DNA from: a virus
Lineage: Duplodnaviria > Caudoviricetes
Strand: one strand, 5' to 3'
Length of the DNA: 26,364 bases
Virus record (IMG/VR): IMGVR_UViG_3300012665_001423
Span: 1-26,364 of that record
The notes under the pieces were generated by a model. That model was not told where the DNA came from. It made no database searches and was given only the letters and a program-made list of their open reading frames with translations. Below are positions 1 to 26,364 of the stretch, piece by piece. The translations under genes were made by a program, and so were the position numbers. Positions within the stretch are counted from its first letter, which is position 1; each line of letters begins with the position of its first letter.

Positions 1-46
1 CGATTAAACCGCAGCTGAAAACTATTATTAACGGGCGTTACCAACT

Positions 47-619
47 ATGACCGATCAACCGACTAGGTTAACGCAGAAGCAGCTGGCTGCCGCGCTCAAG
101 CTATCGAAGGGTTATGTAGCGAAGTTAGCGCAGGAAGGAATGCCTAACACCAGCGTAGCCGAAGCCGAAGCCTGGCGCGCGGAACGGGCCGCAGGCCGAA
201 CGAAGCCCGCGCCGATCCCAGCCGCGCGGCCTGCCAATATCGAAAGCCTTACCGATAACAGCCTGGGCGGCGCGCTTGAGCAGCATAGGCGCTTAGTTCA
301 GCGGGCGCGCGATGTTTACCTAGCTGCTATCGAGCAAGGGGACAATAACCAGGCGCGCCTTCAAACCGCCTATAACCAATCCCTGAAAACCCTGATCGCC
401 CTGGAAGAAGAAGAAAAGCGGCGCGCCCTGGAAGCCAGGCAATACATCAAGCTAACCGAAGCCGAAGCGATCATCGCGGAATGGACGGCGAAGGTTGTTT
501 CGCGCCTGGACAAGTTGCCGCTGGATTGCGCCGAAGCCTGCAACGGCGATAGGCCAGAAACCGCGATCAAGGTTCTGGAGAAATGGACGCGACAGATCAG
601 GGAGGAACTTGCGCGCTAA
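47..619 (+). CDS. terS: Terminase small subunit (Nu1-like)
   Basis: N-terminal winged-HTH-like segment (LTQKQLAAALKLSKGYVAKLAQEGMP) followed by coiled coil; 190 aa; upstream of a GpA-type terminase. Confidence 0.75.
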   Translation: MTDQPTRLTQKQLAAALKLSKGYVAKLAQEGMPNTSVAEAEAWRAERAAGRTKPAPIPAARPANIESLTDNSLGGALEQHRRLVQRARDVYLAAIEQGDNNQARLQTAYNQSLKTLIALEEEEKRRALEARQYIKLTEAEAIIAEWTAKVVSRLDKLPLDCAEACNGDRPETAIKVLEKWTRQIREELAR

Positions 620-623
620 CTTT

Positions 624-1394
624 ATGAGCAAACCGAAGTTGATTAAGTTCGTTGCCTGCGGGGACAATCACGGCGATCACGGGGACGCGGAAAGCATCGC
701 CGCGCTGCTGGCCTACTGCGATGCGTATAAGCCAGATATCAAGATACATCTAGGCGATTGCTTCGACCTGCGCGCCTTGCGCCAGGGCATCGGTTCGGGC
801 GATGCCGAAAGCGGCGAAAGCCTGGCTGCCGATTTGGAAAGCGGCATTGAGTTTCTGCGCGCCTATAAGCCCGATGTATATCTTTGGGGTAATCACGAAC
901 ATCGCCTGGATCGGCTGATTGCCAGCAGCAGCAGCGCGCTAATCAGAGACTACTGCCAGGATATCAAAGACCGAATCAACCGCGAAGCGCGCCAGGCAGG
1001 CGCTAAGAAAATCCTCCCGTATCATTATGCGCGCGGCGTGTTCAGGCTAGGGCCGATCGCGCTGGTTCACGGCTACGCACACGGGCAGCGGGCAGTTGAG
1101 CAGCAGGGCCAGCATTACGCGCAGGCTGGCGGCGCTTTTGTTTGCGGGCATATCCATCGCCTGGAATCCGTAGCGCTGCAGCGCGACAAAGGCGGGCAGG
1201 CTTTCAGCGCTGGCTGCCTATGCGACAAAGAACCAGGCTACGCGACAGCCAGGCTGGGAACTAGCCGATGGGGTAGCGGCTGGGTTGCGGGCTGGGTTCA
1301 GGGAAACGATTGGAAGATTTGGCTATGCCACAAGGTCGGCGATCGCTGGTTCTTTCAAACCGATATCCAACTATGGCAACCGAAGCGCAAATGA
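624..1394 (+). CDS. Calcineurin-like metallophosphoesterase
   Basis: Motifs GDNH, HLGDCFD, GNHE, HG and GHIH in canonical order; start taken at ATG 624 after the terS stop (TAACTTTATG), not 495. Confidence 0.85.
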   Translation: MSKPKLIKFVACGDNHGDHGDAESIAALLAYCDAYKPDIKIHLGDCFDLRALRQGIGSGDAESGESLAADLESGIEFLRAYKPDVYLWGNHEHRLDRLIASSSSALIRDYCQDIKDRINREARQAGAKKILPYHYARGVFRLGPIALVHGYAHGQRAVEQQGQHYAQAGGAFVCGHIHRLESVALQRDKGGQAFSAGCLCDKEPGYATARLGTSRWGSGWVAGWVQGNDWKIWLCHKVGDRWFFQTDIQLWQPKRK

Positions 1395-1873
1395 GGAAAA
1401 GCCTAACGATCCTTTTAGCGGCGCTGGCAGGCAAAGACCAGAAGCCGCCAGGCTGGTTCGACCTGCACGACCTGCGCAGGATGTTCGGGCTGCTTACCTT
1501 GAACGCTACAAGCAACCTTTCTAAGCGCTTGTTCGATCGCGGTTATATGGAGCGCCAGGTTATCCATACCCTGCACGATAACGGCAAACACGGGCTGGCC
1601 TACATCTACCGCCCGCATCGGCGCTTTACCGATCCGCTTAAGGCGCGGGCCGCGATGCAGGCCGAAGGCATCGACCGAATCCCAGCGGGCTGGGTATCGA
1701 TGCGCGATTATGCGAACGCGCGCGGTATCACGATCCAGGCCGTTCACTTTATGATTCAGCGCCACAAGCTAAAGCCGCGCCTGTTCCGCATCGCCGCGAA
1801 CATCGGCTGCACGAAGCCCGCGCAGCATTACCGCAAGGCCGACCTGGATCGGCTGCACAAGTTCGCCCGATGA
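1391..1873 (+). CDS. Putative DNA-binding protein with two HTH-like segments
   Basis: ATGA overlaps at both ends; WFDLHDLRRMFG...LSKRLFDRGYMER and GWVSMRDYANARGITIQAVHFMI resemble wHTH/Xis-like HTH. Confidence 0.55.
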   Translation: MRKSLTILLAALAGKDQKPPGWFDLHDLRRMFGLLTLNATSNLSKRLFDRGYMERQVIHTLHDNGKHGLAYIYRPHRRFTDPLKARAAMQAEGIDRIPAGWVSMRDYANARGITIQAVHFMIQRHKLKPRLFRIAANIGCTKPAQHYRKADLDRLHKFAR

Positions 1874-3717
1874 TTACCGACCAGCAGGCCGCGATCCTGG
1901 CTGCAGCCCAGGCGGTCGTTAGGCCGAACTATTCGGGCGATCCCGTAGAATGGGCCGAAGCCAATATCCTGGAAGTTCCCGATTCGCCCGTTCGCGGTCG
2001 GCTGTCCCTGGCGCGAACGCCCTGGCTGGCTGAAGCGCTTCGTATCCTTTGCGATCCTGAGACTAAAACCGCCGTCATCCTGGCGGCTACGCAGTCAGGC
2101 AAATCCCTGCTGCAGCGCGTCTATATGGCCTGGCAGATCGTCAACGCTCCAGGCCCGATGATGACCTGCCAGGCTAACGACCCCGAATCGCGCGATTGGC
2201 TGCTGCGCTATGTCCGTCCCTTGTTCCGCGCAACGCCTGCGGTTCAGGCTTTGATCTCAGATTCCGACAACGACAAATCGACAACGATTGATTTTAAGAA
2301 CGGCGTTACGCTTTACTGTCGCGGCATCTGGAATGAGAACAACTTGCAGCGCCTTTCGCTGCGAACTGTTATTGTCGATGAAGCCTGGCTTGCGCCGCGC
2401 GGTCATTTGGCAGAAGCGGCTGCGCGCCTGCAGGCTTTCAGTTGGCTAGGCCGCGCGATCTATATGGGCCAGGGCGGCAGAACGGGCGATGAGTTCAGCG
2501 CGCTTTACGAAACATCAGATCAGCGCGAATGGCATATGTCCTGCCCGTCCTGCGGATTTCTCCAGCCCTGGCGATGGGAGTTTGTCAGATATCCAGAAGA
2601 TGCGAAGGTTAACGGAATCTGGGATTTGAATAAGGTAGAAGCTGGGACAACTTACGAATGCTGCAGCTGCCGCGTTCGGCTTAAGGACAGCCCAGGCGTT
2701 CGGGCCGAAGCGAACGATCCGAAGCGCGGCGCTGGTTTCAAGGCAACGCGCCAGGGCGCGACCTGGGGAACTGTCGGGCTGCATTGGAACTGCCTGATTA
2801 ATTCTTCGTTCGGGAAGGAAGGCGCGAAGATGCTAAAGGCGAAGGAAGCCTTCGATTCCTACGGCGATGAAGAAGGGCGCAGGGTCTGGAAGCAGAAGCG
2901 CCTGGCGCTTCCCTGGGCAGAGGAAGGCGGGCAGATCAGCGCTCTGGTAGAAGCGGGCGATTATAGCCTTAACGATACCTGGCAGAACGAAGCCTGGATC
3001 ACGCCGACCGCGAAGATTACGGATAGCAGTATCGGCATACCTGAACATTCCGTTCCGTTCCGAACCCTGGCTATCGATTGTCAGCGCGGTTTCTTCTGGG
3101 CTGAAGTTCGCAGCTGGGCCAGGAACGGCAGCAGCCGCCTGCGCTGGTTCGGTCGCGTTGAAACCTGGAACGGCCTGGACGATCTGGCAAAGGCGCACCA
3201 GGTTTCGCGCGCCCTGGTCGGCGCGGATAGCGGGGACAATACCCAGGAAGTTTACGCGCAAACGGCGAAACGCGGCTGGAAGGCTTTACGCGGTTCGGGA
3301 CAGAATGATTTCGCGGTTGCCGATGGGCAGGGTAAAACTACCCGCCGCTTCTATTCCGATAAGCAAAGGATTATTGTCCCAGGCTTGAGGGAGCGCGCGG
3401 AGCTTATCGTTTATGGAAATCTGCCTGCAAAGGATTTCCTGGCTGGGCTGCGCAACCGCCGCCTGCATACATACGCGCGCGATGTTTCCGATGAGTATGT
3501 AAAACAGTTAACCAGCGAGGTCAGGGTAACTGACAGCCGCAGCGGTAAACCTATCTGGATTCTTCCCGAATCAAATCGGCAGATCGGGAATCACGCCTTC
3601 GACTGCGCGCTTATGGGCCTGGTTCTGGCAGTCCGCTGGGGCATCATCGGGCGCGAAGCTACCGAAACGCCTGACGCGATCGCGGGCCAGGCCGCCGTTG
3701 ACAATGGCAGCGCTTGA
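1870..3717 (+). CDS. terL: Terminase large subunit, lambda GpA family
   Basis: PVEWAE N-terminus, RTPW adenine-binding motif, Walker A AATQSGKS, Walker B TVIVDE, two CxxC pairs, nuclease motifs IDCQ, DSG and NHAFDC. Confidence 0.95.
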   Translation: MITDQQAAILAAAQAVVRPNYSGDPVEWAEANILEVPDSPVRGRLSLARTPWLAEALRILCDPETKTAVILAATQSGKSLLQRVYMAWQIVNAPGPMMTCQANDPESRDWLLRYVRPLFRATPAVQALISDSDNDKSTTIDFKNGVTLYCRGIWNENNLQRLSLRTVIVDEAWLAPRGHLAEAAARLQAFSWLGRAIYMGQGGRTGDEFSALYETSDQREWHMSCPSCGFLQPWRWEFVRYPEDAKVNGIWDLNKVEAGTTYECCSCRVRLKDSPGVRAEANDPKRGAGFKATRQGATWGTVGLHWNCLINSSFGKEGAKMLKAKEAFDSYGDEEGRRVWKQKRLALPWAEEGGQISALVEAGDYSLNDTWQNEAWITPTAKITDSSIGIPEHSVPFRTLAIDCQRGFFWAEVRSWARNGSSRLRWFGRVETWNGLDDLAKAHQVSRALVGADSGDNTQEVYAQTAKRGWKALRGSGQNDFAVADGQGKTTRRFYSDKQRIIVPGLRERAELIVYGNLPAKDFLAGLRNRRLHTYARDVSDEYVKQLTSEVRVTDSRSGKPIWILPESNRQIGNHAFDCALMGLVLAVRWGIIGREATETPDAIAGQAAVDNGSA

Positions 3718-3734
3718 CGCACAACGCATAGTTA
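3711..3734 (+). promoter_or_regulatory. Late-module motif copy 1 (cgcTTGAC-N7-GCAT-N3-TA), candidate late promoter for the hairpin RNA
   Basis: CGCTTGACGCACAACGCATAGTTA; matches six other copies. Confidence 0.55.
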
Positions 3735-3800
3735 ACGGCTGCTGGTTTAGTTTCTGGGCGCTGGTCGATCGCCTGGGTTGTGGGCTGGGCCAGCAGCCGC
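3734..3800 (+). ncRNA. Candidate structured small RNA (long G-U-rich hairpin)
   Basis: 3736-3760 pairs with 3770-3799: 25 pairs, 8 of them G-U, with a 5-nt bulge and a 9-nt loop; fills the terL-gpW gap directly behind a late motif. Confidence 0.5.
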
Positions 3801-3805
3801 CCAAT

Positions 3806-3829
3806 TATTTGACCTGGCCCGCAACATTA
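3806..3829 (+). promoter_or_regulatory. Late-module motif copy 2; final A is the A of the gpW-like ATG
   Basis: TATTTGACCTGGCCCGCAACATTA(TG). Confidence 0.6.
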
Positions 3830-4089
3830 TGGCAATCAGCGGCGTTTTCATCGGGCTTACTGAAGCGGAACTTTTGGCGATCAAGGCGAAGGCTTTGGCT
3901 GAAGTTACCAGCGGCGTTGTTATGACTAACTACTCTGATAGCGGCAGTTCGGTCGGGAAGCAGGTAACTATGCCTGCGCGCGAACGCCTTGCCGAAGCGA
4001 TGTATGCGCTGCAGCTTCTCAATCCTGCCACCTACGGACAGCCGCAAACGCGCGTTATCCGAACGGATTGGAGCAATTACCAGGACTAA
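3829..4089 (+). CDS. Head-tail adaptor, lambda gpW-like
   Basis: 86 aa helix-hairpin-helix pattern between terL and portal, as in lambda gene order; start at ATG 3829. Confidence 0.6.
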   Translation: MAISGVFIGLTEAELLAIKAKALAEVTSGVVMTNYSDSGSSVGKQVTMPARERLAEAMYALQLLNPATYGQPQTRVIRTDWSNYQD

Positions 4090-4094
4090 ACTTT

Positions 4095-5582
4095 ATGCCT
4101 AAGAAATCCGTAGCGAAGAACCTGAAGCCTGGCGCTGACCAGAAGCCGCTTAAGCCGCAGGCTGCTGGCAGCCAAACCTGGGGATCGGTTGGCTTCAGTT
4201 CAAACCGCGCCACGATCTACGGGCAGGCCGCTGATTTCTCCGTTGATTACCAGCCCAGCGATCGGCTGGAAATGATTAAGCGGATTCGCTACGGCGAAAG
4301 GAACTTCGGCCTGGTGCGCCAGGTGTTCAACGATTACACGCTTTACTGTATCGGCGATGGAATCACGCCGCAAAGCGGCGCAGCCGAAGCCGATGTAGGC
4401 GCGGCCTATGAAGCCTGGTTCAAAGCCTGGGCTGCCGAAGCCTCGATCTGCGGGCGCTTCAGTTTCTACGATATCCAGCGCATCGCCTTGCGGGCAGCGC
4501 TGCGCGATGGGGACTGCTTCGTTGTCCTGGCAATCGATGAAGGCCGCCCGCGTTTGCAGGTTATCGAAGCGCATCGGGTAGGCAATCCGATCGGCAAGCC
4601 TGTTCCTGGGGGAATGTCTGACGGCGTTAAGTTCGATAGCAAGGGCCGCCTGGTCGGTTACAATGTAATTCAGGGCGATAACTCTAGCCGCTTCTTCGAT
4701 GCCGCTTCTGTTTGCCATATCGCCGAAATGGATTGGGCCAGCGGTTCGCGCGGGCTTCCGATCCTGCAGCATTCCTGGAACGATATCCAAACCGAAGATG
4801 AGCTGTTGCGCCTGGAAATGCTGGCGGTTCGAAACGATGCCGATGTTACGCGCGTCCTGCACCGCAACGGCGGTTTCATTCCCCAGGATATGAAGTCCGA
4901 ACTAGAAGGCAGCGGCAGCGCGAACCTTGAATCTGTCGCGTCCAGGATGGGCGGCAAACTGCTGGCCCTTGAGCCTGGCGAATCCCTAACTTCGCTGGCA
5001 TCAAATCGCCCTTCGCCCGTGTTCGCTGGATTCCTGAAATCTGTCCAGGCCGACATTCTTCGCGGAACTTTGCCTTATGAGTTTGTCGGCGATCCTTCTG
5101 CCATTTCTGGCTCAGGGGTGAGGCTGATCACCGCTAAGGCCGACCGCGTATTTTCGCGCTGGCAATCGGTAACGATCGATAAGCTTTGCCAAAAAGTCTG
5201 GGGCTTCGCGATGGGCTGGGCCGTTTCCCAGGGAGAAGTTCCCGAAGGGGATTGGTCGAATGTTTCCTGGACTACCCCGAAGCGCCTGACTGTTGACGCG
5301 GGCCGCGAAGCCGCGAACGATCGCGCCGATGTCGAACTAGGCCTTCTGTCTATGTCGGAACTTTACGCGCAGCGCGGCCTGGATATGCGCAGCGAAATGG
5401 TTAAGCGCGCTAAGGATTTTAAGTTTATCTTCGAGCTTGCGAAGGCCGAAGGCATTCCGACCTGGACGCTTTACAAGCCTGGCTTTAATTGGCTGCAGGA
5501 AGGCGAAGGCAAGCCGACCGCCGCCGAAGTTGCGATGCAAGGCATCGACCCTGCGCAGCCTACCGACCAGCCCGCCGCCTAA
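4095..5582 (+). CDS. Portal protein, lambda family
   Basis: 495 aa; RDGDCF, LQVIEAHR, DGVKFDSKGR, SRGLP and LEPGE motifs typical of lambda portals; synteny. Confidence 0.92.
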   Translation: MPKKSVAKNLKPGADQKPLKPQAAGSQTWGSVGFSSNRATIYGQAADFSVDYQPSDRLEMIKRIRYGERNFGLVRQVFNDYTLYCIGDGITPQSGAAEADVGAAYEAWFKAWAAEASICGRFSFYDIQRIALRAALRDGDCFVVLAIDEGRPRLQVIEAHRVGNPIGKPVPGGMSDGVKFDSKGRLVGYNVIQGDNSSRFFDAASVCHIAEMDWASGSRGLPILQHSWNDIQTEDELLRLEMLAVRNDADVTRVLHRNGGFIPQDMKSELEGSGSANLESVASRMGGKLLALEPGESLTSLASNRPSPVFAGFLKSVQADILRGTLPYEFVGDPSAISGSGVRLITAKADRVFSRWQSVTIDKLCQKVWGFAMGWAVSQGEVPEGDWSNVSWTTPKRLTVDAGREAANDRADVELGLLSMSELYAQRGLDMRSEMVKRAKDFKFIFELAKAEGIPTWTLYKPGFNWLQEGEGKPTAAEVAMQGIDPAQPTDQPAA

Positions 5583-5587
5583 ACTTT

Positions 5588-6427
5588 ATGCGTTCCCTTA
5601 TCAAAGCGATCACTTCAGGCCGCCCGTTCCTGGTAGATTATTCTATCGCGGAAAGCCATATCGAGGCCGTCAAGAAACACGGCCTGACCGATATCCTGGC
5701 GCAGTTCTTCGGCCCTTCGCCGAAGCCTTACCAGGTCGGCGCTACCTATGTCATTCCGATTGTCGGTATGATCGGGCGCAGCCTTTCCCCTATCGAGCGC
5801 CTAGGCGCTACCGATGTTGACCAGGTTAACGATTGGATTGACGAAGCAGTAGCAGCCAATCCTGCGCGCATTGTTTTCGATATCAATTCTGACGGAGGCA
5901 CGACCGAAGGGGTCGAAGAACTTGCCGACAAGATTCGCGAACTTAATATCGAAACGATCGCCTATTCTTCTGGTTCGATGAACAGCGCCGCCTATTGGAT
6001 CGGTTCGGCTGCAAACCGCCTGGTCGTTTCGCCCAGCAGCTCGATCGGTTCGATCGGTGTTTACCTCGCCTATATGGATCAAAGCGCCGCAGCTGCCGCC
6101 GCTGGCATCAAGCCCGTTGTGATTAGCAGCGGCCCGCTTAAAGGTATGGGAATCCCTGGCCTGTCTTTGACCGATGACCAGGCCGCCTACCTGCAGGAAG
6201 AAGTCAACGCGATCGCCGCAGATTTTAAGGCTGCCGTTCGTAAGAAACGCGCCCTGGTCAAAGATGAGGATATGCAGGGCCAATCGATGCAGGGTAAGGT
6301 CGCGATCGCGAAAGGCCTGGCAACGGGCAGCGCGCCGACCCTTAAGGCGCTGCTGGCTTCCCTGGAGAACCAGAAGCCTGGCGCTAATTCTGTCCCTACT
6401 GCCGAACGCGGCAAGTTGCGCGTTTGA
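5588..6427 (+). CDS. Prohead protease, S49 (SppA/ClpP-like) family
   Basis: DINSDGG, MNSAAYWIGS (catalytic Ser), GSIGV and SGPLK motifs; follows the portal. Confidence 0.92.
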   Translation: MRSLIKAITSGRPFLVDYSIAESHIEAVKKHGLTDILAQFFGPSPKPYQVGATYVIPIVGMIGRSLSPIERLGATDVDQVNDWIDEAVAANPARIVFDINSDGGTTEGVEELADKIRELNIETIAYSSGSMNSAAYWIGSAANRLVVSPSSSIGSIGVYLAYMDQSAAAAAAGIKPVVISSGPLKGMGIPGLSLTDDQAAYLQEEVNAIAADFKAAVRKKRALVKDEDMQGQSMQGKVAIAKGLATGSAPTLKALLASLENQKPGANSVPTAERGKLRV

Positions 6428-6444
6428 CCGCGAACGCAAAGTTA
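6421..6444 (+). promoter_or_regulatory. Late-module motif copy 3; final A is the A of the ATG at 6444
   Basis: CGTTTGACCGCGAACGCAAAGTTA(TG). Confidence 0.65.
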
Positions 6445-6890
6445 TGGCTTCCATCGAAGAACAGTTTCTTAAGGCCCAGGCCGAACTTAATGCTGCTATC
6501 GCCGAACGCTGCGACCTGCAGGCCAACTTCGAAAAGTTGGTTTCCGATAGCGATGCCGCCCTGGCTGCTGCCAAGGCTGAAGCCGAAGCGAACGCCGCCG
6601 CGCTGACCGAAGCCAAGGCCGCGCTTGCCGCCCTGGAATCCGATAAGGCCGAACTGCTTAAGCAGATCGAAGCCGCGATGCAGGGCCAGGTTAGCGCTTC
6701 GAAGGAAGCTGCGAAGATCGCCGCTTCTGTCGGCTGCAAGCCCGCCGCGCTTTCGCCCGCTGACGAAGGCAAGCCCGATGCCCAGGCCAGCGCCGAAGAT
6801 ATCCGCAAGGCCTTTCTGGCGATGAAGCCCAGCCCTGAGAAAAGCGCCTTCTTCGCTGCCCATCGCGCGATCCTGACGGCTACGCGCTAA
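6444..6890 (+). CDS. Scaffold-like coiled-coil protein
   Basis: 148 aa, Ala/Glu/Lys-rich heptads, between protease and capsid; start at ATG 6444. Confidence 0.65.
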   Translation: MASIEEQFLKAQAELNAAIAERCDLQANFEKLVSDSDAALAAAKAEAEANAAALTEAKAALAALESDKAELLKQIEAAMQGQVSASKEAAKIAASVGCKPAALSPADEGKPDAQASAEDIRKAFLAMKPSPEKSAFFAAHRAILTATR

Positions 6891-6930
6891 TTCCCTTTCC
6901 CTCCCTCCCTCTCCCTAATCCCTAACACCT

Positions 6931-7812
6931 ATGTCGAACACTATTGCGGCTTCGCCCAATGTCCTCGCTGAGCAGGTGCTGGCTGGCCTTCGTGGCCGCC
7001 TGGCTATCCTCTCTGCCGTTTCTACCAACCTCACCCCGACTGCCACGGGCAAGACGATGCAAATCAGCCTTGTCTCTGGCGGCGCTGCTAAGGAGTTTTC
7101 CAAGGCTGACGGCGGTTATCACCAGGCTGACGATGCTAATCTTTCGGCTGCTACTGTTACCCTTAAGCACCTGCATTCGACTAAGGCTTTTTCGCCTGAC
7201 GAAATCAGCGAATACGGCGAAGCCTATATGGTCAACGCCTTCGTTCCTGAAGCGATCAACGCCCTGGTTAAGAAGGTTCACGCTGAAATGGGCGCGCTCA
7301 TCCTGAACGCTAACTATTCCGCTAACGAAGTTATCACCGCTGCTAACTTCAACTACGCCCAGGTCGTTGATCTTAACACCGATCTTAACGATGCCAAGGC
7401 TGGCGATCCGCGTTCCCTCATCCTCTCTGGTGCTTACGCTGGCGCTATCCGCAAGGATGCCACCCTTACCAGCGGTTCGTTCAACGGCGCTGGCGCTGCT
7501 GGCCCGCTTGTTTCTACGGGCGTCATCGGTCAGGTTGTCGGCTTCAACATCTATGAGTTCACCGATCTTCCGACCAACTCGGAAAACCTCGGCGGCTTCG
7601 CGATGGGCGCTGACGCGATCGTGGCTGGCTTCTCCCTCCCGAATGCTTCGATGTTCCCTGGTGAAGTTTCCCAGGCCGTTGACGCTTCTGGCCTCTCTGT
7701 CCAGGTTCTCAAGTCTCAGGGAACTGACGGCATCGTGCGCCTGACGGCGAGCGTTCGCGCTGGCTTCGGAGTCGGACGCGCGACTAGCCTTAAGCGCATC
7801 AAGACCGCCTAA
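6931..7812 (+). CDS. Major capsid protein (HK97 fold expected)
   Basis: 293 aa, strongly biased codon usage, position after protease/scaffold, followed by a strong terminator; G-x-I-G-x-V-x-G-F-x-I-Y-E segment typical of capsid proteins. Confidence 0.85.
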   Translation: MSNTIAASPNVLAEQVLAGLRGRLAILSAVSTNLTPTATGKTMQISLVSGGAAKEFSKADGGYHQADDANLSAATVTLKHLHSTKAFSPDEISEYGEAYMVNAFVPEAINALVKKVHAEMGALILNANYSANEVITAANFNYAQVVDLNTDLNDAKAGDPRSLILSGAYAGAIRKDATLTSGSFNGAGAAGPLVSTGVIGQVVGFNIYEFTDLPTNSENLGGFAMGADAIVAGFSLPNASMFPGEVSQAVDASGLSVQVLKSQGTDGIVRLTASVRAGFGVGRATSLKRIKTA

Positions 7813-7833
7813 GCGGTTCGGTTGCGAACTTAC

Positions 7834-7863
7834 AAAGGCCCGCCAAATCGGCGGGCCTTTTTT
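7834..7863 (+). terminator. Rho-independent terminator after the capsid gene
   Basis: AAAGGCCCGCC-aaatc-GGCGGGCCTTTTTT. Confidence 0.9.
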
Positions 7864-7889
7864 GTGCCTGGAGCTGATCGGCGAAAATA

Positions 7890-7925
7890 AAATAGTTTGA
7901 CAAAGGCGCAGGCCTGTAGTAGTAT
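7890..7925 (+). promoter_or_regulatory. Sigma70-type promoter of the moron
   Basis: TTGACA (7897-7902), 17-bp spacer, TAGTAT (7920-7925), A-rich upstream element. Confidence 0.8.
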
Positions 7926-8004
7926 ATCAGAAGTTAAGGCAACTTAACTCTGATCTTTGAAACCCCTTCCCGCCCACAAGGCGGGGACACAAAACAAAAC
8001 CAAA

Positions 8005-8211
8005 ATGCAAACCCGCAAATACGAAAACCGAACGAACGAAGAACTGCAGATCGAATACGCGAACTGCCTGGCAACCCGAATGGGAGCGCTGGGACACGGC
8101 AAGGCCCATTATAACGGCCTGCGCGTTGAAGCGATCCGCGAAGAAATGACCCTGCGCGGCATCAAGCCCGATGGACGCAAGGGAACTTTCAACGGCGAAG
8201 GCAGTTACTAA
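8005..8211 (+). CDS. Moron-encoded hypothetical protein (68 aa)
   Basis: ATG 8005 after an A/C-rich leader; has its own promoter and terminator. Confidence 0.7.
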   Translation: MQTRKYENRTNEELQIEYANCLATRMGALGHGKAHYNGLRVEAIREEMTLRGIKPDGRKGTFNGEGSY

Positions 8212-8217
8212 CCTATC

Positions 8218-8247
8218 AGGCCCGCCCTAACCAGGCGGGCCTTTTTT
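8218..8247 (+). terminator. Rho-independent terminator after the moron
   Basis: AGGCCCGCC-ctaacca-GGCGGGCCTTTTTT. Confidence 0.9.
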
Positions 8248-8252
8248 GTGCC

Positions 8253-8340
8253 TGCCTTCCTAGGCGGCTTGGCAGGCTGGGGTAAGGGGAAGGTAGGCTG
8301 CCCACCCTGAACGGGCCGCCACGGGCAAACCAGGCGGCAA
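8253..8340 (-). repeat. Degenerate ~90-bp element A (inverted copy of 19457-19543)
   Basis: On the - strand TTGCCGCCTGG-N40-CCCCTTACCC-N11-GCCGCC-N4-AAGGCA; same blocks and spacing at 19457-19543. Confidence 0.65.
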
Positions 8341-8369
8341 GGCTGGGCCAGCCAGCGGTCGGCCCTGGT

Positions 8370-8393
8370 CGTTTGTCCCTGGCTGCAACTGTA
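8370..8393 (+). promoter_or_regulatory. Late-module motif copy 4; final A is the A of the ATG at 8393
   Basis: CGTTTGTCCCTGGCTGCAACTGTA(TG); first motif after the moron terminator. Confidence 0.6.
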
Positions 8394-8725
8394 TGGATAG
8401 CGCGCTATCAGCTGCCTGGCTTGCCGATGCCCAGGCTATCGTTCTGGAGATCGGGCAAACTGTTACGATCAACGGAACGGATTACCTGGCTACTGTCGGC
8501 GAACCTACCCTTACCCAATCCTTCGCGGCGGGCGGCCTGTCGGATACTGTCAGCGTTGTTATCAAAGTCCCTGCCACTAGCGCGGCCCTGGCTGCGAAGG
8601 CGCATATGCAGATCGGCAAAACCCTAACCTTTGACGGGCGCAGCCTGCGCGTTGTCGGCTTCAGCCATAAGCCAGGGACGGCCTGGCTGCAGCTTACTAC
8701 CCAGGACGCTGATCAGTTCCGATGA
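8393..8725 (+). CDS. Putative head-closure protein (gpFII-like)
   Basis: 110 aa, beta-rich, G-x-T-V-T-I and IGKTLTFDGRSLRVV patterns; first neck gene. Confidence 0.55.
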   Translation: MDSALSAAWLADAQAIVLEIGQTVTINGTDYLATVGEPTLTQSFAAGGLSDTVSVVIKVPATSAALAAKAHMQIGKTLTFDGRSLRVVGFSHKPGTAWLQLTTQDADQFR

Positions 8726-9705
8726 GCAAAAGCCCGTTAATGGCAGGGCAGGGAAAGGTTTATGTAGAGTTCGATCGGCTGTCCCAGGATTTGCTTTCTG
8801 CTCAGTTCGCCGATTACGCGAAGTTTACGGGCCAGGCGCTAGTCGATCTGGTCAAAGAAGAAGCCGCGCTTACCTGCCGCGAAGCGATGGTTTATTCCCC
8901 GCCGCTTGACGGGGAAGGCGGCGGCCAGGGCGATAAGAAGATTGCCGAAACCTGGGGTAACGCTGCGGTCGCGCGCGATGTCCAATCTGTCATTATGCCC
9001 GACAGTAAAAGCCTGGCTGCCGCCGTCAGCCCAGCTACGGGCAGCGGCAATAAGTTCGCTAAATGGAAGCAGGGTAAGCGCCCGAAAGCTGGTGTGCTTC
9101 AGAAGATTTATGACGATCAGGATTTCGCCCGATCCTATAGCAAGGCCCGAAACCTTTTCATCTATCGCGCTTATAACCTGGTCGGCCCTGTCGGCATCAA
9201 AGAAGAACACGACCGCGAACGCCGCTTCTATCGCGGGCGCATCAGGCGCAACAACGGGCCTTCGACTAAGGCCAGCCCAGGCAGCCAGAAGATCGCGCCC
9301 GAATCCGCGATCAAACAATACATCAAGACCAGGCAGCGCAGGGTCGGCTTTATGAAGGCTGGCTGGTTCGCCGCGATCAACAAGCTGGGCGCGCCTAAGA
9401 TCAACGGCGTTAGAAAGAACTTCGGCGTTAAAGCGCTGCCTGCCTGGATCAAGCGCCACGCTTCGAACTACGGGCAGGTTAGCATTGTCGGCGCTGAACT
9501 TGCCGCCGCAGGAACTTTGTCCCCTGGGGACAAGCGCCTAAACATTATCGTTAAGAACGATATCGGTAACATCTTCGGCGCAGCTACCCGCGCGGCAACG
9601 GCAGCCAAGGTTCTGTTTGTTCGCGCTGGTAAACTCAGCGCGCGCGTTGGGCATTTCCAGAAGATTGCCGCCGACCGATTTAACTCAGGCCAGAAGCAGG
9701 CTTAA
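8722..9705 (+). CDS. Putative neck/tail-completion protein (basic)
   Basis: 327 aa, Lys/Arg-rich, located between head closure and tail terminator positions. Confidence 0.45.
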   Translation: MSKSPLMAGQGKVYVEFDRLSQDLLSAQFADYAKFTGQALVDLVKEEAALTCREAMVYSPPLDGEGGGQGDKKIAETWGNAAVARDVQSVIMPDSKSLAAAVSPATGSGNKFAKWKQGKRPKAGVLQKIYDDQDFARSYSKARNLFIYRAYNLVGPVGIKEEHDRERRFYRGRIRRNNGPSTKASPGSQKIAPESAIKQYIKTRQRRVGFMKAGWFAAINKLGAPKINGVRKNFGVKALPAWIKRHASNYGQVSIVGAELAAAGTLSPGDKRLNIIVKNDIGNIFGAATRAATAAKVLFVRAGKLSARVGHFQKIAADRFNSGQKQA

Positions 9706-9709
9706 CTTT

Positions 9710-10147
9710 ATGGGAACTAAATCTATCCTGGATATTATCGAAACCGCCCTGGTCGCGAACCTGCAGGGCGAAGCCGACCTGGCTGGCTACCAGATCAGGG
9801 CCGCAGCCCAGGCCGATAAGATCGACCAGCCCGATAATATCATTGTTGCCTGCGAATCCGCTGGCGCGCCGCCTGGCCTGGCTCAAGGCCTGGGGAATTA
9901 CCTATGCCGCGTCAGCGTTGGCATCTTTACCCAGATCGATAGCGGCAGCCTGTCGGCGCATCGAACCGCCTGCCAGAACGCGCAGGGCCGCCTGGAAGAT
10001 CAGGCAGGCGTTAAGGCTTCGTTTAACGCTATCGGGGACGCGGCTGTTTATTACATCGATGTTCAAAGCATTGACGAAGGGCGCGGCGATCGGGCCTTTA
10101 TGACCACCCTAAACTTTGAAGTTCTAGTTGTCCTGGCTGCCGTTTGA
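9710..10147 (+). CDS. Putative tail terminator protein
   Basis: 145 aa acidic alpha/beta protein immediately before the tail tube; start at ATG 9710. Confidence 0.5.
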   Translation: MGTKSILDIIETALVANLQGEADLAGYQIRAAAQADKIDQPDNIIVACESAGAPPGLAQGLGNYLCRVSVGIFTQIDSGSLSAHRTACQNAQGRLEDQAGVKASFNAIGDAAVYYIDVQSIDEGRGDRAFMTTLNFEVLVVLAAV

Positions 10148-10164
10148 CCAGGCCCGCAATTATA
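10141..10164 (+). promoter_or_regulatory. Late-module motif copy 5, upstream of the tail tube gene
   Basis: CGTTTGACCAGGCCCGCAATTATA. Confidence 0.65.
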
Positions 10165-10177
10165 ACAACTAACTTCT

Positions 10178-10522
10178 ATGGCTACTGTAACGAAGGGAAC
10201 TGCCCATATCCACAGCATCAGCGGGACTATCACGGGCTTAACGATTCAGTCCTATACTGTTAGCAAATCCTTTGCCAACTCGGATGAAGTTACCAATGCC
10301 AGCGGCGTTGTGATCGGCGTTAAGATGTATGACGAACGCACGACTCTCCAGGTCGAAGGCCTTGTTCCCTCTGCCTATTCCGCTTCTATCGGCGATGCGC
10401 TTTCCTTCACGGGCAACGGCATCGCCTTCTCAGGCTTCATTCAGTCCATCGAAGAACGCGGCGAAGCGAAGGGTTATATGCGCATCAGCGTTAGCGCTAT
10501 CGATTACGAAGGTATTGCCTAA
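10178..10522 (+). CDS. Putative tail tube protein
   Basis: 114 aa, Ser/Thr/Gly-rich alternating beta pattern; synteny. Confidence 0.55.
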   Translation: MATVTKGTAHIHSISGTITGLTIQSYTVSKSFANSDEVTNASGVVIGVKMYDERTTLQVEGLVPSAYSASIGDALSFTGNGIAFSGFIQSIEERGEAKGYMRISVSAIDYEGIA

Positions 10523-10548
10523 GCGCAGCCAGGGACTAAGGTCGGTTT

Positions 10549-11145
10549 ATGGCTGACCGAAGATTTCTGAACGCGCACTTGATCGCGGCCCGAACAAATG
10601 TTCTGGGCCGCATTCTTTTACCCTTCTGCATCAAGCATAGGATTTGGCTGCAGGCTATCGATTCCCCGTTTCTGGAAAACGATAAGGAGATAGCGCCAGC
10701 CGATCTGATTGTAGGCCTGAAGGTATGCGCCGAAGAACCTTTCGGGAAGCCGACCTGGGCCGATCGCTGGCTTATGCTGCGTCTTACCCTCGATCGCAAA
10801 CTGTTCGCCGAAGGCTGCCGCGCCTTTGTCGCGCATATCGATACGCAGAAAGATTGGCCTAAGTTCTACGAAAAGAAGGACAGCCAGCGCGGCGGGGAAG
10901 GAACTGTTCCCTGGCAGTTGTCGGTCGTTGCGTCCCTATGCAAGAACGGCATCAGTTATTCAGAAGCGATGCAGATGCCCGAAGCGAAGGCGATCTGGCT
11001 GGCTGCGGTTTTCTCAATCCAGGGCGGCGCTAAGTTGGACATTCTTTCAACCGATGACGAAGAACTGATCGCCAGCCTGGACAAGCCTGGCGCGGTTGAC
11101 GGCGCGGCAACTGTAGGGGAAAGCCCGAATCAAAATGAGCAATAG
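10549..11145 (+). CDS. Putative tail assembly chaperone
   Basis: Located between tube and tape measure; C-terminal GISYSEAMQMP resembles the pre-TMP chaperone motif. Confidence 0.5.
   Translation: MADRRFLNAHLIAARTNVLGRILLPFCIKHRIWLQAIDSPFLENDKEIAPADLIVGLKVCAEEPFGKPTWADRWLMLRLTLDRKLFAEGCRAFVAHIDTQKDWPKFYEKKDSQRGGEGTVPWQLSVVASLCKNGISYSEAMQMPEAKAIWLAAVFSIQGGAKLDILSTDDEELIASLDKPGAVDGAATVGESPNQNEQ
11093..11115 (+). promoter_or_regulatory. Late-module motif copy 6, upstream of the tape measure gene
   Basis: CGGTTGACGGCGCGGCAACTGTA (6-nt spacer). Confidence 0.55.
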
Positions 11146-12574
11146 CCTAGAGTTCTCAATCAACGCGAAGGATAATACTTCTAAGGTTGTCGATACTGTT
11201 AACAAAAAGATTAACGGCTTCGGGACTGACCTGGCGAAAATGGCGCTGGGCGTAGCTGGCCCTATGGCCCTGGTTCAGATGGGAATCGGTATGATCGGGG
11301 ACGCGATCGAAGAATATAAGCAGAAGGTAGCCGAAGCGGTTAAGTTCGGTTCAGAACTTCCGAACCAGGCGAAGGCGCTTAACATCAGCGTAGAAGAATA
11401 TCAGCGCCTTGGCAGCGCAGCCGAAGCTGCTGGGGTCGGTATCGATACTGTCGCGCAGGCCTATGTCGAAGTTCGTAAAGCGATCGATGCCGCTAAAGAC
11501 CCTACCAGCAGCCAGGCCGCCGCGCTCCAGGCGCTAGGCTTCGCCGCTTCAGATATCGCCGCAGGCGCTATTAAGCCTATCGAAGTTATCGAGCGCCTGG
11601 GCCGCGCTATGTCAACGGGCGCGGATGACGCTACGCAGTTCAAGATCGCTTCAGGCCTGCTGGGAACTTCGGTTGAAAAACTTATTCCGATCCTGCGCAA
11701 AGCCCAGGAAGCAACCCAGGGTTATACCGATGCGGGCGATGTTCTCAGCGAAGAGGAAGCCGCGGTTCTGCGCGAATCCGAAATGGAAACGAAGAAGGCA
11801 GAACTTAAGGATAAGGTCGCGAAGGCCAGGGAGAAGGCGCGCGAAAAGATGTTCGAAGGCGATGCGGGCCAGCGCCGAAGGGCCGTCAAAGAAGAACTTT
11901 TCCCGACCCTTACCGAAGAACAAATGCGGGAGCAAAGCGGCGGTTCTATGATCCTGGAAGGCTACGGGCGGCGCATCAACTATAAGGACGGGCGGCGCGT
12001 TGCCGATACCTTCGAAAAGGATAGGCTTACTGACGAAGAACGCGATCTGATCATTAAGGCAGATGCCGACAAGGAGAAGGCCAGGAAGAAAGCCGAATCA
12101 GATGCCAAGGCCGCAGCCGATAAAGAGGCCGCCGCTAAACTCCAGGCAATCGCTGACGAAGCCGCTTCTAAGAAGCAGCGCGAAAAAGATGAGGAAAAGC
12201 GCCTGGCTGACGCTGACGCGGCGCAGATGCAAACCCTGGAAGATGAGGATAAGCGCCTGGAAGATGAAGCCAAGGCGAAGCAGAAGGCCGCCGAAGATAA
12301 GGCGAAGAAGGAAAAGGATGATCTAGGCAAGGCGCTGGACGCAGAAGCCAAGGCCGCCGAATCCGTCAAGTTCACGGGCAGCAGCCTGCGCGATATCGGC
12401 GGCGCGCTGGCGGGCGAAGCAGTTACCAGCGGCATCGATTACGCAGCCGCCACCCTGGACATTAACCAGAAGATTCTGATCGAGCTGCAGAAGATGAATG
12501 TAAAGACCCTGCCCGAAGTTCCTGATACGAACTTCACTAAGCCGACCAGGATCGGCGGAACTTTTGTCGCATAA
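11135..12574 (+). CDS. Tape measure protein
   Basis: N-terminal FSINAKDNTS, ISVEEYQRLGSAAE and LGTSVEKLIPIL segments typical of tape measure proteins; long helical K/E/A-rich region. Confidence 0.8.
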   Translation: MSNSLEFSINAKDNTSKVVDTVNKKINGFGTDLAKMALGVAGPMALVQMGIGMIGDAIEEYKQKVAEAVKFGSELPNQAKALNISVEEYQRLGSAAEAAGVGIDTVAQAYVEVRKAIDAAKDPTSSQAAALQALGFAASDIAAGAIKPIEVIERLGRAMSTGADDATQFKIASGLLGTSVEKLIPILRKAQEATQGYTDAGDVLSEEEAAVLRESEMETKKAELKDKVAKAREKAREKMFEGDAGQRRRAVKEELFPTLTEEQMREQSGGSMILEGYGRRINYKDGRRVADTFEKDRLTDEERDLIIKADADKEKARKKAESDAKAAADKEAAAKLQAIADEAASKKQREKDEEKRLADADAAQMQTLEDEDKRLEDEAKAKQKAAEDKAKKEKDDLGKALDAEAKAAESVKFTGSSLRDIGGALAGEAVTSGIDYAAATLDINQKILIELQKMNVKTLPEVPDTNFTKPTRIGGTFVA

Positions 12575-12579
12575 CTTTT

Positions 12580-13290
12580 ATGAGCCGCATCGTTACTAAG
12601 GGAAACATCAACGGGCTAGAACTGCAGCCTGATTGGACTATCGAATCTGACGGCTACGGGCTGCTTACTTCGCGCCTAACCTTTTACTGCCCAGGCGATC
12701 AGGCCGCTTCGAAAGCGCCGAAGAACGGGGACGCGCATCCCAGGGACGGCAGGCTGAAATGCCATAAATCGACCTACACGATTATCAAGGGCGAGCGCGC
12801 TAACATTATCGCGGAATATGTAGGCATCGAAGAAGGGGAGATTACGAAGATTCAGATTAAGGGCGATGTAGTTACGGGAACGCAGCCGATCCAGGCGCAT
12901 AAGGATTTCGTCAAAGTTCTTAAGCCGCTTGGCTGGGATACCGCTTCGCAATCGTTTAAAGAGACTAACGCGAAGGCTGTCGAAAACGGCCTGGTAGGGG
13001 TTAAGTCTTTTCTGACCGCCGATAGCCAGATCACCGCGACATTCTTTAGCGCGTCTAAATCGGTAGTCCAGGACGGCGTTGATATGGTCGGGCAAACCTT
13101 CCTTAAAATGGCGGGAATGGAAGATGTAGTTTTGCCGAAGGGGAATCAGAAGATCACTAACTTTCACGACCGCTTCGCGATGCTAACGGGCCTGAGCTAT
13201 GAGAAGTTCGCGCACCTTTACAAAGTGAACTTTACGATCCGCATCAGCCCTGGCGGTTATCATAACAAAATCTACACGAAGAAAAACTAA
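12580..13290 (+). CDS. Putative distal tail/hub protein
   Basis: 236 aa directly after the tape measure; GDAHP motif seen in tail-tip proteins. Confidence 0.45.
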   Translation: MSRIVTKGNINGLELQPDWTIESDGYGLLTSRLTFYCPGDQAASKAPKNGDAHPRDGRLKCHKSTYTIIKGERANIIAEYVGIEEGEITKIQIKGDVVTGTQPIQAHKDFVKVLKPLGWDTASQSFKETNAKAVENGLVGVKSFLTADSQITATFFSASKSVVQDGVDMVGQTFLKMAGMEDVVLPKGNQKITNFHDRFAMLTGLSYEKFAHLYKVNFTIRISPGGYHNKIYTKKN

Positions 13291-13302
13291 CCGCCCGAAC
13301 CT

Positions 13303-13794
13303 ATGCTGCAGCAAGGCGTTGGATATACAGTCAACAATTCTTCTGGCGGTCAGTCCCTGGTCGTTGACCAGATCGGCATCTACAAGGAAACGCTGCCGTT
13401 CTTTATTTACGAAGATACGACCGAAGCGGGCGCGCGCTGCTTCAGGCTTAACGCGGGGACATTCAACAATCAGTTCCCAACTGTCGGCGGCGCTCAGGTA
13501 GGCCAGCCTAACGCATACCTGGAAGAACCTAGCGCGACCAGCCTGGTAGTTCTGACTATCCCAGCCAGCGAAGGCGCGTTCCCAGCTGGAACTTGCACGA
13601 TCGCCTTGAGCGCTGGGACTACCGCGCCCGCTGCCGATGAAGGGGAAGCTTATGTAGTTCTAGGCAGGATCGATGTAACGACCGCCCAGGGCGGGGATAA
13701 AGAGTTCGCGGTATCTAACCTGGTCAGCGGCAGCCTGTGGGGTGAGCGTTTCCAATGCGGCGAACAACTTGAATATTGGTTTAGCCGAATCTAA
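13303..13794 (+). CDS. Putative tail tip protein
   Basis: 163 aa beta-rich ORF in the tail-tip cluster. Confidence 0.45.
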   Translation: MLQQGVGYTVNNSSGGQSLVVDQIGIYKETLPFFIYEDTTEAGARCFRLNAGTFNNQFPTVGGAQVGQPNAYLEEPSATSLVVLTIPASEGAFPAGTCTIALSAGTTAPAADEGEAYVVLGRIDVTTAQGGDKEFAVSNLVSGSLWGERFQCGEQLEYWFSRI

Positions 13795-14954
13795 TGAGCG
13801 TCCCGCATCGCATCGGCGCGGCCTTCTGCCGCCTGGGAGATTTGAACGACACCGAAGAAGCGCGCGCGCCTGGGCATAAATATAACCCGACAAACAAAGC
13901 CGATGCCGACAAAGGCCTGGCGAACGAAGGCGATTTTACCCCAGCGCGCGAAGGCTACGGCGGCGGCGCTAATTCTTATTTTACGAAATACCCTGCGTTC
14001 CTGATAACGAAAGCCAAGGGGACAAACATCGGCCCTTCTACCGAACTGCCAATCGTCAGGGTTTATCTTCAGCCTTATCGCAACTTCTGGGACTGTAATG
14101 TTATCGATGAGCGAACGGAAATAGCGGGCTATTATGCTGCCGACCCTGAGAATATGGGCGATCCTGCCGACCTTTACGCTAATACAACGGGCGCGGGTAA
14201 GGGCGAACTTGTCCAGCAGACCCTTACTGTTTATTGGGATCAAGCGCCGCCAGCCTACACCGACACGACCGAAGCCGAACTTGCCGAATACCCTGTTTAT
14301 CTTCCGCTTGCGGCTGGAGAACAAAGCGACTTTTACGCCGAAGATATCAGGCTTTACCCGCGCGGGGATTTCCAACCCTGGCGCTGGGGACACCTTCGCG
14401 GCTATATCGTTAAGGGCGATATGCTTTGCAGCCTGAGCGCGCGCAACATCAGGGCCGACCTGCTGGGCGTTCGCGCCTTTGACGCGGCAACAAACGGATT
14501 TGTTCAACTGCTTTGGCAGCCTTCCCTGGCTAATACCGATGGTATTTATTACTATAATACTTCGACCTGGCAGGTTAAGTTCAAGGCCGATCTATGCTGC
14601 TGGAACGAAGGCTATAAGGTAGCGGGCAAGGTTAAGATTTCCAGGCTGCCGCTGAAGTTCAGGCCTAACCCGCTTAACCCGCCTGGATCGCCTTACCTCA
14701 ATACTAACCCTACCCTGTTCTTTAATTGGCATCAGTTCTTCGGTAATGTCTTTGCGGTAGATGACACAGTTGAACCGCAGCCTTATGCCGAAATCGATTG
14801 GGAACTGACGATCGATGAAACGACCGCTGACGGGGAAGAACAGATCGCGCTTGAGTTCGACATACCCCAGGAAACGAACGGCACGATCAAAGAAGTTTAT
14901 TTTATCAGCGGCTTCGTTGTCGAATCCGTTACCCCACCGCCGCCGCCAGCCTGA
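13794..14954 (+). CDS. Putative tail/structural protein
   Basis: 386 aa, aromatic-rich, TAATG overlap with the previous gene. Confidence 0.45.
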   Translation: MSVPHRIGAAFCRLGDLNDTEEARAPGHKYNPTNKADADKGLANEGDFTPAREGYGGGANSYFTKYPAFLITKAKGTNIGPSTELPIVRVYLQPYRNFWDCNVIDERTEIAGYYAADPENMGDPADLYANTTGAGKGELVQQTLTVYWDQAPPAYTDTTEAELAEYPVYLPLAAGEQSDFYAEDIRLYPRGDFQPWRWGHLRGYIVKGDMLCSLSARNIRADLLGVRAFDAATNGFVQLLWQPSLANTDGIYYYNTSTWQVKFKADLCCWNEGYKVAGKVKISRLPLKFRPNPLNPPGSPYLNTNPTLFFNWHQFFGNVFAVDDTVEPQPYAEIDWELTIDETTADGEEQIALEFDIPQETNGTIKEVYFISGFVVESVTPPPPPA

Positions 14955-14962
14955 AGGCCTGC

Positions 14963-14985
14963 CGTTTGACGGGCTGGCAATTTTA
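14963..14985 (+). promoter_or_regulatory. Late-module motif copy 7, upstream of the tail fibre gene
   Basis: CGTTTGACGGGCTGGCAATTTTA (6-nt spacer). Confidence 0.65.
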
Positions 14986-14998
14986 AGAACCAACCCTT

Positions 14999-17485
14999 AT
15001 GGCCCTGCCTTCTGCTATCAAACTGTTTATCAATCCGCGAACGGGCCTGGCCTTCGGGAACTTCAACGGAACTTCTCAGATCACTAACCCGACAGTTACC
15101 CTGGGCGATACCGCCCGCTTTGAAATCTACCTGGTCGAAGATACGGGAATCAGCGGCTACCCGCGCCAGGAAGTTGCCTTCCCTGGAACGCCTGGCATCA
15201 AGATCGCGGTCGGCCCGATCGATGAAAGCCCGCAGGCTGGAACTTGGAAGGTTTCCTTTGGCGGGGACACGACCGCCGCGCTGGCCTATAACATCACGGC
15301 TGCCGCCCTGGCTGCCGCGCTTAACGGCCTGGCTTCTATCACGGCTGCGGGCGGCGTTACTGTCAGTAAGATCGGCGATAACTATAATATCGTTTTCAAC
15401 CAGAACGGAGCGCGCGGGGATATCCTTACTGACGGCGCTGCGCTCATTCCCCTTTCTAACGCTACTGTCGCGAAGCTTCAGATCGGCGATTCGACCAGGC
15501 CGCAGATCGCGCTTGTTCATTTGCAGCGGACTATCGCGGGCCTGGCAACTTCCTTCACCGCCACGGCTGCCAGCGCTATCACGATTGAAAGCCTTTCTGC
15601 CTGGGACGGCAGCCGCGCCACCTATCGCGCCAGCATTTCGCCTGACCCGAAGGGCGGCTCATTCTCCCTGGCCTTCGATGCCGCAACGGGGACGGATGTA
15701 AGCAGCGCTTCGATCGCGGTCGGCGCTTCGGCTATCGATGTTCAGAACGCGCTTAACCTTAGCGCGCTTGTCGATAAAGTCAGCGTTTCCCAGGTCGGCG
15801 CTTATGCTTACGATATTACTGTTACCGCGCAGCCTGGATCGGGCGGCCTGACCGCTAACGGCGCAGGCCTCATTTCCTTCAGCGGCTATGTCGGCGAACT
15901 GTCCCTGAATACCGCCGAAGCGATCAGCCTTCTGGACGGCGCGAACTTCGTTTCGACTAACCTAGAGGTTGAGATCACCAGCGATAGCAAAACCCTTACT
16001 GTCCTTCAAATCCCTTGCGTTCTTAAAAACGCGGTCATTGACGCTGGTTCGATCCAGCCGCTTGTCCTCGATACCTATCTGAGCCAGGCTGCTGCCGATG
16101 GTCGATATGCCCGCCAGGCTAACAACCTTTCAGACCTATCAAACATCAACGCGGCCCGAACCAACCTGGGCGTTTATTCTACCAGCAGCGTTGATACCGC
16201 GCTTTCCATTAAGGCTAATCTTTCTGGCGCTACCTTCAGCGGGGAAATCGCTACGCCTACCCTGGGCAATCTGCTTAACGCCGATCTGGTTATTGACAGT
16301 TATAATGACACGGGCGCGGGGACTCATTACCTGCACAAGTTCACGCCTTACGATGGCAAGTTCGTCCTGGCTGCCAACGGCGGCGGCCTTACCTTCCCAG
16401 ATGGAACGACCCAATCGACCGCGTTCGCTGGTTCTATTACCTGGGGTTCTATCAGCGGCAGCCTTTCGAGCCAAAGCGATCTGACCACCGCGCTAGGCCT
16501 TAAGGCTAACCTGGTCGCGCCTACCCTTAGCGGCGGCGTTGTTATCAACCGCAACCCTTCTGGGGCTACCCTTAAATTAGTTGACCCTGATTCTACTTTG
16601 TTCGGAACTGATTTTAATAATACAAACATCATTGTCCGCGCTGGAAATGCTGGAGAGTTCGGGAGAATGGACAGCCAGGCTTTTACGCTTCAGTCTGGTT
16701 CTAATACCGCTGGTTTTTCCGTCAGCGGATTTGTAATCAACGGCGCTGAACCTTACGCGCGCAGGTCGGGCGCTACCTTCACGGGCAAGATTAACGCTAC
16801 TTCGGTCGGCGGCGCGGCTGGCATCAATGTCGGCATCGGCGGCACAAGCGCGGCGGCTACTGTCGCGGGCGATGTTTGGATTACTACGGGCGGCGCGAAT
16901 CTTAATTATCGCGATGGCCTTGGAACTTGGCGCGTTACCGCAGGAACGGGTTTGCAGAATATCTTTTCAACGAACCAGGCGATTGACTGCAGCACGACTA
17001 CCCCAGCCCTTCGCGTTACGCAGCGCGGCGCAGGTTCGGCGCTGGTTGTCGAAGATCAGACTACGCCCGATAGCGATGCGCTGATTATTGACGCGAACGG
17101 AAACCTTGGCATCGGCGTTAGTAATAACCCTGGCAGCATCTGGTCGGGAACGGGTTACAAGTTGGAGGTTCGCGGCAGCATCTACGCGCAAAGCGCCTCT
17201 GTCTTTGACGATGGCCTTACGATCAATCAGAACGCGCTTACCGCTAACGCTGGCCTTAATGTTACGGGTTCTGTTCCTTTGGTTGTTACGGCTGAACAGG
17301 GCGTTCAACTTACCAATATGAAGTTTAGCGGTTCGTTCTATTTAAACCAGCAAACCTTTGACGGCATCGGAACGCAGGCCAATCCGAACACCAGCGGAAA
17401 TATTCATTACGCGGACTACCCGAACGAAATCGTTGTTCGCCTTAACGGAAACCTTTACGCCGTCCCTGCCCGTCAAATCGTCTAA
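14999..17485 (+). CDS. Tail fibre / receptor-binding protein
   Basis: 828 aa, Gly/Ser/Thr-rich; fibre motifs NNLSDLSNINAARTNLGV, GATF[ST]G repeats, LTFPDGTTQSTA and IDANGNLGIG. Confidence 0.8.
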   Translation: MALPSAIKLFINPRTGLAFGNFNGTSQITNPTVTLGDTARFEIYLVEDTGISGYPRQEVAFPGTPGIKIAVGPIDESPQAGTWKVSFGGDTTAALAYNITAAALAAALNGLASITAAGGVTVSKIGDNYNIVFNQNGARGDILTDGAALIPLSNATVAKLQIGDSTRPQIALVHLQRTIAGLATSFTATAASAITIESLSAWDGSRATYRASISPDPKGGSFSLAFDAATGTDVSSASIAVGASAIDVQNALNLSALVDKVSVSQVGAYAYDITVTAQPGSGGLTANGAGLISFSGYVGELSLNTAEAISLLDGANFVSTNLEVEITSDSKTLTVLQIPCVLKNAVIDAGSIQPLVLDTYLSQAAADGRYARQANNLSDLSNINAARTNLGVYSTSSVDTALSIKANLSGATFSGEIATPTLGNLLNADLVIDSYNDTGAGTHYLHKFTPYDGKFVLAANGGGLTFPDGTTQSTAFAGSITWGSISGSLSSQSDLTTALGLKANLVAPTLSGGVVINRNPSGATLKLVDPDSTLFGTDFNNTNIIVRAGNAGEFGRMDSQAFTLQSGSNTAGFSVSGFVINGAEPYARRSGATFTGKINATSVGGAAGINVGIGGTSAAATVAGDVWITTGGANLNYRDGLGTWRVTAGTGLQNIFSTNQAIDCSTTTPALRVTQRGAGSALVVEDQTTPDSDALIIDANGNLGIGVSNNPGSIWSGTGYKLEVRGSIYAQSASVFDDGLTINQNALTANAGLNVTGSVPLVVTAEQGVQLTNMKFSGSFYLNQQTFDGIGTQANPNTSGNIHYADYPNEIVVRLNGNLYAVPARQIV

Positions 17486-17494
17486 CCTTTTCTT

Positions 17495-17632
17495 ATGTCC
17501 TATATCCTCACCTTCCTGGTCGGCGCTATCGCTGGCCTTATCGGCGGCCTTCTGATCTACCGCAAGCATAGCGCTAAGTTCGCCCAGGCCGAAGCCAAGG
17601 CGCGCGAAGCCGCTGGGGTTATCCGCAAGTAA
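17495..17632 (+). CDS. Small single-pass membrane protein (45 aa; not in ORF track)
   Basis: MSYILTFLVGAIAGLIGGLLIYRKHSAKFAQAEAKAREAAGVIRK exactly fills the gap between fibre and lipoprotein genes. Confidence 0.75.
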   Translation: MSYILTFLVGAIAGLIGGLLIYRKHSAKFAQAEAKAREAAGVIRK

Positions 17633-17636
17633 GCCG

Positions 17637-18473
17637 ATGCGCTGCCGCCTGCTGCTGCCGCTGGTTCTGCTGCTGCTGGCAGGCTGTTCTGCCAAGCCAG
17701 GCAACGCGCTGCCCGATGCGCAGCCGCAGCCCAGCGCCGATGCCGTCAACAGTTTCGGCGATAAGCAGGACAAAGCGGATAATAAGATCGGCGCAGCAGT
17801 CCAGGCAGCCCGCGAAGCGAACGCGGCATCTAAGCCCGCCGTTGTCGAATCCGAACTATCCGTAGCGGCTGCGTTCCTGCCGCCCGTTCCCGAAGGCGAT
17901 CTGGCCCTGGCCCGCGCCCGCGCAGCAGCCGCCGATCCGAAGGCCTATGCCGAAGCTGTCGCGAAGGGTAAGCGCCTGAACGAAGAACTGCAAAGCCTAT
18001 GGCAGAAGATGGAAGCGCAGCAGGCTAAGGCTAAGGCCGATATCGCTGAGCTGCGCAGCCAGGTCGAAGGCCATAAAGCCAAGGCCGAAGCCGAACGAAA
18101 GGATAAGATCGCCGCGCAGCTGGGCCTGGCTGGCGCTGCTATGCTGGGCGCAGGCGTTCTGCTGCTGGCCTTCGGCGGCTACATCGGCGTTAGCAAACTG
18201 AGCGCGGCCCTGGTTATGATCGGCGGCGCTGCGGTAGCGTCCCTTCCCTGGGTTTTCGATAGCGCCTATTTCCCCTGGATCGCGGGCGGCGCGTTCGCCC
18301 TGGCTGCGCTGCAGGTTACGATCGCCCTGGCGGTCAAGCTTTGGCGCTGGGCCAGGCCGCCGCAGCCCGTTGCCGACCCTGCCGATTACGAACTAGAAGA
18401 TACCCTGGGCGAGCCGACCAGCGAACCTGACCAGCCCGAACAACCGCAGCCGCCGAAAGGCCCGACCGAATGA
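17637..18473 (+). CDS. Lipoprotein with coiled coil and C-terminal TM helices (unimolecular spanin-like)
   Basis: Lipobox LLLAG-C at residue 17, coiled-coil middle, three hydrophobic segments near the C-terminus. Confidence 0.6.
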   Translation: MRCRLLLPLVLLLLAGCSAKPGNALPDAQPQPSADAVNSFGDKQDKADNKIGAAVQAAREANAASKPAVVESELSVAAAFLPPVPEGDLALARARAAAADPKAYAEAVAKGKRLNEELQSLWQKMEAQQAKAKADIAELRSQVEGHKAKAEAERKDKIAAQLGLAGAAMLGAGVLLLAFGGYIGVSKLSAALVMIGGAAVASLPWVFDSAYFPWIAGGAFALAALQVTIALAVKLWRWARPPQPVADPADYELEDTLGEPTSEPDQPEQPQPPKGPTE

Positions 18474-18877
18474 GCGCGGCAGCCGCATCTACTGACGGCC
18501 TGGAAGCGGTTACTTCCGACCAGGCTATAAAGGCTGGCATCATCGCGGCTGCCCTGGGCGGTTCGGCTATGATCGCGCGCCTGCTGCTGCAAAGCGAACG
18601 CGCTAGCCTTGGCTTCATTATCCGCAGTTCGGTCGCGGCCTGCGTTACCGCCTACTTCGTCAACCTGGCTGCCCGCGATTACATCACTAGCGAAAGCCTG
18701 CGCGTTTGCGTTTGCGGCATCGCTGGATTCGCCGCGCCTGAAATCCAGAACTACGGCCTGGAGTTCCTGAAGGCTAAGATGCAAGGCAAGGTTAACGAAG
18801 CCAAGCGCAGCGCGGGGATAAAGCCAGGCAAGACAGCCAAGCCGAAGAAGCCGAAGAAGAACAATGGCAAACGCTGA
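18470..18877 (+). CDS. Holin-like membrane protein
   Basis: Three short hydrophobic segments, GIAGF motif, highly basic C-terminal tail. Confidence 0.6.
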   Translation: MSAAAASTDGLEAVTSDQAIKAGIIAAALGGSAMIARLLLQSERASLGFIIRSSVAACVTAYFVNLAARDYITSESLRVCVCGIAGFAAPEIQNYGLEFLKAKMQGKVNEAKRSAGIKPGKTAKPKKPKKNNGKR

Positions 18878-19202
18878 ACATCAGGCGCATAACCTTCGCC
18901 TTGCCGTTATCGGCTGCGTTGCCGTGTCGATGATCTGCGCGCTGACTGTTTACCTGACCGCCGATTTTATCCTGGCTAGCTTCAGGTCAACCGAAGCGAT
19001 GGTTCTTCTGATCAGCGATTCGGGCCTGCGCAGCGATGATAAGAACCTGGAACGAAACCTGAGCAGCGCGACCCTGGCGCTGACAACCTGCCGCGATGTA
19101 TGCCTGGCCTTGTTCCTGGGCTGCTGCCTGATCGGCGGCGCGCTGGCGGTCAAACTAATGGGCTGGGCCGAAAGCCTGGGCGCGAACAATGGCAAAGATT
19201 AA
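18864..19202 (+). CDS. Two-TM membrane protein
   Basis: Two hydrophobic helices flanking a polar loop; overlaps both neighbours. Confidence 0.55.
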   Translation: MANAEHQAHNLRLAVIGCVAVSMICALTVYLTADFILASFRSTEAMVLLISDSGLRSDDKNLERNLSSATLALTTCRDVCLALFLGCCLIGGALAVKLMGWAESLGANNGKD

Positions 19203-19449
19203 GAAGCGATTCACGATCAAGGAAACCAACCTGGCTGCCGATCTGGGCCAGGCCGAAGCGCTGGGCGGTAATCGCTTCGTTATCCGTATCGATCGGAAAC
19301 ATCGCGGCGAACGATCGCGGATGAATACCCTGGTTCACGAAGCGCTGCATATCGGCGATATGGAGCTGAGCGAAGCCAAGGTTCGGCATCTAACGGCGGT
19401 CGTTGTCGAAGCCTTGTGGCGGCAGAACTATCGGCGCGTTCGGGAATAG
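19189..19449 (+). CDS. Small HExxH zinc-metallopeptidase-like protein
   Basis: TLVHEALH followed by LSEAKV (candidate third ligand Glu); 86 aa. Confidence 0.65.
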   Translation: MAKIKKRFTIKETNLAADLGQAEALGGNRFVIRIDRKHRGERSRMNTLVHEALHIGDMELSEAKVRHLTAVVVEALWRQNYRRVRE

Positions 19450-19456
19450 GCTGGCT

Positions 19457-19543
19457 TTGCCGCCTGGCTTGGCTTCAGGCTGGGGTTCTATGCCGCGCCC
19501 TATGCTACCCCTTACCCTGGCCCTAAAGGCCGCCAGAAAGGCA
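19457..19543 (+). repeat. Degenerate ~90-bp element B (inverted copy of 8253-8340)
   Basis: TTGCCGCCTGG-N40-CCCCTTACCC-N11-GCCGCC-N3-AAGGCA. Confidence 0.65.
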
Positions 19544-19627
19544 AAGCAGCCCGCCCAGGTAGATCGGCTGCAAAGGCTGGTAAGGCTGGTAAAACGGCAG
19601 GAAAAGCGGGCTAAATGGCGGGCTGCA

Positions 19628-19674
19628 AAATAGTTTGATTTTCCCGTTGACGGCAGGCCTGGCTGATCTACCTT
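19628..19674 (+). promoter_or_regulatory. Early sigma70-type promoter 1
   Basis: AAATAGTTTGA upstream block; TTGACG (19647-19652), 16-bp spacer, TACCTT (19669-19674); downstream sequence repeated at the 20324 promoter. Confidence 0.65.
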
Positions 19675-19711
19675 CCTGATATTCCTAACCCGCAAACCCT
19701 AACCCGAAAAT

Positions 19712-19942
19712 ATGAAAACGCTCCCTGAAACCGAAACTGAAATCCGCGCTGAGTTCGCCGATCGCGGCAACTACTTCGCCCTTATGTGCGCCGTCAACGA
19801 TTCGCGCGGCACGACCGACCAGCGCGCCTGGTGCGCTTATGCCCGTAAGGCGATGATCGCCCTGGGCTACCCGATCGCGACCGCTACCTGGTCTGACGAT
19901 CAGACGATCAACTACGCCCAGAATATTGTCGCGATGGGCTAA
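19712..19942 (+). CDS. Hypothetical early protein
   Basis: 76 aa ORF directly behind a promoter and C/A-rich leader. Confidence 0.65.
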   Translation: MKTLPETETEIRAEFADRGNYFALMCAVNDSRGTTDQRAWCAYARKAMIALGYPIATATWSDDQTINYAQNIVAMG

Positions 19943-19976
19943 CCCCTTCCAACCGCAACCCGCAACCCTACCCGTT

Positions 19977-20321
19977 ATGACTACCCGCAAAGCCAAGCCC
20001 GCCGTTCCTACCAGCCTGGACGATCCTGCCGTTAACGCGGTTCGCGAAACCCTGCATATGTCCTGGCAGCTGATCGGCCTGGATATCGAAACCTGCAGCA
20101 GCCAGGAACGCGAATGGGAACTGACCCTTCGCGCTCAGCCTGGCGATGCCGAAGCGCTTAAGGCTTTCAAATATTGGGCCGATCAGCGCCGCAACGCGCA
20201 GGCCTACCGCGCCCGCTGCCGTGGCCTGCTGGTCGGCATCAGCCAGCTGCGCCCCGATGGATCGTTTCCCCTGGTCGGCTGGCAGCGCGCCGCGAAGGAA
20301 GCCAAGCGAATCAACGGCTAA
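19977..20321 (+). CDS. Hypothetical early protein
   Basis: Start at ATG 19977 after a C/A-rich leader; 114 aa. Confidence 0.65.
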   Translation: MTTRKAKPAVPTSLDDPAVNAVRETLHMSWQLIGLDIETCSSQEREWELTLRAQPGDAEALKAFKYWADQRRNAQAYRARCRGLLVGISQLRPDGSFPLVGWQRAAKEAKRING

Positions 20322-20323
20322 AC

Positions 20324-20359
20324 AAATAGTTTGACCAGCGCCCAGGGCCGCCCTACCTT
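20324..20359 (+). promoter_or_regulatory. Early sigma70-type promoter 2
   Basis: AAATAGT-TTGACC (20331-20336), 17-bp spacer, TACCTT (20354-20359). Confidence 0.7.
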
Positions 20360-20391
20360 CCCGATATTCCAACCCGCAAACCCGAACCGAT

Positions 20392-20616
20392 ATGACTAAC
20401 GCCGCTAACAACCCGATCGCCCAGGCCGAAGCCAACCTGGCTGCCGCGATTGCTAACTTCCATAAGGCCCAGGCCGAAATGAATGCCGCCTGCGCAGCCT
20501 ACGGCTTTAAATCCGCTGAGGTAGCGATTGCCGAAGTTGATTATAAGAAATCCGTCAACGCTATGAACGCTGCCAAGCGCCGCCTGACGATCGCGCGCAA
20601 GGCCGCCCAGGCCTAA
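20392..20616 (+). CDS. Hypothetical Ala-rich helical protein
   Basis: 74 aa behind promoter 2. Confidence 0.65.
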   Translation: MTNAANNPIAQAEANLAAAIANFHKAQAEMNAACAAYGFKSAEVAIAEVDYKKSVNAMNAAKRRLTIARKAAQA

Positions 20617-20617
20617 C

Positions 20618-20644
20618 CCTTTCCCACAACCCAACCCAATAAAC
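20618..20644 (+). repeat. Early leader repeat copy 1
   Basis: CCTTTCCCACAACCCAACCCAATAAAC; 26/27 identical to 22563-22589. Confidence 0.8.
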
Positions 20645-20653
20645 CGAACGCAT

Positions 20654-20911
20654 ATGATTACCGCTGAAGAACTCGAAATCGCTAACGCTGATCGCCTGAT
20701 CTGCAAAGCCAACCTGGCAACCTGGCGCAAGAATCTTAAGAAGGCTGTCGCGATCTTCCCTTGCCTGGAAGAACACGCGCAGCCCGAATGCCTGGCCCTG
20801 ATCGGCGAAGCTTACCTTCGCGTTAAGGCCGAAGGCGCTAACCTCAAGGCCGCCCAGGAAGTTTACCGCCAGGCTTTGTTCCTGAGCCGCAACGCTAACG
20901 CTAAGAACTAA
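20654..20911 (+). CDS. Hypothetical helical protein
   Basis: 85 aa; phage-like codon usage. Confidence 0.65.
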   Translation: MITAEELEIANADRLICKANLATWRKNLKKAVAIFPCLEEHAQPECLALIGEAYLRVKAEGANLKAAQEVYRQALFLSRNANAKN

Positions 20912-20916
20912 CCCCT

Positions 20917-21036
20917 ATGCTTCGCGCTATCCTTATCGCCCTGGCCCTTGCCGCGCTGATCATCTTCGCCGCTTCGGTTTTCTTCGGCAACGACTACCCT
21001 GATCTTCTGGAACTCATCGATAACCCTAAGTTCTAA
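20917..21036 (+). CDS. Small membrane protein (39 aa; not in ORF track)
   Basis: MLRAILIALALAALIIFAASVFFGNDYPDLLELIDNPKF fills the gap exactly. Confidence 0.7.
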   Translation: MLRAILIALALAALIIFAASVFFGNDYPDLLELIDNPKF

Positions 21037-21041
21037 CCGCT

Positions 21042-21338
21042 ATGGAAACCCAGCCCGTCCGCGACCGCTGCCTATACCTGCTGCATATGCTGGCCTGCCA
21101 GGTCGGTTTCATCAACGACCGCGTTATCTGCGGCGATATCAACCTGACCGCAGCCCGCCGCCAGGCGCAAACCCTGGCTGACGAAGCTGCCCAGGATATG
21201 CAGGACACGGGCGCGGGCGAAGCCTGGATCACCGCGCACCAGGCCGCAGGCGGGCTGGTCGGTTTGTCCTGGCAGGTTCTGCTGGTCAACGATCCGCAGC
21301 CGCTACACGGCAACATTACCCCTAAGGGCCGCGCCTGA
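21042..21338 (+). CDS. Hypothetical protein
   Basis: 98 aa, TGATG overlap with the next gene. Confidence 0.6.
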   Translation: METQPVRDRCLYLLHMLACQVGFINDRVICGDINLTAARRQAQTLADEAAQDMQDTGAGEAWITAHQAAGGLVGLSWQVLLVNDPQPLHGNITPKGRA

Positions 21339-21775
21339 TGCGAACCGCTGCCGCCCTATTCTGCCTATCTGGCTGGGCCGCTACGGCCCTTTCGGTCGAA
21401 GCCTGGCAGGTTGATGCCGTTATCCGTATCGAAAGCGCTGGCAGGCCTGCCGCGATAGGGGACGGCGGCGCAGCCCGTGGCCTGGCGCAGTTCCATTCGG
21501 CAGCCTGGCTGGACTGCAGCAAGGTTCGCGCAGCGCGCGGCCTGCCGACCTATCCCTATAGCCAGGCCTTTAACCCGATCGCGGCCCGCGCCTACCTGGC
21601 AACCTGGCTGGCCTACCTGGGCGATCGCTTCGCCCGCGCTACGGGCCGCAAGGCAACGACCGCCGACCTATACGCGATGCACAACCTGGGATTCAGCGGC
21701 TACGCTAAAAGGGGTTTTGATATTTCGCGCTGCCCAGGCATAACGAAACGCAAGACCGCCAGCCTTACCCGCTGA
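21338..21775 (+). CDS. Lysozyme-like lytic transglycosylase (SLT/destabilase-like) with signal peptide
   Basis: Catalytic IES motif, GDGGAARGLAQF and AMHNLG; N-terminal hydrophobic stretch ending A-L-S. Confidence 0.8.
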   Translation: MRTAAALFCLSGWAATALSVEAWQVDAVIRIESAGRPAAIGDGGAARGLAQFHSAAWLDCSKVRAARGLPTYPYSQAFNPIAARAYLATWLAYLGDRFARATGRKATTADLYAMHNLGFSGYAKRGFDISRCPGITKRKTASLTR

Positions 21776-21795
21776 CTGCAACCCGCCTAACACAA

Positions 21796-22245
21796 ATGCA
21801 AACTATCGCCGCTATCGACCCTGGCGCTAAATCGGGCGGCATCGCTATCGCCGACCAGAACGGCATTCGCCTGTTCAAGATGCCCGCCGATCCTGCCGAA
21901 CTGCGCGACCTGATTCCCTTTAACGCTACTGTAGTTATTGAGAAAGTTCCTCCCTTTGTCGGTCGGCTTATCCCTAGCAGCGCAGCGTTCAAGCTGGGCA
22001 AATCTGCTGGCTGGCTGGAAGGCTTTACCCAGGGCCGCCAGCAGCGCCTGATCCTGGTAACGCCGCAGGCCTGGCAGGCTGGCCTTGGCATTCCGCGCGG
22101 CGATCGTTCCCAATCACAATGGAAAGGCGCGCTGAAGGCCGAAGCTGCCCGCCGCTATCCTTCGGTCGAAGGCCTTACCCTGCAAACTTCTGACGCGCTT
22201 CTTATGCTCGATTGGGCGCTGCGTAATCCTGCCGCCTTGGGCTGA
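21796..22245 (+). CDS. RuvC-like Holliday junction resolvase
   Basis: IAAIDPG, VIEKV, FKLG, VTPQAWQ and SDALLM motifs. Confidence 0.85.
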   Translation: MQTIAAIDPGAKSGGIAIADQNGIRLFKMPADPAELRDLIPFNATVVIEKVPPFVGRLIPSSAAFKLGKSAGWLEGFTQGRQQRLILVTPQAWQAGLGIPRGDRSQSQWKGALKAEAARRYPSVEGLTLQTSDALLMLDWALRNPAALG

Positions 22246-22259
22246 TCCATTTCCCCACA

Positions 22260-22556
22260 ATGCCAAAAGTTAAAACCAAATCCGACCAGGCTGCGCCGCC
22301 CGCAGCTGCCGAACATAAGCCCGCGCTGGTAGCATATACCGCAGGCGTTCAACAGATCGGCGCTAGTCCGTATTTTATCCTGCCTGACGGCAGCGTAGCG
22401 CGCCGCCTGAAGCCGACCCTAATCAACGGAACGCCTTACTATAATCTTTGCATCGGTCGCGGTAAGACCCTGCGAACCAGGCACGATCGCCTTATGGATT
22501 TCGCCCAGGCGTTCGCCGAACTTTCCGCAGCTAAGGCCGCGCAGCCGAAGGCCTGA
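22260..22556 (+). CDS. Hypothetical protein
   Basis: 98 aa; PYFILPDGSV...RRLKP...GTPYYNL loosely resembles NUMOD4-type DNA-binding segments. Confidence 0.55.
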   Translation: MPKVKTKSDQAAPPAAAEHKPALVAYTAGVQQIGASPYFILPDGSVARRLKPTLINGTPYYNLCIGRGKTLRTRHDRLMDFAQAFAELSAAKAAQPKA

Positions 22557-22562
22557 TCGCAA

Positions 22563-22589
22563 CCTTTCCCACAACCCAACCGAATAAAC
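22563..22589 (+). repeat. Early leader repeat copy 2 (before ERF)
   Basis: CCTTTCCCACAACCCAACCGAATAAAC. Confidence 0.8.
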
Positions 22590-22591
22590 AT

Positions 22592-23314
22592 ATGAGCCGA
22601 CCGAAGAAGAACGAAGAAACGACCGCTGAAGCCGCTAAGGATGCAACTATTCTGGCTGCCGAAATCAGATCAAGCGATATGAGCGCTACCGAAGCGCTTG
22701 TTGAAGGCATCGCGGCCTGCGGTAATGTCCAGGCTACGCGCATCAACCCGCATTTCCGAAGCAAGTATTTCGGCCTGGGCGATCTGCTGGCCCAGGTTAA
22801 GCCGACCCTGGCATCTTATGGCCTGGTTATCCTGCAGACTCCATACACCAGCGAAGAACGCATCAGCGTTAAAACCGAAATCCTTCACGGCAAAAGCGGG
22901 CATCGCTTCGATTTCGGCGAACTTGGCATCAAGGCCGCTGGCCTTAATCTCCAGGCTACGGGCAGCGCGCTTTCCTATCTGAAGCGCTACGCGATCGCGA
23001 CTATCGTGGGCGTTGCATCGGATGACGAAACCGAAGATGACGGCAACGCGGCAAGCCGACCGATCCAGCATAGCGCGCCGAAGGCCCAGGCCGCCGCGCA
23101 GCCGAAGCCTGCCGCCTGGTTTATCGCCGCTGGCATCACGACCCCGCAGGCCCAGGAAGTTGCCGCCGAACTGCTGCGCCGCAAAGGCTGGCTGGGCGCT
23201 GGCGATGGGCTGCAGGAACTTGACGAAGCGAAGATCGCGGCGCTGCAGCAGGGCCGAATGATGCAAACCTTTGTTGACGCGGTTCGCGCTCAGCTCGAAA
23301 ACCCGAAGGCCTGA
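22592..23314 (+). CDS. erf: ERF-family single-strand annealing protein
   Basis: NPHFRSKY..L, GSALSYLKRYAIATIVGVASDDETEDDGN signature. Confidence 0.9.
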   Translation: MSRPKKNEETTAEAAKDATILAAEIRSSDMSATEALVEGIAACGNVQATRINPHFRSKYFGLGDLLAQVKPTLASYGLVILQTPYTSEERISVKTEILHGKSGHRFDFGELGIKAAGLNLQATGSALSYLKRYAIATIVGVASDDETEDDGNAASRPIQHSAPKAQAAAQPKPAAWFIAAGITTPQAQEVAAELLRRKGWLGAGDGLQELDEAKIAALQQGRMMQTFVDAVRAQLENPKA

Positions 23315-23318
23315 ACCT

Positions 23319-23540
23319 ATGCCTAAGCATAACCCGAAGCTGAACGCCTGCCCGCCGATCCAGGAACTAATGAGCCTGACGAAGAACGCCGACCCTGCCC
23401 GCCGAACCGCCGCTGCCGTTCTGATCGATGCCCAGGTTAAGGCCCGCCATATCCGCAAGGCGCTTAACCTTTCGGGCCGTCAGTTCCGCAAGGCCCAGCG
23501 CGAAGCCAAGGCTTCCCGCTTCAACCCTAACGCAGCCTGA
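23319..23540 (+). CDS. Small basic protein, possible HTH
   Basis: Start at ATG 23319; VKARHIRKALNLSGRQFRKA. Confidence 0.55.
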   Translation: MPKHNPKLNACPPIQELMSLTKNADPARRTAAAVLIDAQVKARHIRKALNLSGRQFRKAQREAKASRFNPNAA

Positions 23541-23544
23541 ACCG

Positions 23545-23817
23545 ATGAGCGATAAGAACGACCTGGATCAGATGGGTTCGCTTGTGCCTGAACGCCTGGC
23601 CCGTCATTGGTTCGATGTAGCCAACGACCTGCGCGCCGAAAACGAACGGCTGAACAAACAGATTGAAAGCATTATGACCACCGCCGACATTATAGATCAG
23701 CGATATCAGCGGCTAATGAAGGCTGGGGATAATCTTGTGTTTGTCGCAAGCGAACACCCCGCTGCTAATCCTTTCGTTAATGCCTGGTTCGCCGCCAAAG
23801 AAGGCAGCCTGCCTTGA
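23545..23817 (+). CDS. Hypothetical coiled-coil protein
   Basis: Start at ATG 23545; LRAENERL heptads. Confidence 0.6.
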   Translation: MSDKNDLDQMGSLVPERLARHWFDVANDLRAENERLNKQIESIMTTADIIDQRYQRLMKAGDNLVFVASEHPAANPFVNAWFAAKEGSLP

Positions 23818-24005
23818 GCAAGGCAACCGAAGCCCGCGCCCGACCTGGCCTTAAACTTCTAACGCCTTACGAACTGAGCAAAGCAGCCCAGGGCCGCGAA
23901 GCCGATCGCGCCCGCTGGCAGTTCCTTTTCTCCCTGAATAAATACAAACCGCAACCTACCCGATGCCAACCGAACCGAAGAAGCCGCGCCGCCCGCGCGA
24001 AATGA
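23814..24005 (+). CDS. Hypothetical protein (TTG start)
   Basis: TTGA overlap with the upstream stop, fills the gap, but overlaps the next gene by 43 nt. Confidence 0.4.
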   Translation: MSKATEARARPGLKLLTPYELSKAAQGREADRARWQFLFSLNKYKPQPTRCQPNRRSRAARAK

Positions 24006-24364
24006 TTACCCTGCCCAGCGGGCATAAGGTAAGCCGCAGCCTGCATAGCAAACTGATCGCAGTCCGCGCCGACCTGGAACGCCTGAACGATCGCGAACGC
24101 CTGAACCTGCCCGACATCGCCGCGCGCCTGGGAGTTACCCGCGAAACCGCCGCGACCTGGGCCGACCTGCTGGGCATCGCGATTCATAACAGTTATAAGC
24201 GCCCGCGCGTTGATAAGACAGCCTGGGCAAAGGTTCTCCCTGTCCTGCGTAAATCTGGAATGACCTACAAACAGATTGCCGCGAAGATCGGCGCGACCCC
24301 TATCAGCGTTTGCCGCTGGTTTCTGAACCAGGGAATCATTACGAACGATCATTATCGCAACTGA
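23963..24364 (+). CDS. Double HTH DNA-binding protein
   Basis: LNLPDIAARLGVTRETAATW and GMTYKQIAAKIGATPISVCRW. Confidence 0.8.
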   Translation: MPTEPKKPRRPREMITLPSGHKVSRSLHSKLIAVRADLERLNDRERLNLPDIAARLGVTRETAATWADLLGIAIHNSYKRPRVDKTAWAKVLPVLRKSGMTYKQIAAKIGATPISVCRWFLNQGIITNDHYRN

Positions 24365-24365
24365 T

Positions 24366-24641
24366 ATGCCAGCCTTCCCTGCTATCCCTAAGGCCGTTAC
24401 GCGCCAGCATTACGCGCAGCATAAGAACGGCGCAGCCAAGTTCGCCCTGTATGCGTTGATCGATTCGGTCGATGTAAGCCTGGAGGTAAGCGCCGACAGC
24501 CTGCCCGCGTTCAAAGATAACCTGGCAGCCTGGACTAAGGAGAATCATAAAGCCTTTCGCTATTCGATCGTTTCCTTCTGGCTGGTTCTTAACTCTCACG
24601 ATTTCAAACCCTATTCCCCGCACAAGCCGCCGCGCCTATGA
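24366..24641 (+). CDS. Hypothetical protein
   Basis: 91 aa, tightly packed between neighbours. Confidence 0.6.
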   Translation: MPAFPAIPKAVTRQHYAQHKNGAAKFALYALIDSVDVSLEVSADSLPAFKDNLAAWTKENHKAFRYSIVSFWLVLNSHDFKPYSPHKPPRL

Positions 24642-25249
24642 AAGTTCTAGAACTATTCGCTGGCAGCAGGTCGGTCGGCAAGGCTGCCGAATCGTTGGGC
24701 TGCGAAGTTTTTTCTTCCGACATCAACGCATTCCCTGGCATACATTACCAGGAAGATATCCTAAAGTTCGACTACGCCCGCGTTCCTTTCCAGCCCGATA
24801 TAATCTGGGCATCGCCGCCTTGCACAACCTTTAGCGTTGCCTCGATCGGGACGCATTGGCTGCCAGGTCGGATGCCCAGGACAGAAGCCGCTAAGGCAGG
24901 CCTTCTGATTGTCGCGCGAACCTTGGAAACCATCAGGCATTTTAACCCTAGGTTTTTCTTCATCGAAAACCCGCGCGGAATGCTGCGAACGCTGCCGCTG
25001 ATGGAAGGCCTGGATCGGCGAACTGTAACCTATTGCCAATATGGCGATGAAAGAATGAAGCCGACAGATATCTGGACTAATAGCCAGGCCTGGAAGCCGA
25101 AGCCCGTTTGTAAGAACGGCGCGCCTTGCCACACCGCAGCGCCGCGCGGATCTGCAACGGGAACGCAAGGGCGCTCCAATGCTTTCGAGCGCAGCAAAAT
25201 CCCTGAAGAACTTTGCCTTGAAATAATCCGATCCTGCCTGAATAGATAA
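24638..25249 (+). CDS. Short DNA cytosine-C5 methyltransferase
   Basis: Motif I ELFAG, motif IV WASPPC, motif VI IENP; 203 aa. Confidence 0.88.
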   Translation: MKVLELFAGSRSVGKAAESLGCEVFSSDINAFPGIHYQEDILKFDYARVPFQPDIIWASPPCTTFSVASIGTHWLPGRMPRTEAAKAGLLIVARTLETIRHFNPRFFFIENPRGMLRTLPLMEGLDRRTVTYCQYGDERMKPTDIWTNSQAWKPKPVCKNGAPCHTAAPRGSATGTQGRSNAFERSKIPEELCLEIIRSCLNR

Positions 25250-25266
25250 CCTTTCCCATAACCCAA
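25250..25266 (+). repeat. Early leader repeat copy 3 (before exonuclease)
   Basis: CCTTTCCCATAACCCAA, 16/17 identical to copies 1 and 2. Confidence 0.7.
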
Positions 25267-25280
25267 AACAAAACAACCCG

Positions 25281-26171
25281 ATGCCCCTAACTAAAGAACA
25301 GATCGCCGCCCTGCCGACCGCAACCTGGACGCGCGAACAATACGATGCCCATAAGGACGCGCTTAACCAAAGCGGCTGCAAGGCCATCTTGCATTCCCCG
25401 CAGCACTACCAGGCCGAACTGACTAACCCGCGCAAGGATACCGCCGCCCTGCGTATCGGCAGGCTTACCCATATGGCGGCCCTGCAGCCCGATGATTTCG
25501 CCGCCCTGGTTATCTGCGAACCCGAAGATGCGCCGAAGCGCCCGACCGAAAAGCAGGCTACCGCGAAGAAGCCGAAGCCCGAACATATCGAAGCGCTGCA
25601 GTTCTGGCAGGCCTTCGACAGCCAGGCCGCTGGCAAGATCGTTGCCGACCGCGATGAATACCTGGAATCGCTGGCCTATGCTAACGCGCTCAAGGCCGAA
25701 CTTGCCCATTGGCAGGTTAAGCCGCTGGCAACCGAACTTTGCCTGATCGCTGATTACGGCGCTACCCCGCTGAAATCTCAGATCGATCTGATCGGCGCTG
25801 ACGGATTCATCTACGACCTGAAAACCTTTACGGGTTACGCAACGCCGCAGAACATCCTTCGCGAAATCTATGCAAGGGGTTATCACTTGCAGGGGGCGTT
25901 CTATCAGTTGATTTATAAACTTGTTTTCGGCGAACGGCCCGCAGGTTTTCGCCTGGTATTCGTAGAGAAGTCCGCGCCTTACGCGACCGCTACCTTTGAA
26001 CTGTCGCGCGAACTGATCGCCGAAGGCGGCGTTCTTCTGCAGCAGGCGATCGAAGCCTACAACGCGGCCCGCGAACTGAATCATTGGCCCGCCTACCCGA
26101 AGCAGATCATTACCCTGCAGCCGCGCGCCCTGGGCGGCAGCCAGGCCGATAACGGCATTACCTTCGCCTAA
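25281..26171 (+). CDS. PD-(D/E)xK exonuclease, RecE/ExoVIII-like (DUF3799-type)
   Basis: LNQSGCK...SPQHY, ALRIGRLTH, KSQID, IYDLKT, YHLQGAFY and FVEKSAPY motifs. Confidence 0.88.
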   Translation: MPLTKEQIAALPTATWTREQYDAHKDALNQSGCKAILHSPQHYQAELTNPRKDTAALRIGRLTHMAALQPDDFAALVICEPEDAPKRPTEKQATAKKPKPEHIEALQFWQAFDSQAAGKIVADRDEYLESLAYANALKAELAHWQVKPLATELCLIADYGATPLKSQIDLIGADGFIYDLKTFTGYATPQNILREIYARGYHLQGAFYQLIYKLVFGERPAGFRLVFVEKSAPYATATFELSRELIAEGGVLLQQAIEAYNAARELNHWPAYPKQIITLQPRALGGSQADNGITFA

Positions 26172-26191
26172 CCCTTAACCTCCCTAATCCT

Positions 26192-26364
26192 ATGATCCCT
26201 GAATCCAATAAGCAGAAACTTATGCCCATCGCCCAGCCTGGGCGCTATACTGTCCGCGTCTGCAAGCTGCGCGAAGATGATATCGGCCTTACCTCCAAGG
26301 GCGATGTTAAGGTTCGCGTTCTGCTGGTTACGAATGACAGCCAGAAGATTAACGAACTGTTCTA
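26192..26364 (+). CDS. Partial ORF, possible DUF669-like ssDNA-binding protein (runs off the window)
   Basis: MIPESNKQKLMPIAQPGRYTVRVCKL...SKGD; PGxY motif after an exonuclease gene; open to the window end. Confidence 0.5.
   Translation, partial: MIPESNKQKLMPIAQPGRYTVRVCKLREDDIGLTSKGDVKVRVLLVTNDSQKINELF

Follow-up and report, generated by a model that had tools for sequence, protein, structure and literature searches.

Directly behind the large terminase gene (terL) of the phage studied here, the + strand encodes a 64-base hairpin (3736-3799) that is a real, strand-specific and conserved RNA structure, and neither a DNA palindrome nor a coding region. We see an even chance that this hairpin is a trans-acting antisense RNA carried behind terL, whose predicted targets are likely to be the ERF recombinase gene and ORF 20654 in the window and a DnaB-like helicase gene in complete relatives. 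The bulge and loop sequences of the hairpin are constrained, their complements are found no farther than ~45 nt from the start codons of the helicase and ERF genes, and the hairpin and leaders of the same genome match each other better than hairpins and leaders taken from different clades.

The window, by which we mean the whole virus record of 26,364 bp (completeness estimate 90%), holds every long ORF on its + strand. A small terminase gene (47-619; PHROG 57) and terL, which encodes a large terminase subunit of the gpA family (1870-3717; Pfam GpA_ATPase 1.1e-31, GpA_nuclease 1.1e-10), are followed by an 86-aa ORF at the lambda gpW position (3829-4089), whose start, MA.SG.FIGL, is kept in relatives. 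This ORF has no match in Pfam or PHROGs and no family was assigned to it, so the gpW label refers to position only. Then come a lambda-family portal gene (4068-5582), an S49 protease gene (5489-6427) and the major head protein gene (6931-7812). Farther along lie ORF 20654-20911 (85 aa, no family), the ERF recombinase gene (22592-23314; Pfam ERF 1.5e-14), a gene for an HTH protein (23963-24364) and a PDDEXK/DUF3799 exonuclease-like gene (25281-26171) that an earlier sequence-only reading of this DNA had called RecE-like; the DnaB-like helicase gene lies beyond the window's end and is seen in relatives only. None of the gene starts of the window has a Shine-Dalgarno sequence, and the leaders are all C/A-rich. 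Phages of this family are uncultured and measure ~26-32 kb, and a blastn search of 3000-4500 against the phage GenBank collection gave no match. TerL relatives also occur in two metagenome-assembled genomes, labelled Verrucomicrobiota and Phycisphaerales, which is a weak hint of the host.

Fold and conservation of the hairpin

The hairpin starts 19 nt past the terL stop codon and is built from a 17-bp lower stem, a 5-nt bulge on the 3' side, an 8-bp G-U-rich upper stem and an apical loop. Its 25 pairs join 3736-3760 with 3770-3777 and 3783-3799, with ten Watson-Crick pairs at the base and eight G-U pairs; the pair table agrees in this with the sequence-only reading, which had also given the bulge its correct length of five nucleotides and had misplaced it by one, the minimum free energy (MFE) fold giving UUGUG at 3778-3782 and not GUUGU at 3777-3781. 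For + strand RNA the MFE is -39.0 kcal/mol over 3730-3805 (z -3.20; 1 of 200 shuffles equally good) and -37.9 kcal/mol for the core 3736-3799 (z -4.38; 0 of 200 shuffles). The - strand of the hairpin reaches only -25.2 kcal/mol (z -1.81; 11 of 200 shuffles), a weaker fold because 8 of the 25 pairs are G-U, and the anticipated preference for + strand RNA is thereby upheld. When ~2,600 segments were scanned with a sliding 80-nt frame, two segments containing the hairpin ranked fourth and fifth in + strand stability and second and fifth in strand asymmetry.

Two short segments of this structure are candidate seeds. Seed 1, UGGGUUGUGGG (3774-3784), is centred on the bulge at 3778-3782 and complements a leader repeat of the window and, in close relatives, also the loop of a stem-loop in the helicase leader. 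The computed unpaired probability is 0.93-1.0 at 3778-3781 and 0.67 at 3782, and only 5 of the 11 bases of seed 1 (3778-3782) are unpaired. The apical loop is a predicted second seed, GGUCGAU (3763-3769), complementary to AUCGACC, which lies 3-9 nt upstream of the helicase ATG in relatives G001, G003 and G004. A second seed-like copy at 1281-1298 (TGGGTTGCGGGCTGGGTT) sits inside a coding region with a fold z of -0.8 and was taken as coincidence.

Relatives were collected by TerL (44-96% identity) in three sets, comprising 32 viral-contig loci, the best 80 of 175 loci from metagenomes and the best 80 of 308 from a second viral scan, the last of which contributed 69 loci with both the terL end and the next gene, or 53 distinct gaps. 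Among these best 80 of 308, a long hairpin is present in 50 of the 53 distinct terL-downstream gaps (65 of the 69 loci), and the three distinct gaps that have none (L155, L162 and L184/L185) are 6-45 nt long. The metagenome set (best 80 of 175) agrees, with L066 and L069 having no hairpin, L101 having a different neighbour gene and L108, L111 and L130 folding less clearly. The hairpins share one design, in which a G-rich 3' bulge of 4-5 nt separates a lower stem of 10-17 bp from an upper one of 8-10 bp that is closed by an apical loop, and the base stems of different clades are unrelated in sequence. In each of the 18 distinct gaps folded both ways, the + strand was the more stable by 6.7-15.4 kcal/mol, and 11 hairpins drawn from these clades had z values of -3.2 to -7.2.

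A MAFFT alignment of hairpins from all clades analyzed with RNAalifold gave no consensus pairs because the stems are not alignable by sequence, and covariation was read from within-clade alignments instead of the all-clade one. In the window clade, three of the 25 pairs are changed on both sides and two are broken in L007. In a sister clade (17 distinct sequences), 11 of 24 pairs carry compensatory changes, with hardly any variation in the loop core GGAAGA or in the 3' strand GGCGUGGG and its bulge UGGG. The covariation that the sequence-only reading had proposed to look for in the terL-gpW gap of relatives is present within clades, in a fold that nearly all distinct gaps keep. The hairpin belongs to no Rfam family that we could match: at the gathering score the whole window had no matches, C4 antisense RNA included, and at E<=5 the region 3600-3950 had a single match, to a miRNA model at 16 bits against a gathering score of 92, and none to C4.

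Transcript context and a possible role in cis

The sequence-only reading had placed a transcription start at 3734, behind a late motif. A late-type motif copy, TTGACGCACAACGCAT (TTGACG-N6-GCAT; 3714-3729, + strand), does overlap the terL stop codon, one mismatch away from TTGAC-N7-GCAA, and is kept in the window clade and, with a varying spacer, in L007/L030; it is absent upstream of the hairpin in the large clade and in G002, where the hairpin starts 7 nt past the terL stop. Because no promoter upstream of the hairpin is conserved, the terL transcript probably carries the hairpin as its 3' end. Four public RNA runs matched with small shares and, over 1870-6000, gave only short contigs of relatives, none spanning 3250-3790, and such contigs cannot show RNA ends. 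On the other side of the hairpin, a late-type motif TTGACC-N6-GCAA (3809-3824, + strand) stands 5 nt upstream of the ATG of the next ORF; the pattern TTGAC[CG]-N5/6-GCA[AT] recurs at 8373, 10144, 11096 and 14966, and the motif is repeated upstream of late genes in G002, G008 and G011. Its first half is TTCCAAT in another clade, and a first half that differs between clades points to reading by a phage-specific factor, not as a host -35 box. A canonical sigma-70 reading of the TTGAC motif was rejected on account of the TTCCAAT variant and of the next ATG, which in relatives follows TTGAC by only 20-29 nt, and Bacteroidetes-type and sigma-54-type readings were dropped because they fitted poorly.

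Like an intrinsic terminator, the structure is a stable gene-end hairpin with, in some relatives, a U-containing run; unlike one, it has 25 bp, a bulge, eight G-U pairs and no U tract. The canonical intrinsic terminators of the window (7835-7857 and 8218-8242) have GC stems of ~9-11 bp and T6 tails. Here the full stem is followed by CCCAAUUAUUU, with no U tract within 2 nt, and a terminator consensus scan found no more here than a sub-hairpin of 5 pairs (3786-3803; tail ATTATTTGAC). We accordingly rejected an intrinsic terminator, which calls for a G+C-rich stem running directly into a U run, for this longer, bulged and G-U-rich hairpin, and likewise an Hfq-type sRNA, which would have a terminator hairpin with a poly-U tail and A/U-rich single-stranded Hfq sites, there being no poly-U directly 3' of the stem.

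A role confined to the terminase mRNA could take one of several other forms: the hairpin might block 3' exonucleases, be a site of RNase III-type processing or act as a terminator that is weak or depends on a factor, and its complementarity to leaders would be incidental. The hairpin would then mark the 3' end of a terS-terL transcript and insulate it from a late unit restarting at TTGAC-N6-GCAA 10 nt downstream. We regard such a cis-only element as unlikely, though a reading to be taken seriously. Nearly all relatives have it at the same place, directly past the terL stop and with a late-type motif 5-15 nt farther on, and in many clades the stem is followed by a stretch rich in C and U, such as CCUUUUUCC (L026) or UCCUUUUGAC (L021). 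The hairpin is also very stable, with its seed mostly paired. The intergenic RNase III hairpins of T7 and the lambda sib site, of ~60 nt and >20 bp with an asymmetric internal loop or bulge, occur in polycistronic mRNAs, and the terL hairpin resembles them in its intercistronic place, similar size and asymmetric bulge. Known RNase III substrates have about two turns of double-stranded RNA (at least 20 bp), often with an internal loop that restricts cleavage, and the 17 + 8 bp and asymmetric 5-nt bulge seen here fit those dimensions, so that the hairpin may be a candidate for such cleavage. To our knowledge, however, the T7 and lambda sib sites do not carry seeds that co-vary with other mRNAs, and a cis-only element leaves unexplained both why bulge and loop sequences stay invariant while pairing partners drift and why their match to helicase and ERF leaders is better within a genome than across clades. 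Moreover, the same phage uses canonical T6-tailed terminators elsewhere, and the three distinct gaps that have no hairpin still keep the late motif. A role in cis and an antisense role could also exist together.

Complementarity between the hairpin and leaders

In the window, the 11-mer CCCACAACCCA has two exact + strand copies, at 20623-20633 and 22568-22578, and an exact - strand copy at 3774-3784, and a G-U variant, CCCATAACCCA, occurs at 25255-25265, so that seed 1 complements two leader sites exactly and a third with one G-U pair, just as the sequence-only reading had it. The reported spacing is also correct, the sites ending 21, 14 and 16 nt upstream of the ATGs at 20654, 22592 and 25281; the window's anti-seed sites span 14-31 nt ahead of the ATG, on the margin of the stretch that a ribosome usually covers. 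These sites lie in copies of one 27-nt repeat (family D8), found on the + strand at 20618-20644 before ORF 20654-20911, at 22563-22589 before the ERF gene and, as a weak copy bearing the variant, at 25250-25276 before the exonuclease-like gene. As copies of one repeat, the leader sites count as one event.

Allowing one mismatch at most, the 11-mer has 5 matches in the window against 0.18 expected. When a 100-nt hairpin region was shuffled 200 times and compared with 36 leaders, a run of at least 11 had P=0.04, and the longest complement of the shuffled hairpins averaged 8.4 nt, with a maximum of 14 nt. Since the hairpin region has further complements on the + strand of the window (one 13-mer, one 12-mer and four more 11-mers), the 11-mer match judged on the window alone is only marginal. 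Ranked by cofold gain, the ERF leader came fourth of 33, and the leaders of ORF 20654 and the exonuclease-like gene fell outside the top 10. The 13-mer, GACCAGCGCCCAG at 20333, is complementary to the 5' side of the upper stem and overlaps the -35 box of an early promoter-like site.

We compared at least 20 whole or long relative records, seeking in each genome the best matches between its own hairpin and its own leaders. Outside the window clade, the matches are 8-10 nt long and individually not significant (P 0.11-0.66). The best leader matches in these other clades fall on the same genes, those for ERF and the DnaB/AAA_25 helicase (Pfam), at -45 to +16 of the gene starts, and the matched hairpin bases are located in the bulge or the apical loop. 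The best conserved predicted target is the DnaB-like helicase, which the window does not contain and which is represented for the window clade by G001, G003 and G004 (TerL 85-93% identity).

The helicase leaders follow a common plan in which a TTGAC box precedes a small stem-loop, with bases complementary to the hairpin bulge in its loop, and a site adjacent to the AUG that complements the apical loop; the two sites are ordered as an antiparallel duplex requires. Leader loops and bulges differ jointly between clades, pairing CCACAACC with GGUUGUGG in the window clade (G001, G003 and G004), CCCCACAA with UUGUGGGG in G008, for which no AUG-proximal site was listed, and CCCCAAG with CUUGGGG in G014, where the AUG site AAGACCCA faces the apical UGGGUCUU. 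The large clade combines leader loop CCCACGCC and bulge GGCGUGGG with a compensatory switch at the second site: an apical loop GGAAGAAG accompanies leader CUUCUUCC abutting the AUG in G011, L122 and L112, and an apical loop GGAAGAGA accompanies leader UCUCUUCC in the same place in G017, L092 and L127. In G021 (TerL 51%), which was examined afterwards, the apical UGGCAGGCUG complements +7 to +16 of the helicase gene, a run of 10 that was reached in 30 of 2,000 shuffles, and the bulge UCGGGG complements CCCCGA upstream of the helicase gene over 6 nt.

Whether these matches are specific to the genome that carries them was assessed by an exhaustive permutation of cognate and non-cognate hairpins and leaders with one genome per clade, a design that controls for composition. 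For ERF (7 clades), the longest run averaged 7.71 in cognate against 5.88 in non-cognate combinations (P=0.0006; P=0.004 without the window; P=0.0006 with other representatives), where these and all following P values are approximate, as the permutation and rank tests were devised after the first matches had been seen and the genomes share ancestry. For the helicase, the corresponding runs were 7.71 and 6.14 (P=0.0036; other representatives P=0.0012), and a score for both sites over 8 clades was 13.25 against 10.02 (P=7e-5 for both representative sets), each site being significant separately and the apical loop against the AUG-proximal site alone giving P=0.0026 and 0.0008. The exonuclease showed no such effect (P=0.23 and 0.39). 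Eight control classes (terL, the gpW-position ORF, portal, capsid and tail-region ORFs) ranged from P 0.035 to 0.87 and were mostly not significant; with two sites, the portal gave 0.40 and 0.83 and the major capsid 0.36 and 0.13, and the borderline cases were the terL upstream region (0.07 and 0.025), ORF 8722 (0.057) and the portal single-run test (0.035). Run lengths for the hairpin 5' half and for reversed leaders were not significant for ERF and the exonuclease, and the 5' half against helicase leaders gave P=0.04.

We also scored each ORF start (-45 to +20) of every genome against that genome's own hairpin. In 10 of 13 genomes, with 20-46 ORFs ranked, the helicase was among the five best (Fisher over 9 clades, P=0.0006), and the ERF rank test gave P=0.009; at P=0.77, the exonuclease is not a family-wide target. 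The sequence-only reading had proposed a trans-acting sRNA against the leaders of recombination and exonuclease genes. The conserved hairpin and its co-varying complementarity speak for the first part of that proposal, and ERF stands as a predicted target; the exonuclease does not, and the helicase has to be added to the recombination genes. The same reading had warned that low complexity inflates chance complementarity and had asked if seed and leaders co-vary; the cognate tests for ERF and for both helicase sites indicate that they do, with bulge complementarity co-varying between clades.

Chance and composition would explain the matches if G/U-rich arms simply find complements in C/A-rich, Shine-Dalgarno-free leaders and one ancestral coincidence was inherited, which we consider improbable. 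The uniformly C/A-rich leaders of the window, the lengths attained by shuffled hairpins, the single genomes outside the window clade that fall short of significance and the borderline control classes are all as this explanation would have it. Against it, the cognate versus non-cognate tests control composition and are significant at clade level, independent clades have their best matches at orthologous genes, and substitutions within clades are two-sided. Seed and target change together, as they should for a trans-acting base-pairing regulator, except in G010 and G016, and a short exposed seed complementary to a site near a translation start is found both in the window (11 nt, for ERF and ORF 20654) and in relatives. 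G010 has lost its helicase match, and its sister G013 retains a 9-mer; no match between hairpin and helicase was found in the AT-rich G016/G012, and such clades that have no match weigh against the antisense idea. Two relatives that have no hairpin differ in what they imply: G006 also has no stem-loop in its helicase leader, which fits the antisense idea, and G019 keeps C-rich motifs in its helicase leader, which counts against it, no complementary element being found within the 18.7 kb of G019 that were available (63% of the genome). Long + strand hairpins of uncertain kinship to the terL hairpin occur in G006 at ~21015-21130.

Complementary RNA motifs are also one double-stranded DNA site seen from opposite strands, and the signal might then act as DNA, as an asymmetric 8-11-bp site placed in opposite orientations in early leaders and in the terL gap and read by a co-evolving phage protein such as the HTH protein at 23963-24364. 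In several clades the helicase-leader motif does lie within an inverted repeat right after the TTGAC box, a typical operator position, and the change of the first half of the late motif from TTGACC to TTCCAAT by clade points to a phage-specific DNA-binding factor. We find such a DNA site quite improbable, however, since the matched bases lie in a bulge and a loop that are predicted to be unpaired, in a structure maintained by G-U pairs of a kind that only + strand RNA can form, the antiparallel order of the two sites fits an RNA duplex, the second site abuts or enters the helicase coding start in the large clade and in G021, and orientation is never mixed among the leader sites seen. That the hairpin is a decoy mimicking the leaders to titrate a leader-binding protein, as the sequence-only reading had offered in the alternative, is scarcely credible: the 3' foot does share 12 nt (CAGCCGCCCAAU) with the helicase leaders of G001 and G004, and 11 of these with that of G003, all of the window clade, but the seed that is conserved complements the leader motif instead of repeating it, and a factor binding single-stranded RNA would therefore meet two different sequences.

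Predicted mechanism, known antisense RNAs and biological meaning

If the antisense reading is correct, the hairpin would accumulate as RNA, probably as the 3' end of the terL transcript. Its bulge could, for example, kiss the loop of the small helicase-leader stem-loop, the apical loop would then pair beside the AUG, and this pairing would lower translation of the target. With the onset of expression from the terminase region, such repression would help the phage to turn from replication and recombination to packaging. A broader form of the proposal, which we advance tentatively and at somewhat less than an even chance, is a family-wide, single-hairpin "anti-leader" RNA that would silence the phage's own helicase and ERF genes as the packaging genes come on, and that would constitute an RNA-based early-to-late switch operating without Shine-Dalgarno sequences.

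The c4 antisense RNA of P1 and P7 and the CI RNA of P4 are small structured phage RNAs of ~60-80 nt encoded away from their target, in which two short exposed segments pair with two leader sites near the ribosome-binding region and in which seed and target changes are matched between related phages. The terL hairpin resembles them as a small structured RNA away from its predicted targets, with two short seeds and matched seed-target changes. It differs in being one long G-U-rich hairpin with bulge and loop as seeds and with no match to the Rfam C4 model, in lying behind terL and not in an immunity operon, and in having the helicase and ERF, not an antirepressor, as predicted targets. CopA/CopT of R1 and RNA I of ColE1 are bulged stem-loop RNAs whose loops kiss the leader of a replication gene and thereby limit replication, and the terL hairpin is likewise a bulged stem-loop with a predicted loop kiss to a stem-loop in a replication-gene leader. 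These plasmid antisense RNAs are made from the strand opposite their target and are fully complementary to it, whereas the terL hairpin is on the same strand, ~5 kb away, with seeds of 6-11 nt.

In phage lambda, a recent preprint describes the sRNAs PreS (LPR1), LPR2 and 6S RNA, which derive from terminator or operon-internal positions, and raises possible pairing of late-operon RNAs with early-operon transcripts; PreS has mostly host genes as targets (dnaN), binds Hfq and has a GC stem with poly-U at its end (bioRxiv 10.1101/2024.10.31.621285). The terL hairpin differs from PreS in having no U tail and no known chaperone, and in that its predicted targets are the phage's own genes.

Very few phage-encoded trans-acting RNAs are known to us, and nearly all come from a handful of E. 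coli model phages. The present analysis defines, by comparative sequence analysis, an RNA family that has no Rfam entry, with a conserved fold, two constrained seeds and predicted targets. Those targets, a replicative helicase and a recombinase, are biologically plausible ones for a phage that turns from replication and recombination to packaging. Were the pairing not real, a well-supported conserved RNA structure at the boundary of terminase and head genes would remain and want explanation. If it is real, it would show control of translation starts on Shine-Dalgarno-free, C/A-rich leaders and provide a case of seed-target co-evolution with natural compensatory variants, and it would mean that a small RNA, rather than proteins, can carry temporal control in tailed phages.

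Leaders of the early genes and the hairpin loop

No Shine-Dalgarno sequence was found at any gene start when all starts in the window were examined. The leaders in the window are instead C/A-rich, with CCCTAACCC and CCTTTCCCA..AACCCAA as examples, and the pattern CCTTTCCC..AACCCAA is common to early genes throughout the family, including those of G006, a relative that carries no hairpin behind terL. In the large clade of relatives whose hairpins were aligned as A4 (the sister clade), the sequence of the apical loop is (A)GGAGGAAGA. This is a run of purines resembling a Shine-Dalgarno sequence, an element that the genes of the same phages lack.

In six relatives (G002, G006, G008, G010, G015 and G018) the ERF gene is preceded by a gene for tRNA-Thr(UGU), immediately in most of them and at a distance of about 460 nt in G002, which additionally encodes a tRNA-Ser; the window contains no tRNA genes.

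Further matches to the hairpin sequence

In the relative G021, a 13-nt stretch at 10775-10787 (CAUGGCUGGCAGG), about 130 nt beyond the point where the tblastn match to the helicase stops, is complementary to the apical region of the hairpin and has an ATG at its end. This stretch may span the putative start codon of the next gene and is a possible further target. Within the window, 15 of the 18 positions at 1281-1298 (TGGGTTGCGGGCTGGGTT), inside ORF 495-1394, match the hairpin's 3' arm, which carries the seed; this lookalike showed no significant fold. Another 13-nt stretch, GACCAGCGCCCAG at 20333-20345, is complementary to hairpin positions 3754-3766, in the 5' side of the upper stem and the loop, and overlaps the -35 box of a promoter-like site at 20331; this match may be due to chance or to a link at the DNA level.

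Promoter-like sites and a unit between twin terminators

Two early promoter-like sites, at 19647-19690 and 20331-20375, have TTGAC-N16/17-TACCTTCC-N-GATATTCC in common, and the latter shares AAATAGTTTGAC with a strong sigma-70-like promoter at 7897 (TTGACA-17-TAGTAT). The 7897 promoter sits in a small unit bracketed, within 7830-8250, by a pair of near-identical canonical terminators, at about 7835-7857 and 8218-8242, each followed by TTTTTTGTGCC. An 84-aa ORF with a TTG start (7957-8211), for which no family match was found, occupies the same unit, which looks like a moron or small RNA gene inserted behind the major head gene.

The late-type motif

The late-type motif, TTGAC[CG]-N5/6-GCA[AT], lies 5-24 nt upstream of the ATG of several structural genes, with copies at 3809, 8373, 10144, 11096 and 14966 in the window and others in G002, G008 and G011. 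A further G-U-rich hairpin, at 8318-8383 (GGGCAAACCAGG...CCTGGTCGTTTGTCC), overlaps the 8373 copy ahead of ORF 8393. The geometry of the motif is not that of sigma-70, and its first half is replaced by TTCCAAT in another clade; because of this replacement, the motif is probably read by a phage-encoded factor.
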